Assembly (NCBI GenBank): GCA_029565735.1
Contig: JAKQNO010000070.1
Span: forward strand, 22,542 to 86,541
From: a bacterium
Lineage (GTDB): Bacteria; Oederibacteriota; PGYV01
Length of the DNA: 64,000 nucleotides
Reading direction: 5' to 3'
Numbering within the stretch: position 1 is the first letter of the stretch; each line of letters begins with the position of its first letter. The translations under genes and the position numbers were made by a program. Below the pieces are notes generated by a model. It had not been told where the DNA came from. It ran no database searches and saw only the letters and a list, made by a program, of their open reading frames with translations. Positions 1-64,000 of the stretch are shown here, one piece after another.

Positions 1-2
1 CC

Positions 3-1499
3 GCCGCGGAAACGCTGTCAGGCTTTTTTATTGCCGCGGCCGTACTATTTATATTTTTCGCGATAATCACGCCGGGAACCTATTATGACCAGCTTGTCTA
101 CCATCAGGGAATACCCGCAAGATACGCGGCGGAAGGCGGTTTTGTAAATACGCCGGAAAATATTTTTTCTTTTTTTCCGCAGCTGCACATGATGAACAAC
201 CTGTTCATATCATTCTTTGCGTATGAACTTACCGTAAAGATGATAAGTTTCGCGATGCTGGTTTTTTCTTATCTGGCTTTAAGAAGCGCGTTAAAATCCT
301 TAAAAATAAGCGGCAGGCTGCTTGCCGCGCTTTTCTTTACAGCCCCCCTTGTTGTGATTAACGCCACAAGGACAGGCTCGGAATTGCCTATGGTGTTTTT
401 TGTATCGCTGGTTATTTATGCCGTGTACTCCGCAGGCAAAGAACGGTACCTTTTGGCTTCGCTTTTTGCCGGCGCCTGCATGGCGATAAAGTATACGGGC
501 GTTTTTGTTTATGTTTTTACCGCGTTTTATTTTGTTTATGAGATGCTGATAAAAAAAGAAAAAGCATTCCGGCTGCTTTTGTGCCTTGCCGCGGGAGCGC
601 TAATAACCGCGCCGTATCTGATTAAAAATCTTGTTTTAACCGGGGACCCTGTATATCCTTTTTTTGCCGGGTTGTTTGGCGTAAAAGGTTATATGCTGTC
701 AGACGCTGACGCGTATATAGGCCACGTTTCAAATTTTGGTATTGGAACTGGAATAAAAGAATTTTTAATCTCGCCGTTTGTTGCCGTTTTTAAAAATATG
801 GCCTTTGGAGGCGACGCTGTTTCAGCCGCGCTTTTAATTGCCCCTCTTGCCCTGCTTGTAAGCGGAATTAAGAACATGTGGTTCCCGGCGTTTTTCGCGG
901 TTTTCTATTATACTGTGTGGTTTTTTACGGCGGGCGTTTTAAGGTTTCTGGCGCCTGTGGAAGCCGCGGCCGTGTTTATAATTGGCGCCGCGTATTCGCG
1001 CCTGGCGGAGCGCAATAAAGGAGTTTTTCTGAAAATACTTGCCGCGCTGCTGGTAATTTCACAGGCGGGAATTACGGTATATTTTGCGGAAAAGTATTTA
1101 TCGCCGTTTTCCTATTTCACCTCTGACAGGCAGTCCTATCTTGCGGAAAAACTTTCATATTATAAGCCGTGCGTAAAAATAAACGCCCTTCCGGGAAAAG
1201 CGGGTGTTTTATTTATGGGCGAAGCAAGGACGTTTTACTGCGAAAAACCTGCGGTCGCGCATACTGTTTTTAACACAAGGGAGTACCTGCCGCTTGAAGA
1301 AACAAAGTTTATAGAATACCTGAAGGAAAAAAATCTGGGTTACATATTTGTAAACAGGGCGGAACTTGAAAGGTTAAAAGGCGGCGGTTTTGGCGATGTT
1401 TATGAAGCCGTAAATTCCCCTGTTTTTCAGAAAATTATGGACAAACATTTTGAAAAAATATATAGTGATGTCAGCGGTGATGTCTACGTTAAAAAGTAA
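3..1499 (+). CDS. Polytopic membrane glycosyltransferase-like protein (GT39/ArnT/PMT_2-like); 5' end lies outside the window
   Basis: The frame is open from nt 3 with no stop before the ORF-track ATG at 189. Many hydrophobic helices. An N-terminal 'YYDQLVYH' segment and a soluble C-terminal domain fit ArnT/PMT-like enzymes. First gene of a glycan operon. Confidence 0.45.
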   Translation, partial: AAETLSGFFIAAAVLFIFFAIITPGTYYDQLVYHQGIPARYAAEGGFVNTPENIFSFFPQLHMMNNLFISFFAYELTVKMISFAMLVFSYLALRSALKSLKISGRLLAALFFTAPLVVINATRTGSELPMVFFVSLVIYAVYSAGKERYLLASLFAGACMAIKYTGVFVYVFTAFYFVYEMLIKKEKAFRLLLCLAAGALITAPYLIKNLVLTGDPVYPFFAGLFGVKGYMLSDADAYIGHVSNFGIGTGIKEFLISPFVAVFKNMAFGGDAVSAALLIAPLALLVSGIKNMWFPAFFAVFYYTVWFFTAGVLRFLAPVEAAAVFIIGAAYSRLAERNKGVFLKILAALLVISQAGITVYFAEKYLSPFSYFTSDRQSYLAEKLSYYKPCVKINALPGKAGVLFMGEARTFYCEKPAVAHTVFNTREYLPLEETKFIEYLKEKNLGYIFVNRAELERLKGGGFGDVYEAVNSPVFQKIMDKHFEKIYSDVSGDVYVKK

Positions 1500-1561
1500 T
1501 CTGCCGCCCGTTAAAGGCGTTTTTACGCTATAAAAAACTGTTTTTTGGCAGGGGAGGAAAG

Positions 1562-2590
1562 ATGGAATATTTTGTAATTGGAACCGCTTCTTTTATACTT
1601 GGCCTTATACTTGTCCCGCTTGCAATGAAAGCCGCGGCAGCATACGGTATTGTTGACAAGCCCGGCGGCGCGTTAAAAAAACATAAAAAACCCGTGCCTT
1701 ATCTGGGAGGGCTTGCGATATTTCTGGCGTTTGCCATTCCCGTGGTGGCCGCAAAACTTATCCTTCATCAGTCACTGTACGGCGTTGTGGGGATAATGGC
1801 CGGAGCCACGATAATGGTGGTAATGGGCCTTATTGACGACATTAAAGGGCTTACCCCGTACGTAAAACTGGCTGTCCAGCTGGTAACCGCGCTTATTATA
1901 ATAAAGGTAAACATGAACATTAAATTCATGGACAACAACATATTAAATATGATGCTTACAATAATATGGGTCGTTGGCATTACAAACGCGATGAACCTTC
2001 TGGATATTATGGACGGCCTTGCCGGCGGGGTCGCGGCAGCGGCATCGGTCGCGTTTTTTATAGCGGCATCCCTTGCCGGAAGGGCGAATAACATGATACC
2101 TGCAATAGCGCTTTTTGGCGCGCTGTGCGCCTTTCTGGTTTACAACTGGAAGCCCGCCAAAATATACATGGGCGACGCGGGGTCGCTTTTTCTTGGTTTT
2201 ATGATGGCGTCGCTGGCGTTAAATGAAAGTTATTCCAGGACCAATTTTGTATCGGTTTTAAGCCCTCTTTTAATACTGGGCGTCCCTATATTTGATACCT
2301 TCCTTGTGATGATGATAAGGATGGGCAAAGGCGTTCTTCCGATTTACGGAAGCAATGACCATACAGCGCAGAGGCTTTTAATGATGGGTATGTCAAAACA
2401 GGGCGCTGTGGTGTCAATGATAGGCATGACAGTTCTGCTCTCCGCGCTTGCCATAGCCGGAACTTTCATGAAAATAAATTCCGCCACGCTTTTATACCTT
2501 GGCGTCGCGGTGGCGGGAATGATGCTGGCGATGCTAATAGCCTCTGTTGACATGAAAAATTATCATAAGGTCGTGCATAAAAAAAGATGA
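1562..2590 (+). CDS. Polyprenyl-phosphate sugar-1-phosphate transferase (MraY/WecA/TagO family)
   Basis: Motifs GLIDDIKGL, NAMNLLDIMDGLAGG and YMGDAGSLFLGF; about 10 TM helices. RBS GGGGAGG lies upstream. Stop overlaps the next start (ATGA at 2587-2590). Confidence 0.85.
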   Translation: MEYFVIGTASFILGLILVPLAMKAAAAYGIVDKPGGALKKHKKPVPYLGGLAIFLAFAIPVVAAKLILHQSLYGVVGIMAGATIMVVMGLIDDIKGLTPYVKLAVQLVTALIIIKVNMNIKFMDNNILNMMLTIIWVVGITNAMNLLDIMDGLAGGVAAAASVAFFIAASLAGRANNMIPAIALFGALCAFLVYNWKPAKIYMGDAGSLFLGFMMASLALNESYSRTNFVSVLSPLLILGVPIFDTFLVMMIRMGKGVLPIYGSNDHTAQRLLMMGMSKQGAVVSMIGMTVLLSALAIAGTFMKINSATLLYLGVAVAGMMLAMLIASVDMKNYHKVVHKKR

Positions 2591-3855
2591 AAACCGTCAT
2601 CATAGGCGCGGGGTTTGCGGGGCTGTCGGCGGCCCATATTCTAAAAGATAATTTTATTATCCTTGAAGCCGGGGCAAGGCCCGGCGGCCTGTGCAGGACA
2701 GAAGTAAAAGGCGGGTTCACCTTTGATTACACCGGGCACCTGATGCACCTAAGGCACAAAGAAACCGAAAAATTCATCCTTAAACACACTCCCGTAAAAA
2801 TGAATAAAATAAAGCGCAAAGCCGTGATTTTCAGCAGCGGGGTATATACAAAATATCCGTATCAGGCAAACAACTACGGCCTTCCGCCGGAAACAGTGGA
2901 AGAAAATTTAACCGGGTTCATCAGGGCAAAACTTAATAATAAAGAGGATAAAAGCAGTTTTAAAAACTGGTGTTTGTCTGTGATGGGCGAAGGCATTTCA
3001 AAAAATTTCATGCTGCCGTACAACAGCAAACTGTTAAAACACCCCCTTGATAAGATAACGCTTTCGTGGCTGGGCAGGTTTGTGCCAAGGCCGGAAATTG
3101 AGGACATAATTAAGGGCATTGAAGAAAAAGGTAAAGAGGGCGCCGGATATAACGCAAGTTTTTATTATCCGGAACGCGGCGGAATTGAATCAGTTATACG
3201 CGGCATTTACGGGCCGGTTAAAGATAAAGTGATATTAAACACGGCAGTGAAAAAAGTTGACCTTAAAAACAGGATTGTTTATTTCTCTTCCGGCGAGATA
3301 AAGTACGACAGGTTAATTTCCACAATGCCGTTAAAAAAGTTCTTAATGCTGACCGGAAATTCCGGTTATATTAAGGCGGCAAAAGGTTTAAAGGCAAGGA
3401 CGGTGTATTCGTTAAACGTGGGTTATAAAACGGCGTCTCCCACGGATATAAACTGGGTATATGTTCCGGAACCTGAATATCCTTTTTACAGGATAGGTTT
3501 TCCGCATACTTTTTCCACGTACAACGCGCCTGCCGGTTTAAGTTCCGTGTTTGCGGAAGTATCCGTAAAAGGCGCGGTTCCAAAAAACATTGACAGCGAA
3601 ATAATAAAAGGCCTTATAAAGATGAAGGTGTTAAGAAATAAAAGCGATATAAAAACATCATTGCCTTTATTGCTGCCGGACGCGTATGTGATATTTGACA
3701 GTTACAGGGACTCAACAGTGCCGGAGATTGAAAAAAAATTAAACGCGCAGGGCGTAATAACCGCAGGGCGCTGGGGAAAGTGGGAATATTCTTCCATGGA
3801 AGACGCTGTTATGGAAGGTATGCAAGCCGCTAAAAAAGCGGCCGGAGGCGCATAA
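2587..3855 (+). CDS. FAD flavoenzyme, UDP-galactopyranose mutase-like (long, eukaryote-type architecture)
   Basis: N-terminal Rossmann motif IIGAGFAGLSAA...EAGARPGG. Segments GFTFDYTGHLMH, YPYQANNYGLP, MLPYNSKL, FYYPERGGIES, PFYRIGF and AGRWGKWEYSSMEDA match recalled motifs of long-form UGMs. Confidence 0.6.
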   Translation: MKTVIIGAGFAGLSAAHILKDNFIILEAGARPGGLCRTEVKGGFTFDYTGHLMHLRHKETEKFILKHTPVKMNKIKRKAVIFSSGVYTKYPYQANNYGLPPETVEENLTGFIRAKLNNKEDKSSFKNWCLSVMGEGISKNFMLPYNSKLLKHPLDKITLSWLGRFVPRPEIEDIIKGIEEKGKEGAGYNASFYYPERGGIESVIRGIYGPVKDKVILNTAVKKVDLKNRIVYFSSGEIKYDRLISTMPLKKFLMLTGNSGYIKAAKGLKARTVYSLNVGYKTASPTDINWVYVPEPEYPFYRIGFPHTFSTYNAPAGLSSVFAEVSVKGAVPKNIDSEIIKGLIKMKVLRNKSDIKTSLPLLLPDAYVIFDSYRDSTVPEIEKKLNAQGVITAGRWGKWEYSSMEDAVMEGMQAAKKAAGGA

Positions 3856-4995
3856 ATGGCTGACAGAATTAACATTGCAATTGTAATAACCAGGCTGGAT
3901 CTGGGCGGGGCGCAGAAGGTGGCGCTTTACCTTGCGAAATATTTAGATAAAAAGAAATTTAACGTCCACCTTATTGCCGGCAGCGGCGGATATCTGGATA
4001 AAGAAGCAATAACTCAAAAAAACGGTGCCGTTTATCAGCTGTGGCCTGAAATAAAACATCCTATAAGCCCCATTAATGATTTTAAAGCCGTCTTAAAACT
4101 GAAGAAATATTTCGTTGAAAACAAAATAGATATTGTCCATACGCATTCTTCCAAGGCGGGAATAATAGGAAGGCTTGCCGCGCGTCTTGCAGGCGTAAAA
4201 AGGATAATTCACACAATACACGGGTTTTCATTCCACGAACATCAGAATCCCGTTGTGTTTTCGCTTTACAGGCTCCTTGAAATATTTTTTTCCGCGTTTA
4301 CGGATAATTTTATCGCTGTCGGCGGGGATATGGTTGATTACGGCGTGACAGAAGGCGTTGGATGGCGCGGCAAATATACCGTCATAAGGGCGGGAGTGGA
4401 ACTTAAAAAATTTAAAAAAGCGTCATCAGGATATAAAAAGGCAAGAAAAAAGTTTGGGGTAAAACCCGGGCAGTTTTTGGTGGGAATGATAGGCAATTTA
4501 AAAAAGCAAAAAAATCCTTTGGCTTTTGTTAAAATCGCAAAAATAGCCGCTGAAAAAAATCCTTCAATTGTGTTTAAATTCGCCGGTGACGGCGCTTTAA
4601 GAACAAAGACAGAAGCCATGATAACGCGCTATGGCCTGAATGATAAGGTTCAGCTTTTGGGGTGGATTGACAATCCGGAAGAATTCATGGCAGCGTGCGA
4701 TATGTTCCTGCTTACATCTTTATGGGAAGGGCTTCCGTGCACCCTTGCGCAGGCAGCGGCCGCAGGAAAGGTGTGCGCGGCTTCGGATATTTATGGGAAC
4801 AGGGAAATGATAAAAGGCCTTGGCGCGGGGTATCTTTTTAAACCGGAAGACTTTAAAGCCGCGGCGTCTTATATATATGAAGAGTCAAAAAGTGGCAAAA
4901 AGCCGGTTTACGGCAGTCAGGCGGCAAAATACCTTTCGCAGTTTGACGCGGATATTATGGTAAAGCAGCATGAAAAACTGTACCTTATACGGTAA
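3856..4995 (+). CDS. Glycosyltransferase family 4 (GT-B fold)
   Basis: Start directly follows the previous stop (TAA ATG). N-terminal 'LGGAQKV' and C-terminal EX7E-type motif 'EGLPCTLAQAAAAGKVCAASDIYGNREMI'. Confidence 0.8.
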   Translation: MADRINIAIVITRLDLGGAQKVALYLAKYLDKKKFNVHLIAGSGGYLDKEAITQKNGAVYQLWPEIKHPISPINDFKAVLKLKKYFVENKIDIVHTHSSKAGIIGRLAARLAGVKRIIHTIHGFSFHEHQNPVVFSLYRLLEIFFSAFTDNFIAVGGDMVDYGVTEGVGWRGKYTVIRAGVELKKFKKASSGYKKARKKFGVKPGQFLVGMIGNLKKQKNPLAFVKIAKIAAEKNPSIVFKFAGDGALRTKTEAMITRYGLNDKVQLLGWIDNPEEFMAACDMFLLTSLWEGLPCTLAQAAAAGKVCAASDIYGNREMIKGLGAGYLFKPEDFKAAASYIYEESKSGKKPVYGSQAAKYLSQFDADIMVKQHEKLYLIR

Positions 4996-5136
4996 AATTT
5001 TTTTTATGCGTGTAAACCAAAATAAACCCTTTTGCGTCTATCTTAAAGAAAACCGGAGGTTAAATATATTAGAAATTCACTTTTAGCGTATTTTATGATA
5101 TATTTAAATTCCAATCAAAAAAAGGAGGGAAAGGCA

Positions 5137-5712
5137 ATGATGAAAGCAAAAAGTGTGTTGTTTTTGGTAATTTTCTCGGTTTTTGCGGCAGCTGTTTTTG
5201 CGGGTGTGACTGAAAATGCGGAAGGCGGATTCAAAGGTTCTGTAACTGAAAAGGTGGAAAAATTAATGGCCACCAATCAGGACACGGAGCGGACCTACTA
5301 TCCAAGGGATATGAGGCCGAATGACATCGCGATTGTGGGCGGAATGCCTTTAATCGCCGGAGTTGCTTACGGCTACAACATCAACCCAAACTTCCAGATA
5401 GCCCTTGGCGCCGGAGCGTTCTTTCCGGGAATCACGGCTGACTTATCAGTAAAATGGTTCTTTATGCCTACTACTATTACCCCTTACATCGCGGCGGGTA
5501 TGACTTACGTCGGCGCGCTTGACAAGACGGTTATGGCAGGGCATTTTGACGCGGGTGTTGACGTGGCGCTGGAAAACGCGCTTGGCATAAGCCTTGGAAT
5601 GGTTTACATGAGAAGTTTTTCGGATATGGCAGACCCGTTTGACACGGCGTGGGGCGAAACAAACAAGATAGACAACCTTGGGCTTCAGGGCGGAATTCAC
5701 TTCAGGTTTTAA
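5137..5712 (+). CDS. Small outer-membrane beta-barrel protein
   Basis: RBS AAGGAGGG lies 8 nt before ATG 5137 (the ORF-track start 5095 has no RBS). Signal peptide MMKAKSVLFLVIFSVFAAAVFAG. Alternating hydrophobic strands and a C-terminal ...HFRF aromatic end. Confidence 0.55.
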   Translation: MMKAKSVLFLVIFSVFAAAVFAGVTENAEGGFKGSVTEKVEKLMATNQDTERTYYPRDMRPNDIAIVGGMPLIAGVAYGYNINPNFQIALGAGAFFPGITADLSVKWFFMPTTITPYIAAGMTYVGALDKTVMAGHFDAGVDVALENALGISLGMVYMRSFSDMADPFDTAWGETNKIDNLGLQGGIHFRF

Positions 5713-5742
5713 TTAAAAAATTATATAAAGGAGGAAGGCGTT

Positions 5743-6345
5743 ATGAAGAAATTGGCAATGGTTTTAGCTGTGCTTGTAATCGCCATGGTTGCGGTTTCAT
5801 GCGCGGGGACAACAGTAAAAAGGGTTGAAACCGACACTGTTATGGACCTGTCCGGAAGATGGAACGATACGGACGCCCAACTTGTGGCGGAACAGATGGT
5901 AAAGGAAATGCTTGAAAGGCCGTGGTTAAGAAGGTTCCTTAAGGAAACAGGAAAAGAACCGCGCGTAATTGTGGGCGATATCAGGAACAAAACAGAGGAA
6001 CATATTGAAGTTGAAACATTCAGGAAAGATATTGAAAAAGAGCTTACCAATTCAGGCGACGTGCGTTTTGTGGCAAGCGCGGCTGAAAGGGAAGAGATAA
6101 GAAAAGAACGCGAAGATATGCAGGAATACTCTTCGGAATCAACAATGAAACAGTTTAAGAAAGAAACAGCGGCTGACTATATGTTAAAAGGCGTCATCAC
6201 TTCAATTTCTGACGCGGCTGCCGGCAAAAAGGTAATTTACTACCAGATAGACCTGGAGCTTTTTGACACTGAATCAAACGAAAAAGCATGGGTCGGACAG
6301 AAGAAGATAAAGAAAATAATAGACAAACCGGGAATAGGTTTCTAA
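5743..6345 (+). CDS. Lipoprotein, LpoB-like (COG3417-type) domain
   Basis: Lipobox AVSC|AG. Segment 'GRWNDTDAQLVAEQMVKEML...PRVIVGDIRNKTEEHI...DYMLKGVITSI' fits the LpoB/Lpp20-like fold family. RBS AAGGAGGAAGG. Confidence 0.6.
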   Translation: MKKLAMVLAVLVIAMVAVSCAGTTVKRVETDTVMDLSGRWNDTDAQLVAEQMVKEMLERPWLRRFLKETGKEPRVIVGDIRNKTEEHIEVETFRKDIEKELTNSGDVRFVASAAEREEIRKEREDMQEYSSESTMKQFKKETAADYMLKGVITSISDAAAGKKVIYYQIDLELFDTESNEKAWVGQKKIKKIIDKPGIGF

Positions 6346-6351
6346 TCAGTC

Positions 6352-7638
6352 ATGAAAAAGATAATCCTCATCACGGCACTTGCCGCCTTTTTTCTGGGCG
6401 GCTGTGCCGCGATGAGTTTTTACAAAAAAGTGGACATGCAGATGGGCGCGGGGCAGTTTGCCGAAGCAGACAAAGTAATTGAAGAATCAAAGGACAATTA
6501 CAAAGGCGAACACGAACTGCTTTATTATTTTGACAAGGGCGCCATTCTTCAGATGATGGGCGAATACAAAGAAAGCACGAAACACCTTGAAAACGCCGAA
6601 CTGAAAGTGGAATCGCTTTACACCAAAAGCGCCACGCAGCACATAGGGTCGTTTCTGACAAACGACATGAGCCTTCCTTACGAAGGCGAGGATTTTGAAC
6701 AGGTAATGATTAATATTATGAAGTGCCTTAATTTCCTGTATGCCGGGGACGCGTCCGGCGCGCAGGTGGAGGCAAGAAAAGTAAACAACAGGCTTAATCT
6801 TATAAATGACAGGTACGAAGGAAAGTCAATATATAAAGAAGACGCGTTTGCAAGGTATCTGTCCGCGATAGCGTATGAATTAAAGGGCGATTACAATGAC
6901 GCCTATATTGATTATAAAAAAAGCCTTGCGGGGTATACGGATTACGCCTCGCTTTACGGCACTGAAATTCCGCAGAGGGTAAAGCTTGACATATTAAGGA
7001 CAGCGGAAGCGTTAAAGTTTTACGACGACCTGAAAGAATATAAGGAAGAATTCGGAATTCAGTCCTACCCGCGGCACGCGGACACAAGGGATAAGGGCGA
7101 AGTTATATTTGTGGTGTACGACGGCATGGCCCCTTACAAGGTAAGCAAACAGCAAAACGCGGCTGTTAAGGATAAAAACGGAAAACCGTATCTGGTAACA
7201 GTGGCTTTCCCGGTTTTTATGCCGCGCGGCAGCGTTGTAAATTCGGTTTACGTTGACGGCGAAGCCCCGGCTTTTGAGGCGGAAAACCTTACAGCCATAG
7301 CGCTTAAAAATCTTGAACATAAAAACGGCCTTATATACGCGAAAGCTGTGGCAAGGGCTGCGGCAAAATTTTTCGCGTCGCAGGCCTTATCCGATAACGG
7401 CAAGAACAGCACAATGAGCCTGCTTATGAACATTTATAGCTATGCGTCGGAACAGGCGGATACAAGAAGTTGGAGGACGCTGCCTTCAAGGTTTATCATC
7501 GCAAGGAAGTATTATCAGCCCGGCAAAAGGACAATTAACCTGACCCTTGATACAGCTACAGGGCGCAGGGAAATACCGTTTGAGATAAAGCTTAAAGCAG
7601 GTTCCAAAAAAATAATTCCGGTTTATGCCTTTAACTGA
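6352..7638 (+). CDS. Lipoprotein with N-terminal TPR-like helical repeats (COG3014-like), function unknown
   Basis: Lipobox FLGGC. Helical repeats (YYFDKGAILQMMGEYKES, ARYLSAIAYELKGDYNDA). Lies 6 nt after the LpoB-like gene. Confidence 0.5.
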   Translation: MKKIILITALAAFFLGGCAAMSFYKKVDMQMGAGQFAEADKVIEESKDNYKGEHELLYYFDKGAILQMMGEYKESTKHLENAELKVESLYTKSATQHIGSFLTNDMSLPYEGEDFEQVMINIMKCLNFLYAGDASGAQVEARKVNNRLNLINDRYEGKSIYKEDAFARYLSAIAYELKGDYNDAYIDYKKSLAGYTDYASLYGTEIPQRVKLDILRTAEALKFYDDLKEYKEEFGIQSYPRHADTRDKGEVIFVVYDGMAPYKVSKQQNAAVKDKNGKPYLVTVAFPVFMPRGSVVNSVYVDGEAPAFEAENLTAIALKNLEHKNGLIYAKAVARAAAKFFASQALSDNGKNSTMSLLMNIYSYASEQADTRSWRTLPSRFIIARKYYQPGKRTINLTLDTATGRREIPFEIKLKAGSKKIIPVYAFN

Positions 7639-7706
7639 AGTAAACAAAAAATGAATTGCTTCCGTCAAACTGACAGAAGTAAAAAATGAAAAGGAGGAAC
7701 AGAAAA

Positions 7707-8300
7707 ATGAGACTAAAAACATCGGTTACGGCGGTGCTGGCGGTTCTTATGGCCGCGGCGGTTTATGCCTACATACCGGAAAACACGGAAGAAAACGGTT
7801 TTGACCAGAGGGTGGTTACGGCGTCAGAGGATGTATCCGCTCTGGTGGAAGACGGGGTAAAGGCAATAAGGCAGGAAGTTGTAAGCTCCAGCTACAGTAA
7901 CGAACGCACAAGCGAACTTACGGGGCGTGGAATAAAGGAAAGCGAAAGCGGCAGCGAAGAAGTGGCCTCAAAAGAGATACTTTATTTTGAGCCAAAAGAA
8001 GAGATTTATGAAGCGCAGGAAATGATGGATGAGATGCTTCTGTGGCTTGAAGTTTACCGCACAACAGACGGAAGCGATGTGGTTGTGTTCAAGAAGATAA
8101 AAGAGCTTGTAAAGTCAAAGAAAGCCAACATTGACAGCCTGATAGACGCCTTAAAATACCAGAAAGACAACAAGGATTCTGTGCTTGAAATTAAGAGAAA
8201 GATAAAGAAAAACGACAAGGACCTTAAGTTTAATTTAAAAAGGCTTAAAGGGGATATAAAACTTATTTCAGGAAAGCCCCTTCCGGAGCCTAAAGAGTAA
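7707..8300 (+). CDS. Exported K/E-rich coiled-coil protein, unknown function
   Basis: RBS AAGGAGG lies 9 nt upstream of ATG 7707. Signal-like MRLKTSVTAVLAVLMAAAVYAY. The rest is charged and helical. Confidence 0.4.
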   Translation: MRLKTSVTAVLAVLMAAAVYAYIPENTEENGFDQRVVTASEDVSALVEDGVKAIRQEVVSSSYSNERTSELTGRGIKESESGSEEVASKEILYFEPKEEIYEAQEMMDEMLLWLEVYRTTDGSDVVVFKKIKELVKSKKANIDSLIDALKYQKDNKDSVLEIKRKIKKNDKDLKFNLKRLKGDIKLISGKPLPEPKE

Positions 8301-8315
8301 TAACGGGCAGTATTC

Positions 8316-8346
8316 AAAAGCCGGGGCTATAAGCCCCGGCTTTTTT
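8316..8346. terminator. Bidirectional rho-independent terminator between convergent genes
   Basis: AAAA-GCCGGGGC-TATAA-GCCCCGGC-TTTTTT. The 8-bp GC stem has A/T runs on both sides. Confidence 0.75.
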
Positions 8347-9421
8347 ATTTTCTTTTGTTCTTGATTTCCAGCGTGTTCTTAATCATCTTGCCAAAGCTGC
8401 GTTCTTTTTTCTTTCTTTCCAGCGCAGCACCTTCATCGGTCTTGGACCGTATAAATTCCATTTCACGGCGCAGTTTAAAGTAGCTTCTTAAAATCTCCGG
8501 CGCTATCAAGCCTTTTTCAGCCGCTTCTTTTACGGCGCAGCCAGGTTCGTTTTCGTGAAGGCAGTCCTTAAACCTGCAGTTCTGCGCGTATTCAAGGACA
8601 ATGTCAAATCCGGGCGCGGATGCGCCTTCGTCATCCCAAAGCTGAAGTTCCCTAATGCCGGGCGTGTCAATAACCATGCCGCAGTTATCTATAAAATAAA
8701 GCTGGCGCGCCACGGTTGTATGCCTTCCACTGGAATCGTCCTCGCGGACTTCGTGAGTCTGTGCTACCTGCCTGCCGGCAAGGCTGTTTATAATTGTGGA
8801 CTTGCCCGCGCCTGAAGAACCCACAAAAACAGATGTCATGCCTTCGCGCATAAAGTTTTTAAGATTATCCATATTGCTGCCGGTTTTCGCGCTTATTTCA
8901 ATTACAGGAACAGGGGAAAGCAGGTTAATTGTTTTTTCAAGTATCTGCGGTGCTTCGGGGTTGATATCGGATTTGTTAAGCACTGCAACAGGCGAAATTC
9001 CCGTGTTTTTAATTGAAGCCGCGTATCTTAAAAGGCGCATTGGGTTGTAATTGTTGTCAAGGCCCTGAACCACAAAAATTGTGTCAATGTTTGAAGCCAT
9101 GATCTGTTCCAAAGTTTTAACGCCTGCCGCTTTTCTTGAAAAGCAGGTGCGGCGCGGCACAAGGCCGTGTATTATGGCTTTTTGCTCGGCGGGAAATTCG
9201 GATACCGCTACCCAGTCGCCTGTCTTGGGGTAATCCGACGGCGTTATTGCGGTGAACATGAATCTGCCGGATACTTCGCCGGCTATTTCGGCTTCGCCCG
9301 TGTGCAATATGTACCTTTCCCTGTGCTCTGCTATTACGCGCGCGGGGGTAAGGCCTTCTTTTCTGAAAGGTTCAAATTCCTCTTCAAACCTGCTGTCCCA
9401 TCCCAGTTGTTCCTGTGTCAT
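8345..9421 (-). CDS. rsgA: Ribosome small-subunit-dependent GTPase A
   Basis: Circularly permuted GTPase motifs (NKSD ... GSSGAGKSTIINSL ... DTPG). C-terminal Zn knuckle CRFKDCLHENEPGCAV. Confidence 0.9.
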   Translation of the reverse strand: MTQEQLGWDSRFEEEFEPFRKEGLTPARVIAEHRERYILHTGEAEIAGEVSGRFMFTAITPSDYPKTGDWVAVSEFPAEQKAIIHGLVPRRTCFSRKAAGVKTLEQIMASNIDTIFVVQGLDNNYNPMRLLRYAASIKNTGISPVAVLNKSDINPEAPQILEKTINLLSPVPVIEISAKTGSNMDNLKNFMREGMTSVFVGSSGAGKSTIINSLAGRQVAQTHEVREDDSSGRHTTVARQLYFIDNCGMVIDTPGIRELQLWDDEGASAPGFDIVLEYAQNCRFKDCLHENEPGCAVKEAAEKGLIAPEILRSYFKLRREMEFIRSKTDEGAALERKKKERSFGKMIKNTLEIKNKRK

Positions 9422-9666
9422 AGCAAAATACTACCACTCCCCGCGAGTATAATCAATAGGCCTATAAATTGCTGTTAGCGGTTGCAGCCCATGAAAGAAG
9501 AATATCCTTTATTTATCTTGAGTTATCTGTTAGATTTTAATCAAGACATCAAAGAATCATATAGGGTTTGATAAATGGAACGGCAACTGGGAATGATTTT
9601 ATCCAATATACATTATCGCGTTATAATAAAGGCATAATTACTTTTATTAAAAATAGGAGTGTTTAA

Positions 9667-9987
9667 TTGAAAGAAAATATATTAATGAAAAAAGAAATTG
9701 TAATTTCTTTGATACTTCCGGTAGTTTTTTGGGGCATATATTATTTGCTATATTTAATTGGTATAATGGCGAAGGAGCACGATTTAGAACTTCTTGATAA
9801 GATAGATTTTTGGGTTGTTCTAATATATTGGATATTTATGAGTGTTGCTATGCCGATAATGTATATTATTCAGATAAAAAGAATATTGAAATTATACAAC
9901 TGGACATGGAAATTACTGGTTGTATATATTTTATATATGCCAATAGTATTAGCTCCGTTATTTTTGAGTCTATTTATAAGAAATTAG
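9667..9987 (+). CDS. Small 3-4 TM membrane protein in an AT-rich patch, unknown function
   Basis: RBS TAGGAG precedes TTG 9667 (alternative ATG at 9685). Hydrophobic helices. Composition is clearly lower in GC than the flanks. Confidence 0.35.
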   Translation: MKENILMKKEIVISLILPVVFWGIYYLLYLIGIMAKEHDLELLDKIDFWVVLIYWIFMSVAMPIMYIIQIKRILKLYNWTWKLLVVYILYMPIVLAPLFLSLFIRN

Positions 9988-10168
9988 AATGTAACTACCG
10001 AGAGTTTTTTGTGTAATTACAATAAAGCGGTGCCGGGTCTTGAAAGTGGAAAGTAAAAGCGATAATCCCCTGTAAGGCAAAACTCCTTGTGCATAACCCT
10101 TTTTTATGATAAAAATGTATATTCCCGTATAAAACGGAGATTTTGACATATCAGGAGAGTATATATTT

Positions 10169-12952
10169 ATGGAAAAAAAAGACACTGCCATACACATGCC
10201 AAAGACGGATTTTCCGATGAAGGGAAACCTTAATCAGAGGGAGCCGGAGTTTTATAAGAAGTGGGAAGATGATAAGGTTTATGAAAAACTCCTTGAAAAG
10301 CGTAAAAAAGAAAACGCTCCTTCATACATTCTTCATGACGGACCGCCTTATGCCAACGGCAATATTCATATGGGGCATACTTTAAATAAAGTTTTAAAAG
10401 ATATTGTTGTCCGCTACCGCTCGTTTAAGGGTTATTACTCGCCTTACGTGCCGGGATGGGACTGCCACGGAATGCCCATTGAACACAAGGTCGCGGAGAA
10501 TCTGGGCAGCAGGGCCAAAACAATGACAAAGCCGGAAATACGCAGGCTGTGCCATGAATACGCGATGAAATATGTTAAATTGCAGGGCGACCAGTTTAAA
10601 AGGCTTGGAATAATGGGCGACTGGGAAAACCCGTACCTTACCCTTAACAAAGAATATGAAACCAAAATGGTTGATATTTTCTGGGAGATGTATAAAAACG
10701 GCCTTGTATACAGGGGCTTAAAACCCGTGTACTGGTGCTGCAGGTGCGAAACCGCGCTGGCAGAAGCAGAAGTGGAATACGCGGACCATAAATCAACATC
10801 CGTATTTGTAAGGTTCAAAATCAAGGACGATTCCAAATCAAAAGCCAAACCCGGCAAAGACGCGTATGTTGTTATCTGGACAACCACCCCGTGGACGCTT
10901 CCGGCAAACGTGGCAATAGCGCTTCACCCGGATTTTGATTACGCCGTATATGAAGCAGCAGGCGAAAAGTATATTCTGGCAAAGGGTTTAAAAACTCAGT
11001 TTGAGGAAAAGACAGGCATATCAGGGCTTAAGGAAATTTCCGTGTTTAAGGGCAGGGATTTAGAATATGCCGTGTGCAGCCACCCTTTTGTTGAAAGGGA
11101 TTCGCTTGTCATAAACGCGGATTACGTGACTTTGGAAACAGGCACAGGCTGCGTTCATATAGCGCCGGGCCACGGCCACGAAGACTACGTGGCGGGATTA
11201 AAATACAACCTTCAGATATTAAACCCAGTGGACGCAAGCGGGCATTATACAAATGAATTTGAATTGATGAAAGGCGAACACGTTTTTGCCGCCAACCTTA
11301 AAATAGTGGAACTGTTAAAAGAGAAAAAAGCGCTTTTAGCACAGGAAGAAATAACCCATTCATACGCGCACTGCTGGCGCTGCAAAAGCCCCATCATTTA
11401 CAGGGCGACCAACCAGTGGTTTATCTCCATGGAAAAAAATAATTTCCGCGCCAAAGCGTTAGACGAAGTCAAAAACGTAAAGTGGTTCAATGAATGGGGT
11501 GAAGACAGGATATCAAAGATGATATCAGGCAGGCCGGACTGGTGCATATCGCGTCAGCGTTCATGGGGCGTGCCTATTTTTGTATTTACCTGCAAAGACT
11601 GCGGCGAATCAATAGTTACAGAAAAAACTATCGCGAAGGTAAGGGCGCTTATTAAAGAAGAAGGCAGCGACGGCTGGTTTAAACATACGGCAAAGGAAAT
11701 CTTGGGCGAAGAGTGCAAATGCCCCAAGTGCGGCTCCGGTAACGTGGACAGGGGAAATGATATTTTTGACGTTTGGTTTGATTCAGGCGCTTCAAGTTTT
11801 TCCGTTCTTGAAACAAGGGATGATTTATCCTGGCCCGCTGATTTGTACCTTGAAGGTTCGGACCAGTACAGGGGATGGTTTCAGTCATCGCTTCTTGCCG
11901 CGGTTGGGTTCAGGGGCAAGGCTCCGTTTAAATCCGTAATCAGCCACGGCTGGATACTTGACGGCCAGGGCCGAGCCATGCACAAGTCGCTTGGCAACGT
12001 AATAAACCCGCTTGACCTTATTAAAAAAGGCGGCGCGGATGTTTTAAGGCTGTGGGTCGCGTCCGAAGATTTTACCGCGGACCAGTCCATATCAGAAGAA
12101 ATTATGTCAAGGGTGACGGACTCTTACAGGCGCATAAGAAACACCTTCCGCTATATGTTAAGCGCGGTGAACGACTTTAAAAAAGAAAACGCGGTGCCGT
12201 ATGAAAAATTATCCGCGTTTGACAAATACGCGCTTCACCGCATGCAGGTGCTGCTGGATTCGCTTGATAAATACTATGAAAGATTTGAATTCCACAGGGT
12301 CTACAGGGAATTTACAAATTTATGTTCCACCTTCCTTTCGTCATATTACTTTGATGTGTTAAAGGACAGGCTGTACACATTTAAAAGCAATGGCATTGAA
12401 CGCCGCGGCGCGCAGACCGTCATATACAAAATGCTTATCAACCTTACAAAGGCAATAGCGCCGGTGCTGGCGTTTACAGCCGATGAAGTCTGGCAGTTTA
12501 TACCGCAGGAATTAAAAAATGAAAACCATATTCAGCTTGAAAAATGGACAAATGAAAAAGAGCCGCTTTTAAGCGATGAAGAAGTGCAGGGCTGGGAGAT
12601 ATTCAATAAATTAAGGGACGCGGCGCTTAAGAAAATAGAGGACAAAAGGAAAGAAAAAATAATAAACCACCCTTACGAGGCTGTTATAAACATCAGCTAC
12701 GCTTCCGCGAAACTTGACAGGATTTTAAAGAAACTTTCAAAAGAAGAAGTGGAGCAGATGATAATAGTATCAGGCGTATCTTACAGCCCTGCCGGCAAAC
12801 TTGAAGATAAAGAGTGGGATTTTGGCCTTGAAATAACAGCCGGCAAATCAGACGCTGTAAAGTGCGAAAGGTGCTGGAGATACACGGACACCACGGGCAG
12901 CAATCCGGAATATCCGGGGCTTTGTTCAAGGTGCGTGGAAAATCTGGGTTAA
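10169..12952 (+). CDS. ileS: Isoleucine--tRNA ligase (type 1)
   Basis: HIGH-type motif PYANGNIHMGH, KMSKS-type motif AMHKSLGN, CP1 editing domain. C-terminal zinc motif CERCWRY...CSRC. Confidence 0.97.
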   Translation: MEKKDTAIHMPKTDFPMKGNLNQREPEFYKKWEDDKVYEKLLEKRKKENAPSYILHDGPPYANGNIHMGHTLNKVLKDIVVRYRSFKGYYSPYVPGWDCHGMPIEHKVAENLGSRAKTMTKPEIRRLCHEYAMKYVKLQGDQFKRLGIMGDWENPYLTLNKEYETKMVDIFWEMYKNGLVYRGLKPVYWCCRCETALAEAEVEYADHKSTSVFVRFKIKDDSKSKAKPGKDAYVVIWTTTPWTLPANVAIALHPDFDYAVYEAAGEKYILAKGLKTQFEEKTGISGLKEISVFKGRDLEYAVCSHPFVERDSLVINADYVTLETGTGCVHIAPGHGHEDYVAGLKYNLQILNPVDASGHYTNEFELMKGEHVFAANLKIVELLKEKKALLAQEEITHSYAHCWRCKSPIIYRATNQWFISMEKNNFRAKALDEVKNVKWFNEWGEDRISKMISGRPDWCISRQRSWGVPIFVFTCKDCGESIVTEKTIAKVRALIKEEGSDGWFKHTAKEILGEECKCPKCGSGNVDRGNDIFDVWFDSGASSFSVLETRDDLSWPADLYLEGSDQYRGWFQSSLLAAVGFRGKAPFKSVISHGWILDGQGRAMHKSLGNVINPLDLIKKGGADVLRLWVASEDFTADQSISEEIMSRVTDSYRRIRNTFRYMLSAVNDFKKENAVPYEKLSAFDKYALHRMQVLLDSLDKYYERFEFHRVYREFTNLCSTFLSSYYFDVLKDRLYTFKSNGIERRGAQTVIYKMLINLTKAIAPVLAFTADEVWQFIPQELKNENHIQLEKWTNEKEPLLSDEEVQGWEIFNKLRDAALKKIEDKRKEKIINHPYEAVINISYASAKLDRILKKLSKEEVEQMIIVSGVSYSPAGKLEDKEWDFGLEITAGKSDAVKCERCWRYTDTTGSNPEYPGLCSRCVENLG

Positions 12953-12963
12953 CCGGAGGCGGC

Positions 12964-13320
12964 ATGAAAAAAGAAGACAGCCCCGTGAAAAAGAAAAAAA
13001 CCGGCAATAAAGAAAAGGTGCTTGCCTATGATATGAACCTTATGCAGAAGGTCGCGGCAATACTTGAAGCCGGAAACATAGAAGAGTTTATAGACGTGAA
13101 AAAAAGGCCGTTCAGGCTGATATTTTTAAATTTTATTATAGGTTTATCCAGGGGCGTCGGATTCCTGCTTGGCGCGACCGTGGTGGGTGCGATAGTGCTT
13201 GCCATTTTAAAGAGCGTTTTTGTAAAACTGGGAGGCATGCCGTGGTTTGGATCCCAGATAGCCGACATTCTGCTTTATGTCAAGGAAGTGACAGAGCAGG
13301 CGCAGCAGGCAGGAAGGTAA
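12964..13320 (+). CDS. Small membrane protein (DUF5665-like)
   Basis: RBS GGAGG precedes ATG 12964; the ORF-track start 12862 lies inside ileS. Lys-rich N-terminus. Hydrophobic 'LIFLNFIIGLSRGVGFLLGATVVGAIVLAIL'. Confidence 0.45.
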   Translation: MKKEDSPVKKKKTGNKEKVLAYDMNLMQKVAAILEAGNIEEFIDVKKRPFRLIFLNFIIGLSRGVGFLLGATVVGAIVLAILKSVFVKLGGMPWFGSQIADILLYVKEVTEQAQQAGR

Positions 13321-13323
13321 CAA

Positions 13324-14250
13324 ATGGAAGAAAGGCTTAAACAGACAAAAAGAGGCATAAATTCCATAAGGGCGCTGTTGTCCCTTGTAATTTTGCTTTT
13401 GGGAATTTACAACGCGGGCGCCATAATTGAATCCGCGGGGTTTATTTTTTTCTATATTGCAATTGTAATAATATCCAATGTATTTTTTATAATGCTGCCG
13501 GAAAAAATGTACGAAGGCATGAAATTGCATTACATTATTTTCATACTTGATATAATACTTGTATGTTTCGGCGCGTACTGGCTGGGCGGCGTTTCTTTTA
13601 AGATGCTTATGGTAATATTTCTTGCGGTTTTTATGGCTGCCTTAAGCCAGTCCGTCGGGATGAGCCTGGTAATTGCGGCTGTTACAACGGCTGTTTATGT
13701 GATAATAAGTTCAACGGGCAGGGAAACCGGTTTTGCCGGACTGTTTCAGGAAAAAGAGATTCTTAATATCCCGTTTATTTTTGTGGTGTCGCTTCACGCA
13801 AGTTTTATTGCGGAGAAAGCAAATCAGGAGCTGGAAGAAAAGAAAAAGGTCAGGCAGGCTTACGGCGAGCTTGCGGAACAGTTTGAAGGTTTCCGCGGCG
13901 ACATTCACACCTTAAATGAATTTCATTCAAGGGTGTATGATTCTTTAAAACAGGCCGTCATAGTCACGGATGCCTCCGGCGCTGTAAAGGTTTTTAATTC
14001 GCGGGCTGAAGAGATTTTCGGCATAAGAAGGGGCAAGGCGGTTAATTTAAACGTTAACCATCAGGAAGGATTAAGCGGGCCCGCAAAACTTTTAAATGAA
14101 CTGATGCTTAAAAAACAGCCTTCTGATAATAAGGAAATATCGGTTATTGAATCCGGAACCGTTAAAAAATTGCGCGCGAATACAGGAAAAGTAAAAGACA
14201 GGGACGGAAATATTATTGGATACATATTTTCCGCAGAACAGTTTTTTTAA
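13324..14250 (+). CDS. Polytopic membrane protein with a C-terminal PAS-like domain and no output domain
   Basis: About 5 N-terminal TM helices, a coiled linker, then a PAS-like 'LKQAVIVTDASGAVKVFNSRAEEIFG...DRDGNIIGYIF'. Confidence 0.5.
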   Translation: MEERLKQTKRGINSIRALLSLVILLLGIYNAGAIIESAGFIFFYIAIVIISNVFFIMLPEKMYEGMKLHYIIFILDIILVCFGAYWLGGVSFKMLMVIFLAVFMAALSQSVGMSLVIAAVTTAVYVIISSTGRETGFAGLFQEKEILNIPFIFVVSLHASFIAEKANQELEEKKKVRQAYGELAEQFEGFRGDIHTLNEFHSRVYDSLKQAVIVTDASGAVKVFNSRAEEIFGIRRGKAVNLNVNHQEGLSGPAKLLNELMLKKQPSDNKEISVIESGTVKKLRANTGKVKDRDGNIIGYIFSAEQFF

Positions 14251-14260
14251 AGGAGAAAAA

Positions 14261-14749
14261 ATGAAAACGCTTATAATCACAATTTTAACAGTGCTGGGAA
14301 TTGACCAGCTGGTCAAATTTATTATTAAATCCACGATGACCCTTTATCAGTCTATACCGGCCATCAAGGGGTTTTTGAACATAACATATATTGAAAACAG
14401 CGGCGTATCTTACGGCATGCTTGGAAATATTAACCACCCCGCGAAAAGATGGATACTGCTTGCAATAGTGGCGCTTGCAATCGCCGCGATTCTGACCTAC
14501 TGGTACAAATACAGAAGCCCGAAATTTTTATACAACTTCAGCTGCGGGCTTATAATCGGCGGCGCGCTTGGGAATTTTGTTGACCGGCTGCTGTTCGGAA
14601 AAATAACTGACTTCATAGAGGTTTATCATAAATCGTGGCACTTCGCGGTATTCAACGTGGCGGACAGCGCGATAAGCGTGGGTGTTTTCTTTTTCATTAT
14701 TTTTATGCTGATATATGGGGAGGATAAAAATGCACCCCGTAATAGCTGA
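14261..14749 (+). CDS. lspA: Lipoprotein signal peptidase (signal peptidase II)
   Basis: RBS AAGGAG precedes ATG 14261. Motifs NSGVSYG, GGALGNFVDR and FNVADSAISVG. Confidence 0.9.
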   Translation: MKTLIITILTVLGIDQLVKFIIKSTMTLYQSIPAIKGFLNITYIENSGVSYGMLGNINHPAKRWILLAIVALAIAAILTYWYKYRSPKFLYNFSCGLIIGGALGNFVDRLLFGKITDFIEVYHKSWHFAVFNVADSAISVGVFFFIIFMLIYGEDKNAPRNS

Positions 14750-15494
14750 TTTTGGTTTTTTTCAGCTGCGTTCATACGGCCTTTCAACGGCAATAGGCTT
14801 TCTTGCCGGTATTCTGCTTGCCGGAATGCTTGCGAAAAAAGAAGGTTTTAAAGGCGAACCCATAACAGACCTGGGCCTTGTTTCCATAATAGGCGCGGTA
14901 ATAGGGGCAAGGATTTTATACGTGGGGATATGGTGGGATGAAGTGTACGCGAAAAACATAGCGGATGTTTTTAAAGTCTGGGAAGGCGGGCTGGTATTTT
15001 ACGGCGGCCTTATAGGCGCGATTGCCGCGGATATAATCTGGCTGAAGCTGAAAAAACTTCCCATATTAAGAATAGGCGATATCTGCATGCCTTTTGTCGC
15101 GCTTGGCCACGCCATAGGAAGGATAGGGTGTTATTTTAACGGGTGCTGCTACGGCGCGGTTGACGAAAAGTGCGGCGTTGTTTTTCCGGAAATAGGCGAT
15201 AACCTGCCCCATCTTCCGGTTCAGCTTTACGAATCAGCGCTGAATTTTTTAAATTTTCTTTTCCTTCTGATTTTTTACCGCTCGGTCAAAAAAATAAAAG
15301 GGCTGATTTTCTTTTTATATTTTATGAATTACGGCATAATACGTTTAATAATGGAAACCTTCAGGGGAGACGCGGAACGCGGGCAGATTATGAATTTGTC
15401 AACCTCCACTTTCATAAGCATTTTTATGATTGCGGCGGGTGCGGCCGGCGCCGTGTTTGTGTTTGTTAAATGGAAAAAAAATCAGTCAAAGTAA
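14730..15494 (+). CDS. lgt: Prolipoprotein diacylglyceryl transferase
   Basis: RBS GGGAGG precedes ATG 14730; overlaps the lspA end. Motifs GRIGCYFNGCCYG, PVQLYES and RGD. Confidence 0.9.
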   Translation: MHPVIADFGFFQLRSYGLSTAIGFLAGILLAGMLAKKEGFKGEPITDLGLVSIIGAVIGARILYVGIWWDEVYAKNIADVFKVWEGGLVFYGGLIGAIAADIIWLKLKKLPILRIGDICMPFVALGHAIGRIGCYFNGCCYGAVDEKCGVVFPEIGDNLPHLPVQLYESALNFLNFLFLLIFYRSVKKIKGLIFFLYFMNYGIIRLIMETFRGDAERGQIMNLSTSTFISIFMIAAGAAGAVFVFVKWKKNQSK

Positions 15495-16432
15495 ATTCAG
15501 ATGACAGGCCAAGGACGGATGTTTTTCTAAGGGAAACAACCGGCCTTTCAAGGTCTGTAATAAAGCATATGATGGAAAACGGCTATGTGCTTTTGAACAA
15601 AAAGATAACAGACTCCCCCGGATATAAACTTAAAAAAGGCGACATCATAGAATACACCGAAGCGCTTCCAAAAAAATTTGAACTTCTGCAGCAGGACATA
15701 CCGCTGGATATTGTCTATCAGGATGATGAAATGATGGTGATAAACAAGCAGGCCGGCCTTGTGGTGCATCCGGCGCCGGGGCACAGCGAAGGCACGCTGG
15801 TAAACGCGCTTGTGGGAAGGCATATCAATGAAGAGGATTATGAAGGCGAAGGAAGCAGGATAGGGATCGTGCACAGGCTGGACAAGGACACTTCCGGCCT
15901 TATGGTGGTTGCAAAAAACGGGGAAGCCCATCACAAACTTGCCGCGCTTTTCAAGAAAAAAGAGATTACAAAGATTTACAGGTGCATTGTCCACGGAAGG
16001 GTGGAACAGGCCGGCCATATAAACACGCATATAGCACGGGACGCGGGCAACAGGCTGAAATACGCGGCAAAGTATTCGGGCGGCAAAGAGGCGTATACGA
16101 TTTTTGAACCTGAAGAGATATTTTCAAACGCGACGCTGCTTAGGGTTAAAATACTTACGGGCAGGACGCATCAGATACGCGTGCACATGAATTACATAAA
16201 AAACGAGGTTGTGGGAGATCCGGTTTACGGAAACAGGTCAAAGGACAATGACCTTGCGCGGTGCCTTGGCTACGACATAAAAAGCGCCGAAGATATTTTT
16301 CCAAGGCAGATGCTGCACGCCAGCGTGCTGGAATTTGAAAGCCCGTTTTCGGGAAAAAAAATGTCTTTTAATTCCGCGCTGCCTGACGACATGAACAGGG
16401 TCCTTGGGCTTTTAAGGGCAAGGGCAAGATAA
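15470..16432 (+). CDS. rluD: 23S rRNA pseudouridine synthase, RluA/RluD family
   Basis: N-terminal S4 domain. Catalytic HRLDKDTSGLMVVAK. TGRTHQIRVH motif. Confidence 0.85.
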   Translation: MEKKSVKVNSDDRPRTDVFLRETTGLSRSVIKHMMENGYVLLNKKITDSPGYKLKKGDIIEYTEALPKKFELLQQDIPLDIVYQDDEMMVINKQAGLVVHPAPGHSEGTLVNALVGRHINEEDYEGEGSRIGIVHRLDKDTSGLMVVAKNGEAHHKLAALFKKKEITKIYRCIVHGRVEQAGHINTHIARDAGNRLKYAAKYSGGKEAYTIFEPEEIFSNATLLRVKILTGRTHQIRVHMNYIKNEVVGDPVYGNRSKDNDLARCLGYDIKSAEDIFPRQMLHASVLEFESPFSGKKMSFNSALPDDMNRVLGLLRARAR

Positions 16433-16455
16433 AGCCGGCAAAAAGGGAGGGGAAA

Positions 16456-16986
16456 ATGATTTCAAAAAAACTTCAGCATATTGTCATAGAACTTGTCCAC
16501 GGTGACATTACAGGCGTGTCCGCGGATATTATTGTAAACGCCGCGAATAATGAGTTATGGATGGGTTCGGGAGTGGCCGGCGCCATTAAAATAAAAGGCG
16601 GCCGCGAAATAGAAACAGAAGCCATGTCCAAAGGGCCGGTGGAGCCGGGACAGGCCGTGGAAACCGGGGCGGGTAAACTTCCATACAGGCACGTTATCCA
16701 TGCTGCTGTAATGGGAAGGGATACTTCTCCTGACAGCGTTATCATAGAAGAAGCGGTTTCAAATTCCCTTAAGCTTGCGGAAAAACTGCAGTGCTCCTCC
16801 ATTGTGTTCCCGGCGCTTGGGACCGGAGTCGGAGGATTCTCCCTGGAAAAATGCGCGGAAATTATGACAGAAGAAGTAAAGGCCTTTGACCGCGCTGCGC
16901 CTTTACACGTAAAAAAAGTCATATTCGCGCTGTTTTCACAGAAAGCCTTTGATGTTTTTGAGGCGATGTACAGAAAGATATCTTAA
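16456..16986 (+). CDS. Macro-domain protein (ADP-ribose / O-acetyl-ADP-ribose binding or hydrolysing)
   Basis: IVNAANNELWMGSGVAGAI and IVFPALGTGVGGF motifs. Confidence 0.85.
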   Translation: MISKKLQHIVIELVHGDITGVSADIIVNAANNELWMGSGVAGAIKIKGGREIETEAMSKGPVEPGQAVETGAGKLPYRHVIHAAVMGRDTSPDSVIIEEAVSNSLKLAEKLQCSSIVFPALGTGVGGFSLEKCAEIMTEEVKAFDRAAPLHVKKVIFALFSQKAFDVFEAMYRKIS

Positions 16987-17090
16987 TAACCTGCCTTCTC
17001 TTGATTTTAAATATTTTTGCGGCTATACTTTATCTGTGGTATTCAACAACAAGCATCAGATATAAGGGGCTGTAAGGGGAGGTATGTGTT

Positions 17091-17312
17091 ATGGGTACAG
17101 TACACGTGGACTGCAGCGGTTTAAAATATCCGCTGCCTGTTTTAAGAATTGCCATCTATGTCCCTGATATGAAACCCGGGGATATAATGGAAGTAAACGC
17201 GGACTGCGACAATTTTGACAAGGATTTAAAGGAATGGTGCGGCCACACGGGAAAAAAGCTTATATCCTGCAAAAATGAGGCCGGCGAATACAAAGCGCAG
17301 ATACAGTTTTAA
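17091..17312 (+). CDS. TusA/SirA-like small protein lacking the canonical Cys
   Basis: 73 aa with the TusA signature, but reading DCSGLKYPLPVL (Tyr where the CPxP Cys is expected). Confidence 0.65.
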   Translation: MGTVHVDCSGLKYPLPVLRIAIYVPDMKPGDIMEVNADCDNFDKDLKEWCGHTGKKLISCKNEAGEYKAQIQF

Positions 17313-17391
17313 AGCAGAAGCGTTTTTGTTCCGCATTGTAAAACAAAATGCTTAAAATCCCATTCCTGCCGGGGTTCAGGCAAATACCGGC

Positions 17392-17420
17392 TTGATTATG
17401 TAATTGGTTTCTGTTATAAT
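17392..17420 (+). promoter_or_regulatory. Sigma70-type promoter of the rimP-nusA-infB operon
   Basis: TTGATT (17392-17397), a 17-nt spacer, then TATAAT (17415-17420). Confidence 0.5.
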
Positions 17421-17456
17421 TAAAATGAAGTTAAAGCCTGCACAAGTGCTTAACAC

Positions 17457-17492
17457 AAGTGGGGAAGTTTCTTGCCCCACTTTTATATTTTT
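17457..17492 (+). terminator. Leader hairpin plus U-tract (candidate attenuator) upstream of rimP
   Basis: AAGTGGGGAAG-TTT-CTTGCCCCACTT followed by TTTTATATTTTT. Lies about 35 nt downstream of the promoter and 15 nt before the rimP ATG. Confidence 0.5.
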
Positions 17493-17506
17493 ATAGAGGT
17501 AATTAA

Positions 17507-17974
17507 ATGGAAGAAAAAGTATCTTTAAGGGACCTGATAGAAAAAGAGATAGAGCCGCTTGTAAAGGACAATTTCATGGAACTTGTGGATATTGACGTTT
17601 CCACGGGCCAGAGAAAACTTTACATCCGAATAAAGATGGACAAGATAACCGGAGGTATTAATCTGGACGAATGCGCCAGGATGAGCAGGCTGATTGACGA
17701 CCTGCTTGTTGAAAAAAACACGGTGCATTCGGATTATAACCTTGAAATAAGCTCGCCGGGGCTGGACAGGCCGCTGAAAAAACCGGCTGATTATAAAAAG
17801 TTTGAAGGCAAACTTGCAAAGCTTACGGTATTTGAAGCCATAGAAAACGAAAACTGCCAGATAGGGCATATAAAGGAAAGCGACGAAGAAAGCGTTGTGC
17901 TGGCTACGAAAAAAGGCGAAAGAAAAATACCTTTTTCAAATATAAAAAAGGCAAATTTAGAAATTGATTTTTAA
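17507..17974 (+). CDS. rimP: Ribosome maturation factor RimP
   Basis: EISSPGLDRPLKK motif. Sits immediately upstream of nusA. Confidence 0.9.
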   Translation: MEEKVSLRDLIEKEIEPLVKDNFMELVDIDVSTGQRKLYIRIKMDKITGGINLDECARMSRLIDDLLVEKNTVHSDYNLEISSPGLDRPLKKPADYKKFEGKLAKLTVFEAIENENCQIGHIKESDEESVVLATKKGERKIPFSNIKKANLEIDF

Positions 17975-18025
17975 GGACAGAAGCGCCCTTATGGGCGTAC
18001 ACAGAAGAAAGCGGGGTAATAAAAA

Positions 18026-19297
18026 ATGGGAAACGAAATTTTACAGATGCTTCAGCAGGTTGAAAAGCTGAAAAATATAGATGAAAAGGAACTGATTGAT
18101 GCTTTTGAACGCGGCATCACGTCTGCCGCGAAAAAAGTATACGGCGTCAAGCCTGAAATCAGGGTGGAATTCGGCGAAGAACTGAAGTTCTTCTGGAAAA
18201 AGACCGTTGTGGAAAAAGCGTCAAATGATTTCACCGAAATAAGCTTAAGCGCAGCCAAAGAATTAAAAAATGACGCAGTGCTTGGCGACATCATAGAGGT
18301 CCTTTTTTATCCCAAGGAATTCGGAAGGATTGCCGCACAGACCACCAAACAGGTGATAACGCAGAAAATACGCGAAGTGGAAAAAGAACAGATATTTCTG
18401 GAAACAAAAAATAAAGAAGGCGAAATTGTGACCGGAACCGTACATACAATTGAACGCGGCGACGTGATTGTGGACCTTGGCGCCGTTGAAGGCGTTTTAA
18501 AAGTACGCGAGCAGGTTGCCCATGAAAAATACAGGATAGGCGACAGGATAAGGGCGCTTGCGCTTAAAGTCACGCGCGGCAAGGAAGGCGCGATTATGGA
18601 ACTTTCCAGGACGCATCCGAATTTTATCAAAAGGGTTTTCGCGCAGGAAGTCACAGAAGTTGACCAGGGCACCGTTGAAATTAAATACATTGCCAGGGAA
18701 CCCGGCGTTAAGACAAAGGTTGTGGTCGCGACAAACGATTCCCACATTGACCCTGTAGGCGCGTGCATAGGCGTGAAAGGCAGCAGGATTCAGACCATCA
18801 TAAGGGAGCTTCACGGTGAAAAGGTTGACGTGGTCCTGTATGACGAAGACATAAAGAAATATCTGCAGAGCGCGATAGCGCCCATAGAGATAAAAGACAT
18901 CTATATTGACCAGGAAAACCACTATACAATAATAGCGGTGCCTGACGAGCAGTTTTCGCAGGTAATAGGAAAAAACGGCATCAACATGAGGCTTGTGGCC
19001 AAGATAACAAAATGGAAAGTGTCGGTCCTGCGTTTAAGCGAGTTTACGAAAGAAAAGATTGAAGAGATGAAGGGCAATTTTAAAGACCAGGTGGCGTATG
19101 ACCTTTTTAAACTTGGAGATGACATCCCGGTAAAACTTTTAAAAGAGCTTAAGAAAACAGGGATAAAAAACCTGAAAGATTTTGTTCATGCCGGTACTCC
19201 GGATATTATAAATGTCCTTGGCTGTGATGAAGAGGCTGCTGAAAAGCTTAAAGAAAAAGCCCAGGCACTAATTGAAAAGGAAGAACAGGGTGAATAA
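18026..19297 (+). CDS. nusA: Transcription termination/antitermination factor NusA
   Basis: N-terminal domain, S1 domain (GEIVTGTVHTIERGDVIVDLG) and KH domains (PVGACIGVKGSRIQ, IGKNGINMRL). Confidence 0.95.
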   Translation: MGNEILQMLQQVEKLKNIDEKELIDAFERGITSAAKKVYGVKPEIRVEFGEELKFFWKKTVVEKASNDFTEISLSAAKELKNDAVLGDIIEVLFYPKEFGRIAAQTTKQVITQKIREVEKEQIFLETKNKEGEIVTGTVHTIERGDVIVDLGAVEGVLKVREQVAHEKYRIGDRIRALALKVTRGKEGAIMELSRTHPNFIKRVFAQEVTEVDQGTVEIKYIAREPGVKTKVVVATNDSHIDPVGACIGVKGSRIQTIIRELHGEKVDVVLYDEDIKKYLQSAIAPIEIKDIYIDQENHYTIIAVPDEQFSQVIGKNGINMRLVAKITKWKVSVLRLSEFTKEKIEEMKGNFKDQVAYDLFKLGDDIPVKLLKELKKTGIKNLKDFVHAGTPDIINVLGCDEEAAEKLKEKAQALIEKEEQGE

Positions 19298-21445
19298 ATG
19301 AGAATATACGAATTTGCTAAAAATCACGGTAAGGAAAACAAGGATATAATAAAAATCTTAACCGACATGGGCATTGAAGTCAAAAGCCACATGAGCAGCA
19401 TGCCGGAAGAACTGACAGAAAAAATTGAAAAGATGCTTTCCGGCGCTCCGGTTGAAACAAAAGTACCTGCGGTAAAAGAACAGCCGCAGGCGGCGGTAAA
19501 AACCGTACCGGCTGCGCCCGCAAAAACTCCGGAAGCCCCTGCAGTTAAGGCTGCCGCGGTTCCGGAAAAGAAACAGGCGCCTGCACCGGCAAAGAAAGCC
19601 GCTGAATCCGTGCACGTGCCCGCACCCGAGCCCGCTGAAACTGCGCCTGCTCCGGCTGCGGCGCCGGCTGTACCGGCTGCGCCTGAAAAAGAGATCCTTG
19701 AAATAAATAAAAGTATGACAGTGTCGGAATTCGCAGCCGCGCTTGAAATAAAGCCCGTTGAACTTATTAAGAAACTTATGGGCATGGGCGTTTTGGCGTC
19801 AATGAACCAGGTGCTAAGCGAAGAAGAAGTACAGATAATAGCGGACGAATACAACAAGATAATTAAATTTAAGGACATATTCGGCGATGATATTTTCGCG
19901 GAAGTGCCGGATAATCCCAAAGACTTAAAACCGCGCTGCCCTATCGTAACCATAATGGGCCACGTTGACCACGGAAAAACATCGCTTCTGGATGCCATAC
20001 GCGAATCAAATGTTGTAAGCGGAGAGCACGGCGGAATTACGCAGAAAATAGGCGCTTATAAAGTGTCAACAGGCCACGGCGATGTTGTTTTTCTTGACAC
20101 TCCCGGCCACGCGGCTTTTACCGCGATGAGGGCCCGCGGCGCAAAGGCGACGGATATTGTAATTTTAATTGTGGCGGCCGATGACGGCATAATGCCGCAG
20201 ACAAAGGAAGCCATAGACCACGCCAAAGCCGCAGGCGCGCCGATTATCGTCGCGATAAATAAAATAGACAAAGAAGGCGCGAACCCCGACAAAATCAAGC
20301 AGGAACTTACAAAATACGGCCTTGTCCCCGAAGAATGGGGCGGCAAGACCCAGGTTGTCGCGATTTCGGCAAAGAAAAAAATAGGCATTAATGACCTTTT
20401 AGAACGCATACTTCTTGAATCTGAAATGCTTGAATTAAAGACAAACCCGGACACATACGCGCAGGGCGTTGTCATTGAAGGAAGGCTTGACAAAGGCCGC
20501 GGCGCCGTGGGCACAGTGCTTCTTCAGAAAGGCACGCTGAAAATTGGCGACGCGTTTATAACAAATTACACTTACGGTAAAGTAAGGGCGATATTTAACG
20601 ACCAGGGAAAAAGGTTAAAGGACGCGAAAGCCGTAATACCGGTGGAAGTGCTTGGCTTTGAAGAAGTTCCGAACGCCGGCGATAAAATAAAGGTATTCCC
20701 CAACGACAAAGAGGTAAAACAGATAGCGGCAAAGCGTTCAACCGACATCAGGCGTTTCCAGGACGACAAAAAGAAGAAAAAAATGACGCTTGAAGACCTG
20801 CATAAGAAAATAGAATCCGGGGCTGAAAAAAAGCTTCAGGTTATTATTAAAGGCGACGGCATCGGCTCTGTTGAAGCGCTGTCCGAAGCGATTGAAAAAA
20901 TATCTTCTGATAACGGAATACAGGTTCAGGTAATCCACAAGGATGTCGGCGACATCACGGAAAGCGACGTGCTTCTTGCGGACGCTTCGGACGCCGTGGT
21001 TATAGGCTTCTTTGTTTCCGTGCTTCCGGCTGCCAAGGACCTTGCAAAGCAGGAAGGCGTTGAAATAAAGATTTATCATATAATCTATGAAGTGGTTGAT
21101 TCAATAAAGGCTGCCATGGAAGGGCTTTTAGAGCCGGAATACGAACTTGTGGAAATAGGCGAAGCTGAAGTAAGGCAGGTATTTAAGGTTGAAAGCGAAA
21201 ATGTGAACATCGCCGGAAGCTATATGAGAAAAGGCAAGGCTTATCAGGATTCCACGGCTGCAGTGAAAAGGAACGGTTATGAATTATTAAGGGCAGAGGT
21301 TAAAACGCTTAAGAGGTTTAAAGATACGGTGAAGGAAGTGAAGGAAGGGTATGAATTTGGAGTGGTAGTGGAAGGTTATAAAGAGCCGGCTGTGGGCGAC
21401 ACGATAATTTTCTTTGAAGAAAGGCAGAAATTAAAGAAACTGTAA
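19298..21445 (+). CDS. infB: Translation initiation factor IF-2
   Basis: Pro/Ala-rich N-terminal linker. G domain motifs [24 protein letters not shown]. Confidence 0.97.
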
Positions 21446-21467
21446 CCGGAAAAGCAGAGGCGCGCAA

Positions 21468-21839
21468 ATGCAGGGCATAAGGAAACAAAAAGTTGAAAGC
21501 CTGATGAAAAGGGAAATAAGCACCATCATAATGAGGGAAGTAAAAGACCCGCGGATAGGTTTTGTCACAGTGCATTCCGTAAGCCTTACAAACGACCTTA
21601 GGGAGGCGCATATTTACATAAGCGTCATGGGGGATGAAGAACAGAAGAAAAAATCACTTGAAGGGCTAAGGCAGGCTTCCGGTTTTATCAGGGGGCAGGT
21701 GGGCGACGCCGTTAAACTGCGCCATACGCCGGAACTTATTTTTAAAATGGACAACTCTTACGAAGAACGTTTAAGGGTTGAAAATCTTTTCAGGCAGATA
21801 GAAGAGGAAAAAAAGCATGACAAAGAAACAGGCGAATGA
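21468..21839 (+). CDS. rbfA: Ribosome-binding factor A
   Basis: Size, position after infB, and 'KDPRIGFVTV..V.LTNDL..A.IY' signature. Confidence 0.9.
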   Translation: MQGIRKQKVESLMKREISTIIMREVKDPRIGFVTVHSVSLTNDLREAHIYISVMGDEEQKKKSLEGLRQASGFIRGQVGDAVKLRHTPELIFKMDNSYEERLRVENLFRQIEEEKKHDKETGE

Positions 21840-22788
21840 AATAGCCGGGCTTATAAAAAAATCCCGCAAAATTCTTTTAACCACCCATATTAATCCGGAC
21901 GGCGACGGCCTTGGTTCGGGCGTGGCCCTTCTGAATATGCTTTTAAAAATGGGAAAGAAGGCGGAATTTATAAACCGCGACCCGCTGCCGGACATTTATA
22001 AATTTCTGCCCCTTGCAGGCAGGGTGAAACATTCGCAGAAAGTTAAAGGCTGTTATGACCTGGCAATATTTCTTGAATGCCCGGATCTGGCAAGAAACGG
22101 GCACATTGTTGACCATATTAAACAGGCAAAGCGGACAATCAATATTGACCACCACCTTGGAAACGTGATGTACGGCGATTTAAACGTGGTGGAGCCAAAA
22201 GCCGCGGCTGTGGGAATGCAGCTGTATCAGTTTATGAAATTTAACGGGTGGAAAATAACCAAAGATATTGCCTGCGGATTATACACTGCAATAGTCACTG
22301 ACACCGGTTCTTTTGCCTATTCCAATACAACTCCGGAAGTGCATAAGGTGATTGCAGAACTTGTATCGGCAGGCGCCAACCCGAATCAGATTTCCGGCGA
22401 AGTTTACGCGACAACCTTTTCCAGCACAAAACTTATGGCAAAGATGCTTACAGCCATGAAATTTGAAGGCAGGGCCGCGTGGAGCGTGCTTACCAAAAAA
22501 ATGTTTAAAGAATCCGGGGCAAAAGAAAGCGACACGGATAATTTTATAAATTCAATCAGGTCAATAAGGGGCGTGGATTTGGCCGTGCTTTTTAAAGAAG
22601 TAACCGCGGATTCCGTAAAGGTTTCTTTCAGGTCCAAACACGGCGTTGACGTCAATATGATAGCCACGGAATTAAACGGCGGCGGGCATAAATACGCTTC
22701 CGGGTGCTTTATTAAAAAGCCGGTTAAGGAAGCGGAAAAAATAGTAATGTCAGAGATAAGGAAATACTTTAAGACCAGAAAGAAGTAG
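21817..22788 (+). CDS. nrnA: DHH/DHHA1 phosphoesterase (NrnA-type oligoribonuclease / pAp phosphatase)
   Basis: Motifs HINPDGDGLGS, NIDHH, DTGSF and GGGHKYASG. Confidence 0.8.
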   Translation: MTKKQANEIAGLIKKSRKILLTTHINPDGDGLGSGVALLNMLLKMGKKAEFINRDPLPDIYKFLPLAGRVKHSQKVKGCYDLAIFLECPDLARNGHIVDHIKQAKRTINIDHHLGNVMYGDLNVVEPKAAAVGMQLYQFMKFNGWKITKDIACGLYTAIVTDTGSFAYSNTTPEVHKVIAELVSAGANPNQISGEVYATTFSSTKLMAKMLTAMKFEGRAAWSVLTKKMFKESGAKESDTDNFINSIRSIRGVDLAVLFKEVTADSVKVSFRSKHGVDVNMIATELNGGGHKYASGCFIKKPVKEAEKIVMSEIRKYFKTRKK

Positions 22789-22791
22789 CTG

Positions 22792-23736
22792 ATGAAGATA
22801 TTAAAAGGAATTAAAGGCAATAAGCTGCGGTCAAAAAGCGCGGTAATTGTGGGCGTGTTTGACGGCGTGCATACCGGGCACCTGGCCCTTATAAACCTGG
22901 CAAAAAGAAAGGCCGCGAAAATAGGCGGCAAAAGCGTCCTTGTGACTTTTTCGGGGCATCCTGACAGGTATTTTTCAAAAAACACCGAATTAAAACTTAT
23001 CAAAAAACATTCGCATAACCTTGAAATTATAAAAAGGCACGGCATTGATGTCTGCGTGATTCTGGATATTTCAAAAGTGTCAACAATGAAAGCCGAAGAT
23101 TTTGTTAAAAAAATCCTTGTTGAAAAACTTAACATGAAATCAATTATAGCCGGGTCTGATTTTGTATTCGGCCGCGGCGGCCTGGGCGGGGTTAAGCTTT
23201 TAAAATCAATGTCAAAAGAACTTGGCTTTAATGTGACAGTTGTGGCTGATAAAAAGGTGCAGGGTTATAAAGTAAGCTCCACAATCATAAGAAAGAAACT
23301 TGCACAGGGTGACATTAAACTTGTCAATAAAATGCTTGGAAGGCCCTATACGATAGAAGGCGAAGTGATTGAAGGCAGGCACATAGGCAGGGATATAGGT
23401 TTTCCCACCGCAAATATACGCATCAAGTACGAGGAAATTCCGGCAAGCGGGGTGTGGGCCGTGGCTGTGGAATACAACGGGAAGGTTTATACCGGCGCCG
23501 CCAATATCGGGTTTGCACCGACCCTTAAGGGCGAAAAAGACGCGCTGATAGAGATTTTTATTTTTAATTTTGATTCTGTCATATACGGCAAAAAACTGAA
23601 AGTAAGGTTTCTGGAACGGTTAAGGGGCGAAAAAAAGTTTAAGGACAAGGACGCCTTAATTGCCGGAATAAACAGGGACATAAGTTATATAAAGAAAAAA
23701 TACGGAATTAAAATAAGGAAGGGTGCAACAAAATGA
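22792..23736 (+). CDS. ribF: Bifunctional riboflavin kinase / FMN adenylyltransferase
   Basis: GVFDGVHTGH. SSTIIRK-like 'SSTIIRKKL'. GFPTANI kinase motif. Confidence 0.92.
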   Translation: MKILKGIKGNKLRSKSAVIVGVFDGVHTGHLALINLAKRKAAKIGGKSVLVTFSGHPDRYFSKNTELKLIKKHSHNLEIIKRHGIDVCVILDISKVSTMKAEDFVKKILVEKLNMKSIIAGSDFVFGRGGLGGVKLLKSMSKELGFNVTVVADKKVQGYKVSSTIIRKKLAQGDIKLVNKMLGRPYTIEGEVIEGRHIGRDIGFPTANIRIKYEEIPASGVWAVAVEYNGKVYTGAANIGFAPTLKGEKDALIEIFIFNFDSVIYGKKLKVRFLERLRGEKKFKDKDALIAGINRDISYIKKKYGIKIRKGATK

Positions 23737-24287
23737 AAATAAAAGAAGCTGTGGAAAAATCACTGCTGGCTGTTAAAAAAGAGCCTGTGTATATACTGTT
23801 GTGCGGGCTTACCGCCGGCATGCTTTCCGCAATCACGCTTGGAATACTGTTTCCCGTGATGTCTGTGGGGCTTGCCTCTGCCGTTAAAAAAGCGTCAGCA
23901 GGGGAAAAAACGGATTTTCATGACATATTTGAATTTATGAACCTTATCGCGCCGATGTTTGGGCTGGGGTTACTGATAATGCTTATGTCAGCCGCGGGGC
24001 TGGTGTTTGTAATATTCCCAGGCCTTCTGATAATGGCGCTTTTTATTTACGCACCTTATTACATGGCGTTTAATAAGATGGGGATAATTGATTCGCTGAA
24101 ATACAGCGCGAAAACCGCTGTGAAAAACAACCTTATGGGACATGTTGTGATAGTGCTTGTTTTTACCCTTGTAAACCTTCTGGGAATGCAGGTGCTTGTG
24201 GGATGGATAATAACTTTTCCGATAAGCGTTGGATTCATTTATTTTCTGTTTGAACAAAATTTGGAAAGCGGAAAAGAACAGGTTTAA
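23733..24287 (+). CDS. Integral membrane protein, unknown function
   Basis: ATGA overlap with ribF. 4-5 TM helices. No recognisable catalytic motif. Confidence 0.4.
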   Translation: MKIKEAVEKSLLAVKKEPVYILLCGLTAGMLSAITLGILFPVMSVGLASAVKKASAGEKTDFHDIFEFMNLIAPMFGLGLLIMLMSAAGLVFVIFPGLLIMALFIYAPYYMAFNKMGIIDSLKYSAKTAVKNNLMGHVVIVLVFTLVNLLGMQVLVGWIITFPISVGFIYFLFEQNLESGKEQV

Positions 24288-24303
24288 GTTTGGTATTTGT
24301 ACT

Positions 24304-24603
24304 GGTAGACGCGGGTCTTTAGCCCGCGGCAGTTTTTTAGATTCAATGTTTTTACGACTTAAAAGTGTTGGGGGTAAGTTCAGAAGAACCTGTTAACAAG
24401 AAAGTTGTTTAAATAAAATTGAAGTATATTCGTTCAAACTCTGTTATTGATGTTTTTTTGTTTTTGTAGGGGACGTGCTCCTGCGCGTCCCGCGGAATTT
24501 TCAAGTCTCCAATACTTTAATCATTTAAACTTTATTTTAATACTTATGATTATAAAGCACTATATCCGAATCAAATGCCGCGGGCTAAAGACCCGCGTCT
24601 ACC
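24304..24603. mobile_element. MITE-like non-coding element with 28-bp perfect terminal inverted repeats
   Basis: Left arm GGTAGACGCGGGTCTTTAGCCCGCGGCA (24304-24331) is the exact reverse complement of 24576-24603. The roughly 244-bp AT-rich core has no ORF and carries an internal hairpin GGGACG-TGCTCCTG-CGTCCC. A related solo arm lies at 49081-49107. Confidence 0.6.
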
Positions 24604-24649
24604 AAATCTAAACCAAGCATCTAATCTTCTAAGCCTCTAAGCCTCCGCC

Positions 24650-25564
24650 CTACCCCTCGTACATCCTTACCTGGTTTCTGCCGTTTCTTTTTGCGGTATA
24701 CAGGGCCTCGTCAGCGAATTTTACAAGGTCTTTTTCCGACGCGATTGAAGAGTTCCAGACCGAAATGCCTATGCTTATAGTAATGTTAAAATCAGTGTTT
24801 TCGTGTGAAAAAACCTCTTTTTCCACGGCTGTGCGTATCCTTTCGCCAAGGTAAAGCGCGGATTTGTAGTCAGATATGGGGCCTATTATCATAAACTCCT
24901 CACCGCCGAACCTGCCCACCACGTTAATGGCGCGCGATTTATCCTTAAGTATATGCGCGATTCTTTTCAATACCTCGTCGCCGCGCTGGTGGCCGTAAGT
25001 GTCGTTGACCTTTTTAAAATGGTCAATGTCAAGGAACATGACAGCCATGGAATTTCGGGAGCGCCTGGCAAGTTCAAAATGATAGGTAAGCTGTTCTTCC
25101 ATATAACCCTTGTTAAAAAGGCCCGTCAAGGGGTCGTGGTTGGCTTTGTCTTCAAGTTTTTCTGTTTTCTGTTCAAGCATATAATAGTTTTTACGAAGCG
25201 CGTTAGTGATATCGCGGTAGGAAATTATGCCTGCAAGCCTGTCATTTACAGTTATAGGTATCCTTCTTATCATGTTTAAGGACATAAGCGTTGCCGCTGT
25301 TTCAATATCCTGGTCAGGTTCCAGCGTCAGCACGGGGGAGCTCATAATATCCTGCGCCTGTTTGTTCAGTGCCTGTTCTTTGTAAATTCCCAAAGAGCGT
25401 ATTATGTCCCTTTCGGAGACTATTCCGACAGGGTAACGGTTATTATCCACAATTACAATAGCGCCTATGCGGTGCGCCTGAAGCCGTTTGGACATATCAA
25501 GTATTGTGTCTGTTTTTGCCGCTGTCAGAACATCTGTCATCATAACATCACTGATCTTTACCAA
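24650..25564 (-). CDS. Diguanylate cyclase with tandem CBS domains (CBS-CBS-GGDEF)
   Basis: Two CBS repeats at the N-terminus. Active-site GGEEF in 'RFGGEEFMII'. The I-site position reads RAIN rather than RxxD. Confidence 0.88.
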   Translation of the reverse strand: MVKISDVMMTDVLTAAKTDTILDMSKRLQAHRIGAIVIVDNNRYPVGIVSERDIIRSLGIYKEQALNKQAQDIMSSPVLTLEPDQDIETAATLMSLNMIRRIPITVNDRLAGIISYRDITNALRKNYYMLEQKTEKLEDKANHDPLTGLFNKGYMEEQLTYHFELARRSRNSMAVMFLDIDHFKKVNDTYGHQRGDEVLKRIAHILKDKSRAINVVGRFGGEEFMIIGPISDYKSALYLGERIRTAVEKEVFSHENTDFNITISIGISVWNSSIASEKDLVKFADEALYTAKRNGRNQVRMYEG

Positions 25565-25666
25565 GCAATCCTCCTTAGTTATGATTTGATTTTAGAATAT
25601 AATCTTTTATTTGTCAAACATTCCTGATAATATAAACATATGCCACATTTGGCGGAGGGTTAAAGC

Positions 25667-25888
25667 TTGCGGTTAAAGCTTGCGGAGAAAACTAGGGAGA
25701 AAACTAGGGAGAAAATATTAAGATTGCTTGCGGAAAATCCAAAAATTAACTCTGTTGAAATTTCGCAGGCGGCTAAAATAACAATTAAAGGCGTTGAGTG
25801 GAATCTGAAAAAACTTAAAGATGAAAGTGTTATTACTCGTATAGGCCCTGATAAAGGCGGTTGTTGGAAGGTTATAAAAAGCAAGTGA
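25667..25888 (+). pseudogene. 3' remnant of a Schlafen/AlbA_2-type regulator gene (only the C-terminal winged-helix tail is left)
   Basis: 'EKTREKTREKILRLLAENPKINSVEISQAAKITIKGVEWNLKKLKDESVITRIGPDKGGCWKVI' looks like the last ~70 aa of COG2865-type proteins. No upstream coding sequence. Short tandem duplications lie at the 5' edge. Confidence 0.45.
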
Positions 25889-26123
25889 CATCGCGTTTTT
25901 CAAGGCGATAAGTTTCTTGGATGGTAGACAGGAGATTGGGCGTAAAGAGCGTGTATTCGGGTGGTGGGTATAGTATTACTTTCTACTTTCAAGGCCCGGA
26001 ACCATTTTGATTTTGCTTTATTTTTGTTTTTTCGTAGCGGGAAAATAAAAATTAAATAGCAAGTATCCCCCCTCGTTTCTTAATTTACATAATTTGTTAT
26101 ACGCTAACTGTTTATTTAGATAC

Positions 26124-26163
26124 TTGACAAAATACCTCGGGGGGGGGGTATAGTAACTATAAT
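26124..26163 (+). promoter_or_regulatory. Promoter carrying a G10 homopolymer tract
   Basis: TTGACA at 26124-26129, G10 at 26139-26148, TATAGT at 26149-26154 (19-nt spacer), and an extra TATAAT at 26158-26163. RBS GGAGGG precedes ATG 26185. Confidence 0.5.
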
Positions 26164-26184
26164 AGATTAAAACAGGAGGGTATT

Positions 26185-28074
26185 ATGAAAAAGTTCATTA
26201 AACTTAGTTCGTTGATAATTCTATTTGTTTTACTGATTATTTCATGTACAAAAAAACGGAATAATCCCGTTGCTCCTTCAGATATTGTTACTAGCACGCC
26301 ACAAATAATAGTTGTCACGGGTACATATACAAATACTCCGACAATCACAGAGTCGTTGGTTATAACTTCTACAAATATTTATACTTTAACAAAAACAGCA
26401 ACATTAACACTTACCAAAACTGAATATATAAGCCCAACAATAACATTTACTTCATCATTAACTTCAACGCAGATATTAGCGGGTTCTTTTACATGCACAG
26501 AATCGGCAACAGATACAATAACGGTGGCACAAACACAAACTGCAACAACCACAAATACACAAACTCACGCAAGTACGTTTACTAATACAATGACAATTAC
26601 AGTAACTCCTACAAACACAAATGTTTCTTTCGGTGAAGGTAACGCAATAATCACTCCTACGCATGTTGAAGTTAACAGCACGGGAAATACTATGCAAATA
26701 GTTTATACTGCAGGAACAACAACGTGGGGAAGTTCACCAGGAGGAAGTTTAAAAATTATTATTCCTTCCGGTTGGAGCTCACCAAGCCTTACATCAACAG
26801 ATGCAGGTTACTTTACTGTTGCGGTAATTAATGGAGGCGTCCTGAAAAATACAAGTGTAAATGGGCAAGTTATAACTCTGAAAATTAGTGATTTATCTGC
26901 AAATGTGGGACAAGTAATTATTAACTATGGGGATAAAAGTAGCGGTGGCCCTGGAGCAACAGCACAAAATTCAGCTTCGATTGCAACGTTTGTTGTTGAA
27001 ACAACAACTAACGGAGATGTTACAACTGAAATTTTAAACAGTCCAACAGTTGATGTAAGTTGGATGCTTGTAGGAAATGCGGGATTTATGGGAAAACTGA
27101 ATACAACAAATTGGAACTCTTTTAAAATGTATAATGGTGTGCCATTTGTTGCATGCTCTGAAAGCGTGGCATCTAATAAAGTATCCGTAATGAAATATGA
27201 AAGTGGCAGCTGGCAATATGTTGGAACACAAGGGTTTTCTACTGGTGCGGCATCATTACATCATGGGGCGTTGGCGATTAATTCAAGCACAGGATCTCCA
27301 TACATAGTCTACTCGGATAGCTCGCTTTCAAACAAAGCGGTAGTTATGACATATACAGGCGTATCGTGGACTGCGGTTGGTAGTTCAAGTGGAATATCAG
27401 ATGGACAGGCTGTTTTTCCTACAATTTTTATTGATAATAATACACCTTATATTAGTTTTAAAGATGTTTTCAATTCAAATAAAGTTACTGTAATGAAATA
27501 TATATCAGGTTCGTGGCAAGTAGTTGGATCAAAGGGATTTTCTCCTGGAGTGCCTTATCAGATAACGGATTTATTTGTATATTCAGGTATTCCATATGTA
27601 AGTTATTTTGATGATACAACTTCAGAAGTTGTTGTTTTAAATTTTGTTGCGGGGTCTTGGCAGGTCGTTGGAATTCCTTTTGCAGGAAACAAAAGTAATT
27701 ATCCACCATTATATATAAACAATGGTATCCCTTACATTGCTTTTATTGAACCAAACAGTCCATATAATGTTTTTCTGATGAAATATGAAAGTGGTAGTTG
27801 GCAAAGTGTAGGTGCTATTGGATATCGAGGAAGTTATCCAGCTATTGCGTTTGATAATAATATTCCATATATTGTTTTTTCTGATCAAGCGATGTCGCTT
27901 GGAAAATTATCCGTTATGAAATATGAAAGTGGAAATTGGCAATTTCAAGGATTGCGAGGATTTACTGCAGACCAAGCGTTACTGCCTAATATAGTTATTT
28001 ATAATGGAACGCCTTATGTGTCATTTCAAGATGGAAATGTTAATTCGCAAATCTCAGTAATGAAGCTTGAATAG
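26185..28074 (+). CDS. Surface lipoprotein: Thr-rich T-x-T stalk, Ig-like middle domain and seven ~48-aa propeller-type repeats
   Basis: Lipobox LIISC|T. Residues ~22-145 are T-x-T rich. 27061-28071 encodes 7 tandem repeats with consensus W-Q-x-V-G..GF....(I/T)PY(I/V).F.D......(V/L)(S/V)VMKYESGS. Confidence 0.7.
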   Translation: MKKFIKLSSLIILFVLLIISCTKKRNNPVAPSDIVTSTPQIIVVTGTYTNTPTITESLVITSTNIYTLTKTATLTLTKTEYISPTITFTSSLTSTQILAGSFTCTESATDTITVAQTQTATTTNTQTHASTFTNTMTITVTPTNTNVSFGEGNAIITPTHVEVNSTGNTMQIVYTAGTTTWGSSPGGSLKIIIPSGWSSPSLTSTDAGYFTVAVINGGVLKNTSVNGQVITLKISDLSANVGQVIINYGDKSSGGPGATAQNSASIATFVVETTTNGDVTTEILNSPTVDVSWMLVGNAGFMGKLNTTNWNSFKMYNGVPFVACSESVASNKVSVMKYESGSWQYVGTQGFSTGAASLHHGALAINSSTGSPYIVYSDSSLSNKAVVMTYTGVSWTAVGSSSGISDGQAVFPTIFIDNNTPYISFKDVFNSNKVTVMKYISGSWQVVGSKGFSPGVPYQITDLFVYSGIPYVSYFDDTTSEVVVLNFVAGSWQVVGIPFAGNKSNYPPLYINNGIPYIAFIEPNSPYNVFLMKYESGSWQSVGAIGYRGSYPAIAFDNNIPYIVFSDQAMSLGKLSVMKYESGNWQFQGLRGFTADQALLPNIVIYNGTPYVSFQDGNVNSQISVMKLE

Positions 28075-28083
28075 GAGGTTTTT

Positions 28084-28302
28084 ATGAAGCTTACACAAAA
28101 GAATCTTAGTAATTATGTTTTGGCATGTGAACACTGTCCAGAAGATGAAGATAGGGTTAAATATAATTGGGAAGCGGTGGATGAATTTATTTACGGAAAT
28201 AATTTTAATAAAAAAGATTTTGAGTCTTTAATTTGTCCCAATTGTAAAACGCCATTACATAACGCTTCAGAAGTGGCTACGCAAATTAAAAAACAGCGAT
28301 AA
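28084..28302 (+). CDS. Small zinc-ribbon-like protein
   Basis: Strong RBS AGGAGG lies 9 nt after the upstream stop. Two CxxC pairs (CEHC, CPNC). Confidence 0.45.
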   Translation: MKLTQKNLSNYVLACEHCPEDEDRVKYNWEAVDEFIYGNNFNKKDFESLICPNCKTPLHNASEVATQIKKQR

Positions 28303-29661
28303 ATTTTTACGAATTTTAGATTTGATCAGTGTGTGTTCGATAAAGTGGTTACATTTTCATCCACCCTATTAAATAAAAAATACCCTGGAGGAGCCATACA
28401 AGGGTTTTAGGATAGGGTAGTCTCGAAGAGAGTACGATATCAAACCCCAGTGCAGATAAAAAATAACAAATAAATGTATTCCTGTCAATTATCGTAAATT
28501 CAAGGCAATGCATGATTAAAGGTGTGTATTCCGCGTGTCCCTTTTAGAATCCCTTCAGCAAAAAAGCATAGCCATTATGGATCTATCTTATTCCTACTTT
28601 TCCGCGTTTTGAATCCACAATATAATTGTTTTAAATCGTTGCATACAATCATTCAGTTTTGGGTTAAGGAGTTGAGACGCGTACTCGTTACTGCGTGATG
28701 TTTTTTTAATCTCAGTCGGAACTTTTAAAAAAAGGATTACTCTTTTCAATTTTGCCCGTTTTCGCGTGCTGGTTGTGGCGCACGATTTTGTGTGCGCTCC
28801 GATTTCATGACGCTGCGGGTAAAATAGCCGTCCACGTTAAAATCTCCACTACAAAATGTGTGACTATATCTTAAAACCTCAAGAGTTTTTGTGTTCCTTT
28901 GTGCGATTAAAGAAAGCACAGACCATTTCGCCTCTAATCTTCACTGTAATTTTGAAAGGTTAGGTTCGAAATTATGGCGAATTCAAAACGAACAGGAAGT
29001 TTCAGAAATGAAGAATTTTGAAATCGTCGGTATCAGACACGGCAAAAAAGTTTTAGTCTTTTCGTTTTTTGAAATATTTAAAGCAATCAATACATCATAA
29101 AGGTGTTTTAAAATGATAAAATTCTACATTTTGTATATATACCCATACCTTAACATAACAACGAAAAAGACACTTGAAGCCTATAAGGAACTTACAGTAA
29201 TACAGGTAGAAAAGGCTTTGTTTGAAACCCCAAGAACAAAAAACGTTTCAATTCATAAACACGCTTAAAGAAAATGTAACAGCATACGGAGGCGGAAATA
29301 TTAAACGGCGGTGAATATGTAAAAACTCAAGATGATGTTATCAGGTACTTTAACAGGATAAACAAGGGCGCTGATAAAGAAATAATTTCAACTATTTTTT
29401 AACGTAAAGAACAGAATTTTAGGAATTAAAGCAATATTGTCTTTATTGTTTTCGGTTTATTGGACTTGATGGGTATTATAAAGTTCAGGCGCTAATCCGG
29501 CCAAAAGAAGAATTGTCCATCCAAAATATCAAAATCCGGTATAAAGGGCAAATAAAGGTATGTTTTTAGTATTTTTTTAAGTATTTTTTGGGAATTTGAT
29601 ATACCAAAATAAAGCGCTTCTGTGATATACTCTCATATTATATGTATTTAAAGGAGGAATT

Positions 29662-30966
29662 ATGTTGACAGGCGTGGTTGGCGGAGGCATAGCAGGGCTG
29701 GTCGCCGCATACAGATTATCAAAGGCAGGGCATCAGGTTTTTGTTTTTGAAGCGGATGAAAATCTTGGCGGGCTTGCGCAAAGCATGGATTTTGCCGGGA
29801 CAAAACTTGACGTATTCTACAGGCATATTTTTAAAAGCGACCTTGATATCGTAAAACTTATAGATGAACTTGACCTTGCCCCGGGAATGATGTGGCAGGA
29901 ATCAAAGGTAAGTTTTTATACAGGCGGAAAAACATACCCTTTTACAACCCCCATGGACCTTTTGTCCTTTCCTGTATTACCTTTTATAGACAGGGTAAAA
30001 CTTGGCTTTATGGCGCTTTACCTTCAGCGCGTGAATGACTGGAAAAAATATGAAAAGATTACGGCCAAAGACTGGGTCACAAAATACGTTTCAAAAAACG
30101 TGTATGACAAAGTCTGGGGGCCTTTAATGAAACAGAAGTTCGGGCCGGAAGCCGACAATGTGGCAATGACCTGGCTTTACGGAAGGATTCATTCGCGCGT
30201 TGCTTCGCGCGAAGGCGGCGGGGCAAAGGAAGTGCTTGGCTATATGAAAGGCAGTTATCAGGTGCTTGTTGACACCCTTGAAAACGCTGCGCTTAAAGAA
30301 GGCGCCAGAATAATGAAAAACACGGCTGTCAGCAAGGTTGTGCTTGAAAACGGAAAAGTAAAAGGCGTAATGGTAAACGGGCAGGAACATATACTTGATT
30401 CCGTTGTCTTAACCTGCGCGCCGGCTATCACAAGAAAACTTGTATCGTTTGACAAAGAGTATGATGACAGGCTTTCAAAGATGAGATATCACGGCGCCAT
30501 GAACCTTGTCATGAGGACAAAAAAATCGCTAAGCGAAACTTACTGGCTTAATGTGGCGGAAAAAGACAGCCCTTTTGTCGCTGTTATCGAGCACACAAAC
30601 CTTGTGCCCAAAGAATTTTACGGCGGCGACACGGTTATATATTTAAGCAAGTACCTTAATACTGATGACGAACTTTACAAGGCATCCGATGAAAAGGTTA
30701 AGGAAATTTTCTTTGCGTATCTTAAAAAGATATTTCCGCATTTTAATGCCGAAGATGTAATTGAATACAGGGTGAAAAGGGCGCCATATTCCCAGCCCAT
30801 AGTGGGGCTGGAATTTTCCAAGATAAAGCTTGATTACAGGACGCCGATAAAAGGCCTTTATTCCGCTAATATGACGCAGGTTTATCCCGAAGACAGGGGC
30901 ATGAGCTACAGCGTAAAGCTTGGCAATGAAGTAAGCGCGATAATGGCTGAAGATTATAAATCATAA
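29662..30966 (+). CDS. FAD/NAD(P)-binding oxidoreductase (amine-oxidase / phytoene-desaturase fold)
   Basis: GGGIAGLVAAYRL...FEADENLGG dinucleotide motif. RBS AAGGAGG. Confidence 0.75.
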   Translation: MLTGVVGGGIAGLVAAYRLSKAGHQVFVFEADENLGGLAQSMDFAGTKLDVFYRHIFKSDLDIVKLIDELDLAPGMMWQESKVSFYTGGKTYPFTTPMDLLSFPVLPFIDRVKLGFMALYLQRVNDWKKYEKITAKDWVTKYVSKNVYDKVWGPLMKQKFGPEADNVAMTWLYGRIHSRVASREGGGAKEVLGYMKGSYQVLVDTLENAALKEGARIMKNTAVSKVVLENGKVKGVMVNGQEHILDSVVLTCAPAITRKLVSFDKEYDDRLSKMRYHGAMNLVMRTKKSLSETYWLNVAEKDSPFVAVIEHTNLVPKEFYGGDTVIYLSKYLNTDDELYKASDEKVKEIFFAYLKKIFPHFNAEDVIEYRVKRAPYSQPIVGLEFSKIKLDYRTPIKGLYSANMTQVYPEDRGMSYSVKLGNEVSAIMAEDYKS

Positions 30967-30979
30967 CGGAGGTAATAAC

Positions 30980-31681
30980 TTGAAAATATCGGCCTTTTTT
31001 CCGGCATATAACGAAGAAGCAAATGTAGGCGCGCTTGCGCTGAAAACGTCAAAGGTGCTTGCGGGTATCTGCGAGGACTATGAAGTAATAATAGTAAACG
31101 ACTGCTCCAAAGATAAGACAAAGGAAGCCGCAGAAGAAGTGATGAAGCAGGACAGCCATATAAAACTTATTAACCATGAAAAAAATAAAGGCTACGGCGG
31201 CGCGGTCAAGTCCGGCCTGTACGCCGCAAAGTTTGAATGGGTGTTTTTTACTGACGGCGACGCGCAGTTTGACGTTTCCGAAATACCCCTTCTGGTAAAC
31301 ATGGCGGACAAATATGATTTTATAAACGGGTACAGGATAAAAAGGCAGGACCCGTTCAATAGAAAGCTTAACGCTTTTATGTGGGGGCTTCTGGTAAAGA
31401 CCCTGCTTGGATTCTGGGTAAAAGACGTTGACTGCGCGTTTAAGCTTTTCAGGAAAGAAATTATAGACAACGCGCAGCCCGAAGCCGAAGGGGCAATGAT
31501 ATCCACTGAGCTTCTTGCCAAGACAAAAAAACTTGGATACAAAATAGGGCAGATAGGCGTGCACCATTATCCAAGGACGGCGGGAACGCAGACCGGCGCC
31601 AAACCCGGAGTTATTTTAAAAGCGTTTAAAGAATTAATAAGGCTTTACGGGAAAATACAAAAAGTGAAAAAAATTAAATAG
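30980..31681 (+). CDS. GT2 polyprenyl-phosphate glycosyltransferase (DPM1/ArnC-like)
   Basis: TTG start after RBS GGAGG. Motifs PAYNEE, IIVNDCSKDKT and the DxD motif FTDGDAQFD. Confidence 0.85.
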   Translation: MKISAFFPAYNEEANVGALALKTSKVLAGICEDYEVIIVNDCSKDKTKEAAEEVMKQDSHIKLINHEKNKGYGGAVKSGLYAAKFEWVFFTDGDAQFDVSEIPLLVNMADKYDFINGYRIKRQDPFNRKLNAFMWGLLVKTLLGFWVKDVDCAFKLFRKEIIDNAQPEAEGAMISTELLAKTKKLGYKIGQIGVHHYPRTAGTQTGAKPGVILKAFKELIRLYGKIQKVKKIK

Positions 31682-31697
31682 GAAGTTTTGGAGAAAA

Positions 31698-32657
31698 ATG
31701 AAAATAAAGCGCTTTTTAACTTTAGTGCTGTCAGCAGCCCTTCCCGTATTTGTGTTCGCGGGCGGCGAAACAGGCGGCGATGTATTAAAAGTTGACGCGG
31801 GCAACAGGGCGTCCGGGATGGCCGGCGCTTATACGGCAGCCGGCGCCGGCGTTGAATCCATATTTTATAATCCCGCGGGAATGTCGTCTCTTTTAAAAAC
31901 CCAGTTTGTTTACAGCCACCTTTTTTCCTACGCTTCAATGGCCGTGGAGCAAATCTCTTTCGGGAAATACGTGGACACACCGCTTATAGAAGGGACCGCC
32001 GGGCTTTCAATACTTTACAGGCATATGCCTGCCATATCAAACGCCGATGCCAAAGACGCGCCGGTTGAATTTTATGATTTTGTGCTTGCAGGCGTTTTTG
32101 CCAATGACATGTACAGCCTTATAAGGGACGAATTTTACAAAAATCTGACTTTTGGAATAAACGCCAAGCTTATATTTGAAAACATAGGGATATACAAGGC
32201 CACCACTTACGCGGCTGACCTTGGAATAAAATACGCGTTTCCCGGCTCCGGGTTTGCGCTTGGCGCGGCAATTTTAAACGCGGGCGCGCCCATAAAAATA
32301 ATTTCCGAATCCGCGCCGCTTCCGTTAACGGCAAGAATCGGGGCGCGGTATCAGTTTGATTTTGACGCTGACAACCATCTTGACCTGGCCCTTGATTACA
32401 TACACGACTTTTACGATTATCCTCGCGCGGCTTTTGGGATTGAAGACAAACTTATAGACATGCTTTATTTAAGGCTTGGCATCAACGCGCCTTTTGATTC
32501 AAGGTCAGCGGCTTTTGCGGCGGCGGGTTTCGGCGTAAAAATAACGCAGTTTGAAGTTGATGTCACGCTTAACTACACATACAAGCCCGTGTTTATAAAC
32601 GGGTTTAACGTCATTGAATCAACGCATTCCGCCGGCATGACGGTGGATCTGCCGTAA
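31698..32657 (+). CDS. Outer-membrane beta-barrel, PorV/PorQ-like (FadL superfamily)
   Basis: Signal peptide. N-terminal 'GGDVLKVDAGNRASGMAGAYTAAGAGVESIFYNPAGMS'. Alternating beta-strand pattern to the C-terminus. Confidence 0.55.
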   Translation: MKIKRFLTLVLSAALPVFVFAGGETGGDVLKVDAGNRASGMAGAYTAAGAGVESIFYNPAGMSSLLKTQFVYSHLFSYASMAVEQISFGKYVDTPLIEGTAGLSILYRHMPAISNADAKDAPVEFYDFVLAGVFANDMYSLIRDEFYKNLTFGINAKLIFENIGIYKATTYAADLGIKYAFPGSGFALGAAILNAGAPIKIISESAPLPLTARIGARYQFDFDADNHLDLALDYIHDFYDYPRAAFGIEDKLIDMLYLRLGINAPFDSRSAAFAAAGFGVKITQFEVDVTLNYTYKPVFINGFNVIESTHSAGMTVDLP

Positions 32658-32758
32658 GGCGCGCTGTAAACGCGGCCGGTTTAAGCGTTCTTGACAATAT
32701 CCGGCTGCGCATATATAATTAAAAAAAACCGTTAATAACGGGGAAAAACGGAGGCAAT

Positions 32759-34174
32759 ATGAAAAAAATCACTTTAATTCTGTCTGCACTTTTTGCGGTA
32801 TCGGCATCGGTTTATTCCAATACCCTTTCCGCGGTTAATTCCTTTGAATCCGGATTGTATCCAAGGGGTATAGCAATTGCCGACACAAACGGCGACGCTA
32901 AAAATGAAATTCTGGTTGCCAATTTCGGCGAAGACACGCTTATAGGGCAGGGCAGCGATGTCACGCCGACTTCATCAATAGCGGTTTTTTATAACGGGAT
33001 TAAAAGCGTTATTGCCGCGGGGAAAACTCCAAGGGGCGTTGCGGCAGGCGATTTAAACGCCGACGGAAAAGCGGATTTTGCGGTAACCAATTATGAAGAC
33101 GGCACCGTGATGATATTTGAAGGCAATGATACCCAAACCGTTGAAGTGGGAAAATACCCTGTGGGCGCGGCAATAGGTTCAATTGACAACGAAGGCATAA
33201 AAAAAGAAGATATCGCCGTGGCTGTATACGCCGACAGCAAGGTTTCTGTGATTATAAGGGACAGCAAGGGCGCTTTGGAAAAAATTGACATTGCGGTTCC
33301 GGGAAATCCCACGGATGTTACCATAGGCACGCTTAACAATGAAAGGGTGATTCTGTCAGCCAATTATAACAGCCCGACAATAAGCATAATAAAAAAACAG
33401 GGCGGAGTCATCAGCAAGACAGCGGACTTACCCGCGGGCGCGGGAGTGTGCAAGGTGGAAATAGCGGATGTAACCGGAGACGGTTCGCAGGATATAATAG
33501 CCGCCAATTTTCACGACAACACAATTTCCGTAACGGAATTTAAAAACGGCGCGGCCATGGAGCCGGTTATTTACAAGCTTAACGGATTAAGGCCCAACGG
33601 CCTGGCTGCGGGTGATATAAACGGCGACGGCCTTATTGATGTTGTGGCCGCCAACCGCGACAGCGATTCAATTGACATACTTACGCAGAAAAACGGAAGA
33701 CTGGAACTTACACAGAGCATAACCGTCACTGAAGACGAAAATAAAACATACGGCCCCGTTGAAGTTGCCATAGGCGATGTTAACGCGGACGGCCTTGCTG
33801 ATATTGCCTTTACGCACATGAGGACAGGCACGCTGAAAGTGATATATCAGGAAGCGGAAAAAAAGGAAGAACCGGCAGATATTCCGGAGATGAATAAAAA
33901 TACGGTTTATAATTACCCTAATCCTGCGAAAACTCAGACCACTTTCAGGTTCCCTTTGCGGGAAAAACAGGAAGTAAAGATAGCGGTTCTGGACATAAAG
34001 GGCAACCTTGTATGGTCCAAAACCATACCGGAATCCGAATCGGCGGCGGGAATTAATTACATAACCTGGAACCTTGTAAATGATATAGGGCAGTCTGTTT
34101 CAAACGGCGCGTATATACTTAAGGTTATTACAAAAGATAAAGTAATAAGCAAGAATATAGCGATAGTAAAATAA
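32759..34174 (+). CDS. Secreted FG-GAP/VCBS-repeat propeller protein with a T9SS-type C-terminal sorting domain
   Basis: Signal peptide. At least 6 repeats of the type 'AAGDLNADGKADFAVTNY'. C-terminal 90 aa (33902-34171) is 'VYNYPNPA...IKGNLV...GAYILKVIT...IAIVK'. Confidence 0.75.
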   Translation: MKKITLILSALFAVSASVYSNTLSAVNSFESGLYPRGIAIADTNGDAKNEILVANFGEDTLIGQGSDVTPTSSIAVFYNGIKSVIAAGKTPRGVAAGDLNADGKADFAVTNYEDGTVMIFEGNDTQTVEVGKYPVGAAIGSIDNEGIKKEDIAVAVYADSKVSVIIRDSKGALEKIDIAVPGNPTDVTIGTLNNERVILSANYNSPTISIIKKQGGVISKTADLPAGAGVCKVEIADVTGDGSQDIIAANFHDNTISVTEFKNGAAMEPVIYKLNGLRPNGLAAGDINGDGLIDVVAANRDSDSIDILTQKNGRLELTQSITVTEDENKTYGPVEVAIGDVNADGLADIAFTHMRTGTLKVIYQEAEKKEEPADIPEMNKNTVYNYPNPAKTQTTFRFPLREKQEVKIAVLDIKGNLVWSKTIPESESAAGINYITWNLVNDIGQSVSNGAYILKVITKDKVISKNIAIVK

Positions 34175-34193
34175 TATGGCGTAGAAAACAAAA

Positions 34194-34231
34194 GCAGGCA
34201 GGCGGGAGAAAATCCCGCCTGCCTGCTTTTT
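34194..34231 (+). terminator. Rho-independent terminator
   Basis: Perfect 14-bp stem GCAGGCAGGCGGGA / TCCCGCCTGCCTGC, 5-nt loop, then TTTTT. Confidence 0.8.
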
Positions 34232-34250
34232 AAATTTAAGGGAGAAATAA

Positions 34251-35162
34251 TTGAAAAGAATTTTATCGGCTGCAATGTTTTTATTGATTACCTGCGGCGC
34301 GTGGGCGCTTGGAACAGGCGGAGGAGCCGCGGCTTTTTTAAGGGCGGGCGCCGGCGCAAGGGCGCTTTCGCTTTCAACGGCCTTTACCGCGTATTATGAC
34401 GACGTGTCGTGCGCGTACTGGAACCCTTCGGCTGTGGCTTTTACCGGAAGGCCGGGCATTTCAACCATGTATTCGCTGCTTTCCGAACAGAGAGCTTATA
34501 ATTACATAGCGGGAATATACCCGACGCCTGCCGGTGTTTTCGGCGCAGGGCTTATTAATTTTTCAATAGCCGGCATTGAAGGCAGGGAAGGCGATACTGA
34601 AAGTTTTACGGAGATTAAAGACACGGAAAACGCGTACTGCCTTACATACGCGTATCCGGTAACCCGGTGGTTCGCGGCGGGAGTCAATTTTAAAATTCTC
34701 CAGACAGCGCTTGGAAGTTACAGCGCGTCGGGTTTTGGCTTTGACACGGGAGTTATTTTAAAGGTTAACGAATATTTTTCCGCGGGCGCGTCGTTAAGGG
34801 ACGCGGGCGGTTTTTTAAAATGGAACACCGGTTATCAGGAAGACGTGCCCATGCTTATGCGGCTTGGAATAAGGGCGGCTTTATTTGACGATGTGTTAAG
34901 GGTCAGCGTTGACGCGGAAAAAAACGAATTTGAAGGGCTGTCCGCCATGGCGGGCGCGGAAGTGCCGCTTTTTAAAATGTTTTTCCTGCGCGCCGGCGTG
35001 TCTTACGGCCTGGACAGTTACGAATTTGACTATACCGCGGGAATGGGTGTTTCTGTGCCGGTTTCTTCATTTTTTATAAAGGCGGATTACGCTTTTCAGA
35101 AAGAAGAATACTTTACGTCTTTTCAGGCGCAGCACAGGTTCTCTTTGTCGGTATACTTTTAA
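34251..35162 (+). CDS. Second outer-membrane beta-barrel, PorV/PorQ-like (FadL superfamily)
   Basis: TTG start after GGGAG. Signal peptide. 'AAFLRAGAGARALSLSTAFTAYYDDVSCAYWNPSAVAF'. C-terminal ...SVYF. Confidence 0.55.
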   Translation: MKRILSAAMFLLITCGAWALGTGGGAAAFLRAGAGARALSLSTAFTAYYDDVSCAYWNPSAVAFTGRPGISTMYSLLSEQRAYNYIAGIYPTPAGVFGAGLINFSIAGIEGREGDTESFTEIKDTENAYCLTYAYPVTRWFAAGVNFKILQTALGSYSASGFGFDTGVILKVNEYFSAGASLRDAGGFLKWNTGYQEDVPMLMRLGIRAALFDDVLRVSVDAEKNEFEGLSAMAGAEVPLFKMFFLRAGVSYGLDSYEFDYTAGMGVSVPVSSFFIKADYAFQKEEYFTSFQAQHRFSLSVYF

Positions 35163-35178
35163 AAAAGGATAAAATAAA

Positions 35179-36279
35179 ATGGCTGAAAAAACGGGAAAGC
35201 GGCTGGAAAAAGCGGTTAAGAATTTTTTTATAAACCTGCTGGCTGCCGTAATATCAGATGGTAAAAATATTAAAGTCAAACCCGCCGCGGAAATAAAATC
35301 CGTGCTTGTGATAAGGCCGGACAGGCTTGGCGATTTTATACTGACAGTGCCCGCCATACAGCTGCTGAAAAAAAACCTGGAGCCGGGAGCCAAGCTTACA
35401 ATAATGTGCGGGACGCGCGGGCTTGATACGGCAAAACTTTATTTTCCTGACTGCCGTATCATTGTGCGCAAAAAAGGCATTATAAATTTTAAGCTGTGCG
35501 TGTTAAAAACAGCGTTCAGGCATGATGCGGTTATTAACTTTCACTCTTACCCTTTTTCAATGACTTCCGCCATGCTTACATTGTTCACTTTCTGCGGTGT
35601 CAGGATTGGCTTTAAAGAGACACAGAGCGTAAAAAACGTGCTTGCGCCAAAAATATACAATAAAGGCATTGTATTAAATGATGACGCGCTGCATGAAACA
35701 GAAAAGAATTTTGCGCTTTTGTCCGTCCTTGGAATAAAAGCGGACGCGGAAAAGATACAGCCGGAGGCGCCTGACCCGGGCAGGCAGGCAGCGGATGACG
35801 CGGATGCTTTTATTGCTGCTTTTAAAGACGCCGGTAAGTTTATAATAATTCACCCTTCGCTTTTAAAAAAAGACAACCGCTGGGAACAGGAAAGGTACGC
35901 TGAATTCGCCAAGATGGCGTCAGACAACGGCATTAATGTGGCGGCTGTCGCGGGCATGGGAGAACAGGATGAGATGCAAAAATTCAAAAAAATGTGCGCC
36001 GGCACAGAAAGGATATATTACTATCCGTATTCCGATATAGCGCATCTGCTTGCGCTTGGCAAAAAATCGGCCTGTACGGTATGCAATGACAGCGGAATAA
36101 TGCACCTTTTTTCGCTTGCCTGCCCGGTTGTGGCGGTATTCGGGCCAAGCGTGCTTTCAAGGTGGAAACCCATAGGGCCGTTTAATAACATATGTATTCA
36201 GAAAGAAGACAAAAAATGCATGTCTGTCTCCGCTAAAGAGGTTTTGTCCGCGGTGCGGGAAAATTATCTGCGCGTGTAA
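35179..36279 (+). CDS. Glycosyltransferase family 9 (LPS heptosyltransferase-like)
   Basis: 'VLVIRPDRLGDFILTVPAI' and 'VCNDSGIMHL' motifs. Confidence 0.7.
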   Translation: MAEKTGKRLEKAVKNFFINLLAAVISDGKNIKVKPAAEIKSVLVIRPDRLGDFILTVPAIQLLKKNLEPGAKLTIMCGTRGLDTAKLYFPDCRIIVRKKGIINFKLCVLKTAFRHDAVINFHSYPFSMTSAMLTLFTFCGVRIGFKETQSVKNVLAPKIYNKGIVLNDDALHETEKNFALLSVLGIKADAEKIQPEAPDPGRQAADDADAFIAAFKDAGKFIIIHPSLLKKDNRWEQERYAEFAKMASDNGINVAAVAGMGEQDEMQKFKKMCAGTERIYYYPYSDIAHLLALGKKSACTVCNDSGIMHLFSLACPVVAVFGPSVLSRWKPIGPFNNICIQKEDKKCMSVSAKEVLSAVRENYLRV

Positions 36280-36343
36280 TCAAAAGGCGGCCAAACTGCG
36301 TCTAAAATTATGTAAAAAGTTCTTATAAAGTATATAAATCATA

Positions 36344-36386
36344 TTGATATTACAAAAAATTGGTATATAATATATATACACCAATT
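36344..36386 (+). promoter_or_regulatory. Promoter with an overlapping inverted repeat (candidate operator)
   Basis: TTGATA at 36344-36349 and TATAAT at 36366-36371. Arms AATTGGT (36358-36364) and ACCAATT (36380-36386) bracket the -10. Confidence 0.4.
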
Positions 36387-36418
36387 AAGAAAGAAAAATA
36401 TACGAAGGGGAGGCAATT

Positions 36419-37015
36419 ATGAAAAGAATGGTAATGGTTTTAATGGCTCTTGCTTTTGCTGTATCAATGGTTCAGGCGGCTTCATGGACTGTATACGAGG
36501 ATTACACAGCCTATAAAGCGGTTAAAGAAGCGGCATCAAAGGCTTCTGATGAAGGCAATACGACAGTATCTGTGGCAAAGTACAAAGAAGCGGCGGCTCT
36601 TGCGGCCAAATCAGCCACAAAAGAAATTCAGGCGTGGCAGCTTAACAGCGCGGCGTATGAATTAATCAAAGCTTTCAAGAAGACAACGGATTATTCGGCA
36701 AAAATTGAACAGCTTTCCGGAATGACGGCAAGCAAGGAAAAATTTGCCACACAGAAAGAAATTGCGGCAAACCTTGAAGCAAACATCGCGCCTTTAACAG
36801 AGGCCAAAGCGATACTTGAAGAGGCAAAAGCGCTTGAAGGCGGAGAAGGCCCTGCCGAAAAGATAGCATCCAACCTTGATTTTATTTCATGGGTAAACCA
36901 GTTCCTTGAAGATACAAAGAACCCCGTTGAAAAAAAGGTTGAAGCGGCTGTAAATGCAGGCAAAGAAGCGGTTAAAGACGCTGAAAAACCCGTGGAAGCA
37001 ACCAAAGCAAAATAA
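36419..37015 (+). CDS. Secreted Ala/Lys/Glu-rich all-helical protein, unknown function
   Basis: Strong RBS GGGGAGG. Signal peptide ...SMVQA|AS. Monocistronic, lying between its own promoter and a strong terminator. Confidence 0.45.
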   Translation: MKRMVMVLMALAFAVSMVQAASWTVYEDYTAYKAVKEAASKASDEGNTTVSVAKYKEAAALAAKSATKEIQAWQLNSAAYELIKAFKKTTDYSAKIEQLSGMTASKEKFATQKEIAANLEANIAPLTEAKAILEEAKALEGGEGPAEKIASNLDFISWVNQFLEDTKNPVEKKVEAAVNAGKEAVKDAEKPVEATKAK

Positions 37016-37039
37016 TATTCAATCTTTATATTTTCAAAA

Positions 37040-37066
37040 GGCGGCCCTGAACGGGCCGCCTTTTTT
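37040..37066 (+). terminator. Rho-independent terminator
   Basis: GGCGGCCC-TGAAC-GGGCCGCC followed by TTTTTT. Confidence 0.8.
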
Positions 37067-37278
37067 ATTTTAAACGGCGCAATATGTTGCGCCTCTCTTT
37101 TGTAATTCTCTTTGCCAAACCTACGCTTTAATTTATGGGATAACAGGTTATGGGTCAGGTAATCTTCCGCGCTGATGCATTAATCTGGACAGAAACGCCG
37201 TAAATTATGATATAATAACTCACGATTTTTTTGTTAATATTTTATTTTTATCCGTATTTATAAGGAGAAAACTGTTTA

Positions 37279-37911
37279 ATGGACAAAATGGCAGAGATAC
37301 TGCTTCAGATATCCGTGCTTGTATTTTCTGTCGTGGTGCATGAAGTTGCCCACGGTTTTGCGGCAAACAAACTTGGCGACCCGACGGCAAAAGACGAAGG
37401 CAGGCTTACTTTAAACCCGATTCCGCATATAGACCCGTTTATGTCGGTTATTCTGCCTTTGATGCTTATTTTTACGGGTTCGCCGTTTGTAATAGGCGGC
37501 GCCAAACCTGTGCCGGTGAATCCCATGTATTTCAGGGATCACAAAAAAGGGATGATGATTACAAGCCTGGCTGGCCCTGCATCCAATATTTTACTTGCCG
37601 TTATATTCGCGGTAATTCTTAAAATGACATCGGTGATACCGGTTCTTGGTTCTCAGGGGCTTGTTATGTTTTTAAGTTACGGCATACTGCTTAATGTAAT
37701 GCTTGCAGCCTTTAACCTTATACCGATTCCGCCGCTTGACGGGTCCAAAGTGTTAATGGGCGTGATGCCGGACAGGATGATGTATTCATACATGAAACTT
37801 GAACCTTACGGTATGTTTATAATTATAGCCTTGCTTGCTTTTGGCGTTTTAAATATGATTCTTGGCCCAATATACTATACGATAATGAAACTGATTCAAA
37901 TTATTCTTTAA
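37279..37911 (+). CDS. Site-2-protease family (M50) membrane metalloprotease
   Basis: HEVAHG (HExxH) in TM1. NLIPIPPLDGSKV (NxxPxxxLDG). Confidence 0.8.
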   Translation: MDKMAEILLQISVLVFSVVVHEVAHGFAANKLGDPTAKDEGRLTLNPIPHIDPFMSVILPLMLIFTGSPFVIGGAKPVPVNPMYFRDHKKGMMITSLAGPASNILLAVIFAVILKMTSVIPVLGSQGLVMFLSYGILLNVMLAAFNLIPIPPLDGSKVLMGVMPDRMMYSYMKLEPYGMFIIIALLAFGVLNMILGPIYYTIMKLIQIIL

Positions 37912-37929
37912 TAACAGGGAGACTTGTAA

Positions 37930-38907
37930 ATGGAAAGCGTATTAAGCGGAATGAGGCCCACGGGCAGGCTGCACCTTGGCCACCTTGAAGGCGTGCTGAA
38001 AAGTTACGTTGAAATGCAGGAAAAGTATAAGGCTTTTTATATGGTTGCGGACTGGCACGCTTTAACCACGGATTATGAAAAGCCGAAAAACATAACGGAA
38101 AATACAATTGAAATGTATATAGACTGGCTTTCTGTGGGCATTGACCCGAAAAAAGCGGTTATGTTTGTGCAGTCCGCGGTTAAGGAACACGCGGAGATGT
38201 TTCTTCTTTTGTCCATGATTACTCCGGTTCCGTGGCTTGAAAGAAACCCCACATATAAAGAGCAGAAGCAGGAACTGAAAGAAAAGGACCTTTCCACTTT
38301 TGGTTTTCTGGGCTATCCGGTGCTGATGGCGGCCGATATACTTGTGTACAGGGCGAATAAAGTGCCAATAGGCGAAGACCAGCGGCCGCACCTTGAACTG
38401 GCGCGCGAAATGGTAAGAAAGTTCAATAACCTTTACGGCGAATTTTTTCCGGAGCCAAAAGAGATACTTACCATGTATCCCAAACTGCCCGGCCTTGACG
38501 GAAGAAAAATGAGCAAAAGTTATAACAACGCGGTTTTTCTTGCGGACACCGCCGAAGAAACGGAAAAGAAAGTTAAGATGATGTTCACCGACCCTTTGAA
38601 AATTAAAAAGAATGACCTTGGCCATCCGGAAAAATGCGTGGTATGTTCTTTTCATAAAATATATAATAAGGAATGTATAGACGCGGTTGAAAAGGAATGC
38701 AAAGAAGGCACGCGCGGCTGTGTTGACTGCAAAAAACAGCTGGCCTCTGTTTTAAACGCAAGGCTTGCGCCGGTAAGGGAAAAACGCGCGCAGTTTGAGA
38801 ATAAACCCGACTTAATAAGGGATATAATTAAAGACGGAAACGCAAGGGCGTGCGCCGCAGCCGAAGAAACAATGGCGGGCGTAAGGCACTGCATGAAACT
38901 GGGGTAA
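37930..38907 (+). CDS. trpS: Tryptophan--tRNA ligase (Cys-rich, putative Fe-S type)
   Basis: HIGH-type RLHLGH. KMSKS. Cys cluster C-x20-C-x6-C-x2-C at 38635-38730. Confidence 0.95.
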   Translation: MESVLSGMRPTGRLHLGHLEGVLKSYVEMQEKYKAFYMVADWHALTTDYEKPKNITENTIEMYIDWLSVGIDPKKAVMFVQSAVKEHAEMFLLLSMITPVPWLERNPTYKEQKQELKEKDLSTFGFLGYPVLMAADILVYRANKVPIGEDQRPHLELAREMVRKFNNLYGEFFPEPKEILTMYPKLPGLDGRKMSKSYNNAVFLADTAEETEKKVKMMFTDPLKIKKNDLGHPEKCVVCSFHKIYNKECIDAVEKECKEGTRGCVDCKKQLASVLNARLAPVREKRAQFENKPDLIRDIIKDGNARACAAAEETMAGVRHCMKLG

Positions 38908-38909
38908 AA

Positions 38910-39653
38910 ATGGACGGCGATTATCAGCTTAAGCTGGCGGTTTTTGAAGGGCCTTTTGACCTTCTTCTTTATCTTATAAGGAAGAACCAGATAGATATTT
39001 ATGATATTCCTATCGCGAAAATAACGGAGGAATACCTTGAATACATAGATATGATGCGCAAGTTCAACCTTGAAGTTGCGACGGAATTTATTGTAATAGC
39101 AGCGACGCTTATTTACATAAAGGCAAAGATGCTGCTGCCCAAAGACGAGCTTCTTCAACAGGACGAAGAAGACCCAAGGATGGAGCTTGTTCAGCACCTT
39201 CTTGAATACAATACGTTTAAAGAAGTATCCGAAAAAATGAGGCTGTATGAAGCCAAGAAACGCGAGATGTTTGAAAGGCTTAACCCGCTGAACATAAGCG
39301 CGGACGACAGGGAGCTGTCGCTTGACATTTACGCACTTGCCAAGGCCATGGATTCGGTTCTTGACAGGCTTAAGGAAAGAAAACTGATAGTCATTCCCGG
39401 CGAAGCGATTAAGATTAAGGACAGGATGTACGAACTTCTGGATGTCCTGCAGACGGCGGATAACGTAAGTTTTTTCGGGATGTGCGAAAAAAACAACAAC
39501 AGGCTCTATATCGTGGCGCTGTTTATGGGGATTTTAGAGCTGTTAAGGCTGAAGGTTATAAGGGTTTATCAGGATTTTACATTTGAAGACATAAGGATAG
39601 ATATCATTGACAGAAACTTTGACAGGGAGATACTTAAGAATATGGGCGATTAG
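38910..39653 (+). CDS. scpA: Segregation and condensation protein A
   Basis: ATG lies 3 nt after the trpS stop; the ORF-track start 38850 is inside trpS. 'FEGPFDLLLYLIRKNQIDIYDIPI'. Confidence 0.88.
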   Translation: MDGDYQLKLAVFEGPFDLLLYLIRKNQIDIYDIPIAKITEEYLEYIDMMRKFNLEVATEFIVIAATLIYIKAKMLLPKDELLQQDEEDPRMELVQHLLEYNTFKEVSEKMRLYEAKKREMFERLNPLNISADDRELSLDIYALAKAMDSVLDRLKERKLIVIPGEAIKIKDRMYELLDVLQTADNVSFFGMCEKNNNRLYIVALFMGILELLRLKVIRVYQDFTFEDIRIDIIDRNFDREILKNMGD

Positions 39654-39676
39654 CCCGAAACAAGGAAGGTATTTAA

Positions 39677-40507
39677 ATGGCAAAACCGGATAATGACAGG
39701 ATTATAGAGGCGCTTTTATTTGCAAGCGATAAACCTTTGCCGGTACAGCTTCTGGCGCAGGTTATGGAGCTTCCGCATAAGGAAGTAATAGCGGCTGTGG
39801 AACAGCTGACGACAAGGCTTAAAGAGACTGACGCGCCTGTGACGTTAAAGGAAATTGCCGGCGGTTATGAACTTTTAACCCTGCCGGATTACGCGCCTTA
39901 CATCAAAAAACTTTATAAAAACAAACTGATGTCGCGCCTTACGCGCGCCGCCCTTGAAGTGCTTGCCATTGTGGCTTACAAGCAGCCCATTACCAAGCAG
40001 GAAGTGGAAATAATAAGGGGCGTAAATTCAGACGGCGTGTATCACACGCTTCTGGAACGCAAACTTATAAAGATAGCCGGCCGCAAGGACGCGCCCGGAA
40101 GGCCCCTTTTATACGGCACCACAAAAGAATTTATGCAGTATCTTGGCATTAACACCCTTGATGACCTGCCTAAACTTGATGAGATTAAAACAATACTTGA
40201 AAAAGATGAATATATTGAAAAGTGGGAAGATAAAATTGAAGTGGCAAAGAACCAGACCATGATGAATTTTGACGAGGAAGAAAAACAGAAGCTTATGCAC
40301 AGGCAGTCAACCGAAGATATGCTGGCCGAAGGCGGCGCGCCGTTACAGGAAGAAGAAAGCGCGCAGCCGCAGGAAGAAGAGGAAAAAAATGTCCTTGATG
40401 AAGAGCTGATTCCTGAAACGCTTGATGATGAAGAAGAGGATGAATACGAAGACGACGAGGACGAGGACGAGGATGAGGATGAGGATGAGGATGAGGATGG
40501 CAAATAA
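39677..40507 (+). CDS. scpB: Segregation and condensation protein B with a long acidic C-terminal tail
   Basis: 'IIEALLFASDKPL', 'LEVLAIVAYKQPITKQEVEIIRGV'. The last ~90 aa are E/D-rich and end in (ED)n. Confidence 0.88.
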   Translation: MAKPDNDRIIEALLFASDKPLPVQLLAQVMELPHKEVIAAVEQLTTRLKETDAPVTLKEIAGGYELLTLPDYAPYIKKLYKNKLMSRLTRAALEVLAIVAYKQPITKQEVEIIRGVNSDGVYHTLLERKLIKIAGRKDAPGRPLLYGTTKEFMQYLGINTLDDLPKLDEIKTILEKDEYIEKWEDKIEVAKNQTMMNFDEEEKQKLMHRQSTEDMLAEGGAPLQEEESAQPQEEEEKNVLDEELIPETLDDEEEDEYEDDEDEDEDEDEDEDEDGK

Positions 40508-40510
40508 TAT

Positions 40511-41266
40511 ATGATGAGACTGCAGCAATTCATAGCGCGCTGCGGGGTTACATCCCGCAGAAAAGCCGAAGAGTTAATGACACAGGGCAGGGTTACGGTT
40601 AACGGTAAATTTATACGCGAGCTTGGTTTTAAGGTTGACCCGGCAAAAGATGCGGTAAAGGTTGACGGCAAACTGCTGCGTAAAGAAAATCCCGTATATA
40701 TCCTGCTGAATAAACCGGAAGGGTGCGTGTGCACCGTGTCTGATGAAAAGGAAAGGCGCACTGTGCTTGACCTGCTGCCGGTAAATGTTGTTGATAAAGG
40801 AAGGCTGTACCCTGTGGGCAGGCTTGATTATAACACCACGGGCTGCCTGTTTCTTACAAATGACGGCGACTGGGCCAACAGGATAACCCATCCAAAATAT
40901 AAAGTTGATAAAGTGTACATGGTAAAATTGAAAGGCAGGGCCGACGCAAAGCAGCTGGAACGCCTGAAAAGGGGGGTAACCGTTGACGGCGTCTATGTAA
41001 AGGCAAAGGAAGCTGCCCCTATATTTAAAAACGAACAAAATGACGTTTTAAGAATGGTGATTACACAGGGCCTGAACCATCAGGTAAAAAATATGTGCGC
41101 CGCGGTGGGATTAAGCGTTGTAAGGCTTAAACGCGAAAGCGTGGGCAAAGTAAGCATAGCGGGGATGAAACCCGGTGAATTCAGGTATCTTACCAGGGCG
41201 GAAATTGATTCGTTTGCACCCTTAAAAAAAGAGGTGAAGCCGCGTGAAAACAAAAAAAGACCTTAA
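40511..41266 (+). CDS. rluB: Pseudouridine synthase, RsuA/RluB family
   Basis: S4 domain followed by GRLDYNTTG. Confidence 0.85.
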   Translation: MMRLQQFIARCGVTSRRKAEELMTQGRVTVNGKFIRELGFKVDPAKDAVKVDGKLLRKENPVYILLNKPEGCVCTVSDEKERRTVLDLLPVNVVDKGRLYPVGRLDYNTTGCLFLTNDGDWANRITHPKYKVDKVYMVKLKGRADAKQLERLKRGVTVDGVYVKAKEAAPIFKNEQNDVLRMVITQGLNHQVKNMCAAVGLSVVRLKRESVGKVSIAGMKPGEFRYLTRAEIDSFAPLKKEVKPRENKKRP

Positions 41267-42317
41267 CTTTTACAGAAAACAGATTGATTCCCTTGACAGG
41301 CAGATTGTGACGCTTCTTCACAGCCGCGCCGAGAACGCAAAAAAAATAGCGGGGCTGAAAAATTCGGCCAGCATGGAAATTTATGACCCTGCCAGGGAAG
41401 CTGCAGTGCTTGAGAAATTAAAAAAGGTGAAAAAAGGGCCTTTTCCCGCCAAAGGGATTGAAGGCGTATATAACGAGATTTTTTCCGTTTCAAGGTTCCT
41501 TCAGCGCAGGATTTCGGTGGCGTATCTTGGCCCTGTTGCCACGTATTCGCACCTGGCTGCGGTAAAGCGTTTTGGAAAGATGACTGATTACGCGCCCGTT
41601 GGCACAATTAAAGAGGTTTTCTCTGAGGTTGAAAAAGGCAACGCGGATTACGGCTGCGTGCCAATAGAAAATTCAACCGAAGGCGCGGTTAATTACACCT
41701 ATGACATGTTCGCGGATTCAGATTTAAAAATATGCTCGGAAGTGCTTTTAAAGATAGATCACTGCCTGCTTTCAAAAGAAAATAAACTGTCTTCTGTAAA
41801 GACGCTGTTTATCCACCCGCAGACGCTGGGGCAGTGCAGGGAATGGATAGAAAGCAATATTCCGGAAGCGGCAATAAAGGAAGTTTCCAGCAATTCCAGG
41901 GCCGCCATGGAAGCGTCCCGCGTGAAAAATTCCGCGGCAATAGCGTCGGAACTGGCAGCGGAAATTTACGGGTTAAAAGTGCCGGCAAAATCAGTGCAGG
42001 ACATGGCGGACAACTACACAAGATTTTTCATAATAGGAAAATCCTTCAGCAAAAGGACCGGCAAGGACAGGACATCCATAATGGTTTCCATTAAGGACAA
42101 GCCGGGAGCGCTTTACAGGCTGCTGCAGCCCTTTGACAATTTCCACGTGAACCTTTCAAATATTGAATCCAGGCCTTCAAAAAAGAAGGCGTGGGACTAC
42201 CTGTTCTTTGTGGATGTGGAAGGTTACGCTGAAGATAAAAACGTAAAAGACGCGCTTGAAGCTGTGGCGCGCGAAGCCGGTTCCGTAAAAGTGCTTGGCT
42301 CATACCCAAGGTTCTGA
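41244..42317 (+). CDS. pheA: Bifunctional chorismate mutase / prephenate dehydratase (P-protein)
   Basis: GTG start. CM domain (LNFYRKQIDSLDRQIV), PDT domain and ACT domain with NIESRPSKK. Confidence 0.9.
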   Translation: MKTKKDLNFYRKQIDSLDRQIVTLLHSRAENAKKIAGLKNSASMEIYDPAREAAVLEKLKKVKKGPFPAKGIEGVYNEIFSVSRFLQRRISVAYLGPVATYSHLAAVKRFGKMTDYAPVGTIKEVFSEVEKGNADYGCVPIENSTEGAVNYTYDMFADSDLKICSEVLLKIDHCLLSKENKLSSVKTLFIHPQTLGQCREWIESNIPEAAIKEVSSNSRAAMEASRVKNSAAIASELAAEIYGLKVPAKSVQDMADNYTRFFIIGKSFSKRTGKDRTSIMVSIKDKPGALYRLLQPFDNFHVNLSNIESRPSKKKAWDYLFFVDVEGYAEDKNVKDALEAVAREAGSVKVLGSYPRF

Positions 42318-42354
42318 TTAATAAATAATATATAACAAACAGATCGGAGAAAAC

Positions 42355-43374
42355 ATGGCAAAAAAACTTTCATACAAATCAGCGGGAGTAAACATTGACG
42401 CGGCTGTTGACGCGCTTTCAAAGGCAAAAGCGCACATCAAATCCACGTTCAACAAAAAAGTGGTGACCGATATCGGAAGCTACGGCGGCGTCTTTGATAT
42501 GGGCGCGGGAAAATGCACTGTTGCCAGCACTGACGGCGTGGGCACAAAACTTAAAATCGCGCAGAACATAAACAAGCACGACACGGTGGGTCAGGATATA
42601 GTTAACCACTGCGTAAACGACATACTTGTAATGGGGGCCAAACCCCTGTTTTTTCTTGATTATTTCGGGTGCGGAAAGCTTGAAGGCAAAGTCCTTGTTG
42701 ACGTGATAAGCGGGATGGCAAAGGCGTGCAGGGAAAACGGAACCGTTTTAATAGGCGGAGAGACCGCGGAAATGCCGGGCGTTTACAAAGACGGCGAATA
42801 CGACCTTGTGGGCACCATAGTCGGCGAAGTGGAAAAGAAGAAAATATTAACCGGAAAAAAAGTAAAACCCGGAAACGCGGTTATAGGAATAGGTTCTTAC
42901 GGCCTGCAGACAAACGGTTTTTCACTTGCAAGGCGCGTCTTTGAATCAAACAAAATACCATATACAAAATATATTCCGGAGCTTAAAACAACCCTTGGCC
43001 TTGCGCTTTTGGAACCGCACAGGTCATTTCTTAAATCCGTATATCCGCTTGTGGAAAAAGGGCTTATTAACGCCATGTCACACATTACCGGCGGCGGATT
43101 TTATGACAATATAGTCCGCGTCCTGCCGGATAACGTTGACTGCGTTGTTAAAAAAGGGTCGTGGGAAGTGCTTCCGATATTTAAAATGATACAGAAACTT
43201 GGGGGCATTGAAGACAGGGAAATGCACCGCGTCTTTAACATGGGCGTCGGCATGGTGCTTATTGTCCCTGCGGATAAAGCAAAATCAGTTGTCTCTTCCC
43301 TTAAAAAGTCAGGCGAACGCGCGTGGCTTATAGGCAATATAACCAAAGGAAGCAGGAAAGTTACCGTCGTTTAA
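42355..43374 (+). CDS. purM: Phosphoribosylformylglycinamidine cyclo-ligase (AIR synthetase)
   Basis: 'YKSAGVNIDA', 'STDGVGTKLKIA', 'GGETAEMPGVY'. Confidence 0.95.
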   Translation: MAKKLSYKSAGVNIDAAVDALSKAKAHIKSTFNKKVVTDIGSYGGVFDMGAGKCTVASTDGVGTKLKIAQNINKHDTVGQDIVNHCVNDILVMGAKPLFFLDYFGCGKLEGKVLVDVISGMAKACRENGTVLIGGETAEMPGVYKDGEYDLVGTIVGEVEKKKILTGKKVKPGNAVIGIGSYGLQTNGFSLARRVFESNKIPYTKYIPELKTTLGLALLEPHRSFLKSVYPLVEKGLINAMSHITGGGFYDNIVRVLPDNVDCVVKKGSWEVLPIFKMIQKLGGIEDREMHRVFNMGVGMVLIVPADKAKSVVSSLKKSGERAWLIGNITKGSRKVTVV

Positions 43375-43449
43375 ACGCATCTTTTTACTTTTTCGCGCGT
43401 TATAATAAGTAGATACAGGTCTGCCCGGTTTAAACAGGAAGGAGTATCT

Positions 43450-46400
43450 ATGAAGAAGTTTCTAATTTTCGCTGTTATATTTTTTACTGTCTCCCGGCTT
43501 TACGCGGGCATGTTCAACTTTACCCTTCCGTGGGATGACGATTCCGCTTCGGTTACTGACCTTAGTTATTTAAACCACAAACCGGCCGGTGTTTCCGGTT
43601 ATGTCACTGCCGCGCCTGACGGGCACTTATACGTAAATTCCGGCGCTTCAAGGATAAAATTTCTTGCGGTTAATGTCACATCCACAAACTGTTTTCCCGC
43701 AAAAGAGGATGCCGATAAAATAGCGCGCAGGATGGCAAAATACGGGATAAACCTTGTGAGGTTTCATCTTGGCGACGCTTCGTGGGGGCAGTCGTTTATT
43801 GATTACTCCGGATACGCGGATTCAAGGCACTTAAACGCGTCCAACCTTGATAAGTTTGACTACTTTGTATCAAAGTTAAAAGAACACGGCATTTATTCAA
43901 ACATAAACCTTCTTGCGGGGCGCGATTTTAAAAGCGCCGACGGCCTGCCCGCGTCAATTGATTCCATGGCATGGAAAGACAAACAGACCCCCGCCATGTT
44001 CAGCCCTGCAATGCTTGACCTTCAGAAGGAATTTGCTCTTAATATGCTGGACAGGGTAAATCCTTATACCGGGCTTAAATACACGCAGGACCCGTCTGTC
44101 GTATTTGTTGAAGTTTGCAACGAACACGGGCTGATTCACGCGTGGCATAACGCGCAGATAGACGTCCTGCCCGCTGAATTTGAAGCGCAGCTTCAGGGAA
44201 TGTGGGATGCGTACCTTGCGGCTAAATATCCTTCTTTTGCCGCGCTGCAGGGCGCGTGGGGAATGTCAGCGCCTTTGGGCGATGAAAAACTTTTAAACGG
44301 GGATTTTGCTTCGGGTTTAACCGGCTGGGGCAGGGAGACGAATTCTCCGGCATCCGCCGTATTTACAGTAATTGCAGACGGGCTTGCGCCCGGGAAAAAT
44401 TCCTGCCAGGTGAATGTGTCCGCTTCAAGCACTATAAACTGGCATGTGCAGCTTAATCAGGCTGTAACTTTAACCGCGGGCAGCCCCTATACCCTTTCTT
44501 TTTCCGCCAAAGCGGATAAAAATGCGACGGTTGATGTTGTTGTTCAGGAAGTTAACGGGGCGTGGCAGACGTATTTTACAAAGACATTAAACTTAACGGA
44601 CCAGTGGCAGCGTTTTGAATTTGTTTTCGCGGCAACAAATACCACAATATCCGCAAGGGTAAATTTTACGGATATGGCAAAAGCAATCGCGGTGTATTCA
44701 TTTGCCGATGTTTCTTTCAGGCAGGGCGGAATAATTCCCGGCACAAACGCTGATGAAACTGATTTTAATTCGGTAAAAATTTTTAAGGCCGCTGACAGGG
44801 CGGACAGGACAGGCGCAGCCAAAGATGACTGGGTGGATTTTTTGTGGAAAAAAGAGGAGCATTACTGGGGCTCCATGAACAATTACGTAAAAGTTTCGCT
44901 GTCCGCGAAAGCGCTGACAGTGGGCACAGTAATAGGAAATTCTACCCCAAATCTGATGAACCTTTTTGATGTCATAGATTCCCATGCTTACTGGCAGCAC
45001 CCAAGCTATGCCGGCGAACAGTGGGTGTCGCCGTGGTGGGTAAACAATTCATCCGTGCTTTCAAAAAGCGACGGCGGTACAATTTCCGGCTTATCCGTAA
45101 AAAGGGTGGAAGGAAAACCATTTACCGTGACCGAATACAACCATCCTTTTCCAAACTCGTTTAACGCGGAAGCTTACGGTATTCTGGGCGCTTACGCTTC
45201 GTTTCAGGACTGGGACGCAATATACGGCTACACGTACGGCGACGGCAATACAAACTGGAGCATCAGTAAATTAGACGGTTTTTTTGACATAGATATGGAC
45301 CCCGGGAAATGGGCAAATATGCTGCACGCGGCATTGATGTTCCGCCGCGGCGACATATCAGCCGCTGTTTCAAAAGTGACGGTGCCAATTACCACGGCGC
45401 AGGAGCTTGGGCTTTTAACAGGCGCGGGCCCGTGGCGGTTAATTGACGCGCAGGACGCGGGCATGCCCCCTGCGGCATCGCTGATGCACAGGATATCAAT
45501 CATCGCTGAAGGCGGTACAAATCCGGCCGGCGCGCTTTCTCCTGCGGATATCACGTTACCCGGCACCGGCATATATACTTCTGACACAAACCAGTTAAAC
45601 TGGGATTCATCCGCAAGGGTCTTAAAAATTGACTCCCCAAAAACCAAAGGCGTAATAGGAAATAATACAGGGGTTGAATACAATCTTTCAGGGGTTATCA
45701 TCAGGCCCTTGTCTTCAATGCAGAACTGGTCTTCAATTATGATGAGCGTGGCGCAGGGCGGCACCTTTGCGTCAGGCGCGGAAAAAATATTCATCACAGC
45801 CGCGGGATTTTCGTCAAACACAGGGGTAAATTACAGGCTGTATCCTTCCGGCGCTTCGGCGGGTTTTCCTCCGGCTGCCAACGCTGATATAAATACATCT
45901 TCATTTGGTTCCGGCCCGACTATAACGGAAGGGATAGGCGCGGAATTTGTACTGCCTTACCCGTCAGCGAATGTCAAGGTTTACTCCCTTGACAATACGG
46001 GCGCGCGGATTCTCTCGCTGCCTGTTTCGGATGAATCAGGAAACGCTAAATTTCAGATAAGCGATGCGCATAAAACTTTATGGTATGAAGCTGAAATATA
46101 TCCCGGCCCCGCGCCGACAGACACATACACTTTAACGCCCACCGCCACAAGGACTCCGGGCGGTCCGACAGATACAGTGACTCCCACGGTTACGCTTACC
46201 GCTACAGTGAGCGAATGGAAAATAGACGACTGTGAGGACGGCAACAATCAGAATCTGCTTGGCGGGTATTGGTATAATTATGCCGACAGTTTAAGCGTTA
46301 TAAATCCTCCAAAAGGCTCCGCGTTTACCATGGCATCAGGCGGGGCACAAACGCCATTATACTCCGCAAGAATATACGGAAATATAGCGGCGCAGCCGTC

Positions 46401-47277
46401 GCCTGATGTATTTCCTTCCGCCGGGCTTGGCGTAAATTTATACGCTGATTCCGGTTCGCCCGTGTATCACGAAGAGGATGTTAACGGATTTACAGGGCTG
46501 CGTTTTTATGTAAAGGGCGACGGCACGCAATACACGCTAAGGCTGCCATACATAAATGTTACGGACGGCTCCACCCTGACCGGGTATAACGACTACAAGT
46601 ACATTTTTACGGCTCCGGCGGCGTGGACGCTTATGGAAATACCTTTTTCTTCTTTTACCCAGGAATCAGGATGGGGCACGCAATACCCTTTATCCACGGT
46701 GCTTGCGCATGTAAAGGCGGTGCAGTGGCAGGTGCTTGAATATGGAAGGGCGTTTGACCTTTACGTGGATGATGCGGGGTTTTACAATGCGCCGCCGCCT
46801 TTTACTTTTACCCCGACCGTTACGCTGACCGCGACGCCGACGATATATTTAAGCAGGACTTCAACTGTGACTGTAACTTCCACGCGTACAATTACCGCGA
46901 CGCGGACCGCTGTGATTCCTTCGCCCACTTTAACTGTCACTATCACTGTCACTGTCACTGTCACAAATACGCCGACACCCGGCGTGCGGGCCGCGTATAA
47001 CCTGGATGATGTTTATGTTTACCCGTCGGTCTATGACGGCGCTGACGGGCAAAAAGGAATAATGTTTTTAAGGCTTACGCGCAAATCGGGAATTCAGATA
47101 TTCAATATTAAAGGGGAACTTGTGCATTATGCGCGTGTTGATTCCGCTGAGGGGGAATACCTGTGGAAGCTTGAAGGCGTAAGAAAAAACAACAAACCCG
47201 CGCCCGGAATATATATTTACGTCATTACGGCGGATGACGGCGCTGTGAAAAAAGGAAAGCTGGCGATAGTAAAGTAA
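43450..47277 (+). CDS. Large secreted clan GH-A (GH5-like) glycoside hydrolase with CBM-like domains, T-x-T linkers and a T9SS-type C-terminal sorting domain
   Basis: Signal peptide. TIM-barrel motifs 'INLVRFH', acid/base 'VEVCNEHG', nucleophile 'FTVTEYNH'. CBM4_9-like 'LLNGDFASGLTGW'. Second CBM-like 'WKIDDCEDGNNQN'. CTD at 47011-47274 ends LAIVK. Confidence 0.7.
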   Translation: MKKFLIFAVIFFTVSRLYAGMFNFTLPWDDDSASVTDLSYLNHKPAGVSGYVTAAPDGHLYVNSGASRIKFLAVNVTSTNCFPAKEDADKIARRMAKYGINLVRFHLGDASWGQSFIDYSGYADSRHLNASNLDKFDYFVSKLKEHGIYSNINLLAGRDFKSADGLPASIDSMAWKDKQTPAMFSPAMLDLQKEFALNMLDRVNPYTGLKYTQDPSVVFVEVCNEHGLIHAWHNAQIDVLPAEFEAQLQGMWDAYLAAKYPSFAALQGAWGMSAPLGDEKLLNGDFASGLTGWGRETNSPASAVFTVIADGLAPGKNSCQVNVSASSTINWHVQLNQAVTLTAGSPYTLSFSAKADKNATVDVVVQEVNGAWQTYFTKTLNLTDQWQRFEFVFAATNTTISARVNFTDMAKAIAVYSFADVSFRQGGIIPGTNADETDFNSVKIFKAADRADRTGAAKDDWVDFLWKKEEHYWGSMNNYVKVSLSAKALTVGTVIGNSTPNLMNLFDVIDSHAYWQHPSYAGEQWVSPWWVNNSSVLSKSDGGTISGLSVKRVEGKPFTVTEYNHPFPNSFNAEAYGILGAYASFQDWDAIYGYTYGDGNTNWSISKLDGFFDIDMDPGKWANMLHAALMFRRGDISAAVSKVTVPITTAQELGLLTGAGPWRLIDAQDAGMPPAASLMHRISIIAEGGTNPAGALSPADITLPGTGIYTSDTNQLNWDSSARVLKIDSPKTKGVIGNNTGVEYNLSGVIIRPLSSMQNWSSIMMSVAQGGTFASGAEKIFITAAGFSSNTGVNYRLYPSGASAGFPPAANADINTSSFGSGPTITEGIGAEFVLPYPSANVKVYSLDNTGARILSLPVSDESGNAKFQISDAHKTLWYEAEIYPGPAPTDTYTLTPTATRTPGGPTDTVTPTVTLTATVSEWKIDDCEDGNNQNLLGGYWYNYADSLSVINPPKGSAFTMASGGAQTPLYSARIYGNIAAQPSPDVFPSAGLGVNLYADSGSPVYHEEDVNGFTGLRFYVKGDGTQYTLRLPYINVTDGSTLTGYNDYKYIFTAPAAWTLMEIPFSSFTQESGWGTQYPLSTVLAHVKAVQWQVLEYGRAFDLYVDDAGFYNAPPPFTFTPTVTLTATPTIYLSRTSTVTVTSTRTITATRTAVIPSPTLTVTITVTVTVTNTPTPGVRAAYNLDDVYVYPSVYDGADGQKGIMFLRLTRKSGIQIFNIKGELVHYARVDSAEGEYLWKLEGVRKNNKPAPGIYIYVITADDGAVKKGKLAIVK

Positions 47278-47298
47278 GGGTGTAAAGCTTAAGCAATA

Positions 47299-47477
47299 AG
47301 CTGATAAGCAGTTAAGCATAAGCGGAAGGATAAAACATAGCAAATTACGCTGATAAGCAGTTAAGCATAAGCGAAAGAATAAAACATAGCAGATTAAGCA
47401 GATAAGCAATTAAGCTATAGCGAAAAATTGCCTTTAAGTTTTCGCTTATGCTTATTGCTTAACTGCCTATAGCTTAA
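47299..47477. repeat. TAAGC-rich intergenic repeat module (2.6 tandem 49-bp units plus a long imperfect hairpin)
   Basis: Units 47299-47347 and 47348-47396 differ at 4 of 49 positions. 47413-47477 is ~90% identical to 52639-52703. Confidence 0.8.
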
Positions 47478-47488
47478 ATTTTTATTCT

Positions 47489-47536
47489 TCTGACCCTCTG
47501 ACCCTCTGACCTTCCGACCTTCTGACCTTCTGAGCT
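47489..47536. repeat. Octamer tandem array (TCTGACCY x6) abutting the lemA promoter
   Basis: Reads tctgaccc tctgaccc tctgacct tccgacct tctgacct tctgagct. An extended -10 TGgTATAAT lies at 47548-47556. Confidence 0.85.
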
Positions 47537-47584
47537 GCCTTCATTTATGGTATAATACTTTCAATCAAAAAACGGAGGTGCAAT

Positions 47585-48139
47585 ATGGCATTAACCGCGA
47601 TAGTCCTGGGGATTGTTTTTGTAATTGCAGTTTTTGTAATCGGAATATTCAACAAACTTGTAAGCTTAAAAAACCGCAACAGTGAAGCGTGGGCGCAGAT
47701 TGATGTCCAGCTTAAACAAAGGGCTGATTTAATTCCAAACCTTGTGGAAACCGTAAAAGGGTACGCAGCGCACGAAAAAGAGACGCTTGAAAAAGTAATT
47801 CAGGCAAGGGCCGCGTTAACCGGAGCCGGCGCTGACGTGGCAAAGACGGCTGCCGCGGATAATATGTTAACGGGCGCTTTAAAATCACTTTTTGCTGTAA
47901 GTGAAAACTATCCGCAGCTTAAGGCTGACGCGCATTTTACACAGCTTATGACAGACCTTTCCGGCACTGAAAGCAAGATAGCATACGCAAGGCAGTTTTT
48001 TAACGAGACAGTTCGCGTGTACAATGAATACCAGCAGGCGTTTCCGGGGGTGATTTTCGCCGGGATGTTCGGACATACGCAGAAACAGTTTTTTGAAGCG
48101 CCTGAAGAGGATAAAAAACCGGTATCAGTAAAGTTTTAA
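47585..48139 (+). CDS. lemA: LemA family membrane protein
   Basis: N-terminal TM helix. 'AWAQIDVQLKQRADLIPNLVETVKGYAAHE', 'ENYPQLKA'. Confidence 0.88.
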   Translation: MALTAIVLGIVFVIAVFVIGIFNKLVSLKNRNSEAWAQIDVQLKQRADLIPNLVETVKGYAAHEKETLEKVIQARAALTGAGADVAKTAAADNMLTGALKSLFAVSENYPQLKADAHFTQLMTDLSGTESKIAYARQFFNETVRVYNEYQQAFPGVIFAGMFGHTQKQFFEAPEEDKKPVSVKF

Positions 48140-48152
48140 CACGGGGATATAA

Positions 48153-49037
48153 ATGGTATACGAGGATATAGCCGCCAATAAAAATAATACTTTTATACTG
48201 CTGTTTTTTTACGGCATCCTTATTGCCGGGCTTGGGTGGATTATAGGTATTTTATACGGCGACCCCTATACCGGAATTGTAATCGGTGTTACAGCGTCTT
48301 TTGTTATGACGTTTTTCTCTTATTATAACAGCGATAAAGTGGCAATTTTATCTTCCGGCGCCGTGGAGGCGGACAGAAAAATATACCCCGGCCTTTATTA
48401 CGCCGCCGAAGGCATGGCGCTTGCCGCCGGCCTTCCCGCTCCAAAAGTTTATGTTATGCCAAGCGAAAGTATAAACGCGTTTGCGGCCGGCAGGGACCCC
48501 AAACATTCCGCAATTGCCGTAACCACAGGGGCGTTAATAAAACTGAACAAAACAGAGCTTGAAGGCGTGATAGCCCACGAAATGAGCCACGTAAAAAATT
48601 ATGACATTCTTGTCAGCACGGTTGCCGCGGTAATGGCGGGCGCTGTTTTCATGATTTCTGATGTAATAAAACGAAGCGCGTTCCGCAGAAATTCCGGCCG
48701 CGCCGGATTGATTTTTGCCATACTGGCAATTGCCGCCGCGATACTTGCGCCGATAGGCGCGATGGCGATAAAATTTGCCGTGTCAAGGCAGAGGGAATAC
48801 ATGGCGGACGCTTCGGCGGTTCTGCTTACAAGGTATCCGCAGGGGCTTATAGGCGCGCTTGAAAAAATAAAAAAAGAAACTTATCCGGAAGAGGAATACA
48901 ACTCCGGGATGCAGCATATGTATTTTGCCAATCCGTTTGCCTTAAGGGCGGACAACCTTTTTTCAACGCACCCTCCGCTTGAACTCCGCATAGAAAGGTT
49001 AAAGGGAAACCTGTACAAAGAAAACCCTAAAATCTGA
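48153..49037 (+). CDS. htpX: M48 zinc metalloprotease, HtpX-like
   Basis: HEMSHV motif, 4 TM helices, 'REYMADASAV', 'THPPLELRIERL'. Confidence 0.88.
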   Translation: MVYEDIAANKNNTFILLFFYGILIAGLGWIIGILYGDPYTGIVIGVTASFVMTFFSYYNSDKVAILSSGAVEADRKIYPGLYYAAEGMALAAGLPAPKVYVMPSESINAFAAGRDPKHSAIAVTTGALIKLNKTELEGVIAHEMSHVKNYDILVSTVAAVMAGAVFMISDVIKRSAFRRNSGRAGLIFAILAIAAAILAPIGAMAIKFAVSRQREYMADASAVLLTRYPQGLIGALEKIKKETYPEEEYNSGMQHMYFANPFALRADNLFSTHPPLELRIERLKGNLYKENPKI

Positions 49038-49080
49038 CAACCCGGCAAATGGCGAAGTTTGTTTTTTTTGTTTCTGTAGT

Positions 49081-49107
49081 GGTAGACGCGGGTCTTCAGC
49101 CCGCGGC
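49081..49107. repeat. Solo copy of the MITE terminal-repeat arm
   Basis: GGTAGACGCGGGTCTTCAGCCCGCGGC matches 24304-24330 at 26 of 27 positions. It is preceded by the same T-rich 'ttttttgtttNtgtag' lead-in seen at 24455-24475. Confidence 0.75.
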
Positions 49108-49542
49108 TGTTGATTTGGATTTGTTTCACTTTTCATCTGCCGGACCGTAGCCTTTACAGGGTCTGGGTATATTTTTTCAGCCCGCGCCGCAAATTGGTGT
49201 GCTTGCAATCAATTAAATTTGAAATCAGCAGCATATTAATTCGTTGGCAATCGTAAGCCCGCGGCACATCCGGATTTGCCGCCGAAGCATTAGACCGCCC
49301 CTGCCACGGACACGCTGTGTTAGCGCGGCACGCGCTGAAAAAACACACCCAAACCCTGTTTAGAAACCTGCGGCAACTCGTGCGAGATTTGTTCTGATGT
49401 TTATTTTTACTTCCGACATTTCCCCTGACACTTACGCTCGTAAACTCGCTCCAGCCCGGGGATTTCCGCTCGCAGGCTAGTTCCAAACGCACCTTAAAAG
49501 GCGTGCTTACCAAACCTTTGTTTTTAAGTATTTTGTATTCCA

Positions 49543-49578
49543 TCCGTCCCTCTGTCCCTCTGTGCATCCGTCGCTCAG
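49543..49578. repeat. Octamer array (TCYGTCCC-type x4.5)
   Basis: Reads tccgtccc tctgtccc tctgtgca tccgtcgc tcag. Near-identical to 52713-52748 (2 mismatches). Confidence 0.8.
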
Positions 49579-49651
49579 CCCTTTTGTTTTTTATTTGTGT
49601 AAAAATCATTTTTTAGGTATATAATATCTTAAATTATAATTTGGAGGCTTT

Positions 49652-51823
49652 ATGAAAGCCGCGGTTATGGCGTTTTTTGCCGTAATTTTATTTCTCCCGC
49701 AGCATGTATTTGCAGGCGGGGAAAAGGCACAGGTTAAACAGATGGAGATGTTTGAAGCATCTCTTGAATTTGATACCGCCGGTATCAATCCCTATGATTA
49801 TTCCAAAGTTGTATTCAAGGCGGTTTTTAAGGCGCCGTCTTCCAAACGCACTGAAATAGAGGGTTTTTATTCAGAAAATTTTATTTTTGACGGCAAGTCT
49901 GAATATGAAAAAAATGGCGGTTCATTCAAGGCAAGGTTTGTTCCCAGAGAGCCCGGCGAGTGGAAATACCGGATGGAACTTGCAGTAAAGGGCGTTCCCG
50001 TCACCGTAACCGCGTGGGAATCTTTTGACTGTAAAAGGAATTCCGATACTCGAGGATACATAAAAGTAAGCCCTGTTGACCCGCTCTTTATGGAATTTGA
50101 AAATAAAGAGCCGTTTTTTGCCAAGGGTATAAATATGGGTTGGGCAAAGCAGGACCGGGTTTATGAGGATTATAAATATTGGATAGAAAAATTTTCAGAA
50201 AACGGCGGAAACTTAATAAGGGTATCAATGGCGCCATGGAGTTTTGGAATTGAAACAGACGCGCTTGGCGGCTATTCTTCGCGCCAGAAGCAGGCGGCAC
50301 AGTTGGATAAAGTTTTTGAACTTTGCGCGGAGCATGACATTTATATACAGCTTTGCCTTGCGGCGTACGGAGAATTTTCGGATGATATAAATCCGGGATG
50401 GGCGGGCAATCCGTATAATTCACGCAACGACGGCATTCTTGACAGTCAGCAGGAATTTTTTACTTCAAAACTTGCGCGTGATTTTTTTAAAAACAGGCTT
50501 CGTTACATAGCCGCAAGATGGGGGTATTCACGCAACCTTTTCGCGTGGGAAGTGTTCAGTGAACCTGATATGGTTCCCGGATATACCGCCGCCGCTGTTA
50601 CGGAATGGCATAAGGATATTTTTTCTTACGTTAAAAAATACGACAAAAACAAACATCCCGTCTCCGCCTCTTTTTCTGATTCCGAAAAAGGGGCCGCTGT
50701 CTGGCAGCTTGAAGAGGCCGATTTTACCCAGACGCATATTTATAATTTAAAAGACGCGGCTGAAGAATTATATAACCTTTCCCGGATAAAAACGGAAAAA
50801 TTTAACAAACCGCATATAGTGTCTGAATTCGGAACAGCAACGGCAATGGAAGAAATGGACGAAGCAAAGGATGAAAAAGGCGTGCAGCTTCATACCGCGA
50901 TATGGGGAGGCGCGCTTTCGCTGTCCATGGGCTGGCCCATGATATGGTGGTGGGATGTTTACGTTGACAGGTACGGGCTGTGGGATATTTACAGGCCGCT
51001 GTCAGATTTTCTGCGGGGTGTAAACTGGGCAAGGGGAGACTACTTTTTACTGCGTTCCGAAAAAGCTTATTATTATGACGCGGAAAATAAACCCGCGGGC
51101 AGTGTAAAAATTTATCCTGATGACAGGCAGGTAAAGGCAAAGAAAAACAGGTTTGTCATAACTCCCGCCGGAGATGTCATAAACAGGGAATATTTTATCG
51201 CGTACCTTTACGGCAAAGCACAACCGGATAAGAAAAACGACCCCGTGTTTGTCATGACAAACAGGTTTCCGGCGAAGCTTATAATAGGCGTAAGCCGGGT
51301 GTCGGGAAGCTGCGCTCTTGCCGTGGAAGTAAACGGGGAAAGGGTGTTCTTGGCGGATATAGACGCAAAAACCCTGCCCGATGCGGCGCCTGAAAAAGGC
51401 GCTGATATTTACAGCGCTGACTGTGCGCTTTCATATACAGTTGACCTGCACGCGGGGGATAATGAAGTCGCGCTGATAAATGCAGGAAGCGGGCGGATAA
51501 AACTTGATTATCTGGAAGTGACGGATTTTACCGACCCTTTGATAGCGCCGGCCTTTTTGTCGGGTATTCAAAGCGAAGCAGCGGCGTATATCTGGTACAA
51601 ACATAAAAATTATACCTGGGAAAACACACCTGCCGACAAAGTTGAAGGCGCTTATTTTGACGTGCCTGATTTAAGGCCGGGCCGTTATGTCATAGAGTTT
51701 TTTGACACATATACAGGGGAGATAACAGGTAAAAAGCAGGCGATTAAGCACGAGGAAGATTTAAGGATAGACCTGCCGGAATTCTATACCGACGGCGCGA
51801 TAAAAATAAAAGAGTACAAATAA
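49652..51823 (+). CDS. Secreted clan GH-A glycoside-hydrolase-like protein with an N-terminal DUF5060-like Ig domain
   Basis: Signal peptide. N-terminal beta domain ('FKARFVPREPGEWKYRMEL'). TIM barrel with 'AWEVFSEPD' (acid/base position) and 'PHIVSEFG' (nucleophile position). Confidence 0.6.
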   Translation: MKAAVMAFFAVILFLPQHVFAGGEKAQVKQMEMFEASLEFDTAGINPYDYSKVVFKAVFKAPSSKRTEIEGFYSENFIFDGKSEYEKNGGSFKARFVPREPGEWKYRMELAVKGVPVTVTAWESFDCKRNSDTRGYIKVSPVDPLFMEFENKEPFFAKGINMGWAKQDRVYEDYKYWIEKFSENGGNLIRVSMAPWSFGIETDALGGYSSRQKQAAQLDKVFELCAEHDIYIQLCLAAYGEFSDDINPGWAGNPYNSRNDGILDSQQEFFTSKLARDFFKNRLRYIAARWGYSRNLFAWEVFSEPDMVPGYTAAAVTEWHKDIFSYVKKYDKNKHPVSASFSDSEKGAAVWQLEEADFTQTHIYNLKDAAEELYNLSRIKTEKFNKPHIVSEFGTATAMEEMDEAKDEKGVQLHTAIWGGALSLSMGWPMIWWWDVYVDRYGLWDIYRPLSDFLRGVNWARGDYFLLRSEKAYYYDAENKPAGSVKIYPDDRQVKAKKNRFVITPAGDVINREYFIAYLYGKAQPDKKNDPVFVMTNRFPAKLIIGVSRVSGSCALAVEVNGERVFLADIDAKTLPDAAPEKGADIYSADCALSYTVDLHAGDNEVALINAGSGRIKLDYLEVTDFTDPLIAPAFLSGIQSEAAAYIWYKHKNYTWENTPADKVEGAYFDVPDLRPGRYVIEFFDTYTGEITGKKQAIKHEEDLRIDLPEFYTDGAIKIKEYK

Positions 51824-52548
51824 TGGATAAAAAAACCATCTCTTTTTTAAAGGATAAAAAAGCCTTAAAGGAACAGGGGCTGTTTATAGTTGATACGGAA
51901 AAGATACTAAAAGAAGCGCTGGGCGCGGGCATTGAAATTGAACGTTTTTTTTACAGCGATGATGAAATACCGCGCGGATTTTCAGTTCCCCATAACCTGG
52001 CGGAAAAATCAAAATACAGCGACATAAGCCGTTTTGCGTCCGTTAAAACGCACAGCGGTTTTCTGGCTTTGTGCAGGGCGCCCGAAAAACCGCTTAAAGA
52101 TTTTAAATCCGCAAAACGCATAGTGCTTCTTGACGGCATACAGGACCCTTCCAACATAGGCGCCATAATAAGAAGCGGCGCCGCCTTTGGTTTTGACAAT
52201 TACCTTTTTATAAACGGCTGCGCCGGGGTTTTTTCCGAAAAGGCGGTGCGCGCGTCAGCGGGAGCGGTTTTTAAGGTAAACACCAGGTCGATAGATATAA
52301 AAGAAGCCGCTGCCCTTGCCGCGGAGTTTAAATTTATAGCGACTGACGTGGAAAACGGAACTGATATTAAAAATGCCGATATCGGCGGGAAATCGGTAAT
52401 TGTATTCGGCAGCGAGGGAAAAGGCGTAAGCAAAGAAATAAAAGAACTTGCCGCGTCCAGAATAAAAATAAATTATCCCGGCAATGTTGAATCGCTTAAT
52501 GTCGCCGCTGCCGCGGCTGTCATTTTCTTCGAATTCTCCTCAAGATAA
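51823..52548 (+). CDS. SpoU/TrmH-family RNA 2'-O-methyltransferase
   Basis: 'LDGIQDPSNIGAIIRSGAAFG', 'VFGSEGKGVS', 'NVESLNVAAAAAV'. The ATG overlaps the upstream stop. Confidence 0.85.
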   Translation: MDKKTISFLKDKKALKEQGLFIVDTEKILKEALGAGIEIERFFYSDDEIPRGFSVPHNLAEKSKYSDISRFASVKTHSGFLALCRAPEKPLKDFKSAKRIVLLDGIQDPSNIGAIIRSGAAFGFDNYLFINGCAGVFSEKAVRASAGAVFKVNTRSIDIKEAAALAAEFKFIATDVENGTDIKNADIGGKSVIVFGSEGKGVSKEIKELAASRIKINYPGNVESLNVAAAAAVIFFEFSSR

Positions 52549-52638
52549 TCAATAGCGGTGGTCCGGCAGCTAAGCAGTTGGGTTTGGATATGGCAGGCGC
52601 GGATTTTAAACAAGAGCGGATTAAGCTATAAGCATTTA

Positions 52639-52748
52639 AGCTATAGCGGTATATTGCCTTTAAGTTTTCGCTTATGCTTATTGCTTAACTGCTTATAGCT
52701 TAAGTTTTTCCTTCCGTCCCTCTGTCCCTCCGTGCATCCGTCCCTCAG
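52639..52748. repeat. Second copy of the TAAGC hairpin module plus octamer array
   Basis: 52639-52703 matches 47413-47477, including a 41-nt identical core attgcctttaagttttcgcttatgcttattgcttaactgc. Octamer array at 52713-52748. Confidence 0.8.
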
Positions 52749-52763
52749 TTTTTATTCGATTAT

Positions 52764-52792
52764 TTGACCTTACCCTTCTTCAGGGCTATAAT
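52764..52792 (+). promoter_or_regulatory. Sigma70-type promoter
   Basis: TTGACC (52764-52769), a 17-nt spacer, then TATAAT (52787-52792). Confidence 0.5.
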
Positions 52793-52833
52793 TGTAATAG
52801 GAAGGCAGGGAAGTATTAAAGTAAAAGGCGGTG

Positions 52834-53007
52834 ATGGATATGTCCGCTTTCAATAGCAGAAGGTCAGGCAAGGAACGCAGGGAGGAAGAAAGGCGCCTGA
52901 AAGGAAGCAATATGGGTAAAACTTTGGAAACCGCGCGCCAGTCCGACCGCAGAATAAGAGAAAACCGCCGTGATAAAAATAATCCTATAAGCCGTATAGA
53001 ATTCTAA
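52834..53007 (+). CDS. Candidate 57-aa highly basic small protein
   Basis: Below the ORF-track cut-off. RBS AAGGCGG precedes the ATG. MDMSAFNSRRSGKERREEERRLKGSNMGKTLETARQSDRRIRENRRDKNNPISRIEF. Has its own promoter about 45 nt upstream. Confidence 0.3.
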   Translation: MDMSAFNSRRSGKERREEERRLKGSNMGKTLETARQSDRRIRENRRDKNNPISRIEF

Positions 53008-53235
53008 AAAAGCAATTAGGCGGATTGTTTTAATGAATCAAATACGCAAATAAACATATTATTATATGAGAACCGGTTTATCTGTTTTTTCACCTGTATA
53101 AAAAATCATAAAAAAATAAAAAGTAAAAGTATTTTATTTTTTATTTTTTTAAATTTATTGGGGATAAGTCAAAAAACGCCTTAAAAATAAGGCGAAAATA
53201 AGAATAGAAATGTGGCGGGTTTAGGGATTAATATA

Positions 53236-53263
53236 TTGACAAAACATGGCTTTGGGGTATAAT
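53236..53263 (+). promoter_or_regulatory. dcw (Pmra-like) promoter
   Basis: TTGACA (53236-53241), a 16-nt spacer, then TATAAT (53258-53263). Preceded by a ~190-bp extremely AT-rich tract. Confidence 0.55.
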
Positions 53264-53289
53264 TATGGCAAATAGTGGGAAAAAGTGGG
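53254..53289 (+). promoter_or_regulatory. Candidate MraZ operator (direct TGGG-type repeats at 10-11 bp phasing)
   Basis: TGGGG (53253-53257), TATGG (53264-53268), GTGGG (53275-53279) and GTGGG (53285-53289) lie between the -10 and the mraZ RBS. Confidence 0.45.
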
Positions 53290-53315
53290 ATAGATTTTTA
53301 TAAAGGAGCATTATA

Positions 53316-53738
53316 GTGATAAAAACAGGTTTTATAGGACAGCATGAGCACAGCCTGGATGAAAAGGGCCGCGTAAGCATTCCGTCCAGATATAAAAAAT
53401 ACATTGAAGAGATAACCGTTGATCCTGATAAACGGAACGCTGTTGTGCTCTCTAAAAGCAAGGACAAGTGCATAGAAGTGTTTGCGCCGGAAAAATGGGA
53501 ACAGATGATGGGCAAATACGAGCAGAATACATCCCTTGAAGAGGAAAACCGCGATTTAAAATACATGAGGTCCAAACTTTCCAACACGGACTACGCCAAT
53601 GTTGATAAAAGCGGAAGGATAATAATACCGCAGTTTTTAAAGGATTACGCGGGCATAAGCAAAAATGTCGTATTTGCGGGCATTGGGGACAGGTTTGAAA
53701 TCTGGGATAAAAAAACTTTTGACGACAACAACAAATAG
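53316..53738 (+). CDS. mraZ: Transcriptional regulator MraZ
   Basis: GTG start after AAGGAG. Duplicated DxxxR motifs 'DEKGRVSIP' and 'DKSGRIIIP'. Confidence 0.92.
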   Translation: MIKTGFIGQHEHSLDEKGRVSIPSRYKKYIEEITVDPDKRNAVVLSKSKDKCIEVFAPEKWEQMMGKYEQNTSLEEENRDLKYMRSKLSNTDYANVDKSGRIIIPQFLKDYAGISKNVVFAGIGDRFEIWDKKTFDDNNK

Positions 53739-53749
53739 GGAGGCTGTAA

Positions 53750-54091
53750 ATGAGCGTTCAGACAACATCCAAAAAGTTCGTGATGCTTATTATGAAAGGC
53801 GAAATTGCGCTGGAAGACATAATCGCGTTAAAGGAAATAATAAACAGTTTCATAGAAATGGAGCAGTTTTTATTTGTCATTGATTTTTCCGAAGTGGCGC
53901 ACATTAACGTAAGCGGGATAGAGTATTTAAACGAGAGAAAGGAAAGGGTCCGCAGCCTTGGCGGCGACATAAAGATAATAGGCGCCAATGACTACGTCCG
54001 CAACCTTTTTGTGTACGCGGGATACTGGGGCGAATTTGATTTTTTCGCGAACGAAGAAGAAGCGGTAAGGGCCTTTAACAGCCTGATATGA
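53750..54091 (+). CDS. STAS-domain protein (anti-sigma-factor-antagonist-like)
   Basis: RBS GGGAGG. 'VIDFSEVAHINVSGIEYL...LGGDIKIIGANDYVRNLFVYAGYWGEFDFFANEEEA' fits the SpoIIAA/RsbV fold. Stop overlaps the rsmH start (ATGA). Confidence 0.75.
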   Translation: MSVQTTSKKFVMLIMKGEIALEDIIALKEIINSFIEMEQFLFVIDFSEVAHINVSGIEYLNERKERVRSLGGDIKIIGANDYVRNLFVYAGYWGEFDFFANEEEAVRAFNSLI

Positions 54092-54999
54092 CATTTTCCC
54101 ACAAAACAGTCCTTCTTGATGAAACCGCGGAACTGCTGCGGATTTCCGGGAAAAAAGGGCTGTGGGTGGACGCAACGCTGGGCTTCGGAGGACATAGTGA
54201 AAGGATTCTTAAGGATATGTCACCTGAAGCCCTTTTAATAGGTATTGATCAGGACGACAAAGCTCTTTCATACGCTTCAGAGAGGCTTAAAGCACACGCG
54301 AACTTTAAGGCCGTAAAGGGAAATTTTAAGAATCTTGACGGCATAGTGAAGGCGCAGGGCGCGGATTCCATAAGCGGAATAGTGTATGACCTTGGAGTTT
54401 CCAGCATGCAGCTTGATGACGGCGCGCGCGGGTTTTCTTTCATGAAAGACGCGCCGCTGGATATGAGGATGGATGAAACCGCGGAACTTTCCGCGTATGA
54501 CGTGGTTAACGGCTATAACAGGGCGGACCTGGAACGCGTGATAAAAGAGTACGGCGAGGAAGGTTATTACGCCAAGATAGCGGATCACATAATGAAAAGC
54601 AGGCCTGTGAAAAGCACGCTTGAACTGGCTGAAATAATAAAAAAGGCGAAATTCGGAAAAGAAAAGATACATCCGGCCACGAAAGTGTTTCAGGCGATAA
54701 GGATAGAAGTAAACGATGAACTTGGCGCTCTGGAAAAAAGCCTTAACAGCGCTTGCGGGCTTTTAGTGCCGGGCGGAAGGATGTGCGTCATATCCTTCCA
54801 TTCGCTTGAAGACAGGATAGTAAAGAATTTTATAAGGGAAAAATCGCACGGCTGCGACTGCGGTTACAGGCCGTGTATATGCAATAAGGTAAAGGAACTT
54901 GAAACGGTTACAAAGAAGCCGGCTACGGCTTCTTTCGCGGAGACAAAGGAAAACCCGCGGGCAAGAAGCGCGAAATTAAGGTGCGCGGAAAAGATTTAA
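54088..54999 (+). CDS. rsmH: 16S rRNA (cytosine1402-N4)-methyltransferase
   Basis: 'HKTVLLDE', 'VDATLGFGGHS', 'YDLGVSSMQLD', 'ISFHSLEDRIVK'. Confidence 0.95.
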   Translation: MTFSHKTVLLDETAELLRISGKKGLWVDATLGFGGHSERILKDMSPEALLIGIDQDDKALSYASERLKAHANFKAVKGNFKNLDGIVKAQGADSISGIVYDLGVSSMQLDDGARGFSFMKDAPLDMRMDETAELSAYDVVNGYNRADLERVIKEYGEEGYYAKIADHIMKSRPVKSTLELAEIIKKAKFGKEKIHPATKVFQAIRIEVNDELGALEKSLNSACGLLVPGGRMCVISFHSLEDRIVKNFIREKSHGCDCGYRPCICNKVKELETVTKKPATASFAETKENPRARSAKLRCAEKI

Positions 55000-55016
55000 A
55001 AATAAAGGAGAAGTCT

Positions 55017-55367
55017 GTGGCGGAATTTTCAAACAGGTTTTTAAGGGGCTTAAACGCGGGAAGCGTAAGGCCGGCAAGGGGCGGCGCCAATAAAGCCGTG
55101 GGGCTGATTCTGCTTTTATCCCTTCCGTTTCTGCTTGTGGTCTGGTTTTACACGCAGAGCGCGAAATTAAGCTACGATATAACCGAACTTACAAGAGAAC
55201 GCGACTCCTTAAAGTCGCAGAACAAAATGCTGGAAATGAAGGTGCAGGTTGCAATGTCCGGCAGCGGTATTGAACACATTGCAAGGGAACGCTACGGTTT
55301 CAGGCCGGCAAAACCCGGCGATGTGCAGGTCATAAAAAAAGAATACGGCGCGCTTGGTTTATTTTAA
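55017..55367 (+). CDS. ftsL: Cell-division protein FtsL/DivIC-like
   Basis: GTG lies 7 nt after AAGGAG. Single TM helix, coiled coil, 'IEHIARERYGFRPAKPGD'. Sits at the canonical position between rsmH and ftsI. Confidence 0.6.
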   Translation: MAEFSNRFLRGLNAGSVRPARGGANKAVGLILLLSLPFLLVVWFYTQSAKLSYDITELTRERDSLKSQNKMLEMKVQVAMSGSGIEHIARERYGFRPAKPGDVQVIKKEYGALGLF

Positions 55368-55388
55368 AAGCGGGCAAAGGGGCGCGGT

Positions 55389-57515
55389 TTGAAGCAGGAA
55401 AGTTTTTCGGCAGAAAAGAGAATAGAGCTTGTATTGACTGTTTTTGTCTTTATTCTCGGCGTGCTTTTTATCCGTTTGCTTTTTCTGCAGGTTGTTATGC
55501 ATTCATCCCTGAAAAACCGCGCTGAAAAAGGGCAGATGTCCACGGTTAAAAAACAGATAGGCAGGGGCGCCATATATGACCGTTCGGGGCGCCAGCTTGC
55601 CATGAGTATAAAAACAGAGACCATCTGCGTCACTCCGCGCAACGTAAAGAATAAAGACCAGGCCGCGGATTTTTTAAGCAAAAAACTCGGGTTAAGCAGG
55701 CAGTATGTTTTGTCAAAGTTAAAAAGCCGCAGCGGGTTTGAATACATAAAAAGAAAAGTCCCGGCCGTCATCGCGGATGAGATTCTTGATAAAAAAATTC
55801 CAGGCGTCTTTTCACAGTCGGAAGAGAAAAGATATTATCCTTACGGCGAGATTACGGCTCACATAACCGGTTTTGCGGGCACGGACAACAAAGGCCTTGA
55901 AGGCATTGAGATGGCTTATGAAAAATACATGAGGGGAAAGCTTGGCAGGGAAGAGATACGCGTTGACGCTAAAAGAAGGCCTATTTTAATCGGTTCCAGG
56001 AAGATTAAAAAGGGCGAGCGCGGAGCGGACGTAACAACCACAATTGACGGCAATATACAGTACGCGGCATACCGCGAACTTGAAGCGACGGTAAAAAAAT
56101 CGCGCGCCAAATCCGGCAGCGTAATTGTAATGAACCCGGAAACAGGCGCGATATACGCGGCCGTAAATTATCCGTCTTATGACCCCAACACGCCTTCAAC
56201 GGCAAGCGCGGACAAAAAGAGAAACAGAATCATTACCGATATGTATGAGCCGGGTTCCACTTTCAAGATATTCACGATGTCGGCGTACCTTAAAAAGTTT
56301 CCAAATTCTGACGATGAAATAACATACTGCGGAATGGGTAAGGAAGTGTTTCAGATAGGCAAGTATCAAAGAACCGTGCATGACCACGAAAAACACGGCA
56401 ACCTGACGCACAACGAAATTATCAAAGTGTCTTCAAATATCGGAACCGTAAAACTTGCCATGAAATTAAAACCCGAAGACCTTTATAAGGAGTACCTGGC
56501 GTACGGTTTTAATTCAAAGACCGGAATTGATATGCCCGGCGAAGTGCCGGGCCTTATACGCGATTTAAGCAAATGGGACAAAGTGTCAATGACATCCGTT
56601 CCTTACGGGCAGGAAGTGGCGGTGTCTTCGCTTCAGCTTGCGCGCGCGTATGCCGCCATAGCAAACGGCGGAAAACTTGTAACGCCTTATCTTATTGAAA
56701 AAATAGTAAAAAACGGCCGCACTGTATACAGGCATAAAGTGAAAAAGCAGGACGGGCCTGCCACGGGAAAAAGAAGGGAAAAACTTGTGGCAATGCTTGA
56801 AGCTGTTATGGAAAAAGACGGGTCAGGAAAAAAAGCCGCTGTCGCGGGCTACAGGGTTGCCGGCAAGACCGGAACGGCGCAGAAACACCGCACTGACGGG
56901 AAAGGCTACGCGGCAAACAAGTATGTGGCTTCATTTATCGGATTCATGCCGGCTGACAAGCCGGAAACAGTGACCCTTGTGACAATTGACGAGCCGGAAG
57001 GTTATGTGTATTTTGGCGGCGACCTTGCGGGACCGATTTTCAGGAATTTAAACACAATGATGGCTTCGTACTTTAAGGTGCTTCCTTCGGAAACATTTAC
57101 CGCTGATGCGGAAGGCGGGGACGCGGCCCGTGAAACGGCGAAAATGCCGTCCATAAAGAAAAAGACGTTCGCGGAGGCGAAAAACCTGCTGTCCGCGGAA
57201 AAGATAAAATATCAGAGCCATGGTTTCGGCAAAATGGTTATAGCGCAGGAACCTGCCCCCGGAGAAACGCTTGGTTTTGGAAAATACGCCCAGGTTTTTC
57301 TTGGCGATGAAGCTCAGGCGGACAATGAAAAAACATATATGCCCAACGTGAAAGGCATGACGGTAAGGCGGGCTATGGAAGTGCTTCGGTTATACGGATT
57401 AAAAGCAAAATGCACAGGCAGCGGTTTTGCGGTCAGCCAGGAACCGCGCCCGGGCGTCGCGCTTAAAAAGGGCGCAATATGCACCGTGAATTTTATGATG
57501 AAGGACGGCGTATGA
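55389..57515 (+). CDS. ftsI: Class B penicillin-binding protein (FtsI/PBP3-type) with two C-terminal PASTA domains
   Basis: TTG start. Motifs STFK (EPGSTFKIF), SSN (KVSSNIG) and KTGTA. PASTA-like repeats at 57144-57503. Confidence 0.9.
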   Translation: MKQESFSAEKRIELVLTVFVFILGVLFIRLLFLQVVMHSSLKNRAEKGQMSTVKKQIGRGAIYDRSGRQLAMSIKTETICVTPRNVKNKDQAADFLSKKLGLSRQYVLSKLKSRSGFEYIKRKVPAVIADEILDKKIPGVFSQSEEKRYYPYGEITAHITGFAGTDNKGLEGIEMAYEKYMRGKLGREEIRVDAKRRPILIGSRKIKKGERGADVTTTIDGNIQYAAYRELEATVKKSRAKSGSVIVMNPETGAIYAAVNYPSYDPNTPSTASADKKRNRIITDMYEPGSTFKIFTMSAYLKKFPNSDDEITYCGMGKEVFQIGKYQRTVHDHEKHGNLTHNEIIKVSSNIGTVKLAMKLKPEDLYKEYLAYGFNSKTGIDMPGEVPGLIRDLSKWDKVSMTSVPYGQEVAVSSLQLARAYAAIANGGKLVTPYLIEKIVKNGRTVYRHKVKKQDGPATGKRREKLVAMLEAVMEKDGSGKKAAVAGYRVAGKTGTAQKHRTDGKGYAANKYVASFIGFMPADKPETVTLVTIDEPEGYVYFGGDLAGPIFRNLNTMMASYFKVLPSETFTADAEGGDAARETAKMPSIKKKTFAEAKNLLSAEKIKYQSHGFGKMVIAQEPAPGETLGFGKYAQVFLGDEAQADNEKTYMPNVKGMTVRRAMEVLRLYGLKAKCTGSGFAVSQEPRPGVALKKGAICTVNFMMKDGV

Positions 57516-58987
57516 AAACAATAAGCTGCGACAGGCTTGCCGCGCTGCTTGGCGGGGTTGTCATATCCCGCGGTAAAAGCGGCATAATAAAAGGTATTGA
57601 AGAAAATTCCGGCCTTGTAAAAAAAGGCACGGCGTTTTTCTGCGTGCCGGGTAAAACAGCAGACGGGCATAATTACGCTTTGGACGCCGAATCCCGCGGG
57701 GCTTGCTGTATTGTCGTAAGCAGGGAAGTGCCCGGCGTAAAATCCGCTTGCGTCATAAAAGTTGATGACGTAAGGGAGGCGCTTTATAAGGCCATTGATT
57801 ATTTTTACGGGCAATACAGGAAAAAAGTCCGCGTCATAGGAATAACAGGGACAAAAGGAAAAACCACAACCGCTTACCTTGCGCTTGCCATGCTTAAAGA
57901 AGCGCAGGGAAAAGAACAGGCGATGATAGGCACGGTTGAATACAGGATAGGAAAAAGGACGGTTGTTTCAAACAACACCACCCCTTCAAATCTTGCGATA
58001 CACAGGATAATAAAGGAAGCCGCGGAAAAAAAGATTAAATACCTTGTAATGGAAGTTTCAAGCCACGGGCTTGACCAGGACAGGATTAAAAATATAGAAC
58101 TTGCGTCGGCCGTTATTACGAACGTGACAAGGGACCATTTTGATTATCATAAAAATTATGAAAATTACATCGCGGCAAAGATGAAGATAATAATCAATAT
58201 AAGCAAAAACGGGGTGCTTACCATTAACACGGATGACGCGGGCGCGGTAAAATTTTTAAAGCCGGCAAAAAAAGCAGGAATTAAAGTAAATACCTGCTCT
58301 TTAAAAAATGAAGCGGATATTTACGCGGTTGAATACTCTGTTTCGCGCGGCGGTATGGAAGTAAAACTTATGGTAAACAAAAAACCGGCCGCCCTTTCCT
58401 GCGCGATGACCGGAGAACACAATATAAGCAACATAATGTGCGCTTTAAGCGCGGTTGTGAAATTTACGGGCGTAAAGGCCGCTGTAAAAGCGGTGAATAA
58501 GTTTAAAGGCGTATCCGGCAGGATGGAAATTGTATATTCGAAGGATATAACCGTAATAGTTGATTTTGCCCACACCGCGGATTCAATTGAAAAAGTGCTT
58601 GAGGTAATGAATGAGATAAAGACCGGCAGGGTCATAATGCTGTTCGGCGCCGGCGGCAATAAAGACCGCGGAAAAAGGCCCATGATGGGAGCCGCTGCCG
58701 CGAAGCTTGCGGACATTGTGGTTGTAACTTCGGATAATCCAAGGATGGAAGACCCCAAAGCAATAATAAAAGATATAACAGACGGTATTAAAAGAAAAGA
58801 CGGCATATACGTTGAACCTGACAGGAGAAAAGCGATAAAGCTTGCCGTTAACCTTGCAAAAAAAGATGACATTGTTGTGCTTGCGGGCAAAGGGCATGAA
58901 ACTTATCAGGATATTATGGGTAAAAAGGCCCATTTTTCAGACCAGGAACAGGCGCGCGCCGCTGTCAGAAACAGGGGTAAAAAATAA
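57512..58987 (+). CDS. murE: UDP-N-acetylmuramoyl-L-alanyl-D-glutamate--2,6-diaminopimelate ligase
   Basis: ATGA overlap with ftsI. GITGTKGKTT. The DNPR motif (TSDNPRMEDP) indicates meso-DAP specificity. Confidence 0.93.
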   Translation: MKTISCDRLAALLGGVVISRGKSGIIKGIEENSGLVKKGTAFFCVPGKTADGHNYALDAESRGACCIVVSREVPGVKSACVIKVDDVREALYKAIDYFYGQYRKKVRVIGITGTKGKTTTAYLALAMLKEAQGKEQAMIGTVEYRIGKRTVVSNNTTPSNLAIHRIIKEAAEKKIKYLVMEVSSHGLDQDRIKNIELASAVITNVTRDHFDYHKNYENYIAAKMKIIINISKNGVLTINTDDAGAVKFLKPAKKAGIKVNTCSLKNEADIYAVEYSVSRGGMEVKLMVNKKPAALSCAMTGEHNISNIMCALSAVVKFTGVKAAVKAVNKFKGVSGRMEIVYSKDITVIVDFAHTADSIEKVLEVMNEIKTGRVIMLFGAGGNKDRGKRPMMGAAAAKLADIVVVTSDNPRMEDPKAIIKDITDGIKRKDGIYVEPDRRKAIKLAVNLAKKDDIVVLAGKGHETYQDIMGKKAHFSDQEQARAAVRNRGKK

Positions 58988-58988
58988 T

Positions 58989-60317
58989 ATGCGCATGAAT
59001 TTAAGCGAGGTTTATTCACTTTTCGGCGCGCGGTTTAAAGATAATGATGTTCCGGTTAAGGGCGTTACCGCTGATACAAGAAACATAAAAAAAGGTTTCA
59101 TATTTTTCGCGATTAAGGGCGAAAAGAACGACGGCCATTTGTTCGCGGCCGAGGCGGTAAAAAAAGGCGCGCTTGTGTGCGTCACCGAAAAAAAGATAAA
59201 AGGGCTGCCGTGCATTGTTGTGCCTGATACAAAAGAAGCCATAATGAACCTTGGCAGGTATTACGCGGCCAAGTTCAATAACTTAAAGGCGGCCGCCATA
59301 ACGGGCAGCAACGGCAAGACCACCACAAAAGAGCTGCTTGCCGATTTTTTACAGGAAGCATACGTTACAAGGAAAAATGAAAAGAGTTTTAACAATTATC
59401 TTGGAGTGCCGCTTACATTGTTCGGGCTTGATAATAAAACGCAGGCTCTGGTCCTTGAAATGGGAATGAACCATAAAGGCGAAATTATAAAACTGGCACG
59501 GCTGGCGCCTTTGGATGCCGTGATAATAACGAATATAGGCCGCGCCCATATAGGTAATATGGGAAGCCGGGACGCGATAGCCGGGGCAAAAGCCGAAATA
59601 TTTGAAGGTTTAAAAAAAGGCGGAACCGCAGTGCTTAACGGGGATGACGGTTATTTTAAGTTTTTAAGCGCGAAAGCCGGACATAAGGTTGTAAGCTTTG
59701 GAACCGGTTTAAAGGCGGATTACAGGATTTCATCCGTGAAAGAGTCCGTGTCAGGGACAAAGTTTTCGCTTAACGGGATAAAGATGGATACAAAATTAAA
59801 AGGCATTCATAATATTTATAATATAGCCGCTGCAGCGGCCGCGGCGGGCGTGCTTGGCGTGGATTTAAAGAAGGTCAAAAAAGCGCTTAAAACTTTTTCC
59901 ATGCGCGGCCTGATGAGGTTTGAAGAAATTAAGGTTAAAGGCGCAAGCGTCATAAACGACAGTTATAACGCCAATCCGGATTCATACGCGGCTTCGCTTA
60001 TGGCTTTAAAACAGATGAAAAGAAAGAACCTTGTAATAGTGTCCGGAGACATGCTGGAACTTGGAAAAAACTCGCGCGCGATGCACACAGAGACAGGCGC
60101 AAAGATAGCGCAAATTAAACCTTCGGCGCTTTTGATATACGGGGAGTTCGCGCGTGATGTTGAAAAAGGATATTTAAAAAGCGGCGGCAAAGCAAAACCG
60201 GAATGTTTTACCGATTTGCAGCAGCTTAAAAAGGCTTTGATGCCTTGTTTAAAGAAGGGCAACACTGTTTTCCTTAAAGGTTCCAGGGGAAACAAACTTG
60301 AAGAATTAATTAAATAA
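58989..60317 (+). CDS. murF: UDP-N-acetylmuramoyl-tripeptide--D-alanyl-D-alanine ligase
   Basis: ATG lies 2 nt after the murE stop; the ORF-track start 58842 is inside murE. ITGSNGKTTTK. Confidence 0.9.
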   Translation: MRMNLSEVYSLFGARFKDNDVPVKGVTADTRNIKKGFIFFAIKGEKNDGHLFAAEAVKKGALVCVTEKKIKGLPCIVVPDTKEAIMNLGRYYAAKFNNLKAAAITGSNGKTTTKELLADFLQEAYVTRKNEKSFNNYLGVPLTLFGLDNKTQALVLEMGMNHKGEIIKLARLAPLDAVIITNIGRAHIGNMGSRDAIAGAKAEIFEGLKKGGTAVLNGDDGYFKFLSAKAGHKVVSFGTGLKADYRISSVKESVSGTKFSLNGIKMDTKLKGIHNIYNIAAAAAAAGVLGVDLKKVKKALKTFSMRGLMRFEEIKVKGASVINDSYNANPDSYAASLMALKQMKRKNLVIVSGDMLELGKNSRAMHTETGAKIAQIKPSALLIYGEFARDVEKGYLKSGGKAKPECFTDLQQLKKALMPCLKKGNTVFLKGSRGNKLEELIK

Positions 60318-60336
60318 AATATATCAATAAAAGGAT

Positions 60337-61428
60337 GTGGCAGGCATGTTCTATCATTTGATATACCCGTTAAGCGCCCAGTTTTCCGCCCTTAACATTT
60401 TCAGGTATATTACCGTGCGTTCGGCTTTTGCCGCGATTACGGCTTTTATTATCACCCTTATTATCGGCAATTTTGTGATAGACACATTAAGAAAGATGAA
60501 GATAGGCCAGGTGGTCAGGGAAGACGGCCCGAAAAAGCACCTTGAAAAACAGGGCACGCCGACAATGGGCGGCATAATGATTCTGTTCTCTGTGGTTGTT
60601 TCAATGCTTCTGTGGGGAAGGTTTGACAACGAATACGTGTATATCACCCTTTTCGCGTGCGTGTGGTTTGCGGGAATCGGGCTTCTTGACGACATGCTGA
60701 AACTTAAAATAGGAACTAAAGGTTTAAGCGGGCGGTGGAAGATTGTGCTTCAGTTTGCCGGCGCGTTTGCCATTACCGCGTATTATCTTCATATTGAAAG
60801 CGGCAGGCCTTATGCATCGCAGGTCGGCATTCCGTTCATTAAACAGGTGATGGTGCTGCCTTTCTGGGCGTATTTTATCTTTGGCGGCGTGCTTATTTCC
60901 GGATGGTCCAACGCAGTTAACCTTACGGACGGCCTTGACGGGCTGGCCAGCGGGCTTTCTTTATTTGTCTTCGCGGCGCTTGTCGTGCTGGCGTATATAA
61001 TAGGAAACATGAATTTTTCATCATACCTTATACTGACATACGTCCCTAAAGCGGGCGAACTTGCGGTCTTTGGCGCCGCCTTTGCCGGCGCGCTTTTGGG
61101 TTTTCTGTGGTTCAACGCGTATCCGGCTCAGGTATTTATGGGCGATGTCGGCGCCCTTATGTTAGGAGGAGTAATAGGAACAATAGCAATGCTTATTAAA
61201 CAGGAAATCCTGCTTTTGATACTTGGATTGGTATTTGTGGCGGAGGTGTTATCCGTAATCCTTCAGGTAACCTCCTATAAACTTACAAAGAAAAGAATAT
61301 TTAAAATGGCCCCGCTTCACCACCATTTTCAGTTAAAAGGCGTGTCGGAGCCGAAAATCATAGTGCGTTTCTGGATAGCGGCGGTTATTGTGCTGCTGTT
61401 CACGTTAAGCACGCTGAAGTTAAGGTGA
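60337..61428 (+). CDS. mraY: Phospho-N-acetylmuramoyl-pentapeptide transferase
   Basis: GTG 60337 (alternative ATG at 60346). 'KQGTPTMGG', 'GLLDD', 'NAVNLTDGLDGLA', 'FMGDVGAL', 'APLHHHF'. Confidence 0.95.
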   Translation: MAGMFYHLIYPLSAQFSALNIFRYITVRSAFAAITAFIITLIIGNFVIDTLRKMKIGQVVREDGPKKHLEKQGTPTMGGIMILFSVVVSMLLWGRFDNEYVYITLFACVWFAGIGLLDDMLKLKIGTKGLSGRWKIVLQFAGAFAITAYYLHIESGRPYASQVGIPFIKQVMVLPFWAYFIFGGVLISGWSNAVNLTDGLDGLASGLSLFVFAALVVLAYIIGNMNFSSYLILTYVPKAGELAVFGAAFAGALLGFLWFNAYPAQVFMGDVGALMLGGVIGTIAMLIKQEILLLILGLVFVAEVLSVILQVTSYKLTKKRIFKMAPLHHHFQLKGVSEPKIIVRFWIAAVIVLLFTLSTLKLR

Positions 61429-62798
61429 CGGCGATGGATATAAACGGCAAAAATGTTGTGGTGCTTGGAGCAGGCAAAAGCGGCGTTTCCGCGGCTGTCC
61501 TGGCAAAAAAGAAAGGCGCCGCGAAAGTTGTTTTAAGCGATGTAAAACCAAAGGCCAAAATGGAACAGAATGCGGCTGACCTTGAAGCTATGGGTATTGA
61601 AATAGAAGCCGGCGGCCACGGTAATGAAACAATTCTGAACGCGGATATGATTGTGGTAAGCCCGGGAGTCCCGCTTGCCGGAGAATGGCATGACATGGCA
61701 AAAAGGCACAATAAGGAAGTTGTGGGCGAAATAGAATTCGCGTACGGGTTTATGGGAAAAGGCGTAAAAATAGTCGGAATAACAGGGACGAACGGCAAGA
61801 CAACCGTCACCACTCTGACCAATGAAATATTTAAGTCCCAGCTTGGGGACAAGGCCGTGCTTGCCGGCAACATAGGCATACCTTTCTGCGACGTGGTCTG
61901 CGAAAAAAAGGATTATACCCACGTTATTATGGAAATAAGCAGCTTTCAGCTTGATACTATAAAGGAATTTAAAACAGATGCCGCGGTTATTCTTAACATA
62001 ACAGACGACCACCTTGACAGGTACGAATCAATGCAGGCTTACGCCGAATCAAAAGCCAGGATATTTTTAAACCACGGACCCGAAGATGTGCTTGTGTTAA
62101 ACAGAAGCGACAGGTTCACCGAAATAATGGCGTCAATGTCCGCGTCGCGTAAGCTGTATTTTTCCGCTTACGCGGAATCGGATGACTGTTATTTTTTCGC
62201 GGATAACGCTTACTATAAAAAGATAAACGGGAAAAAAGAAAAAATCTTTTCCGCTGAAGGAATTAAACTTATAGGAAAGCATAATACTGAAAATATTCTG
62301 GCATGCCTGGCGCTGGCTGAAGCTTGCGGCCTTGACATGAAAAAAGCGGAAGAAACCATAAAGGGTTTTAAGGGCCTTCCGCACAGGATAGAACTTGTGG
62401 CTGAAGCCGCGGGAAAAAAATTTTACGATGATTCCAAAGGCACCAATGTTGACGCGGTTATCCGCGCGCTTGAAACATTTGACAGGCCGCTTGCCTTAAT
62501 ACTTGGCGGCAGGGAGAAAAACACCGACTTTGGACAGCTGAAAAAAGTGCTTCCTAAAAACGTAAAAACGATAATAGCGCTTGGCGAGAACAGGGACAAA
62601 ATCGAGGGCGTTTTCGCGGATGTTGTGCCTGTTGTAAAATGCGCTTCAATGGAAGAGGCGGTAAACGCCGGCTATTCCCTTGATGTTGAAGTGGTGCTGC
62701 TTTCGCCGGCGTGCGCAAGTTTTGACCTGTTTAAAAGCTACGCCCACAGGGGCGATGAATTTAAAAAATATGTTTTAAAGGCGGCAAATAATGGCTAA
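61425..62798 (+). CDS. murD: UDP-N-acetylmuramoylalanine--D-glutamate ligase
   Basis: 'VLGAGKSG', 'GITGTNGKTT', 'DDSKGTN'. Confidence 0.93.
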   Translation: MTAMDINGKNVVVLGAGKSGVSAAVLAKKKGAAKVVLSDVKPKAKMEQNAADLEAMGIEIEAGGHGNETILNADMIVVSPGVPLAGEWHDMAKRHNKEVVGEIEFAYGFMGKGVKIVGITGTNGKTTVTTLTNEIFKSQLGDKAVLAGNIGIPFCDVVCEKKDYTHVIMEISSFQLDTIKEFKTDAAVILNITDDHLDRYESMQAYAESKARIFLNHGPEDVLVLNRSDRFTEIMASMSASRKLYFSAYAESDDCYFFADNAYYKKINGKKEKIFSAEGIKLIGKHNTENILACLALAEACGLDMKKAEETIKGFKGLPHRIELVAEAAGKKFYDDSKGTNVDAVIRALETFDRPLALILGGREKNTDFGQLKKVLPKNVKTIIALGENRDKIEGVFADVVPVVKCASMEEAVNAGYSLDVEVVLLSPACASFDLFKSYAHRGDEFKKYVLKAANNG

Positions 62799-63906
62799 AG
62801 CCGGAGTAAAAGCGCTGGACAGGGTGGACCCGGTCCTTTTGATAGATGTGCTGCTTTTAACCCTTGCAGGGCTGATTATGGTTTACAGTGCAAGTTCCGT
62901 GGTCAGTTATGAAAGTTACGGCGATTCGGCGTACTATTTTAAAAAGCAGCTTGGCTGGGCGTTTTTGGGCGTCATAGCCGCGGGTTTTCTCATGGTATAT
63001 GAGCCGGAGAAAATGAAAAAAATGATACCGGCGCTGTTTGTGGCATCTTTAATTATGGTTTTTATCGTGCATATACCCGGATTCGGAAGAAAAGTGGGCG
63101 GCGCGGTGCGCTGGCTTAAACTGCCGGGGCTTCCCGCTGTGCAGCCCTTTGAATTTGTAAAACTTTTTTATGCCATGTATCTGGCGCTGATTTTCAGCGA
63201 TGAAAGAGCGCCGTTTAAAAAAGTGTTCGTTAAATCGCTGTGGATTACCGGCATTGTCTGCTTTGGGCTTATACTTCAGAGGGACCTTGGAGGGACATTT
63301 ATAATAATGGCGCTGTTTCTGATTATGACGCTTATTTCAGGCGCGCCGCTTAAGATTTTTGCAATTACAATACCCGCGGTAATTGCAGTGGTGGCGGGGC
63401 TTATTATCGTGGAGCCTTACAGGATGAAGAGGATTTTTGTATACCTTGACCCGTGGAAAGATTATTTTGGCGCGGGATGGCAGACGGCTCAGTCGCTTAT
63501 CGCCATCGGCACCGGAGGGGTATTCGGGATGGGGCTTTCGCAGGGGCAGCAGAAATTTTTGTATCTGCCGACGCCGCATACGGATTATATATATTCAATT
63601 GTAGGCGAGGAAATCGGCTTTATAGGCGCCGCTCTTGTGGCGGGGATGTTTTTTGTGTTCTTATGGAGAGGCTGCGCGGTCGCGATAAACGCCAGGGACA
63701 GGTTTTTAAAACTTCTTGCCTGCGCCGTGACTTTCATGATAGGCGTGCAGGCGTTTACGAACATGGGAGTCGCCACAGGAATACTTCCGCCTAAAGGCAC
63801 AACGCTGCCGTTTTTCAGCGCCGGCGGGTCGTCGCTTTTAATTTCGCTTATGGCGGCCGGGATACTGCTTGGGGTTTCCAGGAAAGTTTTTGGAGAAAAT
63901 AAATGA
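62791..63906 (+). CDS. ftsW: SEDS-family peptidoglycan glycosyltransferase FtsW
   Basis: 10 TM helices. '[21 protein letters not shown]', '[10 protein letters not shown]'. dcw position. Confidence 0.9.
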
Positions 63907-64000
63907 AAGTGATATTCGCGTGCGGCGGGACAGGCGGCCATATTTATCCTGCGCTTGCCATAGCGGAAAGCCTTAAGAAAAAGGCTGATAATTTTGAAGC
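63903..64000 (+). CDS. murG: UDP-GlcNAc:lipid I GlcNAc transferase MurG (5' part; runs off the window)
   Basis: ATGA overlap with ftsW. '[22 protein letters not shown]'. Confidence 0.85.

Follow-up and report, generated by a model that had tools for sequence, protein, structure and literature searches.

A run of ten G residues in the promoter of a lipoprotein gene differs in length among related assemblies, and we propose, with a rough probability of 0.55, that it works as a slipped-strand contingency element within a sigma-70-type promoter spacer (TTGACA-N18/19/20-TATAGT). The locus belongs to uncultivated Goldbacteria, to judge by the protein clusters of the neighbouring RibF and amine oxidase, whose members come from MAGs named Candidatus Goldiibacteriota, and lies in the window, by which we mean the whole 64-kb stretch of DNA that was analysed; the coordinates of its features are collected in Table 1. 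An earlier note, made from the letters of the window, had described the tract as a candidate phase-variation switch, and the length variation among relatives, together with the canonical promoter context, supports that description. The mechanism is a textbook one. What sets the locus apart is its host, a candidate phylum that is uncultivated and probably free-living, together with the population-genomic picture; our literature search found no paper linking Goldbacteria with phase variation.

Direct reading of the promoter region places the hexamers, the spacer and the G run exactly, base for base, where the earlier note had put them, and it also confirms the second, perfect TATAAT downstream. 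TTGACA and TATAGT together match the consensus at 11 of 12 positions, with the -10 ending 31 nt before the lipoprotein ATG, and the 3' end of the tract lies 36 nt before the same codon. We infer that this pair is the promoter that drives the lipoprotein gene. The downstream TATAAT might serve as a promoter that needs no -35 and is indifferent to the tract; no -35-like hexamer is present 16-18 nt upstream of it, where the sequence reads ACCTCG, CCTCGG or CTCGGG instead.

Table 1. Positions of the features in the window, predicted domains of the lipoprotein (residue numbers) and tract alleles in the assemblies that span the tract.
Feature	Position	Strand	Remarks
Low-GC island, 4,035 nt	25588-29622	.	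Between divergent GGDEF and amine-oxidase genes
73-aa winged-helix (HTH_24) ORF	25667-25888	+	Left end of the island; PF13412, E = 5.6e-10
17/19 copy of tract plus -10, TCGGGTGGTGGGTATAGTA	25957-25975	+	Compared with TCGGGGGGGGGGTATAGTA (26137-26155)
-35 hexamer TTGACA	26124-26129	+	6/6 consensus; read directly
Promoter spacer, 19 nt	26130-26148	+	Last ten bases are the uninterrupted G run
G10 homopolymer	26139-26148	+	3' half of the spacer; variable element (G9/G10/G11 elsewhere)
-10 hexamer TATAGT	26149-26154	+	5/6 consensus
Second -10-like hexamer TATAAT	26158-26163	+	6/6 consensus; 3 nt downstream of TATAGT
Ribosome-binding site AGGAGGG	26174-26180	+	AGGAGG at 26174-26179; read directly
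Lipoprotein ATG	26185	+	Read directly
629-aa lipoprotein gene	26185-28074	+	ORF; intact in the window
Target site AAG of IS3-like element	26730-26732	+	Duplicated (3 bp); junctions in other assemblies
72-aa CxxC...CxxC ORF (zinc-ribbon)	28084-28302	+	9 nt past the lipoprotein stop; own GGAGG
Predicted signal helix	residues 3-19		AlphaFold
Thr-rich disordered linker, 128 residues	residues 20-147		AlphaFold; low confidence
Predicted beta-sandwich	residues 150-295		AlphaFold
Predicted seven-blade beta-propeller	residues 300-629		AlphaFold
G9 allele, 5 of 13 assemblies			L003, L004, L005, L006, L007 (JGI 3300010351; GCA_029554825.1; ERZ795063; JGI 3300009682; ERZ27257409)
G10 allele, 6 of 13 assemblies			Window, L002, L010, L014, L019, L063 (ERZ27257431, the window's own; SRR29782965; GCA_035443785.1; ERZ795059; JGI 3300009782; SRR4244858)
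G11 allele, 2 of 13 assemblies			L065, L066 (JGI 3300009783; JGI 3300009780)

Promoter usage in this lineage was assessed by scanning the window for TTGACA-N16-19-TATAAT with a threshold of at least 11 of 12 matches. Nine matches were found, eight of them intergenic, although intergenic DNA makes up only 12% of the window; six of these eight, the lipoprotein promoter included, stand 25-63 nt upstream of a start codon on the same strand. The spacers of the other five promoters in this set measure 16-17 nt, except for one of 19 nt. At the GGDEF and FG-GAP genes, the TTGACA, the -10 and the 17-nt distance between them are kept in a sister species (L060, GCA_016937715.1, ~80% identical at the DNA level), while the sequence of the spacer has diverged. 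The intergenic placement and the conservation in the sister species argue that canonical sigma-70 promoters, with an optimum of 17 nt, are in use in this lineage. Judged by its hexamers and position, the putative lipoprotein promoter fits this pattern apart from its overlong spacer.

The tract is exceptional in its surroundings. The claim that it is the longest G/C homopolymer in the 64 kb is borne out: no other G/C run exceeds 6 nt, and the runners-up are three 6-mers (C6 at 26067, C6 at 343 and G6 at 40971). Counts of G/C runs in the window drop ~6.4-fold with each added base, and the expected number of runs of at least 10 nt per 64 kb is 0.002 when this decay is extrapolated, 0.05 under an iid model and 0.17 under a first-order Markov model. 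In 250 kb of metagenomic loci encoding distant homologues of the lipoprotein, G/C runs of at least 9 nt are absent. A pure G10 run is above the length of about 8 nt from which a repeat can slip.

Other roles of the tract were considered and rejected. It is not part of a coding sequence, as no ATG, GTG or TTG follows in frame after the TGA at 26125 that closes the upstream frame. Translational (frameshift) phase variation requires an intragenic repeat, and the tract lies outside the reading frame, 5' of the start codon. For an inverton or a hairpin, the sole candidate arms are the C6 at 26067 and the G10 run, whose fold is no better than that of shuffled sequences (z = 0.46); the island holds no recombinase ORF, and the orientation is identical in every assembly.

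Relatives of the locus were gathered by exact-protein look-ups with the lipoprotein, the 73-aa HTH ORF and the 72-aa ORF, a procedure that biases the sample towards identical alleles. A search with the promoter pattern and a variable G run gave no match in metagenome and genome contig collections, neither of which contains this locus. Thirteen assemblies, counted as independent although the assemblies and MAGs may partly reuse the same raw data, span the tract completely when the window is included. The earlier note had set an invariant tract among relatives beforehand as the refuting observation; what we find on near-identical flanks is G9, G10 and G11, corresponding to spacers of 18, 19 and 20 nt. 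The SRR4244858 contig, counted as G10, starts with exactly ten G. In two further contigs the length is uninformative: the one from ERZ27257483 stops inside the tract, and L012 (ERZ795056, 2.9x coverage) reads it as GGGCGGGGGTA. The note had also proposed that loss of one or two G would restore a spacer of 17-18 nt. The 18-nt half of that proposal stands, with G9 in five assemblies, whereas the 'optimal' 17-nt spacer of a G8 allele occurs in none of the 13.

Among the tract-bearing contigs compared, the tract is the sole indel in 3.5-4 kb of island, and substitutions are found at five sites only (25773, 26175, 26193, 26221 and 26370). The 18 other island homopolymers of 6-7 nt, including the C6 that lies 66 nt upstream of the tract, show no change in length. 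G9 is found with both 26370T and 26370C, and the 26370T background carries G9 and G10 alike, beside differing flank haplotypes. Tract length is thus independent of SNP and flank haplotype, which implies recurrent changes. The contigs L013, L019 and L002 terminate within the tract or at its edge, a weak hint of length heterogeneity within samples. On the strength of these comparisons we regard the length polymorphism as very probably real.

In some populations the lipoprotein gene carries further, independent lesions. Codon 183 is interrupted in four JGI contigs by an IS3-like element with an rve_3 transposase and the ends TATGATGG...CCATCATA; the right junction is seen in L018 (1-265) and L023 (1-261), and the left junction in L065 (1940-2045) and L066 (1440-1558). 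The contigs of L008, L009, L020 and L063 break exactly at the target point, and the window itself contains no copy of this element. Both G11 alleles reside on IS-disrupted copies, so that drift after inactivation accounts for them as well as switching does. A different lesion is the substitution 26175 G>A (AGGAGG>AAGAGG), which should weaken the ribosome-binding site and is linked to 26193 G>T (K3N, in the n-region of the signal peptide) in L012 and L065. Since the two variants of L012 recur in L065, an independent JGI contig, they are real. As read from these alleles, the population appears to lower or abolish the lipoprotein by at least three routes (tract, IS and RBS), which is expected of an envelope component that is sometimes a liability.

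In the mechanism that we propose, replication slippage in the G run would add or remove one G, and each such change would shift the distance between -35 and -10 by 1 bp and their relative rotation by ~35 degrees. The spacer states of G9, G10 and G11, and presumably one of 17 nt for G8, would alter promoter strength, which would in turn set the level of a two-gene transcript carrying the lipoprotein gene and the small zinc-ribbon ORF. The population would always be mixed, with higher transcription in G9 cells (and in G8 cells, if these occur) and lower transcription in G10 and G11 cells. Expression would then depend on tract length, and switching is expected to be fast and reversible. The start site predicted for this promoter is at about 26161, roughly 7 nt past TATAGT. 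As no G8 allele turned up, the range among the observed states may be no wider than from 'moderate' to 'low'.

We suggest only tentatively, and with more doubt than confidence, that this is a true contingency locus of free-living, uncultivated Goldbacteria, by which a lectin-like propeller lipoprotein on a recently acquired island is kept heterogeneous. As every run of G9-11 is hypermutable and the island seems to be a recent one, selection need not have preserved the tract. If the suggestion is true, the poly-G switch together with the IS and RBS lesions would be the trace of fluctuating selection on a surface receptor, for instance by phage or predators in engineered anaerobic communities, and repeat-based phase variation would extend beyond host-adapted pathogens and be readable directly from metagenomes. 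A varying poly-G in a promoter spacer of uncultivated Goldbacteria suggests that the same bet-hedging device operates in environmental consortia, and the locus allows switching to be measured from existing read sets. The acquired island, the IS knock-outs and the RBS mutation would show that strong and changing selection acts on one envelope protein, so that the locus offers a starting point in the search for phage receptors or adhesion factors of a phylum without a cultured model.

Nearly all work on repeat-mediated phase variation comes from host-restricted pathogens such as Neisseria, Haemophilus, Campylobacter, Helicobacter, Treponema and Mycoplasma. The vlp genes of Mycoplasma hyorhinis have a poly-A spacer, fim2 and fim3 of Bordetella pertussis a poly-C tract, and hifA/B of Haemophilus influenzae TA repeats; in these systems, graded or on/off transcription results from repeats that lie within the promoter spacer, or beside it, at genes for surface lipoproteins or fimbriae. 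They differ from the Goldbacteria locus in repeat type, in their regulators (BvgA for fim) and in their multigene families, whereas the Goldbacteria gene is single-copy on its island.

In N. meningitidis porA a poly-G tract lies between -35 and -10 (PMC7864442), and in N. gonorrhoeae fetA/frpB a poly-C tract occupies the same place (PMC5320596). Like the Goldbacteria promoter, these have a G/C homopolymer in the sigma-70 spacer of an envelope gene, the length of which sets the distance between -35 and -10 and differs between strains. For porA and fetA, however, the start site was mapped and expression measured for each length, whereas the Goldbacteria locus is known from sequence alone; their hosts are host-restricted pathogens with dozens of such loci, in contrast to one tract in 64 kb here, and the proteins are unrelated to the Goldbacteria lipoprotein. 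T. pallidum tp0126, which encodes an OmpW homologue, has a poly-G between -35 and -10 with an optimum of 17 nt (PMC7864442), and the tract of tprL is mostly G9 with a range of G7-G11, G8 being active and G10 near background (PMC7864442). The T. pallidum tracts (tp0126, tprL / tprE,G,J) and the present one have nearly equal lengths, with modal G9-G10 and rarer neighbours. The tract of tprL differs in that it ends 4 nt before the start site and does not lie in the spacer, and fragment analysis has demonstrated variation inside clonal isolates of T. pallidum, whereas here it is seen among assemblies.

The tract might instead be hypermutable yet functionally neutral, having come with, or arisen in, a recently acquired AT-rich island, either because output is insensitive to spacings of 18-20 nt or because transcription starts from the TATAAT. 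We consider this rather unlikely. The youth of the island, which the sister species lacks and in which hardly any diversity is seen among window-type alleles, is compatible with neutrality, as are the absence of G8 from the sample, the homologues elsewhere that lack the tract and the confinement of G11 to IS-disrupted copies; against these points, a pure G10 exactly in a promoter spacer would be an unlikely accident where the other G/C runs do not exceed 6 nt. A perfect TATAAT directly downstream offers a start site that would bypass the tract, but it has no usable -35, whereas TTGACA/TATAGT matches at 11 of 12 positions and is positioned like the other promoters of the window. Insensitivity to the spacing is also hard to reconcile with tested systems, in which 1-bp spacer shifts off 17 nt strongly alter activity (PMC7864442).

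That the tract forms part of an operator, for example for the 73-aa winged-helix protein, with its length tuning binding or looping as has been proposed for opc or nadA, seems improbable. Such a reading could draw on the 17/19 repeat of the tract and -10, in which the two elements TCGGGTGGTGGGTATAGTA and TCGGGGGGGGGGTATAGTA are 180 nt apart, but a single two-copy repeat is weak evidence (by our own estimate the chance expectation is roughly 0.05) and lacks dyad symmetry. The upstream copy has its G run broken by two T's and no -35 in front of it, the repeat amounts to two copies of TCGGGKGGKGGGTATAGTA, and the upstream element may be either a duplicate in decay or another regulator site. The HTH_24 gene is the immediate upstream neighbour on the island, but its ORF, which is very short, could be a remnant, and nothing ties the protein to the site. 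Tracts overlapping a regulator site do have precedents (PMC7864442, PMC2791445); an operator would be compatible with the spacing mechanism and does not exclude it.

Very improbable, finally, is that the variation is an artefact of sequencing and assembly, with a fixed true length blurred by Illumina or PCR errors and assembler choices: the low stated coverage of several contigs (2.5-5x; L005, L012 and L014), the garbled tract of L012, which makes sequencing error possible at this site, and the contigs that end in or at the tract would be in line with it, but a split of 5:6:2 over 13 assemblies is impossible from a per-read error of a few percent and hence not explicable by misreading of a fixed tract, no other island homopolymer has an indel in any contig, and the 26175 and 26193 differences of the low-coverage contig L012 recur in L065. 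Identical pipelines moreover yield differing lengths in sister samples: the ERZ272574xx assemblies, from one project and pipeline, give G10, G9 and one contig break, the ERZ7950xx assemblies G10 and G9, and the JGI Ga01161xx-2xx series G9, G10 and G11.

The location of the lipoprotein gene in a low-GC island, as had been claimed, is borne out by a GC content of 35.2%, as against 45.2% for the rest of the window, and by an empty site in a sister Goldbacteria species (L060, L061 and L062), where the GGDEF and amine-oxidase genes are 170 nt apart. The island comprises the 73-aa winged-helix ORF, the lipoprotein gene, the 72-aa zinc-ribbon ORF and 1.36 kb without a convincing gene. The right flank of L002 is 4.5% diverged from the window and the left flank of L004 14%, while the island is identical in both, and the divergence begins at 25578 and 29634, within about 10 nt of the island edges. 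An identical island on diverged flanks indicates that the island, or this allele of it, moved between backgrounds by recombination. A second island allele, ~96% identical to the window, was found in L068 and L069 (samples ERZ28596294 and ERZ24910825), neither of which reaches the promoter; the island is therefore not globally monomorphic. A search for variant alleles with the N-terminal 186 residues of the lipoprotein gave no match. That the sister species lacks the island and that window-type alleles are almost uniform suggests that the island is young. It carries no integrase, tRNA or terminal direct repeats (the window as a whole has no tRNA), and a scan of viral contigs revealed no relative of it and hence no sign of phage origin. 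A scan of genome contigs with the amine oxidase recovered only distant relatives.

The 73-aa HTH ORF is a possible regulator or a gene remnant. Two perfect tandem repeats are present at its start (25658-25715), one with 2.2 copies of a 13-nt unit and one with 2.7 copies of a 12-nt unit; the latter encodes EKTREKTREK, and both are invariant in all assemblies seen. At the other end of the island, 28303-29661 contains no convincing ORF and no Rfam match at the gathering threshold, with matches at chance level for E up to 1; the ORFs that some assemblies have there measure just 51-69 aa. This region is identical among window-type alleles and is the most diverged part of the L068/L069 allele (3-4%, with several indels).

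The lipoprotein has an N-terminus MKKFIKLSSLIILFVLLIIS|C, with a signal peptide and lipobox (LIIS|C), and matches no Pfam family. An AlphaFold model built from a 13-sequence alignment has a mean pLDDT of 76.6, with values above 80 over residues 150-629. The lipobox and the predicted Thr-rich linker agree with the description of the gene product as a lipoprotein with a long stalk. The best fold matches in the PDB are propeller lectins (Photorhabdus PLL/PHL, AAL), the LGI1 EPTP domain and sialidase-like/GH propellers, at 8-18% identity; sequence homologues are 25-51% identical, and several have T9SS sorting, cadherin or FN3 domains. On the basis of the model, it is reasonable to see the lipoprotein as a binding protein held on a stalk away from the membrane, presumably exposed on the outer surface. 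The 72-aa zinc-ribbon ORF downstream is called in more than 20 contigs and, from its position, is probably co-transcribed with the lipoprotein gene.

A single-protein metagenome scan with the lipoprotein recovered an identical copy, truncated by the IS, besides 35 distant homologues (30-52% identity). None of these has a G/C run of at least 9 nt, and the paralogue locus L059 (ERZ25039512 contig_7, 82523-105279) is likewise without a tract. The latter encodes a 32%-identical homologue together with large Pfam-less proteins and three TMEM260_N/TPR proteins (glycosyltransferase-like), neighbours which hint that the Thr-rich linkers of the lipoprotein family are O-glycosylated.

Other features of the window lie outside the lipoprotein locus. 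A perfect 27-nt inverted repeat, GTAGACGCGGGTCTTTAGCCCGCGGCA, is present at 24307-24333 and 24576-24602 and flanks 242 nt between convergent genes. Each arm is itself a terminator-like hairpin, and the intergenic region exceeds that of the sister species by ~240 nt; the repeat could be a MITE-like insertion or a duplicated terminator. In L008 (GCA_035443785.1, DAOMNL010000004), positions 5213-5314 have 100 nt in place of 248 nt in the window (31942-32191). The difference lies inside a 319-aa ORF (31698-32657) and splits the gene in L008; either a gap in the scaffold or a true deletion may lie behind it. Two intergenic regions, 47270-47540 and 52620-52750, have in common a module of ~47 nt (gcctttaagttttcgcttatgcttattgcttaactgcYtatagcttaa). 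Upstream of it are AAGC-rich repeats, including a 49-nt unit at 2.6 copies, and after it come runs of 8-nt repeats (CTTCTGAC or TCCCTCCG) just upstream of promoters; the module with its repeats constitutes an unclassified repeated intergenic element.

Follow-up and report, generated by a model that had tools for sequence, protein, structure and literature searches.

Rax2 is a fungal cell-polarity landmark and a eukaryotic membrane glycoprotein, and we know of no molecular function for its propeller. Among curated sequence families, only Rax2 (PF12768) could be linked to the bacterial propeller described in this study, and both are extracellular propellers. We analysed a lipoprotein gene in a window of 64,000 nucleotides, the whole stretch of DNA under study, from an uncultivated Goldbacteria-lineage bacterium of activated sludge and digesters. 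In contrast to Rax2, the window protein is bacterial, and neither the whole protein nor its propeller alone matched PF12768, even at E ≤ 10. The bacterial family also has its own motif (W-x-x-V-G, G-F-S-x-G, P-Y-V-A-Y-x-D and K-A-T-V-M-K-Y) and strictly seven-blade units. Kelch propellers (Keap1, KLHL) resemble the bacterial propeller in their four-stranded blades of ~45-50 aa (Foldseek probability 1.0) and in motif order, with an aromatic-rich strand, ...Y-x-x-G-x-W and a long loop, and three of the 53 homologues match a Kelch Pfam model. However, the matched Kelch domains are six-bladed (TM 0.45-0.50), and the window protein has no Kelch Pfam match and no Gly-Gly doublet in residues 287-629.

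PHL and PLL of Photorhabdus (PDB 6fhx, 6rfz), which bind sugars, and LGI1 EPTP (5y2z, 9kzc), which binds the protein ADAM22, were named as the best structural matches, with seven blades, a similar size and TM 0.62-0.66 (for the PLL/PHL lectins, TM 0.62 at 14-16% identity). However, identity over this set was 10-16% with an rmsd of 4.7-6.5 Å, and there was no sequence match to them with the single sequence or even with family profiles. Judged from the predicted model, the likeness to these lectins and to LGI1 EPTP does not go beyond the general fold. BtuG of Bacteroides, a lipoprotein with a seven-bladed propeller, is exposed at the cell surface and binds vitamin B12 (PMC6143338). Like BtuG and Sus-type proteins, the window protein has an N-terminal lipid anchor and linker followed by a beta-rich and putatively ligand-binding head, but its gene has no adjacent transporter gene and no sequence similarity was detected. 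In Neisseria, porA and fetA undergo phase variation through a homopolymer in the promoter spacer. The window gene similarly has a G tract between a -35 TTGACA and a -10-like box, and its length varies among otherwise identical sequences; here, however, only G9 and G10 were seen, in assembled contigs of an uncultivated organism. Literature searches on Rax2 with a propeller or in a bacterial context, and on Goldbacteria lipoproteins, returned nothing relevant, and the Goldbacteria genome paper (PMC7031533) mentions neither propellers, nor lipoproteins, nor a stalk.

Domain organization of the lipoprotein

The gene is an open frame on the forward strand (26185-28074) with a strong ribosome-binding site (AGGAGGG, 26174-26180). 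Its 629-aa product has four parts: a signal peptide with a lipobox (Cys21), a Thr-rich spacer, one Ig-like domain and seven blades. Lipoproteins were recognized by a positively charged n-region, a hydrophobic core and a terminal lipobox, [LVI][ASTVI][GAS]-C. The N-terminus MKKFIKLSSLIILFVLLIISC matched the PROSITE-type lipobox pattern by regular expression (LLIIS-C21; 26185..26247, forward strand), with MKKFIKLSSLIILFVLLIIS directly before the predicted lipid-carrying residue Cys21 and three Lys or Arg among the first seven residues. Genes for LspA (PF01252, 129.8 bits) and Lgt (PF01790, 208 bits) are present in the same genome, both within the window at ~14.2-15.5 kb. The spacer follows at residues 22-150 (26248..26634, forward strand). 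Thr made up 33% of residues 23-150 (~128 aa), and T-x-T triplets occurred 31 times, compared to 13.2 ± 2.5 (maximum 23) in 1000 composition-preserving shuffles. Spacer residues 125-150 were modelled by AF2 without secondary structure and with low confidence (pLDDT 65-71). The original prediction of a lipoprotein with a stalk of alternating Thr agrees with the matched Cys21 lipobox, the LspA and Lgt genes and a T-x-T excess beyond all 1000 shuffles.

An Ig-like segment had also been proposed, and AF2 modelled residues 125-295 as an all-beta sandwich (pLDDT 93.1) ordered from about residue 150. This predicted domain, with the motif SLKIIIPSGWSSPS, covers residues ~151-291 (26635..27057, forward strand). 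In Foldseek it resembled, weakly (TM 0.40-0.54), the adhesin stalk and binding domains of Ace and Cnm N2, YcnI and CLIPPER. We found 27 homologues of the domain, the family of which is expanded in the Goldbacteria lineage, and tandem arrays occur in related genomes in open frames of up to 3790 aa.

The propeller occupies residues 292-629 plus the stop codon (27058..28074, forward strand), as delimited with a blade HMM, AF2 and Foldseek. A single-blade HMM, built from homologues only with the window protein left out, found exactly seven units of 44-50 aa (residues 293-342, 343-392, 395-442, 444-487, 492-538, 539-583 and 585-628) with i-E values of 4e-12 to 2e-19, and none of 200 shuffled controls scored above 6.9 bits. 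The seven tandem units of the original prediction were thus recovered, and its start at nt 27061 corresponds to W293 of the first blade. AF2 closed the propeller into seven blades (pLDDT 94.9, pTM 0.92), as the prediction had anticipated. The model has 28 strands, laid out as one N-terminal strand, six sets of four and three C-terminal strands (1 + 6x4 + 3). This count implies a 1+3 Velcro closure, as had been suggested, in which the N-terminal W strand would complete the last blade. Within a blade, the strand order, assigned from strand lengths and loop lengths only, would be W-x-x-V-G (outer strand D), a long G-F-S-x-G-x loop, S-L-A (inner strand A), P-Y-V-A-Y-x-D (strand B) and K-A-T-V-M-K-Y (strand C). 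DNA identity among the blades was only 61-76%, which rules out a recent blade duplication.

Relationship to named propeller families

Searches of Pfam, NCBIfam and PDB sequences with the 629-aa protein gave nothing meaningful. No Kelch, WD40, FG-GAP, SBBP or NHL model was matched in Pfam at E ≤ 10, and the sole row at that threshold was a chance-level ChpA-C match outside the propeller. GH and WD dipeptides are absent, as is the Asp-box S-x-D-x-G-x-x-W of BNR/sialidase-type repeats. When family profiles were searched against the PDB, significant matches were limited to the T9SS tail of homologues, and NHL chains (E 0.078 only) and Kelch chains were non-significant. In contrast to the window protein itself, 31 of 53 homologues matched the Rax2 C-terminal beta-propeller family PF12768 at E ≤ 1e-3 (best 5.3e-17). 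The family consensus scored 47.9 bits against a gathering threshold of 28.8, and some homologues also exceeded the threshold (41.8 and 42.9 bits). Most homologue scores were sums of sub-threshold stretches, and the blade repeats align at profile positions ~96-168. From these weak matches, we read the propeller as an uncurated branch of the Kelch/Rax2-like class, related to PF12768 and separate from it. The repeat had been described as unfamiliar; this stands with respect to Kelch, WD40, FG-GAP, SBBP and NHL, but not with respect to PF12768, which is matched by the homologues and the consensus. No confident profile match to a named repeat family with known function was obtained. In Foldseek searches, the propeller reached TM 0.62-0.68 with seven-bladed propellers in the PDB and up to 0.72 in a viral library; the viral matches were generic propellers and so gave no support for a phage origin.

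The family is neither obscure nor narrowly distributed. A first search returned 316 matches, and a profile search raised the number to at least 13,496 representative clusters from a wide range of phyla, with hosts among Bacteroidota, Firmicutes, candidate-phyla-radiation bacteria, Chloroflexi, Goldbacteria and other groups. Seven-blade units dominate, with 233 arrays of 7 blades and 27 of 14. A T9SS C-terminal domain is present in 16 of the 53 homologues, and further partners are cadherin, Big_2 and Ig domains, pilin N_methyl and the InlB B-repeat (Flg_new); SLH, sortase and subtilisin domains were also seen among homologues of the first search. The window protein, unlike many homologues, has no T9SS tail. 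Across 3,012 blades, the conserved residues were W1 (100%), G5 (98%), V41 (91%), Y27 (86%), D32 (85%) and P26 (82%); positions 13, 15, 31 and 33 carried little information (0.43-0.73 bit), and positions 34, 36 and 37 were less extreme (0.95-1.45 bit). The window gene has no orthologue above ~50% partial identity, even in its own genus. A longer paralogue of ~880 aa with two stalk domains is a conserved core gene across the order. As far as these profiles can be read, the propeller is a member of a distantly Rax2/Kelch-related, very large and uncurated family of extracellular modules.

Genomic island, promoter and transcription

The gene lies on a ~4.0-kb island (25588..29622) of low GC content, 0.31-0.38 compared to 0.42-0.49 in the flanks. 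Two genomes of the same genus (G001 and G002) lack the island, and their flanking GGDEF and flavoprotein genes are collinear and ~77-106 bp apart. The gene is accessory, carried by an island which its congeners lack. Neither direct repeats nor target-site duplications were found at the island borders, and Rfam gave no non-coding RNA match in the island at E ≤ 0.1. The island also carries 1.36 kb of DNA that is poor in ORFs, and an apparent gene remnant. The latter, a 73-aa winged-helix ORF (25667..25888, forward strand; HTH_24, E 5.6e-10), aligns to positions 423-482 of the 485 in a PHROG DNA-helicase profile, as if only the C-terminal end of a larger gene for a helicase or regulator were left. 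A defence-system or phage origin of the island was also considered and rejected, as neither the lipoprotein nor the downstream zinc-ribbon ORF had a PADLOC or PHROG match.

A promoter-like region on the forward strand (26124..26163) contains TTGACA (26124-26129), a G10 tract (26139-26148), TATAGT (26149-26154) and TATAAT (26158-26163). TTGACA and TATAGT are separated by 19 nt in the G10 allele and by 18 nt in the G9 allele. The tract has ten G in the window and in contigs L051 and L052 and nine in L053-L056, lengths that were read from assembled contigs, so that homopolymer consensus calling may account for part of the difference. It is the only indel in ~4 kb of DNA that is otherwise 99.8-100% identical between samples. 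A promoter repeat with length polymorphism between near-identical relatives (G9/G10), by which phase-variable genes were recognized, is thus present. The window's own G10 copy, with its 19-nt spacer, may be poorly expressed.

Three other assemblies (L057, L062 and L063) break at one point in the gene, at codon 182/183 (26729..26730). In L057 and L063, nt 26730 adjoins one and the same end of an IS3-like transposase (99.4% identity over 174 nt), and the NCBI contig L062 begins exactly at 26730. We read this common breakpoint as a putative IS insertion. An intact 629-aa frame is found on six contigs of different samples (seven on record), without a single letter of difference among them. These observations suggest switching or knockout of the gene within populations. 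By analogy, the island, the G9/G10 polymorphism and the interrupted alleles form a pattern typical of contingency surface proteins under phage, predator or substrate pressure.

Contigs matching the gene with 100% identity were found in four metatranscriptome runs, and one RNA contig spans 27984-28148, from the lipoprotein gene into the next ORF; these RNA contigs are short and of low depth, and may stem from carried-over DNA. The downstream ORF (28084..28302, forward strand) encodes 72 aa with four Cys in a zinc-ribbon-like arrangement, starts 9 nt after the lipoprotein gene and has its own GGAGG. Its Pfam zinc-ribbon matches were all sub-threshold. No homologue was found in 30 related genomes, and a word-indexed search of 5.8 billion proteins returned the ORF alone, which rules out a conserved operon. 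The two genes had been predicted to form an operon; their adjacency and the junction-spanning RNA contig agree with this, and the zinc-ribbon ORF is probably co-transcribed with the lipoprotein gene, but it is not a conserved functional partner. On present sequence comparisons, it is an orphan. An RNA contig joining 29590 to 26012, which would have pointed to a circular junction, rested on 19-21-nt matches in AT-rich DNA and was regarded as spurious.

Possible roles of the propeller lipoprotein

We propose, with a probability of about 0.6, that the gene encodes a dispensable and variably expressed envelope lipoprotein that binds a ligand at the cell surface as an adhesin or receptor. The protein would be lipidated at Cys21, and the ~128-aa Thr-rich spacer, probably extended, would hold the C-terminal propeller off the membrane together with the single Ig-like stalk domain. 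The conserved blade residues would form the scaffold, and the variable positions, which fall in the D-A and B-C loops and would share one disc face, may form the ligand-binding surface. Such a plan of anchor, spacer, Ig-like domain and distal propeller would in part resemble a fibrillar adhesin, with only one stalk domain here compared to two in the paralogue and long tandem arrays in relatives. Several structural neighbours (LGI1 EPTP, PHL, PLL and Kelch) are binding propellers, which was counted for the ligand-binding reading. With the lipobox alone, in diderm bacteria, the protein could face the periplasm instead.

The layout of lipid anchor, linker, Ig-like domain and binding head would also suit nutrient capture, with a small molecule or glycan taken up by the propeller and passed to a transporter as in the BtuG and SusE/F-type models. 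BtuG is a lipoprotein of this kind (PMC6143338), and Goldbacteria entered the literature as polysaccharide degraders bound to cellulose (PMC7031533). However, a TonB-dependent transporter, a SusC/D pair and a glycoside hydrolase are all absent from the island, where the neighbours are the HTH remnant, the orphan ORF and ORF-poor DNA. BtuG was not among the 50 best Foldseek PDB matches, and a strain-specific island that has knockout alleles would be a less likely place for an uptake component; we regard nutrient capture as unlikely. Catalysis retains a small probability, as some structural neighbours are enzymes: an envelope-tethered glycoside hydrolase of the GH145 or BNR_4 (sialidase-like) type would agree with Foldseek matches (TM 0.65-0.68) to GH145 (5mvh, 5mum, 5muk) and the BNR_4 putative neuraminidase BACOVA_03493, and with weak BNR_4 matches in 10 of 53 homologues. 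It is very improbable, since identity to these structures is only 10-13%, the Asp-box and any hydrolase-family match are lacking, and the residues conserved in the 3,012 blades recur in every blade, which argues for a scaffold rather than a single active site. The homologues, moreover, combine the propeller with adhesin-type domains and not with CBM or GH modules.

A third account needs no specific ligand: the protein could be a structural component of the envelope or coat (S-layer-like or a spacer), or the gene could be decaying and functionless on a dying island. The neighbours of the ~880-aa core paralogue, SurA-like genes and a DUF11 protein with a T9SS tail, suggest that this architecture has a general role in the envelope, and the gene remnant, the ORF-poor DNA and the IS-disrupted alleles would fit decay. 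Against this, the frame is intact and identical in different samples, the RBS is strong, the -35 box is consensus, the gene is present in metatranscriptomes, and all seven blades score well against the family profile. We consider this account quite improbable.

A surface adhesin or receptor remains our preferred reading, and a wider version of it can be put forward as tentative and rather doubtful. The propeller would represent a distinct, unnamed major family of extracellular binding modules of bacteria (at least 13,000 clusters at 50% identity), always in seven-blade units, of which a giant protein can carry up to about seven, and with variable top-face loops that would serve diverse ligands. 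The promoter poly-G and the IS knockouts would then be the first contingency switch in the phylum, in an adhesin that would probably double as a phage or predator target.

Propeller-displaying lipoproteins and homopolymer promoter switches are already known, and this locus adds no new principle. In its local context, with the strain-specific island, the variable poly-G promoter and the IS-disrupted alleles, it offers a testable example of how a surface protein may be turned on and off in a phylum without cultured members. Thousands of secreted or surface proteins carry this propeller without a dedicated family model, a solved structure or a tested function. Defining the family by its blade motif, seven-blade unit, Velcro closure and weak Rax2 link would improve annotation, in particular of 'hypothetical' T9SS cargo and of cadherin-like and pilin-like proteins, and would provide a well-behaved structural target.

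Lipobox, threonine-rich stalk and Ig-like domain

The open frame at 26185-28074 on the plus strand encodes 629 aa, and AGGAGGG lies 4 nt 5' of its ATG. The N-terminus, MKKFIKLSSLIILFVLLIIS-C, matches the lipobox pattern with Cys21 as the cysteine, and the genome encodes both LspA and Lgt within the same window, which bears out the original prediction of a lipoprotein. The genes for the lipoprotein signal peptidase (lspA) and the diacylglyceryl transferase (lgt) lie side by side at 14216-15494, and a second lgt-like gene adjoins an IS end on contig C67 of the same genome. The lipoprotein signal is followed by a Thr-rich spacer, with a Thr content of 33% across residues 23-150. We counted 31 T-x-T triplets there, compared with 13.2 +/- 2.5 (maximum 23) in composition-preserving shuffles. 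The T-x-T alternation proposed for the stalk is therefore real.

An Ig-like segment had also been proposed between stalk and propeller. The model of residues 125-295 (pLDDT 93.1) agrees with this: residues 125-150 are of low confidence (pLDDT 65-71), order starts at about residue 150, and the ordered part is a beta-sandwich. Its fold matches are weak (TM 0.40-0.54), to YcnI and to adhesin domains, namely the collagen-binding N2 domains of Ace and Cnm, CLIPPER of a fibrillar adhesin, Als and SdrE. In related genomes the domain is much expanded, forming tandem arrays that are roughly 50% identical to the copy in the window. These 'PSGW' arrays (consensus V-P-x-G-W-S-A-P-S ... G-G-P-G-A-T-A) occupy giant open frames of 2149-3790 aa in G006 (C1:43348-50943), G019 (C1:1199943-1210055) and the same-genus genome G002 (C5). 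Some distant homologues match Pfam BslA, and Pfam holds no dedicated model for the domain.

A seven-bladed propeller and its family

A single-blade HMM was built from 53 blades of nine homologues, with the window protein left out. It found exactly seven units in the lipoprotein, at residues 293-342, 343-392, 395-442, 444-487, 492-538, 539-583 and 585-628, with i-E values of 4e-12 to 2e-19 per unit; among 200 shuffled controls the highest score was 6.9 bits. The start given earlier for the seven tandem units, nt 27061, is the first base of W293. An AlphaFold2 model of residues 287-629, made with a 53-sequence alignment, was all-beta (pLDDT 94.9, pTM 0.92) and contained 28 strands: a single one at the N-terminus, then six groups of four, then three at the C-terminus. 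This supports the expected Velcro-closed seven-bladed propeller on a stalk, and the domain is closed in the model. Since the strand count is that of a seven-bladed Velcro propeller and the pTM is high, the last blade would be completed by the N-terminal W-M-L-V strand in a 1+3 closure. Strand and loop lengths suggest that S-L-A forms the inner strand A, P-Y-V-A-Y strand B and A-T-V-M-K-Y strand C. The short W-x-x-V would be the outer strand D, after which a loop of about 12 residues (G-x-x-G-F-S-x-G-x-x-x) may cross to the next blade. The PDB fold neighbours were generic seven-bladed propellers with 7-17% identity, including BACOVA_03493 (TM-score 0.68), GH145 enzymes (0.65-0.67), the LGI1 EPTP domain (0.62-0.66) and the Photorhabdus lectins PHL/PLL (0.61-0.63); six-bladed Kelch domains scored 0.45-0.50. 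Fold matches to phage proteins were similarly generic.

No significant match to the lipoprotein was found in Pfam, NCBIfam or PDB sequences. A motif scan found no GG doublets, Asp-boxes, or GH or WD dipeptides in it. A word-indexed search returned 316 homologues with 28-40% identity. When 1.84 billion cluster representatives were searched with a profile, 13,496 proteins matched at E <= 1e-3, 7,951 at <= 1e-10 and 4,095 at <= 1e-30. Many members carry several propellers, with up to 10-11 matched stretches per protein. In 261 collected members, 233 contiguous arrays consisted of exactly seven blades and 27 of fourteen, which makes the seven-blade unit a family trait.

The nearest curated family is Pfam PF12768, the Rax2 C-terminal beta-propeller, matched by 31 of 53 homologues at E <= 1e-3 (best 5.3e-17) and by the family consensus at 47.9 bits (cut-off 28.8). 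The window lipoprotein itself did not match PF12768 at all, and the Kelch, BNR_4 and NHL signals of the family were marginal. Curated collections contain no dedicated model for the family. The suggestion of an undescribed family needs correcting, however: this one is not obscure, and its relation to Rax2 is detectable. It is best seen as a bacterial offshoot of the Rax2/Kelch-like propeller class that has yet to be curated.

Named sources and genome records place family members in, among others, Bacteroidota, Ca. Kapaibacterium, Ignavibacteriaceae, Paenibacillus, Cohnella, Priestia, Desulfotomaculum, Anaerolineales, Desulfuromonadales, Margulisiibacteriota and Goldbacteria, and in the CPR lineages Falkowbacteria, Nomurabacteria and Pacebacteria. 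A T9SS C-terminal domain is present in 16 of 53 homologues; other partner domains and signals are cadherin, Big_2, a pilin N-methylation signal, InlB B-repeat, SLH, a sortase signal and subtilisin. These partners indicate that the propeller module is extracellular.

A blade logo built from 3,012 blades showed W1 in 100%, G5 in 98%, V41 in 91%, Y27 in 86%, D32 in 85%, P26 in 82%, V4 in 79%, S10 in 78%, G46 in 77%, G8 in 76% and F9 in 75%, with basic residues at K/R43 (83%) and K/R38 (79%). Positions 13, 15, 31 and 33 carry little information (0.43-0.73 bit), and 34, 36 and 37 somewhat more (0.95-1.45 bit). The conserved residues recur from blade to blade, and the variable positions fall in the D-A and B-C loops; the propeller may therefore be a rigid scaffold with a variable binding face. 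That loop face would bind a ligand.

The island, its transcription and its variants

The window's assembly is 2.47 Mb and 99% complete, and the locus occurs in sequencing runs on activated sludge, wastewater and anaerobic digesters. The GC content of the lipoprotein segment is 0.31-0.38 versus 0.42-0.49 in its flanks. Two genomes of the same genus have the CBS-GGDEF and flavoprotein genes of the flanks in collinear order, with just some 77-106 bp between them. The ~4.0 kb at 25588-29622, missing whole from both, is therefore a species-specific island; a search for a target-site duplication or terminal repeats found neither. At 25667-25888 lies a 73-aa HTH_24 winged-helix ORF whose match to a helicase profile of 485 positions is confined to the final 60; it is probably what remains of the C-terminal part of a larger gene. 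Its start is overlapped by two short, perfect tandem repeats, with units of 13 nt and 12 nt. The ~1.36 kb at 28303-29661 is ORF-poor: annotations of other assemblies show only tiny ORFs of 51-69 aa there. Conservation of this stretch from sample to sample is 100%, and it has no Rfam match.

No orthologue of the 629-aa protein was found, even within the genus. A single paralogue is present in the genome, on contig C155; it is about 880 aa long, with a lipobox, a Thr-rich stalk, two Ig-like domains, a second linker (Thr/Pro) and seven blades. This version is conserved and syntenic across the order, and upstream of it stand two SurA-like genes, argC, argJ and the gene of a DUF11 protein with a T9SS tail. 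In most genomes a small lipoprotein of ~140-150 aa follows it.

The lipoprotein gene is transcribed: short contigs 100% identical to it occur in four metatranscriptome runs, at low depth and with DNA carry-over possible. An operon with a zinc-ribbon ORF, also on the island, had been proposed. This ORF starts 9 nt past the lipoprotein stop codon with its own GGAGG, and co-transcription is likely, since a single metatranscriptome contig (27984-28148) runs across the junction. The partnership itself did not hold up, because no homologue was found in 30 related genomes and only a self-match in a word-indexed search of 5.8 billion proteins; by these searches, the ORF is an orphan and not a conserved partner. 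A 160-nt RNA contig from sequencing run X27 joins 26012-26032 to 29572-29590, both AT-rich, in circle-like order. As the matches span only 19-21 nt, a circular junction is probably spurious.

Seven contigs encoding the identical 629-aa protein are on record, and six further ones, from different samples, were compared with the window. They were 99.8-100% identical over ~4 kb. The sole indel was in a G tract (26139-26148) between TTGACA (26124-26129) and TATAGT (26149-26154), which is G10 in the window and in two contigs but G9 in the other four, giving promoter spacers of 19 nt and 18 nt respectively. The G number may thereby affect expression. A 19-nt near-copy of the tract and -10 box (TCGGGTGGTGGGTATAGTA), its G run interrupted by T, lies 180 nt upstream at 25957-25975.

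Three other assemblies break exactly at nt 26730 (codon 182/183). The same IS3-like transposase end, 99.4% identical, abuts this position in two contigs (L057 and L063), and an 84.6-kb NCBI contig (L062) begins there. We read this as insertion of an IS3-like element into the lipoprotein gene in other samples. Database entries truncated to 447 aa and 389 aa are accounted for by the break. The IS junction sequence has an outward-facing TTGACA, and a related IS end (92.9% over 140 nt) lies at the end of contig C67.

The gene is thus dispensable; part of the population carries it in interrupted form, and its promoter holds a hypermutable tract. Contingency surface proteins usually show this combination. 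The lipoprotein would be displayed at the cell surface. Three other readings have less support: a lipoprotein that captures nutrients, of the BtuG or Sus type; an enzyme with a propeller fold on a tether; or a gene that is decaying or has a purely structural role. The propeller family is among the larger unannotated extracellular modules. The finding is of value for defining this uncurated family, and because it offers a locus where on/off control of a surface protein can be tested in a phylum that is uncultivated.

Follow-up and report, generated by a model that had tools for sequence, protein, structure and literature searches.

The second gene of the cell-division (dcw) operon examined here encodes a small protein of predicted STAS fold that cannot be switched by the usual serine phosphorylation, and the same arrangement, with the STAS gene located between mraZ and rsmH, recurs in several other bacterial phyla, so that it looks like an undescribed regular member of the mraZ-rsmH module. 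The gene lies in a 64,000-nucleotide stretch of contig JAKQNO010000070.1 (assembly GCA_029565735.1), referred to below as the window, and comprises positions 53750 to 54091 on the forward strand. The open reading frame of 113 residues begins at the first start codon following a stop codon. Distant relatives of the protein (20-35% identity) share an invariant histidine at position 51 and have no serine at position 54, and they sit between mraZ and rsmH in every lineage whose gene context could be read. The elements of the locus are the following:

53236..53263 (+), sigma-70-type promoter of the dcw operon (TTGACA, 16 nt, TATAAT), matching the consensus at 12 of 12 positions
53265..53289 (+), MraZ-box-like direct repeats, ATGGC-N5-GTGGG-N5-GTGGG, directly after the -10 element
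53316..53738 (+), mraZ (140 aa, GTG start; stop codon TAG at 53736-53738)
53739..53743 (+), GGAGG ribosome-binding site of the STAS gene, 6 nt before its ATG at 53750
53750..54091 (+), His-type single-domain STAS gene (113 aa, pI 4.7; stop codon TGA at 54089-54091)
53882..53917 (+), codons for D45-F-S-E-V-A-H51-I-N53-V54-S55-G56, the degenerate phospho-loop
54088..54091 (+), ATGA overlap of the STAS stop and the rsmH start (ATG at 54088-54090)
54088..54999 (+), rsmH (303 aa)
54981..55367 (+), ftsL/divIC-like gene overlapping the end of rsmH
55389..57515 (+), ftsI (PBP3-type transpeptidase), followed by murE, murF, mraY, murD and ftsW

The initial annotation had described a STAS-domain gene embedded between mraZ and rsmH and had named the absence of a STAS profile hit as a result that would speak against it. 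The Pfam search returned PF01740 with an E value of 1.6e-10 (41.1 bits against a cut-off of 22.6), whereas PF13466, the second profile proposed for this purpose, remained below its cut-off. The flanking genes were identified as MraZ (PF02381, 2e-26, two repeats; hits to NF001476/TIGR00242 were below the equivalog cut-offs) and RsmH (PF01795, 1.6e-110; TIGR00006, 355.9 bits against a cut-off of 154). The gene downstream of rsmH gave only weak DivIC (1e-4) and FtsL (3.6e-3) hits below the cut-offs, but its position is conserved; the genes from ftsI onwards were assigned from precomputed Pfam hits on an identical locus. An AlphaFold2 model of the STAS protein built on 25 homologues was confident (pLDDT 86, pTM 0.77) and showed the order of strands and helices expected of a STAS domain. 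Its best structural matches in a Foldseek search were SpoIIAA in complex with SpoIIAB (1thn_B, TM 0.81), RsbS (6jhk, TM 0.82), RsbV, and SLC26 STAS domains, with TM values around 0.8. Thus, the observation made in the initial annotation was confirmed, with one correction: it is the start codon, not the ribosome-binding site, that lies 11 nt after the mraZ stop, the ribosome-binding site directly abutting the stop codon. The ATGA overlap with rsmH was as described. Scans of the window for Rfam families and tRNAs found nothing.

The local motif D45 to G56 also reads as previously annotated. Profile alignments to SpoIIAA and RsbV placed Asn53 on the conserved Asp (RsbV D55), Val54 on the phosphorylated serine (SpoIIAA S58, RsbV S56), Ser55/Gly56 on the S/T-G pair, and His51 on RsbV Y53. 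Residues H51, N53, and G56 are invariant in Goldbacteria. Ser55 was considered as an alternative phospho-acceptor but was rejected, as it is near-invariant only in Goldbacteria and variable (R/S/T/A/Q/L) across the wider family.

With respect to the operon setting, the promoter assignment rests on a consensus match only, without transcription data. The motif GTGGG-N5-GTGGG occurs once in the 64 kb, at this site, with 0.10 occurrences expected by chance, and similar GTGG repeats with a 10-nt period lie upstream of mraZ in ten related loci (L006-L009, L011, L014, L021, L026, L030, and L034; L numbers denote the individual loci recovered in the homologue searches). Three repeated MraZ boxes at the promoter, overlapping the transcription start, are the described architecture (PMC12957436). 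No terminator-like site on the forward strand separates mraZ, the STAS gene, and rsmH. Co-transcription, as proposed in the initial annotation, is therefore well supported by anatomy but has not been measured. GGAGG-like sites at the same place before the STAS gene were found in L009, L010, L014, and L016-L021. The GC and GC3 contents of the STAS gene resemble those of the neighboring genes which, together with conservation of the arrangement across 18 species-level loci and other phyla, led us to reject a recent horizontal insertion.

Close homologues comprise 47 clusters (64-95% identity, nearly all exactly 113 aa) labelled Candidatus Goldbacteria/Goldiibacteriota, with a few MAG labels reading Firmicutes or Spirochaetia; FCPU426 and Goldbacteria are the same clade (PMC7031533). 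Together with conserved synteny, these homologues of fixed length exclude a chance open reading frame. A survey of what lies between mraZ and rsmH in other genomes had been suggested beforehand as a check. A scan of one genome per GTDB species, with the STAS gene itself as the query, recovered 18 Goldbacteria/FCPU426 loci, all of which have mraZ-STAS-rsmH on one strand; it shows that the gene is always at this position, not that every Goldbacteria genome has it. STAS is the best-conserved protein of the region at 65-74% identity, compared to 38-56% for MraZ, 48-61% for RsmH, 28-45% for FtsL, and 45-53% for FtsI. The 4-nt ATGA overlap with rsmH is kept in 17 of the 18 loci, whereas the spacer between mraZ and the STAS gene ranges from -4 to 213 nt.

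The arrangement extends far beyond this phylum. A profile search of 1.84 billion cluster representatives found a single 50%-identity cluster for the Goldbacteria type, after which scores dropped sharply. Among the next hits, 47 single-domain proteins (about 19-34% identical by profile alignment) share V-x-H-x-[N/H/D]-[Y/L/F/V] in place of the canonical [Y/F]-x-[D/N]-S-[S/T]-G. Each of these "His-type" sub-families whose context could be read lies between mraZ and rsmH, i.e., P0053 in L025, P0197 in L026 (a Candidatus Omnitrophica assembly), P0248 in L029, P0226 in L030 (whose MraZ cluster carries an Omnitrophota name), P0118 in L031 and L032, and P0105 in L033 (P numbers denote the proteins), representing two Omnitrophota groups and four further groups. 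A metagenome scan was performed with the 119-residue Nitrospirota-labelled group only, as more diverse His-type alignments lacked a conserved stretch, and returned 80 loci. All 77 loci with room upstream have mraZ directly upstream, and 68 of the 70 with room on both sides have rsmH downstream; of the two exceptions, L059 has a frameshifted rsmH, bringing the count to 69 of 70, and L095 has convergent MlaD/ABC-ATPase-like genes instead. In locus L034 of this group, the mraZ stop and the STAS start are one base apart (TGA-N-ATG); across the group, the aligned mraZ end and the STAS start are separated by a median of 4 nt, and about 108 nt precede rsmH. The median identities were 85% for STAS, 84% for MraZ, and 74% for RsmH. 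His-type sequences whose gene context could not be read carried the labels Candidatus Acidoferrales (Acidobacteriota-type) and Deltaproteobacteria MAG. Two Ser-type STAS hits serving as controls are located elsewhere, one as SecDF-STAS-PurA in a Calditrichaeota contig (L027) and one as STAS-HATPase_c-SpoIIE in a Zixibacteria contig (L028). A single open reading frame combining MraZ and STAS (P0318) was not used as evidence for a fusion, since it is probably a frameshift: the linker reads like an out-of-frame read-through with the normal STAS start (MLQRN...) embedded in it, on a 1-kb contig, and it only shows adjacency.

To determine what distinguishes the family, 41 His-type clusters were compared with 45 Ser-type clusters, each set made non-redundant at 50% identity. 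Position 51 is His in the former and Tyr/Phe in the latter; note that His51 was our selection criterion for the wider family and its complete conservation there is partly circular, although it is independently invariant within Goldbacteria. Position 54 is Tyr/Leu/Phe/Val in the His-type clusters and Ser in 98% of the Ser-type clusters; positions 62 and 63 are Glu-Arg versus variable; position 82 is Tyr (76%) versus variable and often basic; and position 91 is Gly in 93% versus 38%. The window protein carries H51, V54, E62, R63, Y82, and G91 and is encoded between mraZ and rsmH on the same strand, and it therefore shows every feature by which we define the proposed dcw-linked family. In the RsbV-RsbW crystal structure, RsbV residues D23, Y53, S56, R84, R87, and I91 form hydrogen bonds with RsbW (PMC7340262). 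These positions map to A20, H51, V54, Y82, N85, and Y89 of the window protein. The signature residues His51 and Tyr82 are thus located on the canonical partner-binding face of STAS domains, with changed chemistry, which we read as the same binding face with a different specificity; this is an inference from alignment, as no complex was modelled. No NCBIfam model is dedicated to any of the nine sub-family members scanned.

Partner enzymes of the canonical phospho-switch had likewise been named as something to look for, and the initial annotation had seen none in the window. No HATPase_c (RsbW/SpoIIAB-type) or PP2C/SpoIIE protein was found among the window's genes annotated from precomputed Pfam hits on matching contigs or scanned here, nor in any of the dcw-linked contexts read, whereas the Ser-type control L028 had both enzymes adjacent. 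A canonical partner-switching module was therefore rejected as the local explanation. Whether cognate enzymes exist at all is left undecided by this result, since the rest of the genome was not searched. Literature searches combining STAS or anti-sigma factor antagonists with mraZ, mraW/rsmH, or the dcw cluster found no paper connecting them, in a corpus that excludes many subscription papers.

Taken together, the proposal of the initial annotation that a non-phosphorylatable STAS protein forms an undescribed regulatory input tied to the division operon, with MraZ, RsmH, or a divisome component as candidate partners, was supported and strengthened, with two amendments. The gene is not a lineage-specific insertion but one member of a multi-phylum family, and the tight coupling to rsmH is a Goldbacteria feature, the tight junction in the Nitrospirota-type group being with mraZ. 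What the analysis shows directly is the predicted fold, the loss of the phospho-site, the conserved position as second cistron of the dcw operon in several phyla, the operon-like junctions, strong purifying selection, and family-specific residues at contact positions; co-transcription, binding, the identity of the partner, and any regulatory effect are inferred, there being no binding, expression, or phenotype evidence. Our favored, still tentative explanation is that the gene encodes a member of an unnamed family of single-domain His-type STAS proteins that would be transcribed from the MraZ-box-bearing promoter together with mraZ and rsmH and, in this lineage, be translationally coupled to rsmH. 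Lacking the phosphorylatable serine and an accompanying kinase or phosphatase, the protein could not work as a SpoIIAA/RsbV-type phospho-switch and would instead act by direct, dose-dependent binding through the canonical STAS contact face, whose key positions have been re-specified (His51, Val/Tyr54, Tyr82). The partner is most likely encoded next door, and our preferred candidate is MraZ: the acidic STAS protein would bind the repressor and modulate its oligomer or operator binding, as anti-repressor or co-repressor, giving the autoregulated dcw promoter an extra input. Hints in this direction are that MraZ has no known signal input, that the STAS gene abuts mraZ in the largest group, that in L095 it stays with mraZ although rsmH is not adjacent (this is, however, a 2-kb metagenome contig that could be chimeric), and that the STAS protein is acidic while MraZ is basic. 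On the other hand, the conserved tight junction in Goldbacteria is with rsmH, and mirror-tree partial correlations were weak and pointed in opposite directions in the two lineages (0.16 with MraZ against 0.26 with RsmH in Goldbacteria, and 0.43 against 0.28 in the Nitrospirota-type group), so that they did not discriminate between the two neighbors.

The main rival, which we consider possible but less likely, is that the STAS protein is an accessory subunit of the 16S rRNA C1402 N4-methyltransferase RsmH, made in fixed ratio with it and modulating its activity, its docking on the 30S subunit, or its stability. This is favored by the ATGA overlap in Goldbacteria alongside the variable mraZ-STAS spacing, by the overlap with rsmH in L030 and the 7-nt gap in L026 of Omnitrophota, by the slightly higher partial correlation with RsmH in Goldbacteria, and by the pairing of an acidic STAS protein with a basic RsmH (pI 8.3). 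It is disfavored by the roughly 108-nt distance to rsmH in the Nitrospirota-type group, where STAS abuts mraZ, by a 105-nt gap in L029, and by L095; moreover, no methyltransferase is known to use a STAS partner. Unlikely, though not excluded with only 64 kb examined, is a constitutive antagonist that titrates an RsbW/SpoIIAB-type anti-sigma factor or another ATPase encoded elsewhere, in which case the transcription level of the dcw operon would set the activity of an alternative sigma factor. The closest folds and sequences are indeed SpoIIAA and RsbV, some relatives pass the TIGR00377 superfamily cut-off (P0197 at 66.5, P0316 at 60.1, and P0226 at 53.5 bits), and non-phosphorylatable SpoIIAA variants still bind SpoIIAB. 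However, apart from the lack of nearby HATPase_c or PP2C genes, exactly the RsbW-contacting positions are changed across the family (Y53 to H, S56 to Y/L/V, R84 to Y), and a remote partner does not explain a fixed position between mraZ and rsmH across phyla. More doubtful still is a regulator that binds a downstream dcw product (FtsL/FtsB, FtsI, FtsW, a Mur ligase, FtsA, or FtsZ) in the way MlaB binds the MlaF ATPase; the shared operon with ftsL, ftsI, murE, murF, mraY, murD, and ftsW, the usual binding of bacterial single-domain STAS proteins to ATPases or kinases, and a weak MlaB profile similarity speak for it, but the position is fixed between mraZ and rsmH rather than next to any divisome gene, and the MlaB score is far below its cut-off. 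A chance open reading frame or decaying passenger, for which nothing speaks beyond the lack of expression data, is effectively refuted by the profile match, the fixed length, the conserved ribosome-binding site and start codon, and a conservation exceeding that of its essential neighbors.

A further, unlikely reading is that the His-type STAS protein is an ancient third core component of the module acting as a sensor, in which the invariant His at the N-terminus of helix 2 replaces covalent serine phosphorylation with reversible binding of a phosphate-bearing ligand, such as a cell-wall precursor or an alarmone. The ligand state would decide whether the protein sequesters MraZ (or RsmH), coupling cell-envelope or growth status to transcription of the division operon, and this would supply the long-missing signal input for MraZ. 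The roles of MraZ and RsmH at the head of the dcw cluster, one of the most conserved gene clusters in bacteria, are still unclear, and no signal or partner controlling MraZ is known. A small protein-binding module fixed between the two genes in Goldbacteria, Omnitrophota, Nitrospirota-type, and other lineages, as conserved as MraZ itself or more so, is a concrete, testable candidate for that missing partner; it would surprise dcw specialists and gives a direct experimental handle on MraZ/RsmH function, although the function itself is still inference. The finding also shows that generic "anti-sigma factor antagonist" annotations hide a distinct subfamily that has lost the phospho-switch and re-specified the contact face.

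Among known systems, the protein is closest to the SpoIIAA/RsbV anti-sigma-factor antagonists, which it is taken to resemble in its way of working and from which it is taken to descend. It shares with them a single STAS domain of about 110 residues, the best sequence (1auz, E = 1.8e-7) and fold matches, the order of secondary structure elements, and a conserved surface on the face that contacts RsbW. It differs from them by Val54 in place of the phospho-Ser, Asn in place of the preceding Asp, His51 and Tyr82 in place of the Tyr and Arg contact residues, scores below the curated cut-offs (30.9 bits against 53.45 for TIGR00377 and 31.8 against 114.75 for TIGR02886), the absence of kinase/anti-sigma or PP2C genes nearby, and its location inside the dcw operon. 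MlaB, the STAS subunit of the MlaFEDB lipid transporter, is likewise a small, non-phosphorylated STAS protein working purely by binding a partner, but NF033618 scored 17.8 bits against a cut-off of 90, and no mlaFED genes are adjacent in the window. The stressosome proteins RsbS and RsbR share the STAS fold, but here no RsbT-type kinase or RsbX phosphatase is nearby, there is no conserved phospho-acceptor, and the genomic context is different. The protein is not a SulP/SLC26 transporter domain either, being a stand-alone 113-residue open reading frame with a TIGR00815 score of 11.7 bits against 380. Finally, the locus shares with the MraZ-RsmH module of E. coli, B. subtilis, and Mycoplasma a promoter with repeated GTGG boxes and mraZ as the first gene, with rsmH, ftsL, and ftsI following; in those organisms mraZ and rsmH are adjacent with nothing between them, whereas here, and in at least four other named lineages, a STAS gene is a fixed third member.

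The 770-nt gap between the SpoU-type methylase gene and mraZ holds a promoter-like site and a short ORF (together window 52764-53007), the latter called as a gene on the matching contigs L002 to L004 but without a Pfam hit. Three further window genes were noted: the CBS-GGDEF and PAS-domain genes listed below encode the only signaling proteins noticed among the window proteins scanned or annotated, and the LpoB-like gene has a PF13036 match at 1.3e-43.

52764-52792, promoter-like site (11 of 12)
52831-53007, 58-aa, highly charged ORF
24650-25564 (-), CBS-GGDEF diguanylate cyclase
13324-14250 (+), 308-aa PAS-domain protein
5743-6345 (+), LpoB-like lipoprotein gene

The LpoB-like gene, of a peptidoglycan-synthase activator family described mainly in enterobacteria, is present in this candidate-phylum genome.

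Two of the Goldbacteria loci, L005 (positions 3788-4000) and L010 (positions 3900-4000), have long mraZ-STAS spacers of 213 and 101 nt, respectively, which contain GC-rich inverted repeats; these could be inserted repeat elements or an internal attenuator. In the Goldbacteria genome with an 804-kb contig (L001:7657-9770 and L010:5693-7758), ftsI is split into two overlapping ORFs, representing either a frameshift or a real split of the PBP.

Some His-type STAS proteins (P0070, P0143, and P0091) carry Cys/His-rich N-terminal extensions (C..H..ECAHCRAENxGP; CPIC...HCPVH) that look like small zinc-binding motifs. In P0318, a protein of 263 aa from a JGI contig of 1085 bp, MraZ and STAS are read as one ORF. 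While a genuine fusion would be strong evidence for an MraZ-STAS interaction, the linker looks like an out-of-frame read-through with the usual STAS start embedded, so that an assembly frameshift is more likely than a true fusion. In the search of cluster representatives, large proteins of 700 to 1600 aa (P0049 to P0051, P0055, and P0057) scored just below the Goldbacteria cluster; they carry three tandem Ser-type STAS domains (Y-I-N-S-T-G) separated by Pro/Ser-rich linkers, and one of them is fused to a Ser/Thr kinase-like region and ankyrin repeats.

Among the Nitrospirota-type loci, L095 (positions 1-1959) is the only one in which rsmH does not follow the STAS gene. Convergent MlaD-like and ABC-ATPase (MlaF-like) ORFs lie downstream instead, which may be coincidence or the result of a chimeric contig; MlaB, the partner of MlaF, is itself a STAS protein. 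The Nitrospirota-type STAS proteins (L034 to L113; alignment A5) furthermore share a C-terminal tail, K-P-A-T-N-L-P-L-G-L, comprising the last 10 residues of the ORF (e.g., L034:3328-3357). This tail is almost invariant in the alignment, with L115, P116, L117, and G118 being invariant and K110, T113, and N114 present in at least 90% of the sequences. It is absent from the window protein, and other sub-families carry different conserved tails. The sequence of the tail resembles the beta-clamp-binding hexapeptide QLxLxL, exemplified by Pol IV of E. coli, which ends with QLVLGL.
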